DNA of 64,000 nt from Planctomycetota bacterium. Its GTDB lineage: Bacteria; Planctomycetota; PLA2; JAEUHO01. The stretch covers positions 288,001-352,000 of the forward strand of contig CBDCTJ010000001.1 in assembly GCA_965222115.1 (NCBI GenBank). The letters are read 5' to 3'. Both the position numbers and the translations under genes were made by a program. Below are positions 1-64,000 of this stretch, one piece after another (position 1 is the first letter of the stretch; the number at the start of each line of letters is the position of its first letter). Below the pieces are notes generated by a model, which was given only the letters and a program-made list of their open reading frames with translations, did not search any database and had not been told where the DNA came from.

Positions 1-729
1 CGCGAAGCCGAAACGTTCGCCGCAAGTGTCTATCGCGACTTTGCGGACTGCCGATTCCCCGCGCCACCGAGTCCAACCACGTCGTCGCCGAGCGCCCCGT
101 CGGTGGGATCGCCGTACAGCAATCATTATCCCAACACCGTCACGCGTCAACCAGCGCCGCGCACCGCCGCTGCACCGGGTCCCTTGTCTCGCGTGCTGCC
201 CACGCCCACGTCACGTCCCGGGATAACTCGACCCGGAACTCCAAGTGTCATTTCGCAACCGGTCGTGCCTAAGACACCGGCCCCCGTCGCATACCCACCG
301 GCCGTGACCGCGCCGCAGCCCGTCGTTCGTCAGCCGGCCGCGCCACGTGTCGCAGGCGGGGTTCAGTGGTACCACGACTGGAATCAGGCATCGGCCGCCG
401 CGCGCGCCATGGGCGGCGTGGTCTTCATGATGGCGTCGCGAGCAACATGTACGCAGTGCCACAAGGTGAAAGACACCGTGATTCCCCGCCACCAAAACAT
501 CCTTGGTGGTCGCTGCGTCGGCTTCGTTTTCGACATGAGTCAGAAAGTCGGCGGCGTGTACGGCGGCCGCTACGGCGCATTCCTACGTCGCAATCTTCCG
601 TATGCGCAGATCATGCCACTTGCCGGGTTTGTAACGCCTGACATGCAGTGGATCGATGGATTCTGGGGTATGCCGACGGATGCTGACTTTGCGCAGAAGG
701 CCCGAACGGCCGTGGCACGCGCGCGATAG
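1..729 (+). CDS. Thioredoxin-fold protein with CxxC (CTQC) after a Pro-rich linker; 5' end lies outside the window
   Basis: Frame is open from base 1. QWYHDWNQASAAARAMGGVVFMMASRATCTQCHKVK matches the Trx-like/Thioredoxin_7 pattern. Confidence 0.7.
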   Translation, partial: REAETFAASVYRDFADCRFPAPPSPTTSSPSAPSVGSPYSNHYPNTVTRQPAPRTAAAPGPLSRVLPTPTSRPGITRPGTPSVISQPVVPKTPAPVAYPPAVTAPQPVVRQPAAPRVAGGVQWYHDWNQASAAARAMGGVVFMMASRATCTQCHKVKDTVIPRHQNILGGRCVGFVFDMSQKVGGVYGGRYGAFLRRNLPYAQIMPLAGFVTPDMQWIDGFWGMPTDADFAQKARTAVARAR

Positions 730-741
730 AAACATGGGCCA

Positions 742-779
742 AAACAAGAAACGCGCGGGGCAGCGTAACCGCCCCGCGC
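742..779 (-). terminator. Probable intrinsic terminator between convergent genes
   Basis: GCGCGGGGC (753-761) and GCCCCGCGC (771-779) form a stem, followed on the minus strand by GTTTCTTGTTTT. Confidence 0.6.
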
Positions 780-810
780 AGCAATCGAATGGGTCGTACC
801 GAACGACGAT

Positions 811-1368
811 CTAGTTGATGGTGAGGTGAAATCCACAGTCAACGGGATTGCCATTGTCGTCGTAGGTATATACGAAGATGGTGTCGTTGGGCGAGAGCAA
901 CGCAGGCGTTACGCTCGTCATACCCGCGGGCAAGTGTCGAGCGATATTCCAGTAGCGCAGGTGGAGACCCGTTGCGCCTGGAATCTCAATCTTGTAAACG
1001 CCCGTCTGCGTCTTGCTTACTACTGGCGTTCCCCAACCATTCGGAAGAACGAACGATCGAGAGAGGGTACCGTTTAGGTTTACCGCAACGGCAGCTTTCA
1101 CCTGACCATTGAGCGCGCCGTCATTGTAATCAAGGATGAAGTCTTTGACGCCTGCGAGCGTGCTTTCATGATTCACAATCTTCGAATTATTGTCGTTGAT
1201 TGCCGCGGCATGTGCCGCGAAGTTGGCGTTGACCTCGGAAGCTACAGCAGCCGTGTTGGCAACGAACGCATTCGGTGTGGACACGTTGCTCGCAAAAGCC
1301 ACGCCAAGCGAGAGAAGGGCGAGCGGGGCAACGATCATACCGATGGAGAATGCACTGCGATTGTTCAT
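811..1368 (-). CDS. Secreted hypothetical protein with an N-terminal 'ASEVNANF' motif typical of fibre-like surface proteins
   Basis: Signal peptide (LALLSLGVAFA), then PNAFVANTAAVASEVNANF, a short coiled coil and a beta-rich C-terminus. Confidence 0.65.
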   Translation of the reverse strand: MNNRSAFSIGMIVAPLALLSLGVAFASNVSTPNAFVANTAAVASEVNANFAAHAAAINDNNSKIVNHESTLAGVKDFILDYNDGALNGQVKAAVAVNLNGTLSRSFVLPNGWGTPVVSKTQTGVYKIEIPGATGLHLRYWNIARHLPAGMTSVTPALLSPNDTIFVYTYDDNGNPVDCGFHLTIN

Positions 1369-1475
1369 GAGTCTTGTCCTATTCGAAAAAGTTCTTGAAT
1401 GATGGAAGGATGGGGTGATGGAGGATTAGGTGTGTTTAGTTGAATCGTGAGCGTGTTCGAAACGATGCAAAGGCG

Positions 1476-1637
1476 CTATTGCCACTGCCCTTCGTTCCAA
1501 TTCATGACATCCCACTGATTGATCCCGTCGTCGTCCGCGCCGTCACCGCCGCCACCACCACCGCCACAGGCGGCGAGTGGAAGCGCAAGCATGGCCGCGA
1601 AGCACAGGACGAGAAGACGTCGAGTCACTTGCTTCAT
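1476..1637 (-). CDS. 53-aa lipoprotein with a Gly linker and a C-terminal Trp repeat (WDVMNWNEGQWQ)
   Basis: AGGAG RBS upstream of ATG 1637; lipobox LAAC. Confidence 0.7.
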   Translation of the reverse strand: MKQVTRRLLVLCFAAMLALPLAACGGGGGGGDGADDDGINQWDVMNWNEGQWQ

Positions 1638-1881
1638 GGAGAAACTCCTTGCGTTCCGTATCGAGAAGGGCCGTCGGCGCGCGTCGCGCCTCTGCGAACC
1701 TCGTGACATGCCCTCCGCTCGCCGCAGCGCTACGAGGCCATTTCGAGGTTGGGATGCTGCGCGCCGGTTTGCGCGTCACCCGCAGCCACCACTCGGAGCG
1801 TCTTGCCCCTGGAGATTTCAAAGAATTCCCAAAACCCCTATTATTGGCCTTCTCCGAACTATGCCAAGTCCCCGTCGCTTG

Positions 1882-2784
1882 CTACTGCCGCCCTTTGAGC
1901 GTCTCCCACCCGTCGATGGAGCGCGGCCAATCTGCCTTCAGCAGCTTGGAGAGTGCGCGATCGGCATAGACCTTCCCATCCGTCTGGCAAGGTGCGCAGT
2001 AGTTTGTTTCCCGTGCGCCATAGACAATGCGCTGCACGGGCGCACCACAGGCTGGACACGGCTTACCGTACTTGCCGTGTACCGCCATCTCTGGATGAAA
2101 CGCCGTCACTTTTGATGGAAATTTGTCACCCGCCTTCGTCCGTAAGCGCTCGGTCCACTCACGCAGCACTTCCTGGGCGGCCAGCCAAAGTGACTTGACC
2201 TCCTCGTCGTCCAGTCGACAAGTCCACGTCAACGGCGACAGTCGAGCACGATGAAGAATCTCGTCGCTGTACGCATTTCCAATGCCCGAGAACACGGCAG
2301 GCGAGGTCATGGCCCGCTTTAGCGTGTGATTCTTGCGCATGAGCGCAGCGGTAAACGCTTCAAGCGTACACTCAAGCACCTCAACGCCCGAGCGCTCATG
2401 GGCGGCAAGCGCGTCTCTCCCCTGCAACACATGGATCGAAGCGCGCTTCTGACTACTCGCCTCGGTAATCAACAACGTGCCGTGAGCGAAGTCAATCGCC
2501 GCGAGCCCTCGCTTGCGCGGAACTGCGGCCCTCGCGGGCCGCCACTGAAATCTCCCGGCGATCATGAGATGGATTACTAGAATCAACTCACGCGCAAGAG
2601 TCAGCACAACGCGCTTGCCGCTGCGCTCAATGTGCTCCACGCGACGTCCAATCGCATCTTCAATGGGCGGCTCCGCCGTGCGCAAAAACGACACACTCGG
2701 TACGCGCACCCCGGTTACGGTTTCACCGGCAATACGTGCTTCCATGGCTTCGACATAGACGGTGATGTCGGGGAGTTCGGGCAC
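1882..2784 (-). CDS. Fpg/Nei family DNA glycosylase/AP lyase
   Basis: N-terminal PELPD, HLMIAG, H2TH motif GIGNAYSDEIL, C-terminal zinc finger CPAC...YCAPCQ. Confidence 0.93.
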   Translation of the reverse strand: MPELPDITVYVEAMEARIAGETVTGVRVPSVSFLRTAEPPIEDAIGRRVEHIERSGKRVVLTLARELILVIHLMIAGRFQWRPARAAVPRKRGLAAIDFAHGTLLITEASSQKRASIHVLQGRDALAAHERSGVEVLECTLEAFTAALMRKNHTLKRAMTSPAVFSGIGNAYSDEILHRARLSPLTWTCRLDDEEVKSLWLAAQEVLREWTERLRTKAGDKFPSKVTAFHPEMAVHGKYGKPCPACGAPVQRIVYGARETNYCAPCQTDGKVYADRALSKLLKADWPRSIDGWETLKGRQ

Positions 2785-2856
2785 AGGGACAATCGTAGGG
2801 TCGATTCTTCCGGAGCGCTAACCTGTACGTAACGTCCGGCCAATGGAGGATTCACG

Positions 2857-3366
2857 ATGACCGATGCATCCACCCCCACTCATGACGACGATGCGAATCG
2901 TTGGCAATTGATTACGGCGCGCGACATCATGCGTACCAACCTGATAACGGTGAGCTACGCTGCGCCCCTCTCGCAAATCGAGGAGAAGTTAGGCGAGCAC
3001 GGGATCTCGGGCGCCCCCGTCGTTGACGAAGCTGGTCATATCGTTGGCGTGATCTCCATGAAGGATCTCATTGCCCACTATGCCGAAGACGCCGATGCAC
3101 GCCCGCGCCGCGACGAAGGCTATTTTGAAATGTCGAGCGAAGACATGGGACGCAATGTCGTACGCGTAGGCCTACCCAAGGAGGCCGAGGCTACGGCGTC
3201 GGATCTTATGAACGCTGAGGTCTACTTTGTGGGGCCCGATGCGGGCTTAAGAGAGATTGCGACGCTCATGGCAAAGAAGGGAATTCACCGTGTCTTTGTC
3301 AAGGAGGACGATCGCTTCGTTGGGCTGATCAGCACGACGGAGATCGTGCACGCACTTTCTGCGTAG
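2857..3366 (+). CDS. CBS domain pair protein
   Basis: ARDIM, ISGAPVVD..G.IVGVIS and IHRVFV....FVGLIS motifs; GGAGG RBS. Confidence 0.9.
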   Translation: MTDASTPTHDDDANRWQLITARDIMRTNLITVSYAAPLSQIEEKLGEHGISGAPVVDEAGHIVGVISMKDLIAHYAEDADARPRRDEGYFEMSSEDMGRNVVRVGLPKEAEATASDLMNAEVYFVGPDAGLREIATLMAKKGIHRVFVKEDDRFVGLISTTEIVHALSA

Positions 3367-3378
3367 CAACGCGTCGTG

Positions 3379-6300
3379 CTAATGAAAGTCGCGTGAGTGA
3401 AGGGTCAGTTCAGGAAGACGCTCGTCGAGTTGTTCGATGTGATCCGCAATCATGTGAATGACTTGACCTTGACGTTCGAGACGCCCACGCACCAACAAAA
3501 CGTATGCGCGTCGCACCGTCGACCAGTAGCGATCGAATACGCGGCGCCACACGATGATGTTGCTGATACCCGTTTCGTCTTCCAGGGTAACAAACACAAC
3601 GCCCTTGGCGGTGTAGGGCCGTTGACGCGACAACACAACCCCGGCCACCGCACCGGGCGTGCGATGCGGCCACGCACGCTCATCGCGAAAACGGGCGGCG
3701 GGGGTCACGCCCAATGCATGCAGGTCGTTGCGCAGGAACGAAATGGGATGAGCCTCCAACGAAAGACCGGTGGCGTGGTAGTCGAGCGCCACACGTTGCA
3801 ACGGCTTCACGGGCGGCAACGGCGGTACCGCCGGTTTCATGGTGGCCAGTACGTCGCGAAACAAAGGAAGTGCCTCTGTACGAAGTCCGCGCACGCGCCA
3901 CAGTGCCGCCTGGCGATCCAACCCCATCGACGAGAAGGCATCGGCGCGGGCAAGCGTGCGCAGAATACGAACCGACGCGCGATGACTGGCGGCTGTGTCT
4001 TCGCCCTCGCTTCCTGCATCAACATCCATGCACGCGCGCGCATCGGTTAGCGTCTCGTGCAGGGCTTCCGGCGAATCAAAGGGACCGTGAAACGACACCA
4101 TGCGATGCACGAAACGCGCGTCGTCCTCGCGCAAACCACGCACCATGCGCAACCCCAACCGCAAACACGGTGCAGGTGGTTCGTCGGTTGATTCGCCGGC
4201 TTTCTTGTCCGGATATTCAAGCGTGAGATCCCAGTCGCTCGCGTTCACATCCACGGGAAGCACTGTGACGCCGTGTTCCTTGGCATCGCGAATCAACTGA
4301 GCCGGTTGATAAAATCCCATCGGTTGGCTGTTGAGCAACGAGGCGGTGAAGGCCGCGGGGTAATAATGTTTCAGCCACGAAGAGGCGTACGCTATAATTG
4401 CAAAACTAGCGGCGTGGGATTCAGGAAAACCGTACTCGCTAAAGCCCTGAATCTGGCGAAAGCAACGATCGGCAAAATCTTTTGAAAATCCACGCGCCAA
4501 CATACCGCGAATGAGTTTCTGTCCGAAACGGTCAATCGTTTTACCTTTGCGTTTCCATGTCGCCATAGCACGCCGAAGTGCGTCGGCTTCGCCGGGTGTG
4601 AATCCTCCGGCCTCGATGGCCAACTCCATGGCTTGCTCTTGAAAAAGCGGTACACCTAACGTTTTATCAAGAATCTTGGCAATATTCTCAGTGTAGACCT
4701 CGGGTTCTTCTTCACCACAACGACGACGCAAATAAGGGTGTACCATGCCGCCGTGAATGGGTCCGGGGCGCACAATGGCGACTTCGATCACCAAATCGTA
4801 AAACGTCTGAGGACGCAGTCGTGGCAACATCGACATCTGTGCGCGGGATTCGATTTGAAAGACCCCCACCGTGTCGGCGTTGGAAATCATTTCATAGACC
4901 GCAGGATCTTCTTCGGGCAGAGTACTGGGGCTTAATCCCTGCCGACGAAAGCGCTCCATCCGGTCACGAATACACGCGCGCTCCGACTCGCGTAATGCCG
5001 CGCGCGGCGCTTGTTCAATGAGCTCAAACGCTTTGCGGATACACGTGAGCATACCCAGCGCCAAGACATCCACTTTGAGCATGTTCATAGCAGCGATGTC
5101 GTCTTTTTCCCACTCAATCACCGTGCGATCTTCCATGGCACAGTTTTCAATGGGCACCAACGAGGAGAGATGATCCTGGGTAATCACAAAACCACCCACG
5201 TGCTGTGAGCGATGGCGCGGAAACCCCACAATCTGGTTGGCCAATGCGAAGAGCCGCTGAATGGCGACAGACTCCTGCTCCAAACCGAGATCACGAATGC
5301 GCGCCGTGATGTCATTTTCTTCTGAGTTCTTGCCTTCCGAGTTTTCGCCTTCCGCGCCTCGTCCGATGTTCTTGGCCAGACGATCCACAAGATCCAGCGA
5401 AAGGCCGAGCGCCTTGCCCACATCGCGAAGGGCGCTGCGCATGCGATAGGTAATGATTACGGCGGTGAGGGCCGCGCGCTCACGTCCGTAGGTCTCGTAG
5501 ATGTACTGAATTACTTCTTCGCGGCGTTCATGCTCGAAATCGATGTCGATGTCGGGCGGTTCGGCGCGTTCGCGACTGATAAAACGAGCAAAGAGCAACG
5601 AAAACCGATCGGGATCGACCGCGGTAACGCCCAAGCAATAACACACGGCGGAGTTGGCTGCCGCGCCGCGCCCCTGACACAAGATTCCGCGACGACGCGC
5701 AAACTGAACAATGTTGTAGACCGTGAGGAAGTAGGGTTCGTAGCGCAGCTCCTCAATGAGCGCCAACTCGTCTTCAACACGCCGACGCACATCATCCGGA
5801 ACACCATGCGGATAGCGTCCCTTGGCCCCTGCCCAGGTACATGTGCGCAGATACTCGATCGCGGTGGACCCCGCCGGTGCGACGTCGGTGGGATACTGGT
5901 AGCGAAGCTGACTGAGCGAGAAGGCGCTCGCGCGCTCGGCGATCTCAATCGTTCGCTGTAACGCCCGTGACCGCCTGGACTCATCCAATAAGTCGCGCCC
6001 AAGCCGCTCCATGTGTGATGGCGCCTGGAAATGTCGTTCGCCGTGGGCCATCAAACGTCGGCCGGCGCTGCCAATCGTGCAACCGTGGCGAATACACGTA
6101 AGGACGTCGTGCAGCGGACGGCGTTCCGGTATGTGATAGCGAACATCCCCTGTGATCACAAGTGGTACGTCCATGCGCTCCGCCGCATTCACCACGATGT
6201 CGCGATGGCGGGCATCGTCGGCACCAAAGTATTTGGTAATGGCCAGCGAAAGGCGGTCGTCGTCGAACACATCGCGCAATGCTTCAAACCGTCGCAGCCA

Positions 6301-6957
6301 CGCGCCATCGAGCATGCGTGGAGGCACATAGATGCCGAGCAATCCTCCGGCCGATTCAAACAACTCGCGCCAGTAGAGATAGCAATGTCCCTTCGGCGCG
6401 CGCCGTTTCCCGCGTGTGAGCAACTGCGACAGATCGCCGTAGGCTTCCCGAGACGTGGGATAGACGAGGAGCGAACCTTCCGTGGGCGTGGCATAGACAC
6501 CGCCCGGCATTTCGGGTGCAACCTTCTGGGGTGTATCGGGAATCGATGCCGCACGCTGAGCCAAACGTTGCGGCGCCATGCGGGGCGATGTGTAGGCGTG
6601 GTCGGGCACAAAATCCAAATGCACGCCCACACAAAACGCGAGCCCCGCCTCCTCCGCCGCCACATGCGCGCGCACCATCCCGCCCAATGTATTGCGATCG
6701 GTCAATGCCATGGCGCGGTAGCCCAGCGCCACCGCGCGTTCCACCAACTCCTCGGGATGACTCGCACCGTTTAGAAACGTGAAGTTGGACGTGATCTGCA
6801 ACTCGGCATACGGCACATCGCGCAGCGCTTGCCGAAGGCGATGCTGCGCAGCTTCAACACCCCGCCCATGCTCGCCGGGCCCTCTCTCTCCAGGCCATGT
6901 AACCGGACGCTGCGTATGCGGATGGGGATGTGACTTTGTAAATGGATGATCGGGCAT
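3379..6957 (-). CDS. dnaE2: Error-prone DNA polymerase III alpha subunit (ImuC)
   Basis: PHP motif YAELQ..SNFTFL.GASHPEELV, PDIDIDFE, GRGAAANS, YGFPESHAASFA, and the diagnostic C-terminal SRDFH. Confidence 0.97.
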   Translation of the reverse strand: MPDHPFTKSHPHPHTQRPVTWPGERGPGEHGRGVEAAQHRLRQALRDVPYAELQITSNFTFLNGASHPEELVERAVALGYRAMALTDRNTLGGMVRAHVAAEEAGLAFCVGVHLDFVPDHAYTSPRMAPQRLAQRAASIPDTPQKVAPEMPGGVYATPTEGSLLVYPTSREAYGDLSQLLTRGKRRAPKGHCYLYWRELFESAGGLLGIYVPPRMLDGAWLRRFEALRDVFDDDRLSLAITKYFGADDARHRDIVVNAAERMDVPLVITGDVRYHIPERRPLHDVLTCIRHGCTIGSAGRRLMAHGERHFQAPSHMERLGRDLLDESRRSRALQRTIEIAERASAFSLSQLRYQYPTDVAPAGSTAIEYLRTCTWAGAKGRYPHGVPDDVRRRVEDELALIEELRYEPYFLTVYNIVQFARRRGILCQGRGAAANSAVCYCLGVTAVDPDRFSLLFARFISRERAEPPDIDIDFEHERREEVIQYIYETYGRERAALTAVIITYRMRSALRDVGKALGLSLDLVDRLAKNIGRGAEGENSEGKNSEENDITARIRDLGLEQESVAIQRLFALANQIVGFPRHRSQHVGGFVITQDHLSSLVPIENCAMEDRTVIEWEKDDIAAMNMLKVDVLALGMLTCIRKAFELIEQAPRAALRESERACIRDRMERFRRQGLSPSTLPEEDPAVYEMISNADTVGVFQIESRAQMSMLPRLRPQTFYDLVIEVAIVRPGPIHGGMVHPYLRRRCGEEEPEVYTENIAKILDKTLGVPLFQEQAMELAIEAGGFTPGEADALRRAMATWKRKGKTIDRFGQKLIRGMLARGFSKDFADRCFRQIQGFSEYGFPESHAASFAIIAYASSWLKHYYPAAFTASLLNSQPMGFYQPAQLIRDAKEHGVTVLPVDVNASDWDLTLEYPDKKAGESTDEPPAPCLRLGLRMVRGLREDDARFVHRMVSFHGPFDSPEALHETLTDARACMDVDAGSEGEDTAASHRASVRILRTLARADAFSSMGLDRQAALWRVRGLRTEALPLFRDVLATMKPAVPPLPPVKPLQRVALDYHATGLSLEAHPISFLRNDLHALGVTPAARFRDERAWPHRTPGAVAGVVLSRQRPYTAKGVVFVTLEDETGISNIIVWRRVFDRYWSTVRRAYVLLVRGRLERQGQVIHMIADHIEQLDERLPELTLHSRDFH

Positions 6958-6972
6958 TGGTGGACCTCAGCT

Positions 6973-8997
6973 CTATGCCCACATGCCATGCACAAACCAT
7001 CGCCGTGCTTCGGAGCTGTAATAGATCCACAAACACCGCCCGAAGTCGTCGTACACGCGAAAGTAATCTCGATAGGCCAAACTACGTCGAGCTGTATTAG
7101 AAATTGAGCTCGCACCGCGATACCCAGCATCCACCGACGGCGTGCGCGGCACATCCCACCACGGCGCACCAATACGCTCGGGTCCTTCTGTGTGAAGCAC
7201 GGTTGCATCGACACCCCGCCAACGAAACTGCTCGGGCGGTCGCCGAATGCCGCGCGCATGCAACTTGTCTATCTCGTTTTGCTCGCCTTGATCATTCGGC
7301 TCATTCGACTCGCGCGAAACCAGCGACATCAACACTTCCGGCGAAGAAAACAAATTCGTGGGGCGATCGGCAACGAGATCGAATCCGCCGAGTGGATGCG
7401 GCTCATCAACGCGTTTGCCGCCAGATCTCTTATCTAACACTCCCTTATCCAACACACTGCGGCGCGTGTAGGCTCGCTCGGGGATGTGTGTGTCGAGCAC
7501 CTCCATACGCACAATGCGCGCCGCATCGCCACAGTGATCAATGAGACGATCAAGCAACACGCCAAGTGCTTTCGATGTTCTGTGCTTACTTCCATGAGTT
7601 CGTTTCGTTGTGGGTATCGCCTCTTGAGAGACCATCGGTGATGCCGGCACCGGCGATGTTGACGTAGACACTGGCAAAAGCGTTTGCTGCAACCACTGCT
7701 GGGGATAAACCCGCGTAGCCGCAAGCGTGACTTGCTCAACGCCCAACGTAAGACGCAACGACTCCATACGCGTACGCAACAAGACCCCGAGGTGGTGTGC
7801 ATCCACACTGGGACGCGCAAGCAGGAGTTGAATGTGGGGATCACGTATTCCCGTAGTGCGTATTCCCGTAGTACGTACTCCCACATCACGGCTACGCACT
7901 CCATCATCGCTATGTTCTAGTGGCACGTCCTGTACGCAGCGCATCGTTAGATCGAACTGCCCCACGGCTACATTGCGTTCTTCAACGCGTGCTAACAACG
8001 TGTTTAGCAACGCCATAACCACATCGATCAAGGCGTGGATATCGCCCATCCCCCCCGCGTCGATGACGTCGTTGCTAAACCGAAATCGCTCCCATAAAGG
8101 ATCCTGTACCGGCAAAAAGGACACCGAGTCGGGACGTGCCCCAAAGGCCTCGTCCATTCGCTCCACAAACGACTCTCCAAAACGCGACACCAACTGCGTA
8201 CGCGGGATGGGAAAGAGGTGCTCGATGCGCTCGACACCCATCTCCCCAAGCAATTCCGTGCTACCTCCATCGAGCCGCAGCGCTTCAATCGGCAACTGGC
8301 GCATGGCTTCACGCTCGTCACCAGGCGCCACCAGCACACATACCTCACCTCCAGTGTTTTTATCGCCCCCAACACGACGGTCTTGCTGTTGTTCATTAGC
8401 AAACCGTTCGTCAGAAAACCGTGCCATCCCCCACGCACACCCCACCGTGCTAGCGAGTGCGATCCGTGCCTTAAATCCCATACGCCGAAGATCACCAAGC
8501 AGCGTGTGTGCCAGCACGTCTTCACCACCAAAAAGACGCTCACAACCATGTGTGCCCAGCAACAAACCATGCGGGGGATCTACTTCCACGACCGGTGAAA
8601 ATTTCGTGGCCCAGCGCGCCAAGGCGTGGAGTGCATTCAAATCGTCGCGCGCGTCGAAAGGCGCCACACACACCTCTCGACCACGAAGCAATGCATAGGC
8701 CTCGGCCAGGCGCACTCCCTCCACTACGCCGGACCGAGCCCCCAGTTCACAACAACGCACCACCACTTGATGCCCCGCCACCAAAGACACCAACAACACC
8801 GCCGGTCGAAGTTCGCTCGCACCTCCTTTCTTATTACGTGCTTCTTTGTTAAGAGCTCGCCGACGTCGCCACATGCGATCCACCGACCAATGCGGCAGGT
8901 ACACAGACAACACGCGCTGCTGCTTCACGGCCTGCCCGCCCAAGACGTCCTCGCCCAAGACGTGCTCGCTCGCGACTCGATTTTGGGTAACGCCCAT
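6973..8997 (-). CDS. imuB: ImuB, catalytically inactive Y-family polymerase
   Basis: LARWATKFSPVV, GCERLFGGE, LPIEALRL, GPERIGAPWW, RDYFRV, WFVHGMWA; directly upstream of dnaE2. Confidence 0.92.
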   Translation of the reverse strand: MGVTQNRVASEHVLGEDVLGGQAVKQQRVLSVYLPHWSVDRMWRRRRALNKEARNKKGGASELRPAVLLVSLVAGHQVVVRCCELGARSGVVEGVRLAEAYALLRGREVCVAPFDARDDLNALHALARWATKFSPVVEVDPPHGLLLGTHGCERLFGGEDVLAHTLLGDLRRMGFKARIALASTVGCAWGMARFSDERFANEQQQDRRVGGDKNTGGEVCVLVAPGDEREAMRQLPIEALRLDGGSTELLGEMGVERIEHLFPIPRTQLVSRFGESFVERMDEAFGARPDSVSFLPVQDPLWERFRFSNDVIDAGGMGDIHALIDVVMALLNTLLARVEERNVAVGQFDLTMRCVQDVPLEHSDDGVRSRDVGVRTTGIRTTGIRDPHIQLLLARPSVDAHHLGVLLRTRMESLRLTLGVEQVTLAATRVYPQQWLQQTLLPVSTSTSPVPASPMVSQEAIPTTKRTHGSKHRTSKALGVLLDRLIDHCGDAARIVRMEVLDTHIPERAYTRRSVLDKGVLDKRSGGKRVDEPHPLGGFDLVADRPTNLFSSPEVLMSLVSRESNEPNDQGEQNEIDKLHARGIRRPPEQFRWRGVDATVLHTEGPERIGAPWWDVPRTPSVDAGYRGASSISNTARRSLAYRDYFRVYDDFGRCLWIYYSSEARRWFVHGMWA

Positions 8998-10027
8998 CGT
9001 CCCACTCCAAATTCCACTGCTTCCCTAAAAAGGATTTATCTACGAAGGACTCGCTCACATGAGGTGTATTGAACGACGGCTTACTCAAGAACGCCGACAC
9101 TTCAGCAAACGGATGCGAACGCTTCAAACGACTCAACGAAAGCGACCATCCGGGGCGCGACGAGCATGAGGACACAAAACGTGGCGACCGATAGCTCACA
9201 TGCCAACGCGTGGCAGCCGCCGACAACATGCGTGATTCCCACGACGGACGCGCGATCAGGACCAACGGTGCCACCGAGCCGCCATCGCTACTTCTAGAAC
9301 GCGCCGCGACTTGCAATCGTCGCGTGTGATTCATACGCAATCGACGACCGTCGGCAACAATCACATTCGCGGCTGGCGATCGCAAGCAGAGCTCGAGCAT
9401 ACGCAGGCGCGTGCGGCCGTCGCGCGGGTCGATGAAAATCGATCGTTCCAAAAGGGACGCATGCTCAGGCGATTGCTTCTTCGGCAATTGCTTTTTCGAC
9501 AATCGATTCTTTGACAATTGCTGCTCTGCAAGAGCAAGCGGATAGGGCCACACCTCACGCCCAATCCAAAAAACATGCCCGCCGGTCGAAGGCACAGACG
9601 TGCTTACATAGGCTCGCGTCGCCAGATGGATAAAGAGTCGCAACGGTGGCGTCCATCGCGTGCGCAGCGCCTTGAGCTTTTCTTTGTTCGGCGCCTCTTT
9701 TCTCATTGAAGGAGACGTCGCGTGCGCATCGTTCGGAAGCGATTCGTTCGGAAGCGACTCGTGCGATAACGACGTACCAAACCACTCGTGCAACACACCG
9801 CGCGCTAATCCGTGATTTCGACCGTGACTCAGCACACGATCGATGGGATTCCATCCTGTTGAAACACTGCTCTCAGAAACACCACCCGACACACGTCGCG
9901 GATGCGATGACGTCCCTAGATCCACTCGCCTACTGGGATCCAATCGCCTGCTGGAATCCAGTGACATGCCAGAATTGGCCGACGTGTGTGGGAGACGGCT
10001 GCGAAGTGGGGTCGATTGTGCGCTCAT
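8849..10027 (-). CDS. imuA: ImuA-like protein (RecA/SulA-like)
   Basis: GLARGVLHEW, RRLQVAA, SAAATRWHV and LEWD motifs; first gene of the imuABC cassette, overlapping the imuB start. Confidence 0.85.
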   Translation of the reverse strand: MSAQSTPLRSRLPHTSANSGMSLDSSRRLDPSRRVDLGTSSHPRRVSGGVSESSVSTGWNPIDRVLSHGRNHGLARGVLHEWFGTSLSHESLPNESLPNDAHATSPSMRKEAPNKEKLKALRTRWTPPLRLFIHLATRAYVSTSVPSTGGHVFWIGREVWPYPLALAEQQLSKNRLSKKQLPKKQSPEHASLLERSIFIDPRDGRTRLRMLELCLRSPAANVIVADGRRLRMNHTRRLQVAARSRSSDGGSVAPLVLIARPSWESRMLSAAATRWHVSYRSPRFVSSCSSRPGWSLSLSRLKRSHPFAEVSAFLSKPSFNTPHVSESFVDKSFLGKQWNLEWDDGRYPKSSRERARLGRGRLGRAGREAAARVVCVPAALVGGSHVATSASS

Positions 10028-10061
10028 GTCTGTAAGATAGTATATTGTTAGGTATTGTCAA
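10028..10061 (-). promoter_or_regulatory. Sigma70-type leaderless promoter of imuABC
   Basis: Minus strand reads TTGACA-16 nt-TATCTT-6 nt-ATG, with no SD sequence. Confidence 0.7.
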
Positions 10062-10229
10062 GTTGGGAACAACCCGCAAGAAATAGGCCGTAGATGACGA
10101 TTCGAGCACGTGTGAGACGACCGGGGCACCTGGAAGCTGAGCCATCCGGCGCCTATAGTTGGTCCACCGACAATCAGCCATGGGCATCGCTGGAACGACG
10201 CCGGCAGAAGAGAACAGGGAGGCGAAACC

Positions 10230-10838
10230 ATGGGGCGAGTCACATGGACGTTCACACTACTACTCAGCGCCACCTTCTGGCTCGTCTCGTGTGATGACGA
10301 TTGCAATGACAAGAACTTAGGTGCGTCAGCGCCCACCACGCCCGTGCAAGTCTTCAATGTATTCGATGATGAAACCGATTACGCAAACGCAGGCGGCTCC
10401 ACAACGATGTTCGACTTCCGACCGGATCTACCCGCGGATCACGACCCCGCGATGGGCGATCAATTCATCAACTGTCGCGTGTACCAAGATCATTGCTTTG
10501 AAGGATTTCGACGGCGCGTACCCGGCGGTGGCTTTCTGGGATGGATCTACGCAAATCCTGGAGACACGATCACGATTCGTCTGCCATCGGCATCTACGAG
10601 CGTTGGCTTCACTGTCGGCCCATTTTCGTCAACCGCGGGAACCCACGTATTCACGTTACCGGATGGGCAAGAGATTCGCCGCGATATGGGCAACGGCGCA
10701 CCACCGAACTACCTTCGCTTTATCGGCATCACCTCAAACCTGCCTATCACCCATGTGACCTACCACGTCGAAAATGTCGCCGGCATCATCTGGGACATGC
10801 GAACCATGAGCGCGGGTACGCCGTGTAGCTGTCCCTAA
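10230..10838 (+). CDS. Hypothetical lipoprotein, beta-rich
   Basis: GGAGG RBS; hydrophobic leader ending LVSC. Confidence 0.65.
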   Translation: MGRVTWTFTLLLSATFWLVSCDDDCNDKNLGASAPTTPVQVFNVFDDETDYANAGGSTTMFDFRPDLPADHDPAMGDQFINCRVYQDHCFEGFRRRVPGGGFLGWIYANPGDTITIRLPSASTSVGFTVGPFSSTAGTHVFTLPDGQEIRRDMGNGAPPNYLRFIGITSNLPITHVTYHVENVAGIIWDMRTMSAGTPCSCP

Positions 10839-10839
10839 C

Positions 10840-10950
10840 GCGCCAAAAATACCTGGTATTTCTGGCGCACGGCGGAGTCCGCGCGGGCCCGAACGCGCCA
10901 TTCGTCGCGACATGCGCCAACAATACCTGGTTTCTGTGGCGCTTTTGGGG
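10840..10950. repeat. 111-bp REP/BIME-like element, copy 1
   Basis: Two imperfect palindromes, GCGCCAAAAATACCTGGTATTTCTGGCGC and GCGCCAACAATACCTGGTTTCTGTGGCGC; about 8 mismatches to 13228-13338. Confidence 0.9.
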
Positions 10951-10987
10951 GTAACGCGTAGCACGTTGGCTCGGAGTAGATTGTGGA

Positions 10988-13222
10988 GTGCCCATGACGA
11001 GCGACGTAGTCCTTCTTGATCAATGGCGGCAGCATGCAGACGGCGAAGCATTTTCGCTTCTGGCCCACCGCCATGCCTCGCTCGTCGCCGATGTGGCTTT
11101 TCGCATAGCCGGTGATCGCCAAACAGCGGAAGACGCACTGCAAGAGGCGTTGTTGGCACTGGCAAACGATCAAAGTGACCGTCCAGCAAACGTAGGTATT
11201 CGCGCATGGTTGGCACGATCCGCGATTTCTAAGGCAAAGAACCAGCGCGCGTCACAGGGATCGCGGCGACGGCGAGAACGTGTAGTGGGACGCAAGCGTT
11301 CGGAGAGCGTGATGAAACAGCCGGCCGCGGAGAGACAACGAATGGCGTCGCATATCCTCGGCGCACTTGAAGCGAACGACGCCACCGTGCTGGCGCTTCG
11401 ATTCATCCACGACGTTTCCTATACCGAAATGTCCGCCATATTGGCAGTATCCGAATCGGCAGCCCGCGTGCGTGTTCATAGAGCATTGGAGCGAGCGCGC
11501 GCGCTACATCCCGGCGGGGATATCGACGACAAAACTGCGGGCGCAATGATCGCGTCGGTGCCCGTGCTTGATGTGGGACACGACGCGATTAACAAATGTG
11601 TACAGCACGCGATCCGGCAGTCAAAGGGGCGAGTGCATGCAAGGAGCTCGGCATCGCCACGCAGGTTGCCGGTATTGCCCCTAACGGCCATGGGCGCCGT
11701 TTGCGCCCTACTTGCTGTGGGTTTTTTCGCTTGGCCAAAGGCGACGCAACCGGAACTGCGGCCCAACGTTGCAGATGGATCCTATCGAGAGGCATCACCG
11801 CCCACGCTCGCTGCTCACGTGCCGGGTGTAGAGCGGGCACCCACGGATCGCTCGATTCGAAATCAAGACAAGCCACTGCCTTCCAAAGAGATTAGAAATT
11901 CTAAGAAGTCGGCACCACGCTCGACTTCCCCTAGCGACTCGAGTCTCACGAAGAGCCAAGCCACTCTCACGCGGCTGCGAATGCGCGTGAAGCTCGCCGA
12001 TGGAACGCTTGAGAGCGTACGAATCGGACGCATCATGCATCGTGGTAGTGAGTGGGATGCTAGTCAAGTCCCCGCACTCCTTGATTCGTTCCCCGCCTAC
12101 GCAAGGATGCACATAACACTCTCGACGAGTGACGCACGTGCGGCAACGCCATGGGTCATTCTTAACGTGCCCGATCCCGTGCCGCCGATCCTCGACGTCG
12201 TTGTTCCGTCTAACGATTCGAATGACCTAGATAAGCTCACACTTCGCATCGTAGATGCTGAGACGAAGACTCCTTTGCCCCGCTCCACGATTCACTGGGG
12301 TAATGGTGAACAGCGTGAAGTGCGTTGGTCTGCGGATGAGAACGGACGCATTGAAGTCAAGAATCTAAAACCGAGACCATGGAACAAGAACTGTCCTTCA
12401 GCGCTAGTTCACTTCACGGCGTGCGAATACAACATCGTTGCACCCGGGTACCTGCACGCGGGGCAATCGTACGGTGGAAGGGAATATGCTCCCCAGCCGA
12501 TTGTTGAAGGAACGTATCTTGAGACGTGGACGGAACACAGGGAAATCGAGATCAAGCTAAGGCGCATTCCCCAACAGTCAGGCTTGTCCGAGCGCACCAT
12601 TCGATTCGTTGATGCCGAGGGACAGCCTGTTCGTGACGCCTATATATCCATTGTTCACCCGTACAGACGGCACCGCCCACAGCTCTTAGATCAGCGACTT
12701 AGCCCAGGCAACGAGTTTCGTCGTACGAACGAACACGGCGAGATCACACTCGTAATGGGCCAGGTTGTTGCCGTAGCTGCAATGACGGATCGCTCACCTC
12801 TGGCCGGATGGGGGCTGGCTGCGAACGCATGGAGCAATGACGAAGTACGAGTACTAACGATGCCTCGAGTTGCGCGGGCGCGCGTTCGAATTTCGGGACT
12901 CGCAGAGGGTACTCGACTGCGGTTGTGGCGACTTACGCCATTTCAATCACTTAGCGAAGTACACCCGCTACTGCAAGGCTCAATGGATCTCGATGCAAAG
13001 CGAATCCTAGATGAGCAGAACGCATCGCTGCCTCTATTGGACACGGCTTACACTCAACAAGACGCCGACAATGGCGCGACGATTCCTGTAGCAGTCGGAC
13101 GGAAGCAGACGTGGTATGCGAGTCATGGCAGCGAGACGCGTGTGCTTACGCTCAATCCAACCGCCCCCGTTGGGTACGACGTTTATCGAGAGTGGAGCGA
13201 TCTGCCGCTTGCCGCCGACTAA
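10988..13222 (+). CDS. ECF sigma factor fused to a TM helix and an extracytoplasmic beta-sandwich region
   Basis: AEDALQEA (sigma2), SYTEMSAILAVSESAARVRVHRAL (sigma4), TM LTAMGAVCALLAVGFFAW, then carboxypeptidase-regulatory-like segments (IVDAETKTPL..., FVDAEGQPV). Confidence 0.85.
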   Translation: MPMTSDVVLLDQWRQHADGEAFSLLAHRHASLVADVAFRIAGDRQTAEDALQEALLALANDQSDRPANVGIRAWLARSAISKAKNQRASQGSRRRRERVVGRKRSESVMKQPAAERQRMASHILGALEANDATVLALRFIHDVSYTEMSAILAVSESAARVRVHRALERARALHPGGDIDDKTAGAMIASVPVLDVGHDAINKCVQHAIRQSKGRVHARSSASPRRLPVLPLTAMGAVCALLAVGFFAWPKATQPELRPNVADGSYREASPPTLAAHVPGVERAPTDRSIRNQDKPLPSKEIRNSKKSAPRSTSPSDSSLTKSQATLTRLRMRVKLADGTLESVRIGRIMHRGSEWDASQVPALLDSFPAYARMHITLSTSDARAATPWVILNVPDPVPPILDVVVPSNDSNDLDKLTLRIVDAETKTPLPRSTIHWGNGEQREVRWSADENGRIEVKNLKPRPWNKNCPSALVHFTACEYNIVAPGYLHAGQSYGGREYAPQPIVEGTYLETWTEHREIEIKLRRIPQQSGLSERTIRFVDAEGQPVRDAYISIVHPYRRHRPQLLDQRLSPGNEFRRTNEHGEITLVMGQVVAVAAMTDRSPLAGWGLAANAWSNDEVRVLTMPRVARARVRISGLAEGTRLRLWRLTPFQSLSEVHPLLQGSMDLDAKRILDEQNASLPLLDTAYTQQDADNGATIPVAVGRKQTWYASHGSETRVLTLNPTAPVGYDVYREWSDLPLAAD

Positions 13223-13227
13223 CCCAT

Positions 13228-13338
13228 GCGCCAAAAATACCTGGTATTTCTGGCGCGTCGCGGAGGCCGCGCGGACCCGAAAGCGCCATTCATCGCGACG
13301 TGCGCCAACAATACCTGGTTTCTGTGGCGCTTTTGGGG
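13228..13338. repeat. 111-bp REP/BIME-like element, copy 2
   Basis: Direct repeat of 10840-10950. Confidence 0.9.
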
Positions 13339-13339
13339 A

Positions 13340-14176
13340 CTAGGTAGGCTTCATGGCGCGGAGGCGGCGGATGCGCTCGTTGGGGTCGGGGTGAGTGCTG
13401 AACATTTTGGCCATGCCCTTTCCGAAGAAGGGGTTGGCGATCATCATGTGGGCGGTCGCGCCGGTTTCGCTGAGGGGCGGTCGTTTGGGGATACCGCGGT
13501 GCAATGCTTCTAGTGCAGAAGCCAGCGCCTCGGGATCGTTGGCAATGCGCGCACCGTCGGCGTCGGCTTCGTATTCACGAGCACGGCTAATCGCCATCTG
13601 TACAAGTCCGGCGATCATCGGTGCCAGAATCGCAACGGCCAATAGAAGGATGGGGTTGGGAGAGTCATCGTCACCGCTGCCACCAAACATCGCGCCGAAG
13701 CGACCCATCATCGCGAGCAGACCAATGGCAGACACCGCACCCGACACCAACGTCATGGTGAGCATGTCGCGATTTTGAACGTGACCGAGCTCGTGGGCCA
13801 TGACGGCGCGCACTTCACGGCGATCACACACGTCTAACAGGCCCTGCGTCACGGCGACAACAGCGTTCTTGGGATTGCGTCCGGTGGCGAAAGCATTGGG
13901 ACCCGGCTTATTGATGTAGGCCACCTTGGGCATGGGCATACCCGCGCGGGTAGTCATCTCTTTGACGTCGTCTTGGATCCATTGCAATTCACCGGGTTCA
14001 AGCACTTTGGCGCCGTGTGCCTTGAGGACGAGCGAACCGGAGAACCAATAGTTGAAAAAGTTGAGCGCAATGCCAATCGCAAACGCGATCAACATCCCGG
14101 TCTTTCCACCGATAAGGCTGCCAATACCCACCATCAATAGGGTGAGCAGGGTCAGTAGTGCGGCGGTACGAATCAT
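13340..14176 (-). CDS. htpX: HtpX zinc metalloprotease (M48)
   Basis: PNAFATGRNP, AHELGH, ISRAREYEAD, FSTHP motifs. Confidence 0.95.
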   Translation of the reverse strand: MIRTAALLTLLTLLMVGIGSLIGGKTGMLIAFAIGIALNFFNYWFSGSLVLKAHGAKVLEPGELQWIQDDVKEMTTRAGMPMPKVAYINKPGPNAFATGRNPKNAVVAVTQGLLDVCDRREVRAVMAHELGHVQNRDMLTMTLVSGAVSAIGLLAMMGRFGAMFGGSGDDDSPNPILLLAVAILAPMIAGLVQMAISRAREYEADADGARIANDPEALASALEALHRGIPKRPPLSETGATAHMMIANPFFGKGMAKMFSTHPDPNERIRRLRAMKPT

Positions 14177-14314
14177 GCAAATGCTCCTGGAGACAGACGG
14201 AGCCTATGAGACTCCAAAGGCTCACGTGCAGGAATCATGCCGAGCCTAGAAATGGGCGTTTCGAGTCTCATTACGCGCCAAAACGGCACGATCGAAGGAC
14301 CAAGGATGCCAGAA

Positions 14315-14380
14315 CATACATCTCGGTGCCAGGCACGCCGATGTACCTACGTCGCGGTGCCTGGCACGCAGGTGTACCCC
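14315..14380. repeat. GTGCC(A/T)GGCAC palindromic REP-like cluster
   Basis: GTGCCAGGCAC at 14326-14336 and GTGCCTGGCAC at 14357-14367; a 37-bp block is shared with 17489-17525. Confidence 0.8.
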
Positions 14381-14398
14381 GCACGCACGGGTATGTCT

Positions 14399-15906
14399 TT
14401 ACTGCTTCTCGGTCCTCAGCAGCTTGATGGGCGCGGCGAGCTTGCCTGTTGCGAGTGACGCGGCGAACTCGCGAGTCGTTGCAAACTCACCCTTGTGAGA
14501 GCCGGACGTTATCTGGATGTTGTCTCGTAGTCCTTCGTGGATGACGGGCGCGGAATAGTATTCGCCATCAATGATTATCGCCAAGGGCATACCAATGTTC
14601 TTCGACGTGAACTTGAAGAATGCATCTTGGAACTCGGGCTTCACTTCATAAAGGACGGCGACTCCTGGATTCGAGGGGTCAACCGACTTCGCCACCACAG
14701 CGTTTTCCTGCAAAATATTCGCTCCGAAGGCCTTGTCTTTATCCGTCGGCTCTTCCAGCAAGCGATAGTCCTCTGAGTCCCTATTCCGTAGGCGCGCCCT
14801 TCGCACCAAGCGGTAGCGAGGATCGCTAGGCACATAAGCGGTATCGTTCTCTTCAGTAAGCTGCCAGCGTTCGATCTCTCTCTTTTTGTACCGTCAAAGC
14901 CAGCCTTCGTTGCAGGAAACGCATCGCCAGCGCCCTTCCATGGTGCATCGCCCGCATCGAGACGCGGAGCTCTGTCGTCTCCATAGCGCCTACTCTCTAG
15001 CACTTCGACGGGGAGGACCTCAATTTGGAACTGAAGTTCGCCGCGCATCGCAAGTAGTAGCTTGAGGGATTCCGCATCTTTGAATCTGCGGACACAATTG
15101 ACATGAATGACGCCGGGTTCAGGAGACTCCACCCGAACCCCACGAATCAAGGACTGTTCAAGACGATGGCGCAATTGATCCAAGACGCGCTTCGTCGTGG
15201 CGGCAGCTTCCTGCCCCTTCACCGCGCCAACGCCGAATACAAATCGCGCCCCGCGTGTTGCTGGTCCCGACACGGCAAGTGGCGAATGTAGCCAGTCATG
15301 CACGGGCGCAATGACGACACGTTTACCGATACTTTGGACTTCAAAGTCAATGTCCCATGTCGTTCCTTCGCCCTTCACGCGAAGAACCGCCCGCCGCCTT
15401 TCACCTTCCAGAATCGAATGCGGTGACGACAGCGGCTCAATCTGAGATTTCGGCGAAATCTCAATCATCGCAATCTTGTCCCACTTGATATTCGGTTCTT
15501 CGCCAATGTAATTCGCAAGCGCCTTGGATACTGTGCTTCGTGCGCTTGACGCTACTCTCTCCATGCCCCCCGCCATCTTGAATCTCGCACGCAGATTTTT
15601 GCTATAGACATGCTTCTCATCGAGGAAATGTACCTCTTCGCGATAGACCCATACGTCAATCTCACGCTGAAGATCCTCCTTCGTAAGCATGAACTTACTT
15701 AGCGCATTAGGATCACTGTCTTTGAGCGCACGAGATAGCGCAGTCGCAATGGGGCCGACTTCCTCGTCAGTTCTGGCATCCTCCGTCGACTCATCTGCCG
15801 GAGGCGTGTACTCTGGAGGCACGGATTGCCCTTCGCCGCATCCGACGCAGATCAATGTAAGTAATAAAACTGGGAGAAACGTATACGCGACGCGAGAGAT
15901 GTTCAT
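14399..15906 (-). pseudogene. Lipoprotein with a SecDF P1-like domain, split by a 1-nt frameshift near 14890 (pseudogene or sequence error)
   Basis: ORFs 14641-15906 and 14399-14833 together align with the intact paralogue 15962-17470 (GFD.YKKREIERW vs GFDAFKKKEIEHW). Confidence 0.8.
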
Positions 15907-15961
15907 GGGCGCATGATACCGAAGACTATGCGCCTAGCTACTTGGCATGCAGATGCCGAAA

Positions 15962-17470
15962 CTACTGGTTCTCGATCGCCTGAAGCTTGAGTGGCGCCTC
16001 CAACTCACCTGCAGAGAGCGCCGCCGCGAGTTCGCGGGCCTTATCTAGTTCACTAAGCTCGGTCCCCATCGTTATCATCACATTGTCTCTTAGACCTTGC
16101 CGGATTACGGGCGCTGAAATACATACTCCGTCAATGAGAATCGCCATTGGCATACCAATGTTCTTCGACGTGAACTTAAAGAACGCGTCTTGCGATTCGG
16201 TTCGTACCTCGTAGAGTACGGCGGGCACGGGGGAAGCGAACTGTGGGAACAGATTTGCCGTCCCCTTCAGGTCCTTACTTCCAAAGCGTTCGACACCGCT
16301 TGTAGGCACCTCCACGACGCGAAAGTCCTCCGGGCGTATTCGCATTCTTCCAAGCATAGGCACTAGCAGATAGCGCGGGTCAACAGGCGAATAGTCCAGA
16401 CCCTTTTCCTTGGCAATCTTCCAGTGCTCAATCTCCTTCTTCTTAAACGCATCAAAGCCCTCTTTCGTGGCCGGATACTTTTTGCCCGCGCCTTGCCAAG
16501 GAATGTTCCCGGAATCCAAACGAGACGTTGCTTGGTCATCGTGGCGACGTTGCTTCAACACCTCAGCCGGAAGCACTTCAATTTGAAACCGAATCGCCCC
16601 GCGGATCGGAATTATCCGTTCCAGCACACGCGTCGATTTGATGCTGCGCACGCAATTGACATGAAAGATGCCAGGCTTAGGCGACTTGACTGACACACCA
16701 CGAAACCACAATCGATCGACCCGATGGCGCAGCGTCGCGAGCACGCGCGGCGTCAATATTTCAATGTCACGCTCGTCCTTCGATTCCAACCCAAACACGA
16801 GCCGCACGCCTCGCGTGGCGGGCCCCGCTTTAGCCAACGGCGCGTGGAGCCAATCACTCCTGGGCCAAACACACACGCGCTCTCCAACAGCTTCGATTTC
16901 GAACTCAATGTCCCACGTAGATCCATCAGCCTCAACCCGCAAGACCGTGGGAACGTCGCTCAACCCAGCCACCGAGAGCGAGTGCGATAAATCTGACTTT
17001 GTATCAAGTCGACAACTCACGAACCGAAGCTTCTGCCACGGCACCTCAGTATCAAACTCACGACACGATTCGAGATTCTTGGTCAGCTCCTTTCGCGCGC
17101 TCATCACGACACGATCAACTCCACCGCCCTCCTTGATGCGCTGCAAGAACATCGTTCCGTATCCAATGTCCATCCCGCGAAAGATATGTTCTTCTTCCCA
17201 CGCCACTCGATCTAGGTGTCGCTTCAAATCCTCGGCCGTAGGCAAGTAGTGGCCGATCGTCGACGGGTCATTGTTCTTGAGTGAGGTGAACAATGCCTTT
17301 GCGATCGGCTGGATCGCTTTCTTGAATTTGATAGGCCTGTAAGGCGATTTATCACTTGGCGCCTTCTTTGGAGGCACGGGCGGCTCTTCGCGTGCATACC
17401 CGAGGCTCATTCCGGTGCACGAAAGCAACAAGATAGAGAAAAATGTACACGCGACGCGAGAGATGCTCAT
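15962..17470 (-). CDS. Exported protein with a C-terminal SecD/SecDF P1 domain and no RND TM domain
   Basis: Signal peptide; LRHRVD, FFKFTSKNIGMPMAILIDG..ISAPVI and ARELAAALSAGELEAPL match the SecD periplasmic domain, and the ORF ends where SecD TM2 would begin. Confidence 0.8.
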   Translation of the reverse strand: MSISRVACTFFSILLLSCTGMSLGYAREEPPVPPKKAPSDKSPYRPIKFKKAIQPIAKALFTSLKNNDPSTIGHYLPTAEDLKRHLDRVAWEEEHIFRGMDIGYGTMFLQRIKEGGGVDRVVMSARKELTKNLESCREFDTEVPWQKLRFVSCRLDTKSDLSHSLSVAGLSDVPTVLRVEADGSTWDIEFEIEAVGERVCVWPRSDWLHAPLAKAGPATRGVRLVFGLESKDERDIEILTPRVLATLRHRVDRLWFRGVSVKSPKPGIFHVNCVRSIKSTRVLERIIPIRGAIRFQIEVLPAEVLKQRRHDDQATSRLDSGNIPWQGAGKKYPATKEGFDAFKKKEIEHWKIAKEKGLDYSPVDPRYLLVPMLGRMRIRPEDFRVVEVPTSGVERFGSKDLKGTANLFPQFASPVPAVLYEVRTESQDAFFKFTSKNIGMPMAILIDGVCISAPVIRQGLRDNVMITMGTELSELDKARELAAALSAGELEAPLKLQAIENQ

Positions 17471-17488
17471 GAGCGCATGATACCGGAA

Positions 17489-17568
17489 TACCTACATCGC
17501 GGTGCCTGGCACGCCGATGTACCCCTTGCCCCGACTCTTTCTTGGGGGTACTGCGCTGTGCCTGGCAC
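17489..17568. repeat. GTGCCTGGCAC palindromic REP-like cluster
   Basis: Copies at 17502-17512 and 17558-17568. Confidence 0.8.
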
Positions 17569-17698
17569 CGATGCGTATGCTAATGCCACAACGCCCCGCG
17601 CTAGAGATGCTCGACGTGTTAATCCTCCCAGGCCGAAAGATGCGCCTGAGAACCAATTGAGGTAATTTCTGCGTGTCAACCGGAGAGAAGTGGCCCCT

Positions 17699-18409
17699 AT
17701 GACTGAACGTTCACGGCAGATCATCGCGCTCGGCGGCGGCGGGTTCTCGATGGAGCCCGGCAACCTGGCGCTTGATCGTTACATTCTCGAACAGTGTCCC
17801 GCCGATCGCCCCTCGGTTTGTTTCCTTCCCACGGCGAGCGGTGACGACAACCGTTACATCGCGAACTTCTACGCGGCGTATTGCACGCTACCAAGTCAAC
17901 CGACACACCTGTCGCTGTTCAGCCCCAGTACGAGCGACATTCGCGGCAAGCTTCTGTCTTCCGACATCATTCTCGTTGGCGGCGGCAACACGCGTTCCAT
18001 GCTGGCGCTCTGGCGGGAATGGCGACTCGATGAGATTTTGCGCGAGGCTCACACGCAAGGCGTCATTCTCACCGGACTCAGTGCGGGCTCTATTTGCTGG
18101 TTCGAGGAAGGACTGTCCGACTTCCTTCCAAACGAACTCAATCCGATTCAGGGGCTTGGCATTCTTGATGGGAGCCATTGCCCCCATTACCACGAAGAGG
18201 CAAATCGACGCGCGGCCTACCTCGACGCGATTAAGAACGGGACGCTTTCAAGCGGCGTGGCTGCAGACGATGGTGTGGGTCTGCACTACATCGACGGTGA
18301 ACTCAAACACGTCGTCGCATCACGCGCTCATTCAAAAGGCTATCGCGTGTCGCGTGAAGGCGATTCAGTCAGCGAAGAAGCGATCGAATCGCGGCTACTT
18401 GAACCGTAA
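17699..18409 (+). CDS. Peptidase E family (S51)
   Basis: FLPTASGD, VGGGNT, GLSAGS nucleophile motif, CPHY. Confidence 0.92.
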   Translation: MTERSRQIIALGGGGFSMEPGNLALDRYILEQCPADRPSVCFLPTASGDDNRYIANFYAAYCTLPSQPTHLSLFSPSTSDIRGKLLSSDIILVGGGNTRSMLALWREWRLDEILREAHTQGVILTGLSAGSICWFEEGLSDFLPNELNPIQGLGILDGSHCPHYHEEANRRAAYLDAIKNGTLSSGVAADDGVGLHYIDGELKHVVASRAHSKGYRVSREGDSVSEEAIESRLLEP

Positions 18410-18436
18410 CGCGGCACACCAAGACTGCTACCTACG

Positions 18437-20116
18437 CTACGCACCGTCGGCCTGGGCCGACAGACGAAGTAGCGCACGACGAAGTTGGCGATGCTGATCG
18501 AACTTGCGTACGAAGTCTGATTCGCGCACGCCACCCTTCGCGCGAATTACATCGGCAAATGTACGCCGCGCAGTCTTGCTCCAACGGCCCAATCCCGGAA
18601 TCGCGCAAACGACGGGCGCCCAACGTCGAAACGCTTGCTTCTCCCCCCGCGACCAGCGCGTCCACCCAGGACAACCGAGTTGTAGCGCAGCCTCACGGCA
18701 ACATTCCCGCTCGCCGCGTTCGCGATCTCCCCCATAGTGCTTCGCCAAATACTTCGACACCGCATAGCTAATGCCGTCTACTTGATCGACTGCGTCATCC
18801 GGCTGAGCCTTGGCCACGTAGTACATTGGCGCTGCGCTCAATTCCATGAGCGTGTCGCGCGATGAGCGGTGCTTTCGATTGCGCTTGATGCGTGCGAGTT
18901 CCTTCTTGAGCAATCGCTTAACCTCGGGATCGCGCGGGCGAAACCCGAGCTTGTAGTAAAACCACCACGCACCAGAGCTGAGCCCCTCTTCATTGCCGTG
19001 TCCAAGCTGATACGGATCCACGGCAAACACAGTCGCACCCAACAAGTGGTGAATCATGGCCAATGCACGCCCATAGACCTTGGCCGCCTCACCGCCACGA
19101 AACGCAGGGAACACGTTGTAAGCCACTTCGGAGATGCCGAAGAGCCCGCTTGAGAGTACGTAACCCATGGGCACGCCGTTTTGAATCGTGATGAAGGCGT
19201 AAACGCCTTCGAGCAAGCCCCGTTGCTCAGGAATCAAGCCCAGCGCTACGAAACTCAAACCATCGCCGCAGTCGATGAGCCGCACATCGTTCGGATCTGC
19301 ATACATGAACGAGTTGAGATCACGACTGCGCGTGACCATGCATCCCTTGGCGAGATTCACCAAGCGCTTGGCGGCCGCCCCCTTTACAGACGTAACCTTG
19401 CGCGGCGGGCGAAGCATTTCTGCAGCGAGGTTTGGACGCGACGTATCGAGGGGTTCCCGCTGATAGACCACGGGCGCCTGCGTCACGCGCGCCGTGGTTC
19501 GATTGGGCGTGTCTTCGCTTGGATCGAGTCGCATGGAAAGCTCAAGCTTGTCGTAGATCGCTTCACGAACAAAGGGCCCGGCATCGAGCGCTGCCAGGCG
19601 CGCGGTGAGGAACTCGGCATCCGTTTCATCATCGCGCTTGAGATGCTGAACCCACTCCCGGAGCGAATAGCCATACACTTCGAGCGCCGGTCCCTCCGCG
19701 TAGTGAACGAGCATCCACAGCATGTCCTCAAGCGCTTCGGCCCCGTCGAACTCGTCCCAATCCATATGGAGCTGCCCGGGCCAATTGGTCGCAAGCCAAC
19801 GCGCGGTCGTAAGCCAAAATCGGTAATAGATCGTCGTGCCAGCTATACCGGAGTCTTCCAACTCGTCTCGAAACGCCTTTAGATCGCGGCGCGAGCGAAA
19901 CGCTTTGAGCACGGCATCGGCCGCCTCGGCAACCTCCTTGTTGTCGGCGTATGCACGCACAAAGAGCAGCGACTCGTGCAGCGCGAAGAGTTGCTTCGCA
20001 CTCGTGCATCGCGTTCGCTTTAGCGCGCGCAACACGTCTAGCTTCTCCGCCGAAGCTTCGCTGCCAAACTGGGTTCGAAGCGCAGCGAGCTTGTTCACGA
20101 TTCGACCTGGTTGCAT
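18437..20116 (-). CDS. Conserved-looking hypothetical protein with a possible GNAT-like C-terminal domain
   Basis: 559-aa ORF with GGAGG RBS; NVFPAFRGGEAAKV and AWWFYYKLGF resemble GNAT motifs. Confidence 0.65.
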   Translation of the reverse strand: MQPGRIVNKLAALRTQFGSEASAEKLDVLRALKRTRCTSAKQLFALHESLLFVRAYADNKEVAEAADAVLKAFRSRRDLKAFRDELEDSGIAGTTIYYRFWLTTARWLATNWPGQLHMDWDEFDGAEALEDMLWMLVHYAEGPALEVYGYSLREWVQHLKRDDETDAEFLTARLAALDAGPFVREAIYDKLELSMRLDPSEDTPNRTTARVTQAPVVYQREPLDTSRPNLAAEMLRPPRKVTSVKGAAAKRLVNLAKGCMVTRSRDLNSFMYADPNDVRLIDCGDGLSFVALGLIPEQRGLLEGVYAFITIQNGVPMGYVLSSGLFGISEVAYNVFPAFRGGEAAKVYGRALAMIHHLLGATVFAVDPYQLGHGNEEGLSSGAWWFYYKLGFRPRDPEVKRLLKKELARIKRNRKHRSSRDTLMELSAAPMYYVAKAQPDDAVDQVDGISYAVSKYLAKHYGGDRERGERECCREAALQLGCPGWTRWSRGEKQAFRRWAPVVCAIPGLGRWSKTARRTFADVIRAKGGVRESDFVRKFDQHRQLRRALLRLSAQADGA

Positions 20117-20255
20117 GGGCGGATCCTCCGACGCTCATTCTGCCTAAGGCGCGGATGAGACCCATTGAATTGGTACGCCGACGTCCATCAAATGCGACCT
20201 TTGGATTGAACACTTGTATGGGAGTATGGTCCGACTTGAAGTTGTCGGAGCTCCT

Positions 20256-20891
20256 ATGATCGATTTTCTGCGCACCGTCTTCGTGGATCACTGGCCGAGT
20301 GTGGTTGGCGCCATCGCCACGTTTGTCATTGGGCGCTGGTGGGGCAGTTTTCGGGCAAGTCGTGAGCTGGCCGAAAAGGAGTTCCGCGGTCGCTTCAACA
20401 TCAGCCTCAACAGCCTGAACGACAACACGTTGCGCATACGAACGCTTCGTGAATGCAATATCGCCGACGTGTGGTTCAACAAGGCTATGCAAAAACGCAT
20501 ACGCGCCTTGGCCGACAGGACCACCCCGGACGATGCGATCCTGCCATTCGAAGACAGCGAACGCTGGCTCTACCTCAATGCGGTGCTCAACGAAGTGAGC
20601 GAAATGTTTGCGCAGGGCACGATTCGAAGAGATCTGGGTGACGCCACGACCACCGCGAAGTACGTAATCGCCTTAACCAATGAGAAGGACGGTGAGATGC
20701 GCACATGGAAGATCCGTGCCATGGTCGTGCGTCCCGAGGTGTTGAACGAAGTCGAACAGTTGATGAATCAGGGCGCCACGCCCGACCTTGAAAGCGAGCA
20801 CCACATCACGCGCTGTAGGACCTTGGCCTCTATCGCCAGTCGCTATCGCTCGCAGCCCCAGCAATTTCTCACAATGGAAATTGCCGTGTAA
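20256..20891 (+). CDS. Hypothetical protein with an N-terminal TM helix
   Basis: GGAG RBS before ATG 20256; hydrophobic segment VVGAIATFVIG. Confidence 0.65.
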   Translation: MIDFLRTVFVDHWPSVVGAIATFVIGRWWGSFRASRELAEKEFRGRFNISLNSLNDNTLRIRTLRECNIADVWFNKAMQKRIRALADRTTPDDAILPFEDSERWLYLNAVLNEVSEMFAQGTIRRDLGDATTTAKYVIALTNEKDGEMRTWKIRAMVVRPEVLNEVEQLMNQGATPDLESEHHITRCRTLASIASRYRSQPQQFLTMEIAV

Positions 20892-20972
20892 AGGCGCTAT
20901 CCCGCCGCGGCGCGACGACCCGCACGTTGATTGGTAGGCTGGTCGGCCTGCTTCTCCGTATGAAAGGTCGCC

Positions 20973-21488
20973 ATGCTCAACAAGAACGACATTCTCGAAT
21001 CGATTCTGACCGATATCCGCATCACCAAACACCTGCTCACCAAGGTGCCCGACGGCGCCATGGACTATCGCCCCTCGCCCGATCAACGCTCCACGCTTGA
21101 GCTTTTGCGATACATGAGCTTCTGTGCGATCGGGGGCGCCCATGCCCTCTACGACGGCGAGTGGACCAAGTACAAGGAGTGGGCCGAACGCTGCGACTCG
21201 CTAAAGCCTGAGGAGATCGACGGCGCCCTTGACCGCCACGCCCAGGCACTCACGTCGTGGTTCGAAGGCCTCAGTAGCGACGACTTCGACACACGTCTTG
21301 CCACGACGCCCCTGGGCGAGGAATTCACACTTGGCCGCGCACTCATCGAGATGCCGCTGAAGTGGATGACGGCCTACCGCATGCAACTCTTCCTCTATGC
21401 CAAGCAATCCGGCAACAAAGACATTTGGACGCCCAACTGTTGGGGCGGCATCGATCGCGAACGTCCCGCATCTGCCGCGACGAGCTAA
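20973..21488 (+). CDS. DinB/YfiT-like four-helix protein
   Basis: DYRPSPDQRSTLELLRYM and YRMQLFLYAK match the DinB pattern. Confidence 0.75.
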   Translation: MLNKNDILESILTDIRITKHLLTKVPDGAMDYRPSPDQRSTLELLRYMSFCAIGGAHALYDGEWTKYKEWAERCDSLKPEEIDGALDRHAQALTSWFEGLSSDDFDTRLATTPLGEEFTLGRALIEMPLKWMTAYRMQLFLYAKQSGNKDIWTPNCWGGIDRERPASAATS

Positions 21489-21550
21489 CCTCGCATAGCA
21501 AAACGAAGTTTTCTGCAACGCGAGCGGTGACTTGTGTGCAGTAGAGATAG

Positions 21551-24500
21551 ATGAGTCGTCCCCGGATCCCATTCGCGTCGCCGGAAGCTGCCTTAGCAGC
21601 CTATCAATCCACGCGTAGTGCCCGGGCAGTAACCGCGTTCTTCGATCTCACTGCACCCGCGTTGCTGCGCGCGGCCATGCTTGCCACCCGAGATGCGTCG
21701 CTCGCCGACGACGTCGTTCAAGAAACGTACGCGGTATTCTTGGACGACCTCGATGCCTACGATCAATCGCGCCCGGTCATGCCTTGGTTGCGCGGAATCT
21801 TGCGACATCGCGCCATGCGCGCGCGCTCGCAGGCTCGACGCACGCCCGATCCGAATCGCCTTCTGCCTCGTGAATCCAATACAGGGTTGCCGCCAGCGGC
21901 GATTGACGAAATACGATGCGCTATCGACGCGTTGGACGAACCATATCGCTCGACGAGCCTCCTGCATTTCATCTATGGACTCGATCCAAAAGAGATCGCC
22001 GACGTGTGCAGCGAACCTGCGGGCACAATACGTTCCCGCATTCACCGCGCACGGGAACAACTGCAAGCCAAGCTAAAACGTGCACCGGCGCTGACCCTAC
22101 TCGATGCACCCACGCGTGCGCTCGATGCATTGCGGGCATCGGTTCTTACACGTGTAGACGTAGCCACGGGCGTCGCGCGGTCAACGGCGATGATTGGGGG
22201 CGCCGTGGTTGGGGGTGAAATGATGAGTAAGAAGATCGTAGTTGTGTGCGCAGTCTTGGCACTACTGCTCGCGGGATCGGGCATCTGGCTGCTAGTTCGC
22301 GATCGCAATGATCAAGTTGTTGGCAATCAACAGAACGACACGTTGTTGTCCAGTGCACCAACACTCAAGAGCAGCAACCAGGAGAACGTGAAGGATGCTG
22401 CCGCCCTCTCTCCATCTATCGACCCTTCGCTTCGAATCAGCGGAACGGTGCGCGACGCAAACGGAGCATCGATAGGAGGTGCGAAAATCACGCTGGCGCC
22501 CATCGCTTCCTACCGATTAAAGTTCAGTAGCAAACAGGGATTCCCGATCGAGGCGGGAGCGACTGATGGCGGTGTCGATACGCGTTCCGCAGAGAACGGC
22601 GAGTTCGAGCTACATCCGCCTTCGTCTGGCGTGTACGCCGTTAACGTCGAGGCAGCAGGGTACTCGCCGCAAGGCGGAGAAACGGTGCAAGCAGGTGGCC
22701 GCATCAACGTCATGCTCTGGCCCGGTGCGACACTCCACGTCCAAGCCAAGAACAAGGCGGGTAAGCCTGTGAGTGGCGCGACGATTTCCATTCAAGGAGT
22801 CGTTGGACGCAACATCTATCAGCAACATGGTACGACGAACGGTGATGGGATTGCGGTCATGGAAGGTTTGCCTACTCAGTACGCAACGGGCGGCGTACTG
22901 GTATCGGCGCCTCACTTTTACTTACGTGCAAACGCAAAAGGGTACGCACCTTTCGTGAAACTGGCGCCGTTTCCCACGAATGCAGGCGAGTCAAAGAAGA
23001 CGTCAATTGTACTTGAACGGGGACTCCTCATTCACGGGCACGTCGTTTCAGGTTTGTCAGAGAAGCCGCTACCAGGCGCAAACGTTCGATTGGCGAATGC
23101 CGCCGCCCAGGCACCATCCATCGTTGTCGACGGTGAAGAACTTTGGTGGCCGTTTGCCTTGTACGAACGTGAAACGCAGGTCGCCGACGATGCGGGACGG
23201 TTCTCGATGCGAGTTTCCTCGCAGGCGAATCGCATGGCGTTGCGATCAATGCCCGCGGTCTATGCCTGGGCTCAAGGCACGGCACTCGGCCGCTCGCTCG
23301 TATCAGAAGCTGTGTTGGATAACGACCGCGCCGGACACGCGACGCTTGTTGTGACGGTTCCCGCCAGCGCAAGTGTTCGAGGACGTGTCGTCGATACCCA
23401 GGGCCGTCCAGTCGCCGACTGCCGTGTGTCTGTAAATGTCGAGGAGCCTAGGTCCATTCGTGCGCCACGATTCCCCATGGTCAATCCGGCCGCCATTGAT
23501 CCCACGATGCCTCAAATCCGCGCGAGGACAGATGCGAGTGGCGAGTTTGAATTTCGAGGCATCGCGGTAGCCAATGAAGGAGAGACACTGGCATCGGTGC
23601 GTGGTTTCAAGATGAACGGTGCGCATCGATCGCAGGGATACAGGCAGTTCACCAAAGAGCTCGCGCTCAATGCAGGCGGCGTGCATGACACTGGCACCAT
23701 GACGTTGGTTGAGGCGCCGCGAGATCCAAAGTTGCCGCCGGTAATTCTTCGAGATGTCTACGTAAAGAACGAACGTGATGAACCGGTGCCCGCAGCACGA
23801 GTCTGTCTATGCAGGGTCTTATCACGACACGGCTCGATCACTGACGAACGCGGCCAAGTCACTATCGAACAGCCCAAATCGACTCACCCTAGAACGTATT
23901 CGGTTAGGGCACGAGGCTACGGAACCACTCAGGTCACGGTCGAGAGCAGTCACGACGGGCCTTTGACGGTCGTCATGCAAGATGCACGACGCCTTACCGG
24001 GCGCCTGGTGGATCAGGAGGGCAAACCGGTTCCTGGATGGCGCATCGAAGCCGTGTCGGCGACCCGACCTTTAGAGCAAGCCTATCCGTCGCGCGTGCCA
24101 ATTCAGTCGATCGCTTCCTACGCGGTTTCCGTTTCACTAACCGACTATGACGGGCGATTCACGCTGCAGGATCTTGGCGACGATCGAGTTCACCTGCGCG
24201 CAAGCCGCCGCGACATGACATTTAGCGCTGCCCCAAAGCCCGTGATTCGCAAGGATGTCGATGTTTCGGAGCCGGTTCTAATCAGAATCGGCGCAGGACT
24301 CCTCAACTCCGCTGATGTGGTCACCCGCGTGATCGAACAAGAATCGTCGTCTTCGCTCGAGAATGTGCGCGCAACGCTTGGTGGCGTAGACGGCGTGCTG
24401 AGTGCAGATGGCACGTTGACGTTTCGAGGCGTGCCGCACGGTGTGCAGGCGTTGACCATTGACGCTCCTGGGCGTGTTCGGGTCACGAAACGCTGGACGA

Positions 24501-25183
24501 TCGACGCGTCGTTTCAAGCGCCATCCACGATCGAGATGAAGCGCGGGATTACGTTGTCGGGGGCCGTGTCGTTTCCCGAGTCGGCCGGCATCGCCAGTCA
24601 GTACACCATCATGCTTCGATCCCTGGATGGCCATGAGGAGCACAAACCTCCCTATGCGTACATCGCGATCAACCAAGGTCGATACAAGACTGAGGGGCTA
24701 GAAGCTGGGCGTTACCGGGTCTTAGCCATGGATCGAACGGGTGGCATGAAGCTAGACAGTCCGTGCTTTGTGGCTCAACGCGAGCTCAATCTTGAGCCAA
24801 ACGTGTATGACGTTCAACAGGATTTCACGTTCGTTGGGTGCGGCCGACTCCACTTGAAAATGAACGACGACGCGCGGCTACCTCCCGTGCCTTGGCCCGG
24901 CAGCAAAGGGCCGTCCTCGAAACCCACCGAAGCACAGTCGGCATTTGGCAAGGCGTCTTCGGTGTCAATTCTCGATAACCAGGGGCGCGTACTTGAAACG
25001 CGCACGGGACTGACGCAGCGGTTCGTGCCGAACGTTCACTACCTATGGCTCACACCCGGGCGCTACACAGTTCGCGGGAGCTTTCCGAATCTTCCGGATG
25101 TGGACCACGAAGTGGAAATTACCAGCGGTGGGACTTCAACCATTGTTGTTCGTCCCCCACTGGCATCTGAGTCAACTCGTTAG
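21551..25183 (+). CDS. ECF sigma factor fused to a TM helix and multiple carboxypeptidase-regulatory-like domains (1210 aa)
   Basis: ADDVVQETY, EIADVCSEPAGTIRSRIHRAR, TM IVVVCAVLALLLAGSGIWLLV, repeated GxVxDxxGxPV...TDxxGxF modules. Confidence 0.9.
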   Translation: MSRPRIPFASPEAALAAYQSTRSARAVTAFFDLTAPALLRAAMLATRDASLADDVVQETYAVFLDDLDAYDQSRPVMPWLRGILRHRAMRARSQARRTPDPNRLLPRESNTGLPPAAIDEIRCAIDALDEPYRSTSLLHFIYGLDPKEIADVCSEPAGTIRSRIHRAREQLQAKLKRAPALTLLDAPTRALDALRASVLTRVDVATGVARSTAMIGGAVVGGEMMSKKIVVVCAVLALLLAGSGIWLLVRDRNDQVVGNQQNDTLLSSAPTLKSSNQENVKDAAALSPSIDPSLRISGTVRDANGASIGGAKITLAPIASYRLKFSSKQGFPIEAGATDGGVDTRSAENGEFELHPPSSGVYAVNVEAAGYSPQGGETVQAGGRINVMLWPGATLHVQAKNKAGKPVSGATISIQGVVGRNIYQQHGTTNGDGIAVMEGLPTQYATGGVLVSAPHFYLRANAKGYAPFVKLAPFPTNAGESKKTSIVLERGLLIHGHVVSGLSEKPLPGANVRLANAAAQAPSIVVDGEELWWPFALYERETQVADDAGRFSMRVSSQANRMALRSMPAVYAWAQGTALGRSLVSEAVLDNDRAGHATLVVTVPASASVRGRVVDTQGRPVADCRVSVNVEEPRSIRAPRFPMVNPAAIDPTMPQIRARTDASGEFEFRGIAVANEGETLASVRGFKMNGAHRSQGYRQFTKELALNAGGVHDTGTMTLVEAPRDPKLPPVILRDVYVKNERDEPVPAARVCLCRVLSRHGSITDERGQVTIEQPKSTHPRTYSVRARGYGTTQVTVESSHDGPLTVVMQDARRLTGRLVDQEGKPVPGWRIEAVSATRPLEQAYPSRVPIQSIASYAVSVSLTDYDGRFTLQDLGDDRVHLRASRRDMTFSAAPKPVIRKDVDVSEPVLIRIGAGLLNSADVVTRVIEQESSSSLENVRATLGGVDGVLSADGTLTFRGVPHGVQALTIDAPGRVRVTKRWTIDASFQAPSTIEMKRGITLSGAVSFPESAGIASQYTIMLRSLDGHEEHKPPYAYIAINQGRYKTEGLEAGRYRVLAMDRTGGMKLDSPCFVAQRELNLEPNVYDVQQDFTFVGCGRLHLKMNDDARLPPVPWPGSKGPSSKPTEAQSAFGKASSVSILDNQGRVLETRTGLTQRFVPNVHYLWLTPGRYTVRGSFPNLPDVDHEVEITSGGTSTIVVRPPLASESTR

Positions 25184-25191
25184 TCGCTGAG

Positions 25192-25809
25192 TTAGCGATC
25201 GAGCCATTGCACGCGGCCGGACGAAAGATCGTAGTAGGCGGGCTGAACGGCAACACCGACGGCGCAGACTTTGGACATCACGGGTTCCGACGTGCGGATT
25301 CGTTCCGAGACCATAATGGCGTTTCTGCGTACGCTGCGCTCCAAGAGATTATCGTCGCCTTTGCGGGCGGCTTGTAGTACGGCAGGACGAATAGCGTCGA
25401 TCAAGGCGTCGATGTGACTGTGTGTGGCGGGGCCATCAAAGTCCTTGTTTTGCGCAGCCGCATCGACGGCCCCGCAACTCTGGTGGCCCATAACCACGAT
25501 TAGGTTGACGCCCAAGTTGAGCGATGCGTACTCGATGCTTCCCAGCACCGCGTCATCCGCTACGTTGCCTGCCACGCGAATAACAAACAGATCGCCCAGT
25601 CCCCGATCGAAGATGAGCTCCGGCGGCACGCGGCTGTCCGCACACGTGAGAATCGTCGCAAACGGGCGCTGCCCCCCTACGAGCTCCTCGCGCCGCTTGG
25701 GATCTGCGTTGGGACGCGCCATGCCGCCTCGAACGTAACCCCGGTTTCCATTGCGAAGTTTTCGAAGCGCATCTTCAGCGCTCAAGTTCTCGGGCCTATC
25801 GTCTGACAT
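25192..25809 (-). CDS. Beta-class carbonic anhydrase
   Basis: CADSRV, FVIRVAGN, GHQSCGAV zinc ligands; leaderless start inferred at 25809. Confidence 0.95.
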   Translation of the reverse strand: MSDDRPENLSAEDALRKLRNGNRGYVRGGMARPNADPKRREELVGGQRPFATILTCADSRVPPELIFDRGLGDLFVIRVAGNVADDAVLGSIEYASLNLGVNLIVVMGHQSCGAVDAAAQNKDFDGPATHSHIDALIDAIRPAVLQAARKGDDNLLERSVRRNAIMVSERIRTSEPVMSKVCAVGVAVQPAYYDLSSGRVQWLDR

Positions 25810-26033
25810 GCTCGGGAGCATACCCGCGCATTCAGGTCCGCTCCCACGTCGTCGTCCAAGTAAGTTGCTTGTCGAAGTGGGTTGACCGATTGAGAGCCCT
25901 AGTTCTTCGAGTGCGCGTATGAAATCCTGAGCGAGGAGTTGCGAGGCAGGACCCGGCCTAGGCTCGCTCGGAATTCTGGCCCGAAATCGGTCCTGACAAC
26001 GCGTCTCAATTCCAATCGGGCCGGGATAGCATC

Positions 26034-26050
26034 TTGGGAACCATTCTCAA
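26034..26050. promoter_or_regulatory. Fur-family (Fur/Zur/Mur)-like operator upstream of the metal ABC operon
   Basis: TTGGGAACCATTCTCAA is an imperfect palindrome directly after a TAGCAT -10 candidate; a weaker copy lies at 25994-26009. Confidence 0.55.
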
Positions 26051-26073
26051 AATTGACGTAGGAGCACCACCCG

Positions 26074-27015
26074 ATGCCGTCACGCCAACCGGGCCTAGCC
26101 CGTGCCCTTTTCATCGCCCTCTGCGCCTGTCTCGCAGGCTGCGGCGGGGACGCGAAGACGTCCGATGGACTCCAGATTGTCGCGACAACAGGCCACATCA
26201 ATGATGCTCTGCAGGCCATTACCGAGGGAACACCGGCGCAGATTAAGTTGCTCTGCGGCCCCGGGGTTGACCCGCATAGCTATAGTGCCAGCACGGGTGA
26301 TGTGAAGGCGATGGAGGCTGCGGACCTGATTGTCTACAACGGATTTCACCTTGAGGCGCAACTTGAAGGTCTCTTGAAAGACACGTTTAAGGGGAAGTCG
26401 TGGTCGATGGCTTCGGCGTTCCCAAACGAACAACGACTGGACTGGGTCGAGGATGGCGCGATTGACCCCAATGCACCGTTCGATCCGCACATCTGGAACC
26501 ACTTGGCGGGATGGGCGACTTGCGTTGAGGCCTTGGCGAAGCATCTTGGCGCAGCCAGCCCGAAAAACGCTGAGCGCTTCGAAACAAATGGCAAAGCGTA
26601 TGCCAAGAACGTTCGAGATGCCCACGACTGGGCGAAGGAAGCGCTCGCGGCGATTCCAGAAGATCGGCGCTTCTTGGTGAGCGGTCACGATGCGTTCAAC
26701 TACTTCGCCAAAGCGTACGGCTTGGATACCGTGGCAGTGTTGGGCGTAGGAAACGATCAAGAGGCGGATATTCAGACGATGAAGAGCGTCGCCAAAACGA
26801 TTGCCGATCGAAAGGTGCCTGTGATCTTCATGGAATCGCTTACGAATCCAAAGATTACAAAGGCGCTCCAGGAGGCTTCCGAGAGCCTCGGATGGAAGGT
26901 GAAAATCGCCGACGACACACTCTATTCAGACGATCTAGGTGAGTCGGCACCACAGAGCACGTACCTCGGCGCGTTTCGCTCCAATGTCGAGCTGATACAG
27001 CGCGCCCTCAAGTAA
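26074..27015 (+). CDS. Mn/Zn/Fe ABC transporter substrate-binding lipoprotein (TroA/MntA family)
   Basis: Lipobox LAGC, GVDPHSY, DPHIW, HDAFNYF, LYSD. Confidence 0.95.
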   Translation: MPSRQPGLARALFIALCACLAGCGGDAKTSDGLQIVATTGHINDALQAITEGTPAQIKLLCGPGVDPHSYSASTGDVKAMEAADLIVYNGFHLEAQLEGLLKDTFKGKSWSMASAFPNEQRLDWVEDGAIDPNAPFDPHIWNHLAGWATCVEALAKHLGAASPKNAERFETNGKAYAKNVRDAHDWAKEALAAIPEDRRFLVSGHDAFNYFAKAYGLDTVAVLGVGNDQEADIQTMKSVAKTIADRKVPVIFMESLTNPKITKALQEASESLGWKVKIADDTLYSDDLGESAPQSTYLGAFRSNVELIQRALK

Positions 27016-27039
27016 CTGAGTAGCCAAAGGTCCCGCGCC

Positions 27040-27789
27040 ATGACGCCCGCCGGCGAACCTCTCGCCCTCTGCATCAAAGGTCTCACCGTTGCGTACCAGG
27101 GTGACCCCGTGTTATGGGACGTCGATCTGAATGTTTCCCAAGGTTGCATCATGTGTATTGCGGGTCCCAACGGGGCAGGCAAGACGACCTTTTTGCTTGC
27201 TGCACTTGGCCTGCTGGATCCGCTCGCTGGGCAAATCGAGGTTTTCGGCAAACAACTAAATGAGGTGCGCCAACGCATCGCCTACGTTCCGCAACGCAGA
27301 AGCGTGGATTGGGACTTTCCAACGACCGTCATGGACGTCGTGCTCATGGGAACCTACGGACGACTGGGGTGGTTCCGCCGTCCGGGCAAGAGGGAACGCG
27401 CGGATGCCACCGAGGCGCTCAAGCTCGTCGAGATGCAGGACTATGCAACGCGGCAAATCAGCGCCCTCTCCGGTGGTCAACAGCAGCGTGTGTTCTTGGC
27501 TCGGGCGTTTGCGCAACACGCGGATCTGTTGTTGATGGACGAACCGTTCGCGGGCGTTGACGCCAAGACCGAACGCGCCATTGTGCGTCTCCTACACGGC
27601 TTGCGCAACGAAGGCAAGACGCTCTTGATCGTTCACCATGATCTGTCTACCGTCACCGAGTACTTTGATCACGTTGTGCTACTCAATCGTGAGGTCGTCG
27701 AATGCGGTCCCGTAGGAGAGGTCTTTAGCGAAGCAAATATCGAACGCACGTACGGCGGTGCGGTGCGGACCCCAGTGCCTCGTGCTTGA
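27040..27789 (+). CDS. Metal ABC transporter ATPase (TroB/MntB family)
   Basis: GPNGAGKT, YVPQRRSVDWDFP, LSGGQQQR, MDEPFAGVD. Confidence 0.95.
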   Translation: MTPAGEPLALCIKGLTVAYQGDPVLWDVDLNVSQGCIMCIAGPNGAGKTTFLLAALGLLDPLAGQIEVFGKQLNEVRQRIAYVPQRRSVDWDFPTTVMDVVLMGTYGRLGWFRRPGKRERADATEALKLVEMQDYATRQISALSGGQQQRVFLARAFAQHADLLLMDEPFAGVDAKTERAIVRLLHGLRNEGKTLLIVHHDLSTVTEYFDHVVLLNREVVECGPVGEVFSEANIERTYGGAVRTPVPRA

Positions 27790-28699
27790 CATCCTCGGTG
27801 ATCACACGTTTCAGATTGTCTGTCTGGGCACGGCGCTCATCGGCGCAACAAGTGGCGCCTTAGGATGCTTTTCCTACCTTCGACGGCAGGCACTCATTGG
27901 CGACGTCGTCTCGCATGCGTCACTGCTTGGCATCGTAGGCGCGTTCGCCTTGAGCGCACTATGGACGGGTACAGGGAGTAAGTCGCTGGTGGTGCTCATC
28001 CCGGGCGCACTAGCTGCGGGAATCGCAGCCCTCTTGCTAACGCGACTGATTACGACCCGCACACGCGTCAAAGAAGACGCGGCACTGGGTGTCATGTTAG
28101 CCGTGTTCTTCGGCACCGGCATTTTGCTCCTGCGCGTCGTTCAGCGCTCGCCCTCAATCTCGGGCCACGCAGCTCTTGAAGATTACGTGTTCGGTTTGGC
28201 AGCCGCGCTCACCAAGGGTGATCTGCTAATGATCTCGGTATTGGGCGCCCTAGCAATCGGCACCATGATCTTGCTGTGGGGCGTGCTTAAGCTCCGCACA
28301 TTCGACGGCGCCTTTGCACAGAGCCTCGGTTTTAATGCAAAACGCCTGGACACAATCCTAATCGTTCTCCAAGTCATGGGTATTGTGATCGGTATTCACG
28401 CAGTAGGCGTCGTGCTCATGATTGCGCTACTCGTAACGCCCGCAAGCGCCGCACGACAATGGACGCGGTCACTCCACACGATGGTGATTCTGTCCGCGGT
28501 GTTTGGCGCCATCTCTGGCGCTATGGGCTCGCTACTTAGTGCCGCGTACAAGAACGCACCTACGGGACCGATGATTGTCCTCACCGCCACCGCCATATTG
28601 GTCGTGTCTATCCTCTTTGCACCGAAACGTGGAATCATTGCGCGTTTCCGCCTCCACCAGAGACGCAAGCGCGCGCTCGTCGCGGGGAGAAGCGTCTAG
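27782..28699 (+). CDS. Metal ABC transporter permease (TroC/MntC family)
   Basis: ALIGDVVSHASL, KEDAALG, multiple TM helices. Confidence 0.93.
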   Translation: MLDILGDHTFQIVCLGTALIGATSGALGCFSYLRRQALIGDVVSHASLLGIVGAFALSALWTGTGSKSLVVLIPGALAAGIAALLLTRLITTRTRVKEDAALGVMLAVFFGTGILLLRVVQRSPSISGHAALEDYVFGLAAALTKGDLLMISVLGALAIGTMILLWGVLKLRTFDGAFAQSLGFNAKRLDTILIVLQVMGIVIGIHAVGVVLMIALLVTPASAARQWTRSLHTMVILSAVFGAISGAMGSLLSAAYKNAPTGPMIVLTATAILVVSILFAPKRGIIARFRLHQRRKRALVAGRSV

Positions 28700-29787
28700 T
28701 GGGTATCGAATTTTGGACGTTGACAATATCGGTTGTGACCGGAGTTGCATGTTCGCTATGCGGTGTATTGTTGGTCTTGAAGCAAGAGTCTCTCGTGAGC
28801 GAAGGGCTCAGTCACGCCGTGCTTCCGGGGATCATCTTGGCCTTTATCGTGTTGCGGGATCGAAGCTCGCCGTTGCTGATTCTCTCGGCAGGGATCGCGG
28901 GACTCTTAATGGTCGTGCTGGTTCAGGCGTTGGCTCGGACGCGTTTGGTAAAGGACGACGCGGCACTGGGCATCGTGTTTCCCGCGTTGTTTAGCATTGG
29001 CGTCGTGTTGGCAAGCACGAAGCTCGGCAATACGCACTTTCACGCGCACTGCATCATTGATGGGAATCTTGCACTGACACCCCTTGACCGACTTGTGGTA
29101 GGAGGAAGCGATTGGGGACCGCGCCCCGCGTACGTCATGTTCGGCATACTGGTTTTGGTTTTGCTCTTCTTGGCCGCGTTCTTCAAAGAACTCAAACTTA
29201 TGGCCTTTGACCCCTCATTGGCGCGCCGCTTGGGCTTTCGGCCCGGACTGCTGCATATCGCGTGGCTCGGCATTGTGTCGCTCACTACAGTGAGTGCGTT
29301 TGAAGTTGCCGGATCGATTTTGGTCGTTGCGTTGATGATCACGCCACCAGCCGCAGCGTACCTCCTTTGTGATGACTTGAGGCGAATGATGATCGTCAGC
29401 GCGCTTCTGGGTGCATTGAGCGCCATTCTCGGTTTCTACCTCGGTCTGGCACTAGACATCTCGCCCACAGGTCCAATGTCTGCGGTTGCGGGCACAATCT
29501 TCCTTGTCGTGCTCTTCATCGCGCCAGGCCGCGGTCTGTTAGCGCGCGCCACGCATCGCAGGCAACAGCGGCAAGCCCTTCGAGACTGCGTGTTGCTGCA
29601 GCAGTTTCGGGAACAGGCGATGGATGAGCGCGACCTTGGTGCCCGATTGGCGTGGGATGCGGACGTCTTCTCACGCACGCTGGCAAGAGTGAGGCGTTCG
29701 GGCTGGGTAGAGCCATACGGGAAGCGGTGGCGATTGACACCCACTGGCGAGACGCGACTGAAGAGAGGACCTGAGTTCGCACCGTAA
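28699..29787 (+). CDS. Metal ABC transporter permease (TroD/MntD family) with a C-terminal winged-helix-like tail
   Basis: EGLSHAVLPG, FPALFSIGV, FKELKLMAFD; soluble tail ...LARVRRSGWV...WRLTPTG. Confidence 0.92.
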   Translation: MGIEFWTLTISVVTGVACSLCGVLLVLKQESLVSEGLSHAVLPGIILAFIVLRDRSSPLLILSAGIAGLLMVVLVQALARTRLVKDDAALGIVFPALFSIGVVLASTKLGNTHFHAHCIIDGNLALTPLDRLVVGGSDWGPRPAYVMFGILVLVLLFLAAFFKELKLMAFDPSLARRLGFRPGLLHIAWLGIVSLTTVSAFEVAGSILVVALMITPPAAAYLLCDDLRRMMIVSALLGALSAILGFYLGLALDISPTGPMSAVAGTIFLVVLFIAPGRGLLARATHRRQQRQALRDCVLLQQFREQAMDERDLGARLAWDADVFSRTLARVRRSGWVEPYGKRWRLTPTGETRLKRGPEFAP

Positions 29788-29877
29788 TCCCCTCTGCCCA
29801 TCGAGAGGCGGTCACGCTTCGTTACGGCGCGATTCGCATACCCCGCAAGCCTTCCCATCGAGGTCGGTTGCACCGCC

Positions 29878-29920
29878 CGAATCCCGCAAATTTACACCCG
29901 GCACTTTTTTGCGGGATTCG
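29878..29920. terminator. 13-bp stem hairpin between convergent genes; member of a repeat family
   Basis: CGAATCCCGCAAA...TTTGCGGGATTCG; a related inverted copy lies at 60723-60776. Confidence 0.65.
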
Positions 29921-29933
29921 CGGGTACGCGCTG

Positions 29934-31388
29934 CTAGTCGCCCTCTTTGTACTCGCCCAGCCACGAACGAAACTCGGTCTCGATACTCGCGAGGTCGGGG
30001 CCAAACAATCGATCAAAGTAGGCAATGGCATCGGTGGCATCACTGTGGTGACCGGGATGGTGGCCGGCCTTAGCGCCAAGTGCGGCACCACGACAGATCA
30101 TCTCGTAGCGCAGAAAACGCGAGCGGATCTCATCATCGGCGTGTTTGCGGAGGTAGCGGAAAAATGCCCACGACTGGTTGTAAAACATACGCGCACTCGA
30201 CTTGTTCTCGTTAATGAGCTTGAGCGCGTTGTCTTTCAGCATCTTCTTCAAGGGAATATAGTTGGCGTCGTCGCGCAAGGGTTCGATCAAGTGCGCGGAC
30301 ATACTTCCGCCCGCCGTGAGTTTCTTGCCGTCCCATGCAAACGTCCCGGGCCCGCCATACGTCTCGGCAAATCCTTCGGCGTACCAACTGGGAAAGATTG
30401 TGGGCGTCACGCCGTATTGATAGAGATGCGTCAACTCATGCAGCGCAATGCCGCGCACACTCTCCTCACCGCCGTCTTCACCGCTCACAATAGTGATAAA
30501 CGCGCCACTATCGGCAAGCCCCGCCGCCTTCTTATGGCTGCCGTGCCCCGCTGCATCGCAATAGGCCTCATAGTCCTTGCGTTTCTCGAAGATGAACATC
30601 CGCAGACGACGTGTGGGCCGCGCACCCATGTCGGCTTCCAGATAGGGCAAGAGCGCCGTACACATCGCCAAGTACGATTTTGCCTGATCGATACTGGTCT
30701 GTGAGCGAATCAAGACCTGATCATTGGCCGCCTCAAAGATGTCCTTGATCGAAGGGACCTTCTCTAGGAAGGCATCGCGAATGCATGGACGACCGTTGAT
30801 ATTGACGGCATCTTCGAGGAGCATCGTCGAGTATTTGGCGGGCACCTTGCCGAGGGCCATGACGACAAGCCCGTCCTTATCGACTTCCACATAGTCATCG
30901 CTAAGCCGAACGATGAATTTGAACTCGTCGAATGCTTCTTTCTCGATGCCCTTCTTGTCGGCCCACTTGGCGAGCTTGAGACGTTCCTTGAGATAGGTCT
31001 TGCGCGCCTTCTTCGCTCGCTTTTCATAGGCGCGAATCATGCCGCCCGACGGCTTCTTGAGTTTCTTCTTCCAGAACCCGTCATCGAGTCGACGCATGAT
31101 TGCAAGAATGCGCTGCGCCCACTGATTCTCGCCTTCGGAGACCTCGACGGCCTTGATGAATTCGGCAGCAGCTTGTTGCGTCAATCCGGCATCGCGGCAC
31201 CAAACGCCGACTTTGGCGTGGCGAGTGCCCGCTTCGCGCAACACGACGCGCTTCATTTCGCGGAGCTTCAGTCGATACTCGGCGGCCTTCTTGGGCTCTT
31301 CGAAGTCTCTGGCGTAACCGCTCCCCGCGAAAAGCGCAATACACACGAGTATCGCGGGCAGAAGGAACAGGTGAGACGTACTGCGCAT
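29934..31388 (-). CDS. Exported gluzincin-like (peptidase MA/DUF1570-like) protein
   Basis: Signal peptide; HELTH followed by PSWYAEGFAE and FYNQSWAF. Confidence 0.8.
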   Translation of the reverse strand: MRSTSHLFLLPAILVCIALFAGSGYARDFEEPKKAAEYRLKLREMKRVVLREAGTRHAKVGVWCRDAGLTQQAAAEFIKAVEVSEGENQWAQRILAIMRRLDDGFWKKKLKKPSGGMIRAYEKRAKKARKTYLKERLKLAKWADKKGIEKEAFDEFKFIVRLSDDYVEVDKDGLVVMALGKVPAKYSTMLLEDAVNINGRPCIRDAFLEKVPSIKDIFEAANDQVLIRSQTSIDQAKSYLAMCTALLPYLEADMGARPTRRLRMFIFEKRKDYEAYCDAAGHGSHKKAAGLADSGAFITIVSGEDGGEESVRGIALHELTHLYQYGVTPTIFPSWYAEGFAETYGGPGTFAWDGKKLTAGGSMSAHLIEPLRDDANYIPLKKMLKDNALKLINENKSSARMFYNQSWAFFRYLRKHADDEIRSRFLRYEMICRGAALGAKAGHHPGHHSDATDAIAYFDRLFGPDLASIETEFRSWLGEYKEGD

Positions 31389-31460
31389 TGGTTACCCCAC
31401 GAATACGAGGGGTAGTTTACACGACCGACGAGTCGAACAACCGATGAGTCAGATTTGTCG

Positions 31461-32324
31461 CTATCGAATGCCGTTCGCTTCGAAATGCTCTCGGAGCGCA
31501 GATACGCGGGCGCGTGCCTCGTCGCCTCGCTCCCACGCGCGGTCCACCGCGGCACGCGCGCCAGAGAAATTGCGGGCGCGGTACAGATAGTGGGCAGATA
31601 GGACATCGGCGGTGGCTTCATCCGCAGCCGACGACTCGATGTGATCCAATGCCTTGGTCACGACGGAGGCTTTTTTATCGTCAAGCACCGTGAACGTGGC
31701 GCGTACCGCTTGACGCGCCAACCCGTCGGCTGCCTTCATGATAACCGTATATCGACCGGGCTTGAGCGCGGGCGCACGCAAGGACGTACCGCGATGTTCT
31801 TGCTTCCATACGAGGTCATCCCCACGAATCTCAATTGCGCCGGTCGTAGCACCCTTCGGCAATTCCCATTGGAGTGTTTCGGGCGCTCTTAGGTAGTTGC
31901 CTCGCGGATACACCCAACGCCCTCCTCCACGCACAACGCCACTCATCGCCAACTCATCGTCTGCGACAAGTTCAAAATCACTAAATGCCTCCAATTCGGA
32001 CGCGCGAAGGGATGCAACCGTAGCGGTCAACTGAGCGCCAAAGTCAATCGGGGCAGAATCGTTGCGCTGTGACCACAGATAAACACTCACGCCTACGGCC
32101 AAGATTGCCGCTACGGCAGCAAGGAGTGGCGCAACCTTGACGTGTTTCGTTCGAAGTTCACGCAGCATGAGTTGCGCTTCTGGATCAGCGGCAAGTCGGC
32201 GTTCTAACCGAAGCCGTTTCAATGCGGGGAGTGTGCGCTCGATGTAAGCCGCGATGGTGGAAGGGTCCACGTCGGGGTGCTTCCTAAGCAGATCCGCAAT
32301 GCGATCGTCTACGTCCTTGTTCAC
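31461..32324 (-). CDS. Single-pass membrane protein, probable anti-sigma factor
   Basis: GTG start overlaps the ECF stop (GTGA); short cytoplasmic N-terminus, TM LLAAVAAILAVGVSVYLW, extracytoplasmic Ig-like region after VVRGG and a helical tail. Confidence 0.7.
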   Translation of the reverse strand: MNKDVDDRIADLLRKHPDVDPSTIAAYIERTLPALKRLRLERRLAADPEAQLMLRELRTKHVKVAPLLAAVAAILAVGVSVYLWSQRNDSAPIDFGAQLTATVASLRASELEAFSDFELVADDELAMSGVVRGGGRWVYPRGNYLRAPETLQWELPKGATTGAIEIRGDDLVWKQEHRGTSLRAPALKPGRYTVIMKAADGLARQAVRATFTVLDDKKASVVTKALDHIESSAADEATADVLSAHYLYRARNFSGARAAVDRAWERGDEARARVSALREHFEANGIR

Positions 32325-33229
32325 TGGTCTCGCTCCCTCGAATCTCGCTCTAGCTCCGCCGCGCCACGCTGCAACATGAGGTCCAGCGCAGCAACAAGTC
32401 CAGGCCAATCCCTACCCACATCAAGCCCTTCGGCGGACACGCGCTTACCGAGTGCCACTCGTAACTTCTCGCAGGCGGCACGGAGAATTCGTGTCACCCG
32501 CGGTGGACTAATTCGCAAAGCCTTCGCAATCGCCCGTTGTGGAAGTCCATGGCGGTACTTCAACACGATCACTTGAAGTTGGCGTGTGGTCATTGCTTCC
32601 CACGCCGACGCCAACGCCTCCGAGACGATCCGCTCACTCTCGGCATCCATGAGCGCCGATACGTGCGACTTGGTTCGCGCCGGGACAGATTCATCGATTT
32701 CGCTGGTGCCACCGGCGCTATCGCGACGCCAGCGGTCTACAGAACGTCGCCAGGTAACCGTCGCGAGCCAGGCGAATAGAGAGCCTCGTCCGTCGTAGGT
32801 GCCCAGACGGGTACGCGCATTGCCGGATGTCGGCGGTACGGCAAGCGCGCCCCAGAGTTCACTCAGGAGTTCGCGCGTGTCACGGGACGTGCTACCGCGG
32901 CGACGCATGAGTGCTCGGAGTGGTTGGGTGTAGCGACGCTCCAAGCACTCCCATGCCCCGTCGGCGCGAACATCGCACGCGGTGGCCAAGAACATGTCCT
33001 CCGCATGTAGCGGTTCGCCTCGTGTTTGCATGGCGTGAGCGAAGGCCTCGTAGGGCAACGACACCTCGGGATAGGCGCGGCAACCGAGCGCGTAGGTACG
33101 TTGCTGCCAATGGGCACTGCCTTGGAGAGAACCGCCCCGGCCGGTGTCTAAAGGCCCTACGGTCGAACGAACACCTTGACGCGGTGGCTGATTGGCGCGG
33201 ACGTTGGCGGCAGAAAACCGGCGACTCAC
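32321..33229 (-). CDS. ECF sigma factor with an N-terminal extension (resembles Myxococcales family 1 sigma70); start uncertain
   Basis: LHAEDMFLATAC, YDGRGSLFAWL, and sigma4 GLPQRAIAKALRISPPRVTRIL. Confidence 0.85.
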   Translation of the reverse strand: MSRRFSAANVRANQPPRQGVRSTVGPLDTGRGGSLQGSAHWQQRTYALGCRAYPEVSLPYEAFAHAMQTRGEPLHAEDMFLATACDVRADGAWECLERRYTQPLRALMRRRGSTSRDTRELLSELWGALAVPPTSGNARTRLGTYDGRGSLFAWLATVTWRRSVDRWRRDSAGGTSEIDESVPARTKSHVSALMDAESERIVSEALASAWEAMTTRQLQVIVLKYRHGLPQRAIAKALRISPPRVTRILRAACEKLRVALGKRVSAEGLDVGRDWPGLVAALDLMLQRGAAELERDSRERDQ

Positions 33230-33363
33230 GACGGACTCCTCACGTCACCATGATGGCATGGACACCAAAGTTGACGGGGGCGATGTGGAAAATTAACCCC
33301 AAAAGAACAGGAGAATCGCCACCCGCCCGAAACTGCGCGTTCACAGCCTGTTACGCTGACTAC

Positions 33364-36273
33364 ATGAGGTCGAGGATTCTGCTCTTTGCGATGCTGATCG
33401 CTATGCAGGGCCTGCCCTACGCCCAAGCAAAAGATGAGAAGGCGGAGGGTGCCTCCAACGCTGCGAACGTGCTGGAGTTCGTCCGTCAGATTCGCGACAC
33501 CCTGGAGAAGAAGGAGGCGGATCGCGCGCGGATGATACTTATGGCGTCAAAGTGGGATGCGTGGATCGTGATCGAATCACTGGCGCGTGAACTAGCATGG
33601 GACGCCGCTAAATTCGCCGCCGACGTCTACAAAGACAAGGTTCCGGACGGGGCCGAGCTCGCGTCATACGTCGCATGGCGGCGACTGCATCCAATGGGAT
33701 CTACGCTCGACGGCGTATCGAAGGTGGTTTCGCTCCAAAACAAGGCGATGGATCCGAACGTTGCGCCCACGGAGAGGAAACGCTACGAGCGCTTGCTTGT
33801 TGCCGCAGAAGCCGCGGGGGCCATTCGATGGTTCAATCGAGAAAACACGCTGTTGATGCGCGCGCAAGCTATCGCACAGAAGAGCAAGCCGCAACTCCCC
33901 TATCTCCCCATCGTTGAACGCCGCCTGACGCTCGCGGAAGCGGTCGGCATGGACGCGAGCAAGATCTGGCGATACCTCGACTTCCTTTGTCGCGAATACT
34001 CATCGCGCCGCCAATTTGAAAAGGCAAACGCCTATGCGGCACGTTCGCTCAAGCTCGCGGCGGACGACGACCAACGATCCAAGTCGCTGAGACGGCTGGT
34101 GACGCTTGCGTCGAAGCGCGGCGAGTCCACGCAAGTAATTCGGTATGTTCGCGCGCTTCGTGCATTGGCAGCACGACATAAGAATGCGGTAGGCGTTGCT
34201 GCGGCCGACATTAAGTGGGCAGCGGCCGACGCGACACTCGGTCGACCCAATGCTGCCATGGCGCGACTCGAGCCCGCGCTCGAGATTCTAGAAGCCCACG
34301 GCACCAAAGAACATTTGCGTGGCGGGCACTTGCAGGCTGCAATGATCGCAATTACAAGTAATGATTTCGAGCGGACGCTCCGTCATGTTGCTCGTGCAGA
34401 TGCCGCGTCGAAGGGGCTCCCTTACAAGGACTACCGACTCCGACAATTTGAAGCGCACTCGTTGTGGGCGTTAGGCGAGCAGGATGAGGCTCGGCGGGTG
34501 CTGGACGAATTACTTGAACGAATCCCAGTCCACGAACGGGAGGAGCGCGCGAAAACAATCGCGATTCAAATCATGTACGCGAATCGCGCGACTGATGTAG
34601 TCGAGAATGAAGCCCGACTGGCCGAACTCAGAACCCTACGGGCTAACTCAACGTCGTCCTCGGCAGTGGCCCAACTCGCGTTCTGTGACATGAAGGTTGC
34701 GTTTCAAAAAGGGCTGCATGCTGAGGCAATTCGCGCAGGAAAGAGGGCAAGGCTGCACGCAGAGCGATCCGTGAATCCGCTGGATCAGATTCAAATCGAC
34801 TATCTCCTCGCGCGCGCCTATGTCGCCTTAGGTGAATACGCGCATGCAAGACGGCAAATCAAAGTGACGCTTCGCCTTCTCACAGAGTATTCAGAATCCA
34901 TGCCCGAGCAAATGGGCGTCACGTTTCGCGAACCACTACGCTCGATCCCGCAACTCGCCGCTGATCTCGCTAGCAAACAAGAAGACTATGAAGCGTTGTT
35001 TCAGATCGCGGAGCGCGCGTTCGCGGTCACACTTCGAGGCCGTGTTGGCGAAGAGGCAACAACGCAACAGGCGCTCTCGAAGGACGATCGAGACCGATTG
35101 GACGAGCTGAGGGCGAAGGAGTCGCGAGCCGCGAAACAGCTTCGTATCTCAGCGATTGCGGACGCAGGCAAGCCTATCGAGTCGCGCGCCGGTGCACCGA
35201 CGCCGCAGGTGGCGTGGGCCAACGTCCAGGATGAACTTGAGCGCCATCGAACGGCCATTCGAGCCAAGAACGTTATTGCGGGCCAGATTCTATATCCCGT
35301 GATCGATACATTCGCGAGTGCGCAAAAACGACTGACGGCAGCGGAAGCACTACTTGTGCTGATTCGCGGCACGTCTGTCGTCCACGGACTCGTCATTACG
35401 TCGCAGTCCGTTCGTTACATCGACCTGGGATCCGCTGATGAATTCGAAAGCGCGATCCGCGATCTTACATTGAGCGATCCGCTCTCGGACGAGAAGGCGG
35501 AAGTCGAGCGGTTGCACGGACTCGTTGCCAATCCAGTCAAGCTGCCTCCGTCAGTGCGGCACATCGCGGTCATGGCACAGGAAGGTTTTTCGCGTGTCCC
35601 CTACGCGGCAATCTGGCCGACACGCGAAGTACGCATGATCCCCTCGGCCACCGTAGATCGACTGCTTAATGAACGCGCTGACGACGGCAAGGGCATCTTG
35701 GCACTCGCAGATCCACGTGCGAAGGATGTGCCGAGACTTCCGGGCGCCAACCGCGAAGCACGAACCATCGGCACCACTGTATTGGTTGAAGACAAGGCTA
35801 CCGAACCATCTTTCAACCAAGCATTGCGAAGTGAGCCGTCGTGGCGATCGATTCACATTGCATGCCATGCGGCCATGAACAATGAACACCCGTTACGCTC
35901 GGCACTCATACTTGCGCCCACCAAAGACAGCGATGGCTTGTACACCGTTTCCGAGCTCCTTGGCGCACGCATCAATACAGACCTTGCCGTCCTTGCCGCG
36001 TGCTCCGCTGGGCAACGCAGTTGGATGGACTTCGAAGGCGCCATGACATTTACGCACGCCTTCTTTGTCGCCGGTGCAAAGCGTGTGTTGGTGAGCCTGT
36101 GGGATGTCAATGACGCTGCATCATCCGCGCTGTTGACCAAGTTCTATGAATTCTGGACACCCAAGACGTCTCCGGCAACAGCATTGACCAAAGCGCAGGC
36201 ATGGATGCGAACGAAAAAGAAGTGGGCTCACCCAGCATTCTGGGCAAGTTGGCAGCTTTGGGGAGCACGCTGA
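33364..36273 (+). CDS. Exported TPR-CHAT (caspase-like) protease, copy 1
   Basis: Signal peptide MRSRILLFAMLIAMQGLPYAQA, helical repeats, CHAT catalytic IHIACHA and LAACS, VSLWDVND, HPAFWASW. Confidence 0.9.
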   Translation: MRSRILLFAMLIAMQGLPYAQAKDEKAEGASNAANVLEFVRQIRDTLEKKEADRARMILMASKWDAWIVIESLARELAWDAAKFAADVYKDKVPDGAELASYVAWRRLHPMGSTLDGVSKVVSLQNKAMDPNVAPTERKRYERLLVAAEAAGAIRWFNRENTLLMRAQAIAQKSKPQLPYLPIVERRLTLAEAVGMDASKIWRYLDFLCREYSSRRQFEKANAYAARSLKLAADDDQRSKSLRRLVTLASKRGESTQVIRYVRALRALAARHKNAVGVAAADIKWAAADATLGRPNAAMARLEPALEILEAHGTKEHLRGGHLQAAMIAITSNDFERTLRHVARADAASKGLPYKDYRLRQFEAHSLWALGEQDEARRVLDELLERIPVHEREERAKTIAIQIMYANRATDVVENEARLAELRTLRANSTSSSAVAQLAFCDMKVAFQKGLHAEAIRAGKRARLHAERSVNPLDQIQIDYLLARAYVALGEYAHARRQIKVTLRLLTEYSESMPEQMGVTFREPLRSIPQLAADLASKQEDYEALFQIAERAFAVTLRGRVGEEATTQQALSKDDRDRLDELRAKESRAAKQLRISAIADAGKPIESRAGAPTPQVAWANVQDELERHRTAIRAKNVIAGQILYPVIDTFASAQKRLTAAEALLVLIRGTSVVHGLVITSQSVRYIDLGSADEFESAIRDLTLSDPLSDEKAEVERLHGLVANPVKLPPSVRHIAVMAQEGFSRVPYAAIWPTREVRMIPSATVDRLLNERADDGKGILALADPRAKDVPRLPGANREARTIGTTVLVEDKATEPSFNQALRSEPSWRSIHIACHAAMNNEHPLRSALILAPTKDSDGLYTVSELLGARINTDLAVLAACSAGQRSWMDFEGAMTFTHAFFVAGAKRVLVSLWDVNDAASSALLTKFYEFWTPKTSPATALTKAQAWMRTKKKWAHPAFWASWQLWGAR

Positions 36274-36356
36274 TTCGGCTTGGTTCAAGGCGCATAACGT
36301 GTGGGACCGTGTCACGCCGTAGTTGCAATCATTCCAGTCGTGGAAATACTGATGTC

Positions 36357-39251
36357 ATGCGAGCGAAACCTCGAATGTGTTCACGCGTGATTCTATTGGC
36401 AATGTCTCTGCTAGCCATTTCATCACTGATGCCAGTGTTCGCCGAAGAACCGCTCCTCGCAAAGCCCGTTCAAACGTACGCCAAGACCATTGCAGAAGCC
36501 GTTGACGAGGGAGACGACGCGAAGCTGGATGCACTCGTAGCCAAGAACACGCATGACCCGTGGCTCGTTGTAGAAGCACTATTGGCAAAGGACGATAACA
36601 AGGCCGCACACCAACTTGCAGTTCGATTGCCGGCATCGCCGGACACACGCCAACTCGCTTCCTACATCAAGAAGTGTCAAGGCGCCGCCCGTGTAACGAT
36701 CGATCGAGTCTCTTCCCTTCTCCGTGATCTTCGCAATCTGGAGCAAGATGAAGCCAAAAATGACCTCGATTTCGATGCGACGGCCCGGTTGGCCATTGCC
36801 GAGCGGGCGCAGGCACTCGGTTGGCTCTCGTTCGCAAGCAGGATTCTCGATCTGAGCCACGCGACGTCAAAACAGGACGCTGCATTCACGCTCAAGTGCC
36901 TTCAGTTGTGGATTGCGGTCGAGCAACATCGGGAACAACCCGATCGTGAAGTGCGAGTGCGCGGAGCGATTGCCAAAGTTCTTTCACAACAGCAGCGTCC
37001 GCGCGAAGCGCTGGCTTATGCCGAACCGGCCCTGCGGCTTAAGTTGCCGTCGAAACTGAGGCACTATGCGCTTGTGATGAATGTTTCGTTACTCGTGACG
37101 TTAGGCGAGAACGCGCGCGTGCTGGCGCTGGTACCCGAGTTGCGCAAACAAACTACCGCACAGAAGAACGCGATTGGCACAGCGATCGTGGATCTGCAAT
37201 GGGCCGCCGCCAACGCGAATTTAGGCCGACCCGCAGCGGCGCTTGCTCGTCTCGATCATGCCCTACGAGTGATCGAAGCTGCGGGCCCGATCCACCTACA
37301 ACAGTCTGCTCACATGCAAGCTGCCAATATCGCGATCATTCACAGAGATCCCGAGCGGGCGACAAAGCACGTCCAACGTGCGCGCGCAAAGGGTCAACTC
37401 AACAAGATCGTTAGGCTGCATTTGGATCGACTGGAGGCAGATGCGCTGTTTATGATGGGGCGCATTGACGATTCAATGCGTGTCACACGAGGGTCAGTTC
37501 AACAAATTCCCAAGAACGACGTGCGGTCGCAGACACCACCCCGCACTCGACTCATGTCGCTCCATCTCGCGAAGCGAGACGTTGACGCGGCAAAAATTGA
37601 GCTGGACTGGCTGACCAACGTGCTTCAGTCCGGCGCGCTCGATGCAAAGTTGCGCCGCGAAGTTGTGCGAAACATCTGCTATTTTTATGTCTTCACCGGC
37701 GCCTACGAACGTGCACTGACAATAGCCGAGCGCGAACTTGCACGAGAGACAGACTACGATGACCCTGCCCATCGACGAGGGCTTCGGTACCACGCGTCTC
37801 AGGCGGCACTTCAATTGGGCGCAACCGACAAGGCGCTGCAACACGTAGACGCGTTGATCGCGCTCACGGTCGATACCACCAATGAAATGCCCGAACGCAC
37901 ACTGAAAGAGTCTCGCGCTAGTTGGGTCGGTTTGGCGACCATGGCCATCGATGCGGCTATGGCCGCCAAGGATGCAGGTCGAGTTGTCTCCTATCTTGAA
38001 CTCATACGCGCCGTTTCGACACGGGCTCGAATTGGCGTGGAGCATGTGGAGTCACGCACGCTACGCAAAGAGGATAAGGAGACGCTCGACAAACTTCGTG
38101 ACGCGGAACGCATGACCATCGCCGCGTTTCAGAAGTTGAACGACGACAAATCGAAGCTCGCCACTACGAAGCGAGTGGAATTGGTGAAGCGGCTATCATC
38201 GATTCGCGAATCACTCGCCGAGCGGAGAGAGGCTATTCGGGCGCAGCGAGTCGTTGCTGGACACATACTCTACCCCTCCGTTGACTCGCTCCGAGATGTA
38301 CAACTGCGATTAGCAGCCGATGAGGCCTTTATCTACTTCGCGTTTGGACGGGTACGAGCTGTGGCGCTGCTTGTCACAGCCAAAGCGACAAAACTAATGA
38401 ACCTTGGCATGCGTTCTGACGTTGCTTCGGTACTGGAAGGGCTCGCGATTGGTGATTCCATGTCATCTTCGGAAGAGGATCTGGAAATACTGCGAACGGC
38501 GATCGGCAAGCCTTTGGCGCTACCGAAGCACATTGTGCGCGTGTCAATCTCCGGCGAAGCCGCATTCACCCGGGTGCCGTACGCACTGCTTTGGCCTACG
38601 CGTGAGATTGTCATGGTCTCCTCCGCCACCATTCAACGCCTGCTCCAGACGGAGTCGAGTTCGGGTAAAGACGTGCTGGCCGTAGCCGATCCAGCGGCGC
38701 CGAACGTCTCGCGGCTTGTTGGCGCACGGGCCACTGCAACATCCATTGCCACGCGCGTACTTGCCGACAAGGACGCGACGGAGGAAGCGATCGATATCGC
38801 GCTCAAGCGAAAGGAACGTTGGCGAAGCGTACACTTTGCGTGTCATGCAGCGATGGATGAAGCGAAGCCCCTGCAATCAGCGTTGCTCGTATCACCGTCC
38901 AAGCACAACGACGGCTTTATGACCGTCTTGGAGCTCCTGGACGCCTCGGTTCAATCTGAGTTGGTCGTGCTGGCAGCTTGTTCTACGGGGACTCGCAATG
39001 CGCGCGATGTGGACGGGACCCTCACATTCGTGAATGCATTCTTCGTTTCGGGCGCAACCCGCGTCATTGTTAGTCTCTGGGACGTCAATGACGAAGCTAC
39101 GGCGGCGCTCTTCAAGAAGTTCTACGCCCTGTGGAAGCCGGCGACGTCACCTGGCGCAGCGCTAGCGAAGGCGCAAGCATGGATGCGAACTCAAAAGAAG
39201 TGGAAGCATCCGGCGCACTGGGCAGGGTGGCAGATATGGGGACCGCGGTAA
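36357..39251 (+). CDS. Exported TPR-CHAT (caspase-like) protease, copy 2
   Basis: Signal peptide ending PVFA, VHFACHA, LAACS, VSLWDVND, HPAHWAGW; paralogue of the upstream gene. Confidence 0.9.
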   Translation: MRAKPRMCSRVILLAMSLLAISSLMPVFAEEPLLAKPVQTYAKTIAEAVDEGDDAKLDALVAKNTHDPWLVVEALLAKDDNKAAHQLAVRLPASPDTRQLASYIKKCQGAARVTIDRVSSLLRDLRNLEQDEAKNDLDFDATARLAIAERAQALGWLSFASRILDLSHATSKQDAAFTLKCLQLWIAVEQHREQPDREVRVRGAIAKVLSQQQRPREALAYAEPALRLKLPSKLRHYALVMNVSLLVTLGENARVLALVPELRKQTTAQKNAIGTAIVDLQWAAANANLGRPAAALARLDHALRVIEAAGPIHLQQSAHMQAANIAIIHRDPERATKHVQRARAKGQLNKIVRLHLDRLEADALFMMGRIDDSMRVTRGSVQQIPKNDVRSQTPPRTRLMSLHLAKRDVDAAKIELDWLTNVLQSGALDAKLRREVVRNICYFYVFTGAYERALTIAERELARETDYDDPAHRRGLRYHASQAALQLGATDKALQHVDALIALTVDTTNEMPERTLKESRASWVGLATMAIDAAMAAKDAGRVVSYLELIRAVSTRARIGVEHVESRTLRKEDKETLDKLRDAERMTIAAFQKLNDDKSKLATTKRVELVKRLSSIRESLAERREAIRAQRVVAGHILYPSVDSLRDVQLRLAADEAFIYFAFGRVRAVALLVTAKATKLMNLGMRSDVASVLEGLAIGDSMSSSEEDLEILRTAIGKPLALPKHIVRVSISGEAAFTRVPYALLWPTREIVMVSSATIQRLLQTESSSGKDVLAVADPAAPNVSRLVGARATATSIATRVLADKDATEEAIDIALKRKERWRSVHFACHAAMDEAKPLQSALLVSPSKHNDGFMTVLELLDASVQSELVVLAACSTGTRNARDVDGTLTFVNAFFVSGATRVIVSLWDVNDEATAALFKKFYALWKPATSPGAALAKAQAWMRTQKKWKHPAHWAGWQIWGPR

Positions 39252-39336
39252 CTGCAGTGGGGTAGAACGGTTGGCTGCGCGTGTCGTGCTCACTGGTCTT
39301 TGCGACCTCCGTTTCGCATGCGTGTACCATCCATGG

Positions 39337-39570
39337 ATGTCCCGCGCCGACCGTCGCCAACGCATCGCACGTATAGTCCAACGACGGACAACGCAAGCCC
39401 GCGCCCTGAATTGGCGCGTCGGCGAGCAACCCGATGATCGTGACCGTGGCCGATGGCGGCGACACGCGCCTATGGACTGTGGTCGACCTCGATGCGGACT
39501 GTGCTCGGGACCGAGGTGGCGGCAAGAGCGGGCGAGACAGAAATCAGGCTACGACACTCTCGATGAGTAG
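39337..39570 (+). CDS. Small basic protein with a CGRPRCGLC motif
   Basis: TACCAT -10 six nt before ATG; 77 aa, Arg-rich, three Cys plus a His. Confidence 0.55.
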   Translation: MSRADRRQRIARIVQRRTTQARALNWRVGEQPDDRDRGRWRRHAPMDCGRPRCGLCSGPRWRQERARQKSGYDTLDE

Positions 39571-39661
39571 CGCAATAGGGGTGACGCCCGTCCGATCGTA
39601 AACACCCATGGTGCTTCCCGGTACAAGAGTCGCTCATTCGTTGCTCTAGGAGTCGATTTCG

Positions 39662-41434
39662 TTGGCACTTCTTCAGCTCAAGTCCCTTTCCGTCGCATTT
39701 GGCGGACCACCGTTGCTTGACGACGTGAATTTGTCGGTCGAGCGGGGTGAACGACTCGCGTTGCTGGGGCGCAACGGATCGGGGAAGTCCACGTTGATGC
39801 GCGTGATTCATGGCTCCCTTGAACCCGACGAAGGCCGTGTGATCAAGGAGAGCCGTGCCCGCATTGCGATGTTGGATCAACGCGTGCCCGACGACCTCTC
39901 CGGAACGATTGAAGAGGTGGTTGTGTCCGGTGCGGGTTGTATCCCCCACCGCGCAACGGAACGCCACATTGCGCGCGCCACCATTTCGCGTGCTGGCCTG
40001 GACGGCGAATTGGATGTGGCCACACTGTCGGCAGGGCTACGACGACGCGTGCTGATTGCTTCGGCGATTGCAAGCGATGCCGACATTCTTCTGTTGGACG
40101 AACCCACCAACCACTTGGATCTCGATTCGATTGCGTGGCTGGAGTCGCTCATTCTTCGAGAAGACAAGACATTGATCTTTGTCACACACGACCGAGCGTT
40201 TTTGCGTCGCATCGCAACCGGCATTCTCGATCTCGATCGGGGCACCGTTGCACGCCATGACGCCGACTACGACAAGTACTTGGATCGCAAGAGCGGTGCA
40301 CGCGAATCGGAGACGCGCAAGCGCGCGCAGTTTGACAAGGTGCTTGCCCAAGAAGAGTCGTGGATTCGTCAGGGCGTCCGCGAACGCCGCAAACGCAACA
40401 TGGGCCGCGTGAGTCGACTGAAGGAGATGCGCGAGGCGTATCGAACCCGTCGCAGCGAGAGCGGTACGGCGCGTATGACGGCCCAAGAAGCCGGACGGAC
40501 GGGTCGCAAGGTCATTGACGCCAAAAACGTGAGCTACGCGTGGGACGGTATGCCCATAGTGTCGGCATTTTCAACCACGATCATGCGCGGAGATCGTATT
40601 GGATTGATTGGTCGCAATGGCTCGGGCAAAACCACGTTGGTGCGACTGTTGTTGGGTGAATTGGAGCCCTCATCGGGTGACGTGACGCACGGCGCGAATC
40701 TGGAAGTGGCCTACTTTGATCAGCTCCATGCCACGCTCGACCCCAGCAAATCGGTCGCCGACAATGTGGGTGACGGAAGTGCCACGATCACGGTGAATGG
40801 TGCTACACGGCAAGTGATTGGCTACCTCGCGGAATTTTTGTTTACGGCCGATCAGGCGCGCAATCCGATTTCCCATCTGTCGGGCGGTGAACGCAATCGT
40901 TTGTTGCTGGCGCGTCTCTTCGCACGTCCATCCAATGTGCTGGTGCTGGATGAACCTACGAACGATCTCGACGTAGAAACACTCGAGGTCCTTGAAGACT
41001 TGCTGGTCAACTACAACGGTACGGTCATCATCGTGAGTCACGACCGCGAACTACTCGATCATGTTGTCACAAGTACGCTCGTCATGGAGGGCAAGGGGCG
41101 CGTTGGTGAGTATGCAGGCGGCTATAGCGACTGGTTGGCTCAGCGAAAAGCCTCGGCGCCGGCCGCCAAAGCGAAAAAGTCAAAGTCGAAACCCAAACCT
41201 ACGACGAAACTGCCGCCAAAACTCAACAAAGACGAACGCAGAGAGCTGCGTGAGCTACCCGCACGCATTGAAAAACTAGAATCCAAGCAGGCCGCGCTAC
41301 ACACCAAGATGACCGACCCCGCCTACTTCCAGCAGACCGGCGATGTCCTCGCCCGCGACAAGGAAACGCTCGCCGCACTCGACGCCTCCATCACCGCCGC
41401 CTACGCCCGCTGGGAAGAACTCGACAACCGCTAG
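39662..41434 (+). CDS. uup: ABC-F ATPase, Uup type
   Basis: Two ABC cassettes (GRNGSGKST, GRNGSGKTT), EESWIRQG linker, C-terminal coiled coil ending YARWEELD. Confidence 0.9.
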   Translation: MALLQLKSLSVAFGGPPLLDDVNLSVERGERLALLGRNGSGKSTLMRVIHGSLEPDEGRVIKESRARIAMLDQRVPDDLSGTIEEVVVSGAGCIPHRATERHIARATISRAGLDGELDVATLSAGLRRRVLIASAIASDADILLLDEPTNHLDLDSIAWLESLILREDKTLIFVTHDRAFLRRIATGILDLDRGTVARHDADYDKYLDRKSGARESETRKRAQFDKVLAQEESWIRQGVRERRKRNMGRVSRLKEMREAYRTRRSESGTARMTAQEAGRTGRKVIDAKNVSYAWDGMPIVSAFSTTIMRGDRIGLIGRNGSGKTTLVRLLLGELEPSSGDVTHGANLEVAYFDQLHATLDPSKSVADNVGDGSATITVNGATRQVIGYLAEFLFTADQARNPISHLSGGERNRLLLARLFARPSNVLVLDEPTNDLDVETLEVLEDLLVNYNGTVIIVSHDRELLDHVVTSTLVMEGKGRVGEYAGGYSDWLAQRKASAPAAKAKKSKSKPKPTTKLPPKLNKDERRELRELPARIEKLESKQAALHTKMTDPAYFQQTGDVLARDKETLAALDASITAAYARWEELDNR

Positions 41435-41468
41435 GCATACACCTCGGTGTCGGGCACAGCGCGTATGG

Positions 41469-43478
41469 CTAACGGAGGGAGTTGAGCGCGGATTGCGTTA
41501 GGGCACGAATGTAGGGATCACTGGATCTCACATTCTTCTCGAGTACCTGCATTGCTGCCGCCGGACGCTCCTTCAGTGGCTTGAGCACATTGGCCAATGC
41601 GATGGCAGCGTAGCCGCGCCCCTGAAACGACGAGTCGCCCAGAAGTTTCACCAATGGTTCGATGGCGGGTCGTCCAAGCGCCTGCAGCCGGGCGACGATG
41701 CGATTGTTGGTAATGCGGTGGGCATTGCCATCTCGCAGACGCTTTGCAAGAGCGGCGGGATCGTCGCCCTCCCACGGGACGTCAGTGCCGGCGCGCTTGA
41801 TTGCCTTCGCTTCTTCCGCCGTGACGGCGTCTCGCGCGTCGGATAGGCCCTTCCAGGTGAGTCCCGAGGCGCGCAACCCCGAGCTGGACAACCCCCGAAC
41901 GTAATCGCTCTTGTGCTGGAGCCCGCGTACGAGTGCCATCTTCGCAGCGAGTGGGTGACTCTTTGTGGCCCCCATGACTTTACCCAAGGCGTATGTTGCG
42001 TACCCACGGCCGAGGTAATTCTCGTCGTTCAAAACCTTGAGCAGTGCGTGAAGTGCAGGTGCGCCTGTCTTTACGAGTTTCTCGACGAGCACATTGTTGT
42101 TGGACACATGTCGATTGCCGTCGCGCAGTTGTTGAGCGAGTACGACGGCATCATGGGGCGGATCATTGCTGGGCGCGCCGCGATCGGGACTTTCCCTGTC
42201 TCCCGAAGACTGGGGTCCGGACGACGTTGGGCCCGCCGCGCCACCGTTCGGTGCCGAATTCGGCGCATTAATCTTCCATTCCTTCTGGTCATAACGTGGG
42301 CGAAGCTTCCTGTAGATCATGCACGACGTGTTGTGCTCCTGCTCAATGTGATGCGTTCCAATGTTGCCCTCGTACTCCGATCCCCCGAGTTCCGGATTGG
42401 GATAGGGCATCGTTTCGTGAACCGCAGCAATCTTCGCGCGCATGGCGAGGCGACTCTGCCGCCGTTCGTGCCAGATCCACATCCAGTGAAAACGCGCCCA
42501 GTCGCGTTCGCCCGCAAACCACGAGGCCACGCCCAAGGAAAAGTGAATGTCGGTCGCTCGTGGATTCGCGTCGTGACGATGGACAACACTGCGACCCAAC
42601 GCTATTGCTGCCTTGTGCTTCTTCTGATGTACCAACAAATACAAAGATTCCGCATCGAGGTCTGCCGCGAGGATGCTGCGAATCGCCTCATCACCTTCGC
42701 GAACTCGCTTGATTGAATTACCGAGCGCTTCCCATTGCTCAGTTGCGCGCTGCATTCGCATGCGTGCCCGAGCGATCTCCGCGCGTTCATTCACACGTGT
42801 GTCTTTCCCAATCGCATTCAGCGTTGCCATCGCGTCGTCATAAGACGCGAGTCGTTCATACAAGCGCGCCAGCACAAGCCTTTCCGCGACGGACGCACCT
42901 TCCGCCATGCCTCGCTTCTTGACTCGCTCTTCCTCTTGGGTCCACGCCGCGAATTTAACGTGTTTCCTCAGAAGTGAAGCCAGCCACTCGCGTGCTTGGT
43001 TTTTGTCTGCATAGATGGCGGACTCATCCAAGTACGTACCATCGGGCGCAAATGCCGCCAAGTAGGCATAGGGGTTCTTGGTCTTGTCTTTGGTGAACGC
43101 GCTTGCTTCTGCGTTTCCACCCCGTCCGTTGCCACTACGATTGAAGTAGTACGGCACAAATCGGCTGTTGACGAGATGGATGAACGGCAAATCGGCGAAG
43201 GCACCTGCCCTCTGGGGTTCGGCACCCGGTCACCACATGCCGTCGGTTGCGCACTTGGCACCGGCATCGTCGATGCCAAAGGAAACGCCTTTGATGAGCA
43301 AGATTCGGTTCTTTGACTTTGCTTCCTTGAGCGCATCGGAAAACTGATGAGGCAGTTTCCACTGAATAGCCGCGCGATCCCGTGCCCAGCCCGGATGCGC
43401 CTCCTTGGCGTCTACGGGGCTCGAGGACCAGATGAATATCGAAATGCAGGTCGCAGATATCCAACCGAACGAACGCAT
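41469..43478 (-). CDS. Probable exported selenoprotein (669 aa, Sec83): thioredoxin-like domain, TPR-like region and duplicated HEAT region
   Basis: GGAGG RBS and signal peptide. ORFs 43230-43493 and 41469-43190 are in the same frame and separated only by TGA 43230-43232. Readthrough gives KCATDGMW-U-PGAEPQRAGAFADLPFIHLVNSRFVPYYF. Confidence 0.75.
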
Positions 43479-43606
43479 GGCTGCCTCCATCATTTTCGCT
43501 TAAGACGACACAACTCTCTACGTCATGCGTAACTTGCCAGTCATGATCGCCAAAATTATGCTGATGTGTCACGGATCAATCACCCCCACGCACCGACAGA
43601 ATCACC

Positions 43607-44398
43607 ATGGCCAACGACGAAGCCCGATCGCCCGAGAATGGACAGTACACAACGGACCGCTTCCTGAGCGCTCGCATGCGAATGCATCGCGAATACAGCA
43701 CCAATCGGTACGGTTGGTTTCGGTGGTTGCTAGACCGCCTTGCACTCACACGAGGTGATCGAATTCTTGATGTCGGGTGTGGAAACGGAACATTTTGGCG
43801 TGTCGTCGCCGATCACGTACCCGCCGACTGCACGCTTCTCATGACCGACAAGTCGCCAGGCATGATCGAACAGGCGGCGGTGGCTCTGAGTGAAACGAAT
43901 TTGGACGTACGCTTCGCCACGATGGACGCGGAGTCGCTCGACTGCGCGTCAGAGAGCCGAACGCTCGTACTGGCCAGTCACATGCTCTACCACGTGGCCA
44001 ATCGTCAACGGGCAATATCCGAGATTCGACGCGTACTGGTCGGCGGAGGAAGACTTGTTGCTGCGACCAACGGCATGCGCCACATGCAACAGCTCGACGC
44101 GATGGCCAAGCGCTTTCTCTCCCAGTTCGACCCAGGCAGCGAGGTGGAGCGCTTTTCTTTGGAGTCGGGACTGGCGCAGCTCGAGGCACACTTCGACGCG
44201 ATCGACCGATTCGATTACAAGGATGGCTTCGTCGTTCCAGACGCGGACACTGTTTTCAACTACATCATGTCCTTGCCCGACGCACAACGAGCACCGAAAG
44301 CGGAAGTGAATGCCCTTCGTGAACATCTCGATCACACGGTGGATGCCGATCACCCGATGGTGATTGACAAGGCATCAGGCGCGTTCGTTTGTATGTAG
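43607..44398 (+). CDS. Class I SAM-dependent methyltransferase
   Basis: ILDVGCGNG, DKSPGM, ASHMLYHV. Confidence 0.92.
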   Translation: MANDEARSPENGQYTTDRFLSARMRMHREYSTNRYGWFRWLLDRLALTRGDRILDVGCGNGTFWRVVADHVPADCTLLMTDKSPGMIEQAAVALSETNLDVRFATMDAESLDCASESRTLVLASHMLYHVANRQRAISEIRRVLVGGGRLVAATNGMRHMQQLDAMAKRFLSQFDPGSEVERFSLESGLAQLEAHFDAIDRFDYKDGFVVPDADTVFNYIMSLPDAQRAPKAEVNALREHLDHTVDADHPMVIDKASGAFVCM

Positions 44399-44476
44399 CC
44401 CATGCGCTGCGCCGCGACCCATCGACGCGCACGCGGCGACGAGTCCGAAACCGAGATCTGCTACACTCGTTCCACA

Positions 44477-45058
44477 ATGCCCCTCAACGAACACGATCCC
44501 GTCTCGCGCCTGTTGGAGCGTATGGCCGAAGGTGATGCGGCAGCGGGCCACGAACTCTATCCGCAATTGTTTCGCGAACTGCATGGTATGGCCCACCGCC
44601 TAATGCGCGGCGAGCGCCATGGCCATACGCTCCAGACAACAGCCCTTGTCAACGAAGCGTGGTTGCGGTTCAAACCCGAGGCATCCACGCCGGAGACGCG
44701 TGCTCACTTCATGTTTCTGGCGGCACGCGCCATGCGCCAAGTGCTCGTGGATCACGCGCGAAAGCGAAACGCCAAGAAACGCGATGGCGGAGAACGTCAT
44801 GCACTCTTTGACGATGTGCTTGCGCGGTGGGAAGGCGACCCCACCGAGCTGCTCACGCTGGACGCCGCGCTCGACAGACTGGGTGAACGAGACGAAGCGC
44901 TGCGTCGCTTGGTGGAGCTTCGCTACTACGCCGGTTGCACGCTAGAAGAAGCCGGCAACTTGATGGGCATGACGGTGCGGCAAGTGCACCGTCGCTGGAC
45001 ATTCGCACGTGGGTGGTTGCGTCGTGAACTCGACAAAGGGCTGCCGGATGAGCAGTGA
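44477..45058 (+). CDS. ECF sigma factor of the kinase-associated (ECF43/TIGR02999-like) type
   Basis: HTLQTTALVNEAWLR, AARAMRQVLVDHAR, VELRYYAG; overlaps the kinase start. Confidence 0.92.
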   Translation: MPLNEHDPVSRLLERMAEGDAAAGHELYPQLFRELHGMAHRLMRGERHGHTLQTTALVNEAWLRFKPEASTPETRAHFMFLAARAMRQVLVDHARKRNAKKRDGGERHALFDDVLARWEGDPTELLTLDAALDRLGERDEALRRLVELRYYAGCTLEEAGNLMGMTVRQVHRRWTFARGWLRRELDKGLPDEQ

Positions 45059-47431
45059 CTGGAAACGACTCGAGTCCATCGTCGCTCGGGCGTCGGAACT
45101 TGATCCCGATTGTCGCACAGAGTTCGTTGAGGAAGAGACGCAAGGCGACGACGCGCTGCGCGACGAAGCACTCGCGATTCTCGAAGCCGGTCTCGCCAAC
45201 GATGCGTTCCTAGACCCAATCATTGAGCGTGCCGAGTTGGAGCCCGGTACCCAGGTTGGACCGTTCACAATACAACGACCGATTGCGAGCGGCGGCATGG
45301 GCGTGGTGTATGAGGCCACGCAGACTTCGCCTTCACGAGTCGTCGCGCTCAAGACCATGCGCGCCGACCTCATCTCATCGATGGCACGCGCACGATTTCA
45401 GCATGAGATTGAAGTGCTTGGCACACTCACCCATCCCGGCATCGCGGAAATTTACCAGGCGGGTGTGCACGCATCCGTTCCATGGTTTGCGATGGAGTAC
45501 ATCCCCGACGCACAGCCCTTGGTTCGTTTCTGCCGCGAGCAAAAGAAGTCCCGTGCAGAACGCGTAGCATTTGTTGCCGATGTGGCCGACGCCATTCACC
45601 ACGGTCATGTACGGGGTGTGATGCATCGCGATTTGAAACCCGACAACCTACTTGTCGGCCGCGATGGCCGTGTGCGCGTAATCGACTTTGGCGTTGCGGG
45701 TGTCACCGATCCCGATCAGCGTCTGAACACATTGCAAACCAGCACGGGGAGCATTGTGGGCACGCTGGCCTACATGAGCCCAGAACAGGCCCGCGGCGAG
45801 TCGGGCGACGCGCGTAGTGATCTCTACAGCCTCGGCGTTGTGCTCTACGAGTTGTTGACGGGAGCGCACCCCATCGCGCTGAGTGCCAAAGACTTCTTAT
45901 CGTCTGCAAGACGTATTGTTGAGGAGCCGCCAACACGACCGTCCACGCACGACAAGACCTTGCGCGGTGATCTCGACGCCATACTCATGCACGCACTTCA
46001 AAAGGACCCCGATCTCCGCTATCCGTCAGCGAACGCGTTTGCGAACGACCTCCGTGCCTATTTGGATCGCCGCCCCATTTCCGCATCGGTTCCTTCTGTC
46101 GTGGCGCGCGCCCGCTCGTTTGTTCGTCGCAATCGTATTCTCGTGGGCTCACTCGCGTCCGTGACCGCGGCCCTCCTAATTGCGACATGCGTGAGTATCG
46201 CGTTTGGTGTTCGTTCGAAACGCGCCGAGTCCAAAGCCGTATCGAGTGAGCATGCAGCGCGCGCAGAGCGAGACCGCGCCGAGGAGCTGTTGTCCCAGTC
46301 CCTCAAGCAAAATCTCGATGCCACATTCGGTGCCGTTCCTAAGATCCATAAACTTCCAGGTGGCGCCGAAACCGCGGAGCGCGTCATAAAGACCACGATT
46401 GACAATCTAGAAGCGCTGAACAAGACGTCGAACGGCGACGAGCGGGTGCAATTGGCACTTGCAGAGGCCCATGCCAAGTTGGGTGACATTCAAGGCAATC
46501 AGTACTACGCGCATCTTAGCGATGCCAGAGGCGCGGCCGCGACCTATGAGCGCTCGCTTTTCCCTGCTACGTACACTGAAGAACAAGGCTGACTCCGATT
46601 CAGAGACGATCCGTCACGCGCGATTGCTTGAGATCAGCGTGCTTCGAAAATCTACGGAACTACGCCCCGGCCCCCTTTCCGATACGGCGCGTAACCGACT
46701 AGCCACTGCGTTGACGCTCGCTTCGGCGCTGACCAAAGAACCCGAGACGGCACCTCAAGCCGAAGGGCAGCTCGCGCTCATCCAGCTTCGCTTATCGCAT
46801 GATCGACTGATGCACGACAAGTACAACGAAGCGGCTGCGCTGGCGAAGAGTGCCATCGCCATCTACGAGAAACGTCTCGCGTCGTCCAAGGATCGGACGT
46901 GGAGTGTTGAGCTGCTTGCCGGTGCACTGGGTCGACTGGGACGCGTGCAGACCCATCAAGGCGAACTCGACGACGCCACGTCGCAACATACGACCGCGCG
47001 CTATGTCTTTGATTGAATCGCTGTCGCCCGATCAACAGCAACGCCTCGACAAACGCCGTCTCAATCTCTGGATGAAACGCGGATGGCTCGCACGAAAACA
47101 AGGCGATTTCGACGACGCGCAAGATTTCATCGGCCGCGCCAAAGCGCTCGCCATCAAGCGCTGTAAGGCCGATCCCAAGAATCCCGGCCACCGAATCGGC
47201 CTCTGCACAGCGCTCAGCGAGTGGATTATCACGGCCGAACTCGAATACGGCCCTACCGACGGAGGTATGCCGCCGAACCAAGCGCGAGAGCGCGCTCGTG
47301 AGGCAGCCGACATTGTTGAATCACTAGCACCCAAGGGCTCGCGCATGATCGCCATGTTCGTAAAGCCCTTTCGCGCGTACGCGGATGGCAAGCGCAAAGC
47401 AGGCACATTGACGGGGGCCTTTGGGGGATAG
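45048..47431 (+). pseudogene. Hanks-type Ser/Thr kinase with TM and TPR tail, with two apparent frameshifts near 46560 and 46990 (pseudogene or sequence error)
   Basis: GGMGVVY, HRDLKPDN, IDFG, GTLAYMSPEQ; the TPR-like tail continues in ORFs 46459-47016 and 46850-47431. Confidence 0.8.
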
Positions 47432-47476
47432 CATAAAGGGCAATGCTTCTGCCGATTCGTTCAGGACCTAGGAAAC

Positions 47477-50400
47477 CTATCGCGGCAAGCCCAGCGTAAT
47501 GCTTGTTCCACGCTCATCCAAGATGCCTGTACGTTCTGTAGTTTCTCCTGATACATGAACGCGAACGGGCCAGGTTCCGACCGGGATTCCGTGGAACGTA
47601 ACCGTGAGACTCGTACTTACACGCTCCACGGTCAGTGAGCCAAGCTGGATGGATGCGCGCAAGGTCTTAGAGCCGAAGTCCGGTGCGTGAATCGCAACCG
47701 TACGCGCTGACGCCATGTCGACGGCCTGCACGCCATCAAAGGGCCGGGCGGACTTCAGAAACACGCAAGACGAGGGTGGTGTGTCCTCGTCAGTGGCTTC
47801 AGGAACGACCCATAGCGAGTATTCCTCGTTGGCATCAAGCCCGTAGACTTCGATCAATGAGGTGTCAGGGGAAACATGAACGTGCCTCGACTTGGTGCCG
47901 GATTGGGTTCGCCACGCTATGCGGCCATGCCCGGCAATACCCTTGGGCCAACCACGAGGTTGCAAGCGAAGCGAGGGCCCGGGGTCGAGGACGAGCGAAA
48001 CTTGTTCGTCGCCTGCCGTTACCCATTGACCGCCGGTGTCCCCCATCGGTGGAGCACTCTCGTGACCGGAACGTGCTTGCAATCGATGCTTGCCCTCGGC
48101 CAACGCGACGCTCCAGGTATGTCGCGGAAACTCCTGCACGAGGTGCCAACGACCGAGATCGTCGGCGCGCCAAACGCGCGCGCGATGCAATGGACGGTCT
48201 TTCGAATCGACAATGACGCCCGTCGTCGCTTGCGCAGCCGGAAGTACAAGACGTCTCGGCTCGCGATTCCATCCTTGAACGATCGCCATATCAAGTGCAC
48301 CGCCCGGGTAGCTGGCATAGAGATCTAGGGGCGGTACGTTGTATGGAATCTCTAAGGTTGCCTTGCCATCTCCCCCCGATGTCGCGTTCGCCACATGCTC
48401 CTTGGACGTTCCCGACGGAACAACATAGACGTAGGCACCTCGTAGTGGATTGCCCTCACCATCGACCGTGGTGATGTCAACGGTCTGCGTTCCCCGGCCA
48501 ATTCTGAGATCGATCTTGCTCTCCGCGGACAAAAGTTGAACGAATTCGCGACTTCGCTCGCCACCTCGTTTGATTACCGAAACTTCGTAGTCCACACCGG
48601 ATAGAACATCCATCGTGAAACTGCCATCCGTATCAGTCAGCGCTGTCACGGTCGGCATGCGGCCATACGATATGACGCCTTCGATGACGACACGTGCACT
48701 CACATACCGGAGAGCGAGGGGCGATCCGGATGCATTCGTTGCGCGGCCCGTAACGCGCTTCAGCGGTCTTAGAACGACATCGAGCGATTCATCCGGCCAG
48801 TGGCCTTGCTTCGATGTGGTAATGGGACCAACAAGTGCGCCCGCATTTGAAGTCGGCGAAACGAAGTAGATCCAACAAGCATCTGACACGTGAGCGAGTG
48901 GCCACAATCCTGTTGTCCCCAGTGATTGAGTTAGCTTCTGGCCCCACGCACGTTGAACGTGTCTCCCCCGCCGCACGAGAACTTGTGGACCTGCAACGAC
49001 GCGTTTTCCAGATTCAAGCATGGTTCGAATCCGCATTGCGCCGGAAGGAACAGAATCGCTCAGTGCGAACTCCACGTCCTGCTCCCCTGCCCGCACTTCT
49101 TGCTGCGCACACCACCATGCCAACTCAGAAGAGGCCGACACGCGTACAAGGACGGGCTTATCCGGCGAAACACCCGTGATGGTGAGGTGCCCCTCCGCGT
49201 CAATCTTCGTGCGCGCTTCATAGGAACTCAAGGACCGTGAGTCGCCTACCTCTATGAGCGGCTGCCCAAGCTCGACGCCCGCAGGAAACAAGATTCGTCC
49301 TCGAATTGCAGGCGCAGGGGCAAGTCGAAGTGGCAACTCGATGTCGCCACGGCCAGCGCTGCCTTCGAGGGCCACCAAGCTCGTTCTCGACATGTACCTA
49401 TCCGAGCGAAACACAAGTGCGGCAAACTCACCGGGAGGCACATTCGTAAACTCAGCTACGCCTTTGGCACTTGTAGTCGTCGTCGCGCCTCGAAGTTCCC
49501 AGCCGCTACCGTTTCTCGACCTCAAGTTCACTTCTACGTTCTCAGCGGCTTCACCCGTTTCACGATTCGTCACGAGCAACCGCACCGATCGCCCTACCAT
49601 GAGACGCAGTTCGATGTCGTCGATCCCACGCTGACCGACCTCCACGGGCTCGACGCGCGCCTCGATCATGCCGGGATACGTTGCGCAGGAGTCGGACAGG
49701 GCGATGTGGTGGAACGGCTGAAAATCGAAACCGACCTTCGCCGTCCGAGGCCGTGATTAGCGTTGTAGTGCCTTACCGCCGGGTGCACCGTTGGGTCATG
49801 AACAGCTTGCAGCATAACGCGCGCGCCTACCCTCGGCTCGCCCATTGAGTCAACCACACGCCCCGCGACGGTCGCAGTACGTTCGATCGTAAGATCAAGG
49901 TTGCGAACCTCGCCGGCTACGATTCGAATGGCATGGGACACTTCGTGTCCCTTTCGCCACGTTGACACGGATCGCGACACAAGGCTGCTGCTTTGGGCCC
50001 AAACCCAAGCACGCCCCGGTGGCACTTTGGTGCGATATGCGCCATCGTCATCGGTGATCGCGTGCGTCCGAAAAATCTGAGCTGCTTCACTCCCCTCCAC
50101 ATATATATTCACTCGAACATCTGCACCTACATGAGCGCCCGATGCGTGGCGAACCACACCCTGAACCTCACCCACCTGAGGCGACAACACATCGTACGTG
50201 GCCAGTTTCGCCAGAGCCCGCGGGTGTATCCAGCCATGGGGTTGCATGGCGTAGACGCCCCCTTCACCGTCGACGGGAAAGCGTACACGATATGCGCCGT
50301 TCGCATCCGACTGAACCCGATGGTGAGTCAATAGCCCGTCGACTCTTCCATAGGCATTGAGTACGACGTTGGGCTGCGGACGGCTATGCTCATCAAGGAC

Positions 50401-51687
50401 CCGACCACTGCGTTCCTCAAGATCTTCATCCAATAGAACGTGCATCTCGCTCTCGTTCGGCGCCAGTGTCAATGGGCGGACGATGCGAAGCGTGCCACCA
50501 AACAGACGGGTTTCGCACAGCAACAGGAAGGGGCCTTGAGGGCGCCACATCACGTTGGCCATTCCATGAGCGTTGAGTTCCACGAGCACCGTAGCGCCTC
50601 CGCGCTTTCGCAGCACGACGTCCCCGCGAATGGGCTCGCCGTTCTTCCAAGATACATGGAGCTTCCACCTGTCTTTGTTGGAGGGCAGTACAAGATCCTG
50701 CTGGTAATGGACACCGTCTTCAACAAGGATTCGCGGCGACAGCACGCGATGATCGCCCCATGGTGTCGTGAGCATGTGACTACCCTTGGGAACATCAACG
50801 AAGTTAAACGCATGACCTGCGCGCATACCCATCGTTGCAAAGACCTCGCGCCGCGGCAGATCCAAACTCAGTGCACGCGTGGATGGATAGAGCGAAACAG
50901 TTCGTTGGCTCGTCGTCTCACCTATGCAGTTCCCAAACACGCGTGCCGTGTGGCTTTCGGTTGGCGTCGCCATTGACTGGGCGCCTTGACCAGATAACGT
51001 TGGACGTTCGTGCGTTGCCGCGGTCTCGGTCGAATGTGTGCTACCGGCGTCTTGACGACATTGCGAAGTCCCGAGAAGAGCGCCTGCCACAATGCCAACG
51101 ATGGCAATCAAACCAACAATCGCGCTGGTCAGCGAAAGCGCAGTAGGGCTGCCCGTAGCGCCGGGGAAGGCGACAATCGCAAGTTCACGCTTGGTGCGCT
51201 GGTCGTTTAGCTTGAGCCGAAGCTTGGCAAGGCCTCGTTTGACGCGCGTGCGTACGGTCTCAACCGAAACGTCCAACAGGGCGGCAATTTCTGACGGCTT
51301 TCGTTCCTCCAAGTAGCGCATGCGGATGGCTTCTTGCTGCACCAATGGCAGAGTTCGCATGGCTCGCGCGAGGTCTTGAAGAACATCGCGAGGAACCGAG
51401 TGCTCGCTTGTCCCTTGCGCCGCCGCTGCCACCCTCACTCGTTCCTCGCGCCGTGTGCGTCGTTTCTCGCCTCGATGTCGCTGGCGAACTACGTTTCGCA
51501 CCACTCGACTCAGCCAAGGCTTCGTGCGGCGCACATGGCTGCCTCCCCCACGCACGGCTGCAATCCACGTGTCCTGAACGACGTCATCGACGTCGGCATC
51601 CCCTCGTACTAGGGCGCGCGCGAGCACGCGCACGTAGTGCATGTGCCCAAGGAGTTGGCGTTCAAAGCTGGAAACGTCGTCTGTCAT
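47477..51687 (-). pseudogene. ECF sigma fused to a TM helix and carboxypeptidase-regulatory-like repeats (about 1400 aa), split by two close frameshifts at 49680-49780
   Basis: DVDDVVQDTW and EIAALLDVSVETVRTRVKRGL. A bridging frame encodes TASDGEGRFRFSAVPP and joins ORF 49666-51726 to ORF 47477-49669. Confidence 0.8.
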
Positions 51688-51750
51688 ACACCTACATGAT
51701 GCCGCCGCGCAGACGAATCGGTTCACGGAAGGCTCACTCGAACGCCCGCT

Positions 51751-52473
51751 TTATACAACGGGTCGGTAGCACCCATCTTTCAATATGGGAACAACCGATG
51801 AAGCATCATATGCTGCGATCACGTCGATGTCGGCCGCATAGCCAATCGACGTGAGTTCGCGCCCGCCAACGCATTTTTGGAGGCGCCGTCGAAGATCGTG
51901 TTCGGCCTCGTGGAATGCAGCGACCGCGCCCTGCGCTTCGGGAGACGTGCTTCCCTGTAAATGCGTTAGTATCGCGCCCGCACCAACCAAGTCTTCGTAG
52001 GCCGGTCGCAGCGACTCATCCTCGTTCCATCGTTCGCCCGCGGCTACAACGCCCACTGTTTGACCGCATTTCATGGCGAACCGTGCGCAGGCAGTCGCGT
52101 TTCTCAGACACCCCGCAACGGTGATTGCGTTGCCCGTTGCGAACGAGAGGGTTGAGCCGTTGGGCGAGGGGAGCACAATCGATTCGCCGGCGTTTAGCGC
52201 CTGGAGTGACACGGGCGAAAGCGACAATCCGCCATCGTGCCGCGAGCCCGCGAGCGAGGCGCCATGGTTTGAGGCGAATGTGGCGGCCGTGTCATCTCGC
52301 CACACGTAGGGAAACACGGTGGCGCCCTGTTCCAGGGCAACGACCACAGCCGTTGAAAAGCTCATGACGTCCACGATGACGACGACGTCGCAATGCTGGC
52401 CAAGCAGAGCGGCACCATGCCGTCCCCACATGAACCGCACACGAAACGCTTCCTGGTGATAGAAACCTGCCAT
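51751..52473 (-). CDS. 2-phosphosulfolactate phosphatase (ComB) family protein
   Basis: VVIVDVMSFST, SLSPVSL, LPSPNGS, CLRNATA, AAGERW, EDLVGAG. Confidence 0.88.
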   Translation of the reverse strand: MAGFYHQEAFRVRFMWGRHGAALLGQHCDVVVIVDVMSFSTAVVVALEQGATVFPYVWRDDTAATFASNHGASLAGSRHDGGLSLSPVSLQALNAGESIVLPSPNGSTLSFATGNAITVAGCLRNATACARFAMKCGQTVGVVAAGERWNEDESLRPAYEDLVGAGAILTHLQGSTSPEAQGAVAAFHEAEHDLRRRLQKCVGGRELTSIGYAADIDVIAAYDASSVVPILKDGCYRPVV

Positions 52474-52510
52474 CTAGTGAACCAGGAACTGCTCGCCCGA
52501 TCGCGTGCGA

Positions 52511-53524
52511 TCACTTTCTGCGTTTTTTCGGGACATCGATACGCGGCCGGTCGAAATTGTCCGGAATAAGATTGATCCCGTCGTCTAGCAGTTCATGCTC
52601 CTGAAGTTCAATGACTTCGGCACGCACGAGTGAAACGAGTTCGATCGACTTGCCTTCTTTGTTGGTGGTCTTTTTTCCACTGCCGATGAGCAACCACCCG
52701 GCATCAGGCATGGCGGCATCATCGACCGTGAACTTCGTAACGTGTACTTCCGGAACTTGGATCGTCACTTCTTGATGCGGCTCGGGTAGCGCGGCGTTTT
52801 TGTCCTTGAGATTGATCTTCTTTTGGGGAATAGGGCGTGCGACGGATGCGTGGGTCGATGAAATGCTTACGATGATTTTCTTCTTGTCTGCAGTGATCGT
52901 GGGGCGCATATCGAGCGTGATCCCCTCTTGGATGATGCCGATCACGGGATCGGCGATCACTGACACGTCGGCCACCTCGACTTCGTAGTCCTTCACGTAG
53001 GAGATTTGGTTCAACATGCTCACGTTGCACTTCTGATTGTCATAGACAGTGATTCGCGGCGCCGCCACGACCGACGCCTTGGGCGAGGCCTCCACACGCT
53101 TCATGATGGATTCAGCTTCGGCGACCGTGAGTGCCAACGAGCGCGCATCTTGCGCCGGTCGGCGATGGCCAAGCACTGCATCAGCGACCCTGGCATCAAC
53201 TTCAATGACGTGTGTCTCGATATTGACGAGATGGCTTGCTTGGGGGAGGGGCTCACTGGGATCCGTCGCATCGTGCCCACCTTGCGTTGCGGGCAAGGGG
53301 ACCCGTCGCGCACTGCGACGAATGCGAAGTGCGCGAAACACGGCAATCAACTCCGCGCGGTCTGCCGACTCCAGCCACGCAGCCACCAAAGCGTGTTCCG
53401 CCTCGTTGCCATCAAGGATCATTGCTGCGAGTTCATCGGCAGATGGCTCCCCTTCGGCAACGGCGGACCCTGACCCCGCGATGAGAAAACCGATGAATGC
53501 CGCTGCAAATAAAACGTGTCGCAT
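52511..53524 (-). CDS. Exported secretin-like (type II/III secretion family) protein, short form
   Basis: GGAGG RBS and signal peptide; APRITVYDNQ...QISYVKDYEVEV...ADPVIG...EGITLDMRPTI. Confidence 0.75.
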   Translation of the reverse strand: MRHVLFAAAFIGFLIAGSGSAVAEGEPSADELAAMILDGNEAEHALVAAWLESADRAELIAVFRALRIRRSARRVPLPATQGGHDATDPSEPLPQASHLVNIETHVIEVDARVADAVLGHRRPAQDARSLALTVAEAESIMKRVEASPKASVVAAPRITVYDNQKCNVSMLNQISYVKDYEVEVADVSVIADPVIGIIQEGITLDMRPTITADKKKIIVSISSTHASVARPIPQKKINLKDKNAALPEPHQEVTIQVPEVHVTKFTVDDAAMPDAGWLLIGSGKKTTNKEGKSIELVSLVRAEVIELQEHELLDDGINLIPDNFDRPRIDVPKKRRK

Positions 53525-53645
53525 CTCGACCTCCGTGGCACCACCGTAGATGGGTGCGCGTAACGGGTGAGTCATCGAGGCGCGGGATCCAAAGAAATCG
53601 TTATGAAGGTATGACGTTCGACCCGCTCGTAAGGTGATGGACGTC

Positions 53646-54476
53646 ATGAGCGACAAAGAATCTCCAGAACACGAGTACATCCTTGGCACGGACCACGCTG
53701 AACTTGCGCGCCTGGCGAGCCAACACGACACATGGCGCGAACAGGCAACCGCACTCTGGAACGTCGTCGGACTTGAGGAGGGTCACCGCGTCCTGGATCT
53801 TGGATGTGGACCCGGGCATGTGACGCTCGATCTTGCCACTCGCGTTGGTAAGTCGGGAGCCGTGGTAGGGCGCGATCAAAGCGCGCGATTCATTGCGCAT
53901 CTTCAGAACGAAGCACGGATGCAAAGCCTGTCTCACGTATCCACGTCACTTGGCAATGTTGAAGAGATCGATCCAGCGCTTGAGCCATTCGACTTCATCT
54001 ATGCCCGCTGGCTCTTCTGCTGGCTGGAACACCCCGAGCGAGCGCTGAGCGCCTGTCATCACTATCTAAAGCCCGGCGGTAAACTCCTGTTGCAGGAGTA
54101 CATCGACTGGGCCACCATGGCGCTTATCCCTCCCAGTGACGCGTTCACACGCGCGGTCAAGGCCGGCATGGATAGTTGGGCAGCGGGCATTGGTCGCATC
54201 AACATCGCGCGCCACATCCCCGAACTTGCCAGCGCGACGGGCCTCCGCGTAACACATATTCAACCCGTCGCTCGTATAGGCGCGGTGGGTTCACCCGTGT
54301 GGAGGTGGATTGGTGGATTCGTTCACTCGTACGTGCCGCGGCTGATTGGGCAAGGCCTGATTACGAGCGACGAGGTAGACGCCATGCGCAACGCGTGGCG
54401 AGAGCGCGAAGCAACCCGCGAGGGGTACCTCATGGCGCCCACGATGTGCGACCTTGTGTTGGAACACGCCTCGTAG
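53646..54476 (+). CDS. Class I SAM-dependent methyltransferase
   Basis: YILG...ELARL, VLDLGCGPG, LKPGG. Confidence 0.9.
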   Translation: MSDKESPEHEYILGTDHAELARLASQHDTWREQATALWNVVGLEEGHRVLDLGCGPGHVTLDLATRVGKSGAVVGRDQSARFIAHLQNEARMQSLSHVSTSLGNVEEIDPALEPFDFIYARWLFCWLEHPERALSACHHYLKPGGKLLLQEYIDWATMALIPPSDAFTRAVKAGMDSWAAGIGRINIARHIPELASATGLRVTHIQPVARIGAVGSPVWRWIGGFVHSYVPRLIGQGLITSDEVDAMRNAWREREATREGYLMAPTMCDLVLEHAS

Positions 54477-54592
54477 GTCGAGCGGGCAACGCCCATTGAT
54501 TCGCCGTTTCAAGACCATGCGGGCGTGGATTCGGCCCCTCCTCCGCCCTGGAATTGCGGTAAGATTTCGCTCATCCCAGCGGAGAACTCACC

Positions 54593-55300
54593 ATGACCGA
54601 TGTCACCATGCGCCCCGGCCAAGTTGCGGTTGGTAGGCTCGACAGCGACGCACGCGCCGTGTTCATTACGAAGACCTATAGCCACCTCTTCTTGGGTGTG
54701 ATGGCCTTCATCGTGTCGGCGGGTCTCATGTTGCGCATGGGTGTCGGTGAATCCCTGATTGAATGGTTCGGTGGCAGCACGATGAAGATGCTGCTCTTCT
54801 TCGGCGGCTTCGTCGTCGCGGGTTGGCTCGGCACGCACTGGGCAGCAACCGCGCGCACGAAGCCTATGCAGTACACGGGTTTCTTTATCTACGTGCTGCT
54901 GCAAGCGCTCTTCTTCTGCCCTCTGCTCTATATCGCCGCCACGCACTACGACGGCGTTATTACGAAGGCGGCCATCGCCACTGTAGGCGGCTTCTGCTGT
55001 TTGACCGGCATCGCCTTCTGGACCCGCAAAGACTTCTCCTTCCTCGGTGGGCTGGTGAAGTGGGGCTTCATCTGCGCCCTGCTGCTCATCGTGGGCAGCC
55101 TCGTGTTCGGTTTCGAACTCGGCCTCTTCTTCTCGATCGTGATGGTTGCCCTCGCCGGCGCGGCCATTCTTTACGACACCTCCAACGTGATTCACCACTA
55201 CCCCGAAGACCGGTACGTGGCTGCCGGGCTCGCGCTCTTCGCCTCCGTTGCGGTAATGTTCTTCTACCTGATCCGCATCTTCATGGAACTTCAGGAATAG
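54593..55300 (+). CDS. Bax inhibitor-1/YccA family membrane protein
   Basis: Seven TM helices, FITKTYSHL, KDFSFLG, ILYDTSN. Confidence 0.92.
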   Translation: MTDVTMRPGQVAVGRLDSDARAVFITKTYSHLFLGVMAFIVSAGLMLRMGVGESLIEWFGGSTMKMLLFFGGFVVAGWLGTHWAATARTKPMQYTGFFIYVLLQALFFCPLLYIAATHYDGVITKAAIATVGGFCCLTGIAFWTRKDFSFLGGLVKWGFICALLLIVGSLVFGFELGLFFSIVMVALAGAAILYDTSNVIHHYPEDRYVAAGLALFASVAVMFFYLIRIFMELQE

Positions 55301-55397
55301 CGGCTACACGTACGATCTAGCGTTCGACCCGCCGCCTCTACGGGCAAAATTCGAAAGTTCTCGCAACGCCACGCCCTCGTACGTGAAGTAGAGGGTG

Positions 55398-56435
55398 ATG
55401 GCGAGCGTCGAGACCCTTTTCAAGCGCTACCAGACCCGCGGCGACGCACGGGCGCTTGCCAAAGTCTTTGATCGCACCGCCGACGAAGCGTTGCGGGTGG
55501 CGATGCATTTCGCACGTCATCCCGCCGAAGCCGAGGAGTGGCTTCAGCAGACGTACTTGATCGCGATTGAACGCGCGTCGTCGTGGGACGCGTCGCGCCG
55601 CTTCATGCCGTGGCTGCTAGGGATCTTGCGAAACGTTGTCCGACGCACACATGCGAGTGCCTCCACGTTAGCGCCCGGCACGCGTCCTCCGCTGTCAAGG
55701 CCTGCACAGTCAAGGGCGGCTCGCGACCCGCTCGATGGGTTCGAGTGGACGCGTGCCGTCGCTGAGGCCGTAGAACGAATCGACGATCCGTATCGCGCCG
55801 TTCTCATCCTGCGCCTGCAACATGACCTCGCGCCCGCTGAGATCGCACAACTTCATCGCGTGCCGCCAGCCACGATTCGCTCTCAGCTACACCGCGGGCT
55901 CGCATTGCTTCGACGCAAGCTGGCACCGCAACACCAACAACGTTCGTTACACGCACTACCCATGCCGCTCGGTATCGCTGCGATTCGTGAAAACGTTCTT
56001 ACGCGAGCGGTGGCAACCACTGCGCTATCCACGTCGGCAGTGAGCTCAAGCACGTTGCTTCTTGGAGGATTGGCCTTGAACAAACTCGTTGCCGGACTTC
56101 TGGGAGCCGCACTGCTCGCCTTTGTACTCACCGATCCCTTGTCTCTGTGGCGAACGAATTCAAAGATCAATACCACGACCGTGTCAGACGTCGCCACGAG
56201 CCAATCCGAAGCGGATGTCGAGCAAGCACCCACGTTGTCGCCGATCCAACCAAACACCGCGTCGAGTGGTACGGAGACGGGCAACGAGGCACTGCACGTA
56301 GGCCCCGACGTAGACCTGAACAAGGTAGATCGCGACAGGGATGTGCACGGAACTGTCGTGCTCAAAGATGGAACGCCGGTGCCTGGCGCGGAAGTGGTGT
56401 TCGAGCATCAACCGGGGCGATTGAGTTGGTCATGA
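55398..56435 (+). CDS. ECF sigma-TM fusion, apparently truncated at the start of its first extracytoplasmic domain
   Basis: AEEWLQQTY, EIAQLHRVPPATIRSQLHRGL, TM, then VHGTVVLKDGTPVPGAEV and a stop. Confidence 0.75.
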   Translation: MASVETLFKRYQTRGDARALAKVFDRTADEALRVAMHFARHPAEAEEWLQQTYLIAIERASSWDASRRFMPWLLGILRNVVRRTHASASTLAPGTRPPLSRPAQSRAARDPLDGFEWTRAVAEAVERIDDPYRAVLILRLQHDLAPAEIAQLHRVPPATIRSQLHRGLALLRRKLAPQHQQRSLHALPMPLGIAAIRENVLTRAVATTALSTSAVSSSTLLLGGLALNKLVAGLLGAALLAFVLTDPLSLWRTNSKINTTTVSDVATSQSEADVEQAPTLSPIQPNTASSGTETGNEALHVGPDVDLNKVDRDRDVHGTVVLKDGTPVPGAEVVFEHQPGRLSWS

Positions 56436-56511
56436 AACCAAGGTGACTGCACGTGTACCGCATCTGCTGTTCTCGCAGGCCGGGCCCCAACTCGCCGACT
56501 ATCCTCAAAGA

Positions 56512-56814
56512 ATGAACACACACTCTCTCGACGACTCGCTCTTTCAGGACATCAAACACTCGTTTCGCGGTGCTTCGCGAGCGACAACGATCGTGGTTTG
56601 GCTGGAGACCCTTGCGTTCTTTGCCGTAGCGGTGTGGGCGGCGGTAAAATTTTTCGATGCGGAGACAACGCGCGATCACATTTTGTACGCCACCGTGTTT
56701 CTCAGCGCATGGGTGTCGATGCTGGCGTGCAAGATCTGGTATCACAATCGATTGAATCGGGCCGCTATGCTGCGCGCGATTTCCCGCAGAACTGATTGTC
56801 ACGCAGATCCGTGA
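56512..56814 (+). CDS. Small two-TM membrane protein
   Basis: TATCCT -10 six nt before ATG; two hydrophobic helices, KIWY motif. Confidence 0.6.
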   Translation: MNTHSLDDSLFQDIKHSFRGASRATTIVVWLETLAFFAVAVWAAVKFFDAETTRDHILYATVFLSAWVSMLACKIWYHNRLNRAAMLRAISRRTDCHADP

Positions 56815-57010
56815 CGCGTGACGGCTGAATTCGAAGGAAGACCTAATTTACAATTGTGTAACACGGATGGGGCTCGCTGAGCTCCTGCCGTTCCCAGAGG
56901 CGCCTAGGATTCATGAAGTCTCAGAGACTACAGAGTCACCCCGCCTACTGGGCAGCCTGGGTACTATGGGGGCTTCCCGATTAGCACGTCCTCCGCGAAG
57001 GATCCACAAG

Positions 57011-57397
57011 ATGCGCCTTGAACATATCAATATGACGGTATCGAATCTCAATCGATCGATTGAACTCTACTCACAAGTGCTCGGCCTGCACATCCGATGG
57101 CAGGGCCACACCATGAGCGGACGCCCCGCAGCACACGTAGGAACTCCGAGTTGGTACATCGCCATGTTTGAAGGCGACGAAGCGGACGTCGCCACCAACT
57201 ATGATCGGACGGGCTTCAATCACTTCGGCGTCGTTGTGGAGAACCTCGATGCAGTGGTAGCCAAACTTGGGGAACTTGGCATTGACACGCACATGGAAAC
57301 CGACATTCACCACATGGACATGCACGGCAAGAACGCCTACTTCTACGATCCCGATGGGCACGAGGTCGAACTCATTGAGTATTCATCGGAGGGGTGA
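57011..57397 (+). CDS. VOC/glyoxalase family protein
   Basis: LEHINMTV, NHFGVVV, YFYDPDGHEVELI. Confidence 0.92.
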   Translation: MRLEHINMTVSNLNRSIELYSQVLGLHIRWQGHTMSGRPAAHVGTPSWYIAMFEGDEADVATNYDRTGFNHFGVVVENLDAVVAKLGELGIDTHMETDIHHMDMHGKNAYFYDPDGHEVELIEYSSEG

Positions 57398-57444
57398 TTC
57401 CTCGAACCGTGTCCGTCTCGGGACACAGGTCGCTATACTCGGGC

Positions 57445-58815
57445 GTGCGATTCGGTTTGATCATGCCCGTGTTCGTTCTGTGCGTGGTGATCGTATGCCC
57501 GAGTACATACGCCAAAGAGGAGGCGGCTCTCGACGAACTCGTATGGCGTTCCGTCGACGCGGACGACGCGAACTACTCGCGTGCCCTTGATGCGGTTCTC
57601 AAGGCCTCAAGCAACAGGTGGGAAGACGTGGTCGGCGTCCTCAAGCGCGGGAGACGCTATAGCGATGTCAGAGGATTCCATCTAGGCGAAGACTTTGATG
57701 CCATTGCGAAGGACTGGCACGCCGCCAAATGGAAACCGGGAACCGTAGGCATTCACACCCTGGGATCGCACCCCGAACATTGGTATGGACTCTATGTGCA
57801 CAAGTCCACGTCCAAACACCGCAAGATCCCCGTCCTCTTCGAGGTTGGACCCAGACGCGTCACACTTCCGGACGGCAGATTTCCAGCCGCAGGAAAGGGA
57901 TTGGAACAAGAGATCTACCGGCCACCGGGTTGGGCTGTCGTGATACCTAACTGGCGTATGTTTCAGATGGCGGAACAGAAGGGCATGCCCATGGCCCTCA
58001 CCGCGGGACGCGGATTTCAGACGTGGATGCTCTCCGTCATAGCCGACCTGGAACGTCGTATCCCTGTAGATCGCGACCGCATCGTGATTACCGGCTTTAG
58101 CCGTGGAGGCAACTGCGCGTGGTACTTCGCAACGCACTACCCAGATCTTTTGGCGGGCGCTGCGCCGGGATCGGGCTATTACCCGACCGCCGCCACGATG
58201 GAACAGAACCTTAGGAACGTCCCCCTACTAATCGGGTCGGCAGACGATCGCATGCACCGCGCGGCGAATATCTGGAGCAAGCGCATTGCAGCACGTTTTC
58301 AACGCCAAAAGTACCGCATCTCGCCTGTGGAACTGAAGGGCAGACTTCACGGAATCAAGTGGCTGACGCCAGTATGGGAATGGGCAGAGGCAAGACGACG
58401 ACAGCCACTGCCCGATCACATTGACTACACACGACAGGATCCTATACACCGACGCGCCTATTGGATTGAGATTCAAGAGACTAAGAATCCGGGCAAGCCG
58501 CGTACGGTCTCAATACAGGGCCCTGGAAAGAACACGATTGAACAGTTCCAGATTCATCAGCGCCCAACTCGTGTGAAGGTCTATCGCACAGGCAAGAACG
58601 CCATCAAGCTCGTGCTAAAGAACGTCGCCAAACTCCGCATTTGGCTCTCGCCCGACCAACATGACTTGAGCAAGCCCGTTCACGTCACGATCCGCAACAA
58701 GACGAAGACCTACACCGTCGCACCGTCCATCGACACGTTGCTTCGGCACTTCCGCGTGCATCGCGATAACCGGCGACTGTTTCCTGCGTACATCGACATT
58801 GATACGAATCAGTGA
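57445..58815 (+). CDS. Exported alpha/beta hydrolase (esterase/peptidase)
   Basis: Signal peptide; DRDRIVITGFSRGG nucleophile elbow; RAYWIEI C-terminal domain. Confidence 0.8.
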   Translation: MRFGLIMPVFVLCVVIVCPSTYAKEEAALDELVWRSVDADDANYSRALDAVLKASSNRWEDVVGVLKRGRRYSDVRGFHLGEDFDAIAKDWHAAKWKPGTVGIHTLGSHPEHWYGLYVHKSTSKHRKIPVLFEVGPRRVTLPDGRFPAAGKGLEQEIYRPPGWAVVIPNWRMFQMAEQKGMPMALTAGRGFQTWMLSVIADLERRIPVDRDRIVITGFSRGGNCAWYFATHYPDLLAGAAPGSGYYPTAATMEQNLRNVPLLIGSADDRMHRAANIWSKRIAARFQRQKYRISPVELKGRLHGIKWLTPVWEWAEARRRQPLPDHIDYTRQDPIHRRAYWIEIQETKNPGKPRTVSIQGPGKNTIEQFQIHQRPTRVKVYRTGKNAIKLVLKNVAKLRIWLSPDQHDLSKPVHVTIRNKTKTYTVAPSIDTLLRHFRVHRDNRRLFPAYIDIDTNQ

Positions 58816-59006
58816 GCTGGCGGGATGTTGCCATGGAATGAATCGGAGCGTATCTGGAGGATGTCGAACGGGGACCAGGTTACGGAATGGGACAAAGGCT
58901 AGGAAAGAGCGATGGCGCGAACGGTTTAGGGAATCGTTGATGATGTTTGTAGATCGAGTCGCGACTTCCACTCGCGCCTGCCGCCCATTTCCCGTAGAGT
59001 GTACTC

Positions 59007-59528
59007 GTGCATGAGAACCACCAACGCGAGCAGTATTTCTTTGAGTCGAGCACGGTACAGATGCTGGCCGACACACTTGACGCCTTCGAACGCGTTTGTT
59101 GCTTATGTACGCCCACACTGGGTAAGGCATTGATAGAACGGGGAAAGTCGCCGCGCATTCTCGACATTGACGAACGCTTTGCAGACCTCGACGGTTTTCG
59201 CAAGTACGACCTCTATCGTCCTGACGTGTTGAATGAAGACTACGACGTCATTGTCTGCGATCCGCCGTTCTTCAACGTGTCGCTATCGCAGCTCTTCCAT
59301 GCCATACGCACGCTTTGCCGGTTCGACACGAGCCGGCGCGTCATGGTGTCCTATCTTGTGCGTCGCGAAGCGACCATCCTCGGCACATTTCATCCGTTCG
59401 ACCTAAGGCCCACATCAATTGAGCCGCGCTACATCACCGTCCAAGAGAGTGAGCGCAACCGCATCCGCCTTTACGCCAACTTCCCCACCGTACGGTGCAC
59501 TGCACCCGACGGATCGTATGACAGCTAG
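59007..59528 (+). CDS. EEF1AKMT1/Efm5 (N6-adenineMlase family)-like SAM-dependent methyltransferase
   Basis: EQYFF, CCLCTPT, LDIDERF, YDLYRP, VIVCDPPF, C-terminal LYANF. Confidence 0.7.
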   Translation: MHENHQREQYFFESSTVQMLADTLDAFERVCCLCTPTLGKALIERGKSPRILDIDERFADLDGFRKYDLYRPDVLNEDYDVIVCDPPFFNVSLSQLFHAIRTLCRFDTSRRVMVSYLVRREATILGTFHPFDLRPTSIEPRYITVQESERNRIRLYANFPTVRCTAPDGSYDS

Positions 59529-59790
59529 CCCGGACTATTCATGAACTAGCGAAAATCGCGCGGTTCTCGCTGGTCTTCGAACCCAATCTCTTTGCGGAGA
59601 AAGTGACTGGATACGCGCCATGACACGCGCGCGCTCCGCATCGTCAAACAGCGATTGCAAGTGGGTTCTCCTTCAAGTCTAGGGCGCCGATCTTATCCAG
59701 ATCGGCCGCGGAATCACATTGAAGGGACAATTTTTCTCTCTACGCCCGTCTACGTTTTGACACGGCACACTGGATTTCACGGGAGCAACC

Positions 59791-60705
59791 ATGGTCTCGA
59801 ACGCATTTCGCACGGGGTCTTTACTCTTGACGGTGTTGCTCGCCGGCTGCGGTGGCGGATCTGGATCCGGAGGCGACGCTGGAAGTGGTGGTGGTGGTGG
59901 TGGCGGGCCAAGCGCGTTGGAGCTCATATCCGACGAATTTGATGACGCGACCACGCTTAGCGATTGGCAACGCGTCTATGTCGAAGAGTCGTGGGGCTTT
60001 GACCAACTCGAAACCATCGACATCGACACGACCGAACCCGGGGCAATGTACCTACTCCCCCATACAAACGCGTGGTTTCAAGACTGGCGAGGCGTGCTGG
60101 TGTTCAAGGAGATCACGGGCGACTTCATTGCCACGGCCCATATGGAGGTGAGCAACCGCGCGGGAACCGGAGCCCCCGGGGAGCTCTACTCGTTGGCGGG
60201 AATCATGACCCGCGCCCCGCGCAGTGTCACGCCCGCCACGTGGACGGCGGGTGGCGAGGATTACGTCTTTCTTAGCATGGGCACTGCCGACACGCCGGGC
60301 ACGTGGCAAACCGAAGTTAAGACCACCGACAACAGCGTATCCGTACTGGAGATCGACGCCGGGCAAGCCGAAGGCACACTTCGCACGGCGCGCATCGGGC
60401 CGCATGTCATTGTGTTGATTCGCTGGCCCGGGATGGATTGGCAAGTGCATCGGCGTTATCGACGGGACGACTTTCCAAACACACTCCAAGTGGGCATTAC
60501 GACCTACACGGATTGGGACACGTGTTCCGCAGCAGGCGTAGACACCCACAACACGACGCCGCTCGCGGGCAATCCCGATCTCGTTTGCCGGGTTGACTAC
60601 ATGCGCTTTATCGAGCCCAATGTGCCGGCCGCTCTCGTGGGCGCGGATCTCTCCAATCCCGCGGCCGTCACAGACGACGAGTTGCTGGCCTTCATGGGGT
60701 TCTGA
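59791..60705 (+). CDS. Lipoprotein with a concanavalin-like beta-sandwich (DUF1349-like)
   Basis: Lipobox LAGC, Gly linker, SDEFDD, FKEITGDF, AGIMTR. Confidence 0.7.
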   Translation: MVSNAFRTGSLLLTVLLAGCGGGSGSGGDAGSGGGGGGGPSALELISDEFDDATTLSDWQRVYVEESWGFDQLETIDIDTTEPGAMYLLPHTNAWFQDWRGVLVFKEITGDFIATAHMEVSNRAGTGAPGELYSLAGIMTRAPRSVTPATWTAGGEDYVFLSMGTADTPGTWQTEVKTTDNSVSVLEIDAGQAEGTLRTARIGPHVIVLIRWPGMDWQVHRRYRRDDFPNTLQVGITTYTDWDTCSAAGVDTHNTTPLAGNPDLVCRVDYMRFIEPNVPAALVGADLSNPAAVTDDELLAFMGF

Positions 60706-60722
60706 GCACCATAACGTTCCGC

Positions 60723-60776
60723 CAATCCTGAAAAAAAGTGCCCAAAAAGGTGCTGGGAGTAAATTTGCGGGATTCG
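60723..60776. repeat. Degenerate inverted copy of the 29878-29920 hairpin element
   Basis: Shares GTAAATTTGCGGGATTCG and AAAAA(G)GTGC with the reverse complement of 29878-29920. Confidence 0.6.
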
Positions 60777-60811
60777 CGCCCGGGCCCCGGCGATGTGCCA
60801 CAATCGGCACC

Positions 60812-61111
60812 ATGTGCCGCAACATCAAAACACTGCATAACTTCGCACCGCCTGCAACCGACGAGGAGATCCGAGCATCGGCGCTTCAGTACGTTCGAAA
60901 GCTGAGTGGTTCGACAAAACCATCCAAGGCCAACGAAGCCGTGTTTGAACAGGCTGTCCGAGAAGTCTCCGACGCGACAAAGCGATTGCTTCGTGGACTT
61001 GTCACCAAAGCCGCGCCTCGCGATCGTGCGGTGGAGGCTGAAAGGGCTCGCATTCGAGGGCAGAAACGAATGCAGCGCCTCGCACGCAACTCAAGCCCGT
61101 CCTCGGGGTAG
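60812..61111 (+). CDS. DUF2277 family protein
   Basis: MCRNIKTLHNFAPPATDEEIRASALQYVRKLSG signature. Confidence 0.9.
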   Translation: MCRNIKTLHNFAPPATDEEIRASALQYVRKLSGSTKPSKANEAVFEQAVREVSDATKRLLRGLVTKAAPRDRAVEAERARIRGQKRMQRLARNSSPSSG

Positions 61112-61149
61112 CAATCAACATACGCTCGGTCCGTGTTCGGAGGCTGTCC

Positions 61150-62220
61150 ATGACGGCTCGTCAAGTCATTGCGTGCGGAATGGCCGCCTTCATGGTGGTA
61201 GCGCTGTCGTGTGGATCCGCACAGGGCGAAGAAAACACACCTGGAACAACGGCCCCACAGCCATCCGGGTCGTCAACGTCTCCAAAGAGCGCGACCGGCA
61301 AAGCGCTCCGCGTCGTGAAGCACCTCGACATCCCCTACGCCAAACGACCCGGCACGCGCAAGAACCTCTTGAGCCTCGACATATATCGACCGGTACCTAT
61401 CGGTACACAGTCGTCTACGCCTACGAGCCAAGCAAAGTACCCCGTACTGGCAATGATCCACGGCGGCGGTTGGCGTATGGGCGACAAGAGGAACGACAGC
61501 ATGGTGCGCTACAAAGTGCCCTATTTCGTCACGCGTGGCTACGTCTACATCAGTATCAACTACCGCTTGTCGCGCAATCCGCAGGTAAAGCACCCCGATC
61601 ACATTGACGATGTTGCGCTTGCCATAGCGTGGATCCATAACCACGTCGCGAAGTACGGCGGAGACCCAAATCAACTGTTCGTTATGGGCCACTCGGCCGG
61701 TGCTCACTTGGCTGCCCTCATCGCCACCGATCACCGCAAGCTGGAGAAACTTGGCAAGTCAATCAAGATCATCAAGGGTGTCGTTTGCCTGGACGGCGCT
61801 GGCTACGACGTGCCCGCGCAGATGAAATCAGCAAACATCGGACCGCTGCTTCGACTCATGTATCGCGGCGCATTCGGCAACAATGAAAAGGGCTGGATCG
61901 CCGCCTCGCCGCGCTACCACGTCGCCAAGGGGAAGGGCATCGCACCCACGCTCGTCTTCTACACCGCACGCGCACCGGCGGAACGCGCCTCAAAGGACTT
62001 CGTTCGCGCCCTAAACGCGGCCGGCGTGCCTGCTCGTGTCGTCCACGCCGCCGACAAAAACCACGCAGAAATCAACCGCTGCATTGGTCAGCGCGGCGAT
62101 CCCTACACAAAGATCATCATGCGTTTCCTCAACGCGCCACACAAGGTTGCGGTCAATGCAGCCGCCAAGCAGACGAAACCGGTTGCGCCTTCACGCGGAG
62201 CGGCAAACAAAGGCAACTAA
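61150..62220 (+). CDS. Exported alpha/beta hydrolase, HSL/BD-FAE-like esterase
   Basis: HGGGW, INYRL, GHSAG, C-terminal His (KNHAEIN). Confidence 0.92.
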   Translation: MTARQVIACGMAAFMVVALSCGSAQGEENTPGTTAPQPSGSSTSPKSATGKALRVVKHLDIPYAKRPGTRKNLLSLDIYRPVPIGTQSSTPTSQAKYPVLAMIHGGGWRMGDKRNDSMVRYKVPYFVTRGYVYISINYRLSRNPQVKHPDHIDDVALAIAWIHNHVAKYGGDPNQLFVMGHSAGAHLAALIATDHRKLEKLGKSIKIIKGVVCLDGAGYDVPAQMKSANIGPLLRLMYRGAFGNNEKGWIAASPRYHVAKGKGIAPTLVFYTARAPAERASKDFVRALNAAGVPARVVHAADKNHAEINRCIGQRGDPYTKIIMRFLNAPHKVAVNAAAKQTKPVAPSRGAANKGN

Positions 62221-62257
62221 CGTTCCGCCCCGTATCCGCGCGCGCTACAGTGTAGCC

Positions 62258-64000
62258 ATGAGCTATCGTCAGTTCGCATGGGCGTTGACTGCTGTTGTTG
62301 CAGCAGCAATCATTTATAGCCTTTCACGTTCACCGTCGAATTCGACGCGCACACCATCGAGTCGTTCGGGCAGTGCCACGAATCCATCGTCCAATTCAGA
62401 TTTGATGCGTTCGGCTGACAGCGACCTCAATGATGAAGCGAAGAGCGTTGGCTTGCGCGCACCGGTTCGAGATGCAGCGTCGCAGGGATTCGTTCGCCTT
62501 GCGGGCCAAGTGGTAGAGGCGGGGAATAAGAAGCCGATCGCAGGCGCCGCAATTTATCTGAAGCTGCAATCGCGCCACGTAGAACGCCAATTTGAGGACG
62601 AAGTCGACGAAGCGACGCTCAAGAGTGCGAAAGACGGAACATTTGAGTTTGGAAAACTCACGCCCGGAGTCTGGCTTTGCGTAATCTGGCATCCTAGCTA
62701 TACGCCGCCAGGTGCCTCCGGGGTTCTCGCTTCACTTGCGAACTTGACAGGGCTAGGCCGATCGCCCTTCATGCTCGACGTGCCGCCGAGAGCTCGTGGC
62801 GTGATCAAGAAGACTTATGAAATGTCCCGCGGCAGAGTCATTCATGGTCGAGTCATTGACGCGAATGGAGAGAGTATCTCGGACGTAGCGATTCGAATTC
62901 GGCTCCCCGAATCACTCGCGGATGATCTTCCGTACGGCATGGCTTCGACCTTGAACCAAATTACGGCCGCATGTCCACCGAAGATCGCGAAAGATGGCGC
63001 GTTTACGTTGGGGTGCATTCCAGCAGGAATTAGGGGCATTCGTATAGCTGCATACAAGAAGGGTTGTGCTTGCAAGTATGAATACGTAGACGGCGACCAA
63101 GAGGTGGTTCTTCGAGTCTTGCCTTGCGCTTCGATTGAGGGAAGGGTCACTGACTTCGATGGCAACGCAGCGAGCGACGCGTTTGTCGGCCTTTGGTCGG
63201 AAGAGGGAACCAGCGTTGACAACTGGGCCTACGAGGAAGTTCGGGACACAAAGACTAAGAAGGACGGCACCTACTCACTGATCGGGTTGCCGCCCACCGA
63301 CTGCCTGGTCTCTGCGGGATGGCAGGAGTCGTACTGGGAGACCAGTCGGTGGGTTGAGGCAATACGTCCAAGTGAGACGAGAAGCGACATCGAGTTGGCA
63401 ATAGGCACGCCACCGCGCCATATTCGCGCCTGCGTTCTCGGCCCCGACGGGGAGCCGAGACCCAACGCGTTTGTTTCGGTGCGCTCAAAAGCAACCGATC
63501 AACGTGATGCGGGAGGTGACGATCGCTTTGACGAAGATATTGAAGGAGTGACCCAAGCCTCTGGGCATGTAGATTTCTTCACACGACTGCCTGAACCGCT
63601 AGAATTTGTACATCGGACGAGGAATGCCGTCCATGTGTTGAAGCTCACGGGGACATCATCTGATGGTGAGCTCCGTCTCGTTACGCCGGCGACCATGCAC
63701 AACATAGATATTCACGTGCGGACGAAGTCGGGTGCGGCCATGAGATCATTTGAGGCACATATTGATCAGACCGGCGAGAGCGATGAGTTTCTAGTAACCG
63801 TAAACGGGCGGAATGGGAAAGCCTCGGCTCGCCGTTACGAAAAGCCACCCTTCACCATTCGAGTGCATCACGCGGTGGGAGGCGATGGCTCGCTGTACAA
63901 GCCCGAGGCACGCGTCGCTGATGCTAAGAACCTTCTAAAACCTCTTGAATTTGTGCTTTCGCCATCGGGTCCTCGATGCATCAAAATTCTGGATTCAAGT
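62258..64000 (+). CDS. Membrane-anchored carboxypeptidase-regulatory-like domain protein, 3' end outside the window
   Basis: ATG 62258 follows TACAGT-6 nt; N-terminal hydrophobic helix, GQVVEAGNKKPIAGAAI and GRVIDANGESI modules; the frame appears to run to the window end, which is why the ORF track omits it. Confidence 0.75.
   Translation, partial: MSYRQFAWALTAVVAAAIIYSLSRSPSNSTRTPSSRSGSATNPSSNSDLMRSADSDLNDEAKSVGLRAPVRDAASQGFVRLAGQVVEAGNKKPIAGAAIYLKLQSRHVERQFEDEVDEATLKSAKDGTFEFGKLTPGVWLCVIWHPSYTPPGASGVLASLANLTGLGRSPFMLDVPPRARGVIKKTYEMSRGRVIHGRVIDANGESISDVAIRIRLPESLADDLPYGMASTLNQITAACPPKIAKDGAFTLGCIPAGIRGIRIAAYKKGCACKYEYVDGDQEVVLRVLPCASIEGRVTDFDGNAASDAFVGLWSEEGTSVDNWAYEEVRDTKTKKDGTYSLIGLPPTDCLVSAGWQESYWETSRWVEAIRPSETRSDIELAIGTPPRHIRACVLGPDGEPRPNAFVSVRSKATDQRDAGGDDRFDEDIEGVTQASGHVDFFTRLPEPLEFVHRTRNAVHVLKLTGTSSDGELRLVTPATMHNIDIHVRTKSGAAMRSFEAHIDQTGESDEFLVTVNGRNGKASARRYEKPPFTIRVHHAVGGDGSLYKPEARVADAKNLLKPLEFVLSPSGPRCIKILDSS

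Follow-up and report, generated by a model that had tools for sequence, protein, structure and literature searches.

A probable exported planctomycete selenoprotein with thioredoxin-fold, TPR-like and HEAT parts, encoded across an in-frame UGA

Thioredoxin-fold selenoproteins with a SECIS element inside the open reading frame are the commonest kind of bacterial selenoprotein, and the kind itself is not new. SELENON is defined by the motif SCUG. CnoX-type proteins, such as that of PDB entry 3qdn, are cytoplasmic and Sec-free, and AGR2 is a single-Cys member of the DsbH/DsbD-gamma/UAS fold group. As regards the recoding signal, the bSECIS model of Zhang and Gladyshev, as set out in section 5 of PMC13188914, allows a loop of 3-9 nt, a stem of 4-16 bp and a spacing of 16-37 nt, and that section also asks for a G in the first two loop positions and an energy of at most -7.5 kcal/mol. 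Here, a locus is described from the window, that is, the whole 64,000-nucleotide stretch of planctomycete DNA that was analysed, in which one minus-strand gene, running from 43478 or 43493 down to 41469, is highly likely to encode an exported selenoprotein of 669-674 aa, whose UGA would be recoded with a downstream hairpin as the SECIS element (Table 1).

Table 1. Features of the locus, in window positions
Feature	Coordinates	Strand	Basis or remark
Start region, three in-frame ATGs (43493, 43490, 43478)	43476..43493	-	ORF listing and translation
Shine-Dalgarno-like GGAGG	43484..43488	-	5-nt spacer to ATG 43478; direct reading
Probable signal peptide MRSFGWISATCISIFIWSSSPVDA	43407..43478	-	Inspection of the translation
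Thioredoxin-fold domain, residues ~40-182 from ATG 43493	42948..43376	-	Profile, AF2, Foldseek
Cys81 codon, 7 residues before Sec	43251..43253	-	Candidate selenenylsulfide partner
In-frame TGA, Sec88 (Sec83 from ATG 43478)	43230..43232	-	Attacking-Cys position of the thioredoxin motif; homologue alignments
SECIS-like hairpin GAGGGC-AGGU-GCCUUC	43197..43212	-	6 bp, 4-nt loop, G second in loop
All-helical TPR-like domain, residues 186-402	42288..42938	-	AF2 helices pLDDT >90; weak Pfam TPR_19, E 0.0044
Low-complexity disordered linker, residues 411-444	42162..42263	-	pLDDT <50
HEAT-repeat module 1, residues ~449-563	41805..42149	-	Pfam HEAT and HEAT_2 below cut-offs; AF2
HEAT-repeat module 2, residues ~579-673	41475..41759	-	Pfam HEAT_2 at 581-670, E 7.2e-5, under cut-off; AF2, Foldseek
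True stop codon TAG	41469..41471	-	ORF listing and translation

The in-frame TGA and its recurrence across the family

Two listed open reading frames of the minus strand make up the locus, one of 87 aa (43493..43230) terminating in TGA 43232-43230 and one of 573 aa (41469..43190) with a TTG start; since their starts lie 303 bases apart, they are in the same frame. When 43493..41469 was translated with TGA read as U, the sole internal stop was U88, numbered from ATG 43493, and both halves of the gene were intact across 674 codons. The preliminary description had reported this single frame with only that TGA in between, and the peptide around U reads exactly as quoted there. Judging from the GGAGG spacing, the likeliest start is ATG 43478, the third of the three ATGs, which would give the 669 aa stated earlier, with Sec at position 83. 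The ribosome-binding site and signal peptide ascribed to the upstream part were both recovered, the former lying 5 nt from this ATG and the latter being signal-peptide-like by inspection; a similar hydrophobic stretch, also by inspection, opens most homologous ORFs, and the AF2 model has a low-confidence N-terminal helix (residues 3-23) in this region. The TTG at 43190 is preceded by no comparable Shine-Dalgarno motif, as had been noted.

Because six of the 20 open frames of at least 350 codons in the window terminate in TGA, this codon is an ordinary stop in the genome, and standard gene calling, as anticipated in the preliminary description, yields the 87-aa and 573-aa pieces. Both facts would suit a plain stop, either between two genes (an exported 87-aa peptide and a TTG-started 573-aa protein) or in a recently broken pseudogene. 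However, such an explanation is extremely improbable. More than 50 distinct genes, taken from independent assemblies, have a TGA at this very column, a repetition that neither an error nor a nonsense mutation of recent date would produce. Sequence conservation and a single predicted thioredoxin fold continue across the codon, and the second protein would begin mid-domain, at a TTG devoid of a Shine-Dalgarno motif. In all ten first homologues, the TGA was found at one column. Among 38 homologous stretches of related genomes, 32 have it at the same aligned position, where the sequence is conserved to the left and right and includes invariant residues; of the six exceptions, three are truncated on one or the other side of the column or continue in a shifted frame, two have Tyr and one has a gap. 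Exactly one TGA was present in 61 of the 73 matches from a sample of 401 genomes of the phylum. Additionally, a DNA pattern containing the TGA was run against 185,579 species genomes and matched 70 stretches. True family members account for 39, of which 34 are titled as Planctomycetota lineages and five simply as 'bacterium', no other phylum being named; the remaining 31 are chance matches in other phyla.

The same break is visible among public proteins. When the top 150 of the 400 profile matches were counted by hand, about 101 were seen to begin just after the Sec column, while 33 end just before it, most of them on the Trp that precedes Sec, 15 span it, and one odd upstream reading fits no class. 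The residues that the 15 spanning proteins place at this column are C (4), G (3), D (2), S (2) and Y (1), with a gap in three. A search for homologues with either TGA or Cys at this position had been suggested beforehand, and both forms exist, since besides the 32 TGA-bearing stretches four full-length relatives (P0010, P0011, P0067 and P0119) carry Cys; a Cys-codon (WCP...) pattern search of genome contigs found no relative, Cys forms being rare. The planctomycete family is large and systematically mis-annotated, most public entries being halves divided at the Sec position, and TGA 43232-43230 is very probably the Sec codon of one long exported redox protein.

The putative SECIS element and the selenocysteine machinery

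The hairpin of the window begins 17 nt after the UGA, with 23 nt from the UGA to the loop, and its energy of -7.7 kcal/mol satisfies the bSECIS model narrowly (limit -7.5 kcal/mol), as do its other properties without this reservation. A family-wide comparison with the model, in line with the check downstream of the UGA that had been proposed earlier, revealed a conserved hairpin of bSECIS type. Of 55 distinct members, 38 fit its strict form at the real UGA and 17 fail it; among 9094 in-frame positions used as controls, 885 (9.7%) fit. Loops of the family hairpins are mostly GGUC, CGGGUC or AGGU. In the main pairing register, 70.2% of cells pair, and the covariation of 0.242, compared with 0.171 in shuffles, was reached by none of 500 shuffles; at pair 22-37 of this register, 22 rows have AU and 15 have CG. 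A second register (columns 17-26 with 31-40), which is the one used by the window hairpin, did not rise above shuffles family-wide. For the 48-nt stretch of the window taken alone, the fold z was 0.00, with 93 of 200 shuffles at least as stable, and the Rfam search near the UGA returned no SECIS or other family, the best match (E 0.44) being unrelated. From the family-wide comparison, it is strongly supported that this in-coding stem-loop, 17 nt downstream of the UGA, may act as a SECIS element.

The two SECIS hairpins proposed in the preliminary description were not the right ones, and the conserved hairpin at 43212-43197 overlaps both. The one at 43209-43186 (columns 24-30 with 41-47) has 39.2% of cells paired across the 55 homologues, below shuffled controls, and the CCC/GGG hairpin at 43217-43208 has a stem of 3 bp, under the model minimum of 4.

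The genome was also checked for the Sec machinery, with an outcome that is favourable in part. The tRNA-Sec (71.6 bits, ARAGORN call SeC(tca)), selA (480.7 bits) and selB (346.6 bits) are over cut-offs and intact, whereas selD (G000:C1:654443-655201) is frame-broken in the assembly; it scores 150.6 bits, where the best matches in 51 relatives reach 232-395 bits, and five stops occur in it in addition to its own Sec codon. If this damage were real, Sec could not be made, and the family would be one of selenoproteins of which this representative, with selD dead, is translated only up to the UGA into a short exported peptide. Such a loss would account for the alignment of the assembled selD with the SelD of a relative, which reaches only 39% identity, is interrupted by stops and drifts between frames. 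However, a contig end is 0.4-1.2 kb away from selD, and the first TGA of the gene is the expected Sec codon. Public-run contigs from one study (records 3 and 7, run X1) match it with 0 substitutions and 6-10 gaps per 300-450 nt, which is the signature of indel errors, so that the frame breaks are probably attributable to assembly rather than to decay; three runs of that study contain 23-37% of sampled selD words, and no piece covers the whole stretch. The intact selA, selB and tRNA-Sec, together with the unbroken halves of the window gene over 674 codons, also argue against loss, which is regarded as very unlikely, and selD is probably broken by indel errors at the contig end. Furthermore, selD is present in all six relatives carrying the family, and none of the nine relatives without a selD match has a match to the thioredoxin domain. 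Recoding of UGA 43232-43230 to selenocysteine by the SelB/tRNA-Sec system is strongly supported overall.

The thioredoxin-like domain, the repeats and their possible chemistry

A profile of the N-terminal domain matches PDB 2kuc_A (E 0.0024) and aligns Sec on the first Cys of its WCGPC motif, which bears out the earlier proposal that the stop occupies the site of the attacking cysteine. The AF2 pLDDT of this domain is mostly 86-98, and in the models, which show a thioredoxin fold, the active residue opens the helix that follows strand 1, so the single continuous domain across the TGA that had been predicted is seen both in the modelled structure and in the homologues, conserved on either side of the codon. 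Foldseek with this domain retrieved 3f9u, 2dlx, DsbD-gamma and DsbH at TM 0.5-0.66 and probability 0.99-1.0, the matches by PDB entry being 3f9u, 2dlx, 7tkv, 1uc7 and 2ju5, with AGR2 also among them. At the level of families, PF03190 matches five of ten relatives (best E 2.2e-5); the window's own thioredoxin domain matched no Pfam family at E<=10, and NCBIfam release 20 gave no match to the N-terminal domain at E<=1. Taken together, the structural models strongly support a thioredoxin fold of the DsbH/DsbD-gamma/UAS/AGR2 group, with Sec at the predicted attacking-Cys position.

The remainder of the protein agrees with the Trx-TPR-2xHEAT architecture first suggested, since in the AF2 model the thioredoxin fold is followed by TPR-like helices and then by a pair of HEAT modules. 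The TPR-like domain is conserved in 34 aligned homologues, and the C-terminal HEAT modules recur in six sub-clade relatives, one in each of L049, L089, L073 and L085 and two in each of L111 and L077. Searched against Pfam and NCBIfam, the read-through protein had no matches other than HEAT, TPR and CpcF-type repeats below threshold. With Foldseek, the HEAT region matches PP2A-A and alphaRep, and the whole 674-aa model retrieved mostly HEAT/ARM repeat proteins and was little informative.

After Sec-dependent export, the protein would work in the periplasm as a selenol-based oxidoreductase. In such a cycle, Sec88 may attack a client in oxidised form, be it a disulfide, a sulfenic acid or a peroxide. 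The resulting adduct could be resolved by Cys81 (C-x6-U, kept in the sub-clade) or by an external thiol, and clients or partners might dock on the TPR-like domain and on both HEAT modules. Alternatively, the protein could be a true selenoprotein with a lone selenol, acting as a peroxidase or as a sulfenic-acid reductase via an outside thiol, or with a Sec that serves as a metal or metalloid ligand, the repeats being only scaffold. The active-site motif W-U-P-G-A-E leaves room for this, given that a CxxC/UxxC dithiol motif is absent (the motif is U-P-G-A), that none of the 55 members has a Cys at +1 to +5 and that 23 of them have none within nine residues before or five after Sec. AGR2, a single-Cys protein, is among the structural matches, and spanning relatives tolerate D, G, S or Y at the Sec column, so that the fold would also have non-redox uses. 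A lone selenol is nevertheless disfavoured by the Cys found at -7 in 16 of the 17 members of the WUPGAEP sub-clade, to which the window protein belongs, and at -2 in the remaining one (counted from alignment rows), and no metal-binding motif was seen that would point to a ligand; this alternative is considered unlikely. A U-P-x-x motif with an upstream C-x6-U candidate partner, and the TPR/HEAT fusion, are unusual for a thioredoxin fold.

Relation to selenoprotein N and to other described systems

A resemblance to the Sec region of selenoprotein N had been pointed out in the preliminary description, and it proved real but remote. When the family profile was aligned by hhalign with that of planctomycete proteins bearing SCUG or SCCG, the probability was 97.9% (E 4.7e-13), with Sec columns aligned, and a block ..LRAG.LS....N..F.. 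is common to both. This SCUG/SCCG set comprises L064, L071 and P0162-P0173, with SCUG in L064 and L071 only, as taken from the 38-stretch alignment. Its tie to eukaryotic SELENON consists solely of a language-model score, the nearest ESM-Atlas cluster of the SCUG/SCCG protein P0172 being 'Selenoprotein N' (score 0.91, 98% Eukaryota), and a protein homology search with the SCUG protein of L071 returned planctomycete hypothetical proteins only and no named eukaryotic SelenoN. The window protein reads G-M-W-U-P-G, and its Sec domain directly follows the signal peptide, whereas some 260-300 residues precede that domain in the SCUG/SCCG proteins. Because both the SCUG motif and the N-terminal SelenoN domain are absent, orthology with SelenoN is ruled out, and the window domain is better described as a putative distant paralogue, a remote homologue, of the Sec domain of planctomycete SelenoN-like proteins. 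This homology ties the family to a human disease protein with poorly understood chemistry.

A broader and tentative proposal, possible rather than probable, is that the W-U-P and S-C-U-G families form a phylum-wide exported Sec-thioredoxin superfamily, with up to eight paralogues per genome, which would be the prokaryotic sister or source of SELENON, the window protein being a selenium-dependent periplasmic 'chaperedoxin' whose Sec domain, tethered to TPR and HEAT scaffolds, would capture clients and reduce their oxidised cysteines. If true, redox chemistry of the envelope would here be based on Sec in a way that has no described counterpart, and SELENON chemistry would gain a tractable model in bacteria.

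The W-U-P family appears to be uncatalogued among selenoproteins. None of the 119 families and subfamilies, in the accessible part of the May 2026 selenoprotein inventory, has this motif or domain set, and no family-related terms occur in the deep-Sep main text (PMC12013277). No description of the family was found in the literature on bacterial SELENON homologues or planctomycete selenoproteins, in which S9 Table of PMC4807772, listing candidates from two planctomycetes, might include a member. Once annotated correctly, the family would enter planctomycete selenoproteomes as a widespread selenoprotein that is exported. As to genomic context, the methyltransferase, ECF sigma factor and ABC-F neighbour of the window gene are not recurrent beside homologues; Ser/Thr kinases recur there, weakly.

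In comparison with the bacterial SECIS, the window hairpin agrees with all four criteria of the model of Zhang and Gladyshev as given in PMC13188914, although its energy only narrowly passes and its relatives use two registers and several loop types. Like catalogued bacterial selenoproteins, the protein combines a redox fold, a probable active-site Sec and a putative SECIS within the ORF with the existence of Cys-form relatives. It shares with SELENON and the planctomycete SCUG/SCCG relatives a homologous Sec-bearing thioredoxin-like domain, but has MWUP instead of SCUG and lacks their preceding domain of about 260 aa, and those proteins are without the TPR-like and HEAT C-terminal parts. The Thioredoxin_7, Thioredox_DsbH (PF03190), DsbD-gamma, UAS and AGR2 domains have the same fold and are also exported, as is predicted here; the window domain differs from them in having Sec in place of Cys, in lacking the second Cys of CxxC, in bearing Cys81 on an insert of 7 residues and in its fusion to TPR-like and HEAT parts, the latter being two modules. 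CnoX/YbbN-type thioredoxin-TPR proteins (PDB 3qdn) likewise have TPR-like helices placed after a thioredoxin domain, and the Foldseek match to 3qdn_B (E 2.5e-3 over 362 columns) is weak, at TM 0.13/0.28; there is no sequence relation between the two, and the HEAT modules belong to the window protein only.

Probable read-through of the in-frame UGA and conservation of the codon

The 87-aa and 573-aa ORFs share one frame, and translation of 43493..41469 with TGA read as U gave 674 residues in which U88 is the sole internal stop. This confirmed the preliminary description, in which the two ORFs had been joined across a single TGA, and the peptide around U was identical to that quoted there. The 669-aa product with Sec83 claimed in the same description was also obtained, from the third in-frame ATG at 43478, which lies behind GGAGG (43488-43484) with a spacer of 5 nt. 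The stretch MRSFGWISATCISIFIWSSSPVDA after this ATG looks, by inspection only, like a signal peptide, and the protein would thus be exported. Of the 20 open frames of at least 350 codons in the window, 6 terminate at TGA; the codon thus serves as a normal stop here, and a reassigned genetic code is excluded as the explanation.

A six-frame search matched the read-through protein in 13 of 61 related genomes. One TGA lies inside each match whose coverage of the N-terminal domain spans the Sec column; the match lacking TGA, in genome G035, begins just past that column at a contig end. It had been proposed that homologues should carry TGA or Cys at position 83 with conservation on both sides, and TGA was indeed found at a single column in all 10 aligned homologues, flanked by invariant residues in the motif G-x-W-U-P-(G/A)-(A/G)-(E/D)-x-x-R-A. 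This W-U-P family was detected by profile search in 45 of 401 genomes of the phylum and, among the 73 matches listed, 61 contained exactly one TGA and 12 none. When 38 stretches were aligned with hmmalign, TGA occupied the Sec column in 32, while the other six comprised one beginning past the column at the edge of its contig, one stopping short of the column, one continuing out of frame, one with a gap and two with Tyr. The latter (loci L057 and L058), together with the protein P0065, are Sec-free and read W-Y-x-S-C, with Tyr at the Sec column and Cys three residues on, which may represent a different active-site solution within the same fold. Paralogue expansion was observed in G357 (8 matches), G258 (5) and G030 (5), two copies being 1.5 kb apart on G357:C92.

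Searching 185,579 species, each represented by one genome, with a DNA pattern that includes the TGA retrieved 70 stretches. An HMM recognised 39 as true family members. Their record titles name Planctomycetota lineages in 34 cases (Mariniblastus, Gemmatales, Fimbriiglobus and Brocadiia among them), only 'bacterium' in five and no other phylum, indicating that the family belongs to the Planctomycetota. When 1.84 billion representative proteins from public sets were searched with a profile, 400 hits were obtained; among the best 150, counted by hand, about 101 begin (residue 1-2) just past the Sec column and 33 end just before it, at most 2 residues from their own C-terminus and mostly on the Trp directly preceding Sec. 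Annotation therefore splits the gene into halves, as had been anticipated. One of the 150 was an odd upstream reading, and the 15 that span the column read Cys (P0010, P0011, P0067, P0119), Gly (3), Asp (2), Ser (2), Tyr (1) or a gap (3), so that Cys forms, although they exist, are uncommon. No relative was retrieved from genome contigs with a Cys-codon pattern. The locus is very probably a real, mis-annotated selenoprotein gene.

Features of the gene, its predicted protein and related loci
Feature	Position	Strand	Remarks
87-aa ORF	43493..43230	minus	terminates at TGA 43232-43230
573-aa ORF	43190..41469	minus	TTG start
SECIS-like hairpin	43212-43197	minus	GAGGGC-AGGU-GCCUUC; 6 bp, 4-nt loop, -7.7 kcal/mol
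N-terminal helix	residues 3-23		AlphaFold2 model, low confidence
Thioredoxin fold	residues about 45-180		AlphaFold2 model
All-helical TPR-like domain	residues 186-402		AlphaFold2 model
Disordered linker	residues 411-444		AlphaFold2 model
HEAT-like module, first	residues 449-568		AlphaFold2 model
HEAT-like module, second	residues 579-673		AlphaFold2 model
Ser/Thr protein kinase gene	45009-46592	plus
Two CHAT-domain genes	32911-39251	plus	adjoining, slightly overlapping
selD	about 1501-2259 of L019 (G000:C1:652943-655637)		own genome
selA continuation	G000:C7:4-1329		own genome
SCUG gene	L064:607-1995	plus	long N-terminal domain
SCUG gene	L071:1417-2577	minus	long N-terminal domain

Selenocysteine machinery and the SECIS-like hairpin

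The preliminary description had called for selA, selB, selC and selD, and the genome contains tRNA-Sec (71.6 bits, cut-off 47; SeC with anticodon tca by ARAGORN), selA (480.7 bits, divided over the contigs C1, at its end, and C7, at its start) and selB (346.6 bits), whereas selD was found frame-broken in the assembly. The latter (150.6 bits) adjoins selA 0.4-1.2 kb from the C1 end and contains 5 TGA and 1 TAA. Alignment with the SelD of a relative identified the first TGA as selD's own Sec codon; in the remainder the frames drift, with 39% identity. The contig break runs through the selA-selD pair, and numerous frame breaks interrupt the assembled selD. One study provided three public runs whose contigs showed 0 substitutions and 6-10 gaps per 300-450 nt against this stretch (records 3 and 7 of run X1); the bases agree, with many 1-2-nt indels. 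The damage thus probably reflects indel errors at an unpolished contig end rather than gene decay, a reading only probable because no public-run piece covers the whole stretch. The best selD match per relative reached 232-395 bits (51 relatives), and exactly one in-frame TGA was present in 45 of these relatives, or 45 of the 52 genomes with a match; selD being itself a selenoprotein gene there, Sec use is the rule in this order. All six relatives carrying the W-U-P family have selD, and the Trx domain was matched in none of the nine relatives lacking a selD match. This co-occurrence is consistent, though weak, since a further 45 selD-positive relatives lack the family.

The bacterial SECIS consensus, as outlined in PMC13188914, comprises a loop of 3-9 nt with G in its first two positions, a stem of 4-16 bp, a spacing of 16-37 nt and an energy of at most -7.5 kcal/mol. 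In every homologue a stem-loop begins 16-20 nt past the first base of UGA, and in the window hairpin the UGA-to-loop distance is 23 nt. A strict, bulge-free version of this model was satisfied at the real UGA by 38 of 55 distinct members, versus 885 of 9094 (9.7%) in-frame control positions of the same genes, with loops mostly of the types CGGGUC, GGUC, AGGU, CGUGUC and CGUGAC. The main register, which pairs columns 20-27 with 32-39 of a gap-free alignment of 55 rows, had 70.2% of cells paired and 26 cells altered on both sides, with 22 rows showing AU and 15 showing CG at pair 22-37. Its covariation score was 0.242 versus 0.171 +/- 0.011 for shuffles and was reached by 0 of 500 shuffles, bearing in mind that related sequences may exceed shuffles even without structure. 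Counting against a SECIS element, the window's own 48 nt folded no better than shuffles (z = 0.00), the second register, used by the window's own hairpin, was not above shuffles across the family, and Rfam gave no match for this region. Two other hairpins had been put forward as SECIS candidates; neither is the conserved element, which lies at 43212-43197, since that at 43209-43186 had 39.2% of cells paired, below shuffles, and the CCC/GGG hairpin has only 3 bp.

Domain architecture, active site and gene surroundings

The AlphaFold2 model built with 34 homologues (pLDDT 86.5, pTM 0.62) predicts a thioredoxin fold, a TPR-like domain and two HEAT-like modules, in agreement with the Trx-TPR-2xHEAT architecture proposed earlier. 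Window-type C-terminal HEAT modules also occur in six relatives of its sub-clade, W-U-P-G-A-E-P (one module in L049, L089, L073 and L085, two in L111 and L077), so this architecture is conserved and no accident of one genome. The whole 674-aa model matches HEAT/ARM proteins and weakly resembles the thioredoxin-TPR protein 3qdn. The isolated Trx domain (pLDDT 82.7) gave structural matches at TM 0.5-0.66, among them 3f9u (an exported cytochrome-c-biogenesis-related domain), 2dlx (UAS domain), 7tkv (Thioredox_DsbH domain), AGR2, DsbD-gamma and DsbH. Of 10 relatives, 5 matched Pfam Thioredox_DsbH (PF03190), the best of them with E 2.2e-5, and the window's own sequence did not. The family profile matched the 'putative disulphide-isomerase' 2kuc_A (E 0.0024) in an alignment that places Sec at the first Cys of the WCGPC motif. 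At the end of the TPR-like domain, the window sub-clade conserves M-P-Y-x-N-x-E-L-G/D (window 42360-42420, residues about 358-378), and the other clade carries a C-terminal R-I-G-Y-M-G-x-x-N-P-D-L.

Cys was found within five residues after Sec in none of 55 members, which rules out a UxxC protein. A Cys at -7 (C-A-T-x-G-x-W-U) is shared by 16 of the 17 members of the window sub-clade; the remaining one has Cys at -2, as do some members of the larger W-U-P-A-A-E-V clade. Cys81, Sec88 and Cys391 are the only Cys/Sec residues of the mature window protein, and Cys81 and Sec88 would form a selenenylsulfide couple. The main rival is a lone-selenol chemistry instead of this couple; in the family as a whole, Cys is absent from both the 9 residues preceding and the 5 following Sec in 23 of 55 members. 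The catalytic mechanism, whether couple or lone selenol, is a proposal.

The gene stands alone, with a convergent ABC-F ATPase gene downstream and divergent SAM methyltransferase, ECF sigma factor and Ser/Thr kinase genes upstream. Near homologues only the kinase recurs, within a few kb at 9 of 54 loci (L073, L074, L127, L053, L085, L135, L070, L122 and L049); given 45 kinase-domain matches in the 4.55 Mb of this genome, the association is a weak lead whose enrichment is modest and unproven. Elsewhere in the window, two genes of about 1000-1100 aa each both encode a C-terminal CHAT (caspase-like) domain.

Relationship to SelenoN and to known selenoproteins

The preliminary description had likened the protein to SelenoN, a resemblance that held as remote homology and failed as orthology. 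Two weaker family matches, L064 and L071, read D-E-S-C-U-G-S-G-K-x-L-R-A-G-P-L-S, and natural Cys forms (P0162, P0164, P0172, P0173) read S-C-C-G. These planctomycete SCUG/SCCG genes are probably bacterial SelenoN relatives, because the ESM-Atlas cluster closest to P0172 is the eukaryotic 'Selenoprotein N' (score 0.91, 197 of 256 features shared, 98% Eukaryota). The SCUG genes have a SECIS-like hairpin, GAGAGCG-GGUC-CGCUCUC. The SCUG/SCCG profile matched the window family profile with 97.9% probability (E 4.7e-13, 122 columns) and aligned Sec columns; this comparison involves the planctomycete proteins, the tie to eukaryotic SELENON running through the Atlas cluster of P0172. However, the window protein has neither the SCUG motif nor the 260-300-residue domain found ahead of the Sec domain in SCUG/SCCG proteins, and is therefore not a SelenoN orthologue.

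No NCBIfam release 20 model matches the Trx domain, and no description of the W-U-P family was found in the literature searched, which covered main texts. Among the 119 prokaryotic selenoprotein families and subfamilies in Table 1 of a review from May 2026, judged from the table text, none has the W-U-P motif or this domain set. The W-U-P family thus appears to be new; it is large, confined to Planctomycetota in the genomes scanned and of a familiar selenoprotein kind, and it is unusual in its active-site motif, its scaffold fusions and its remote tie to SelenoN.
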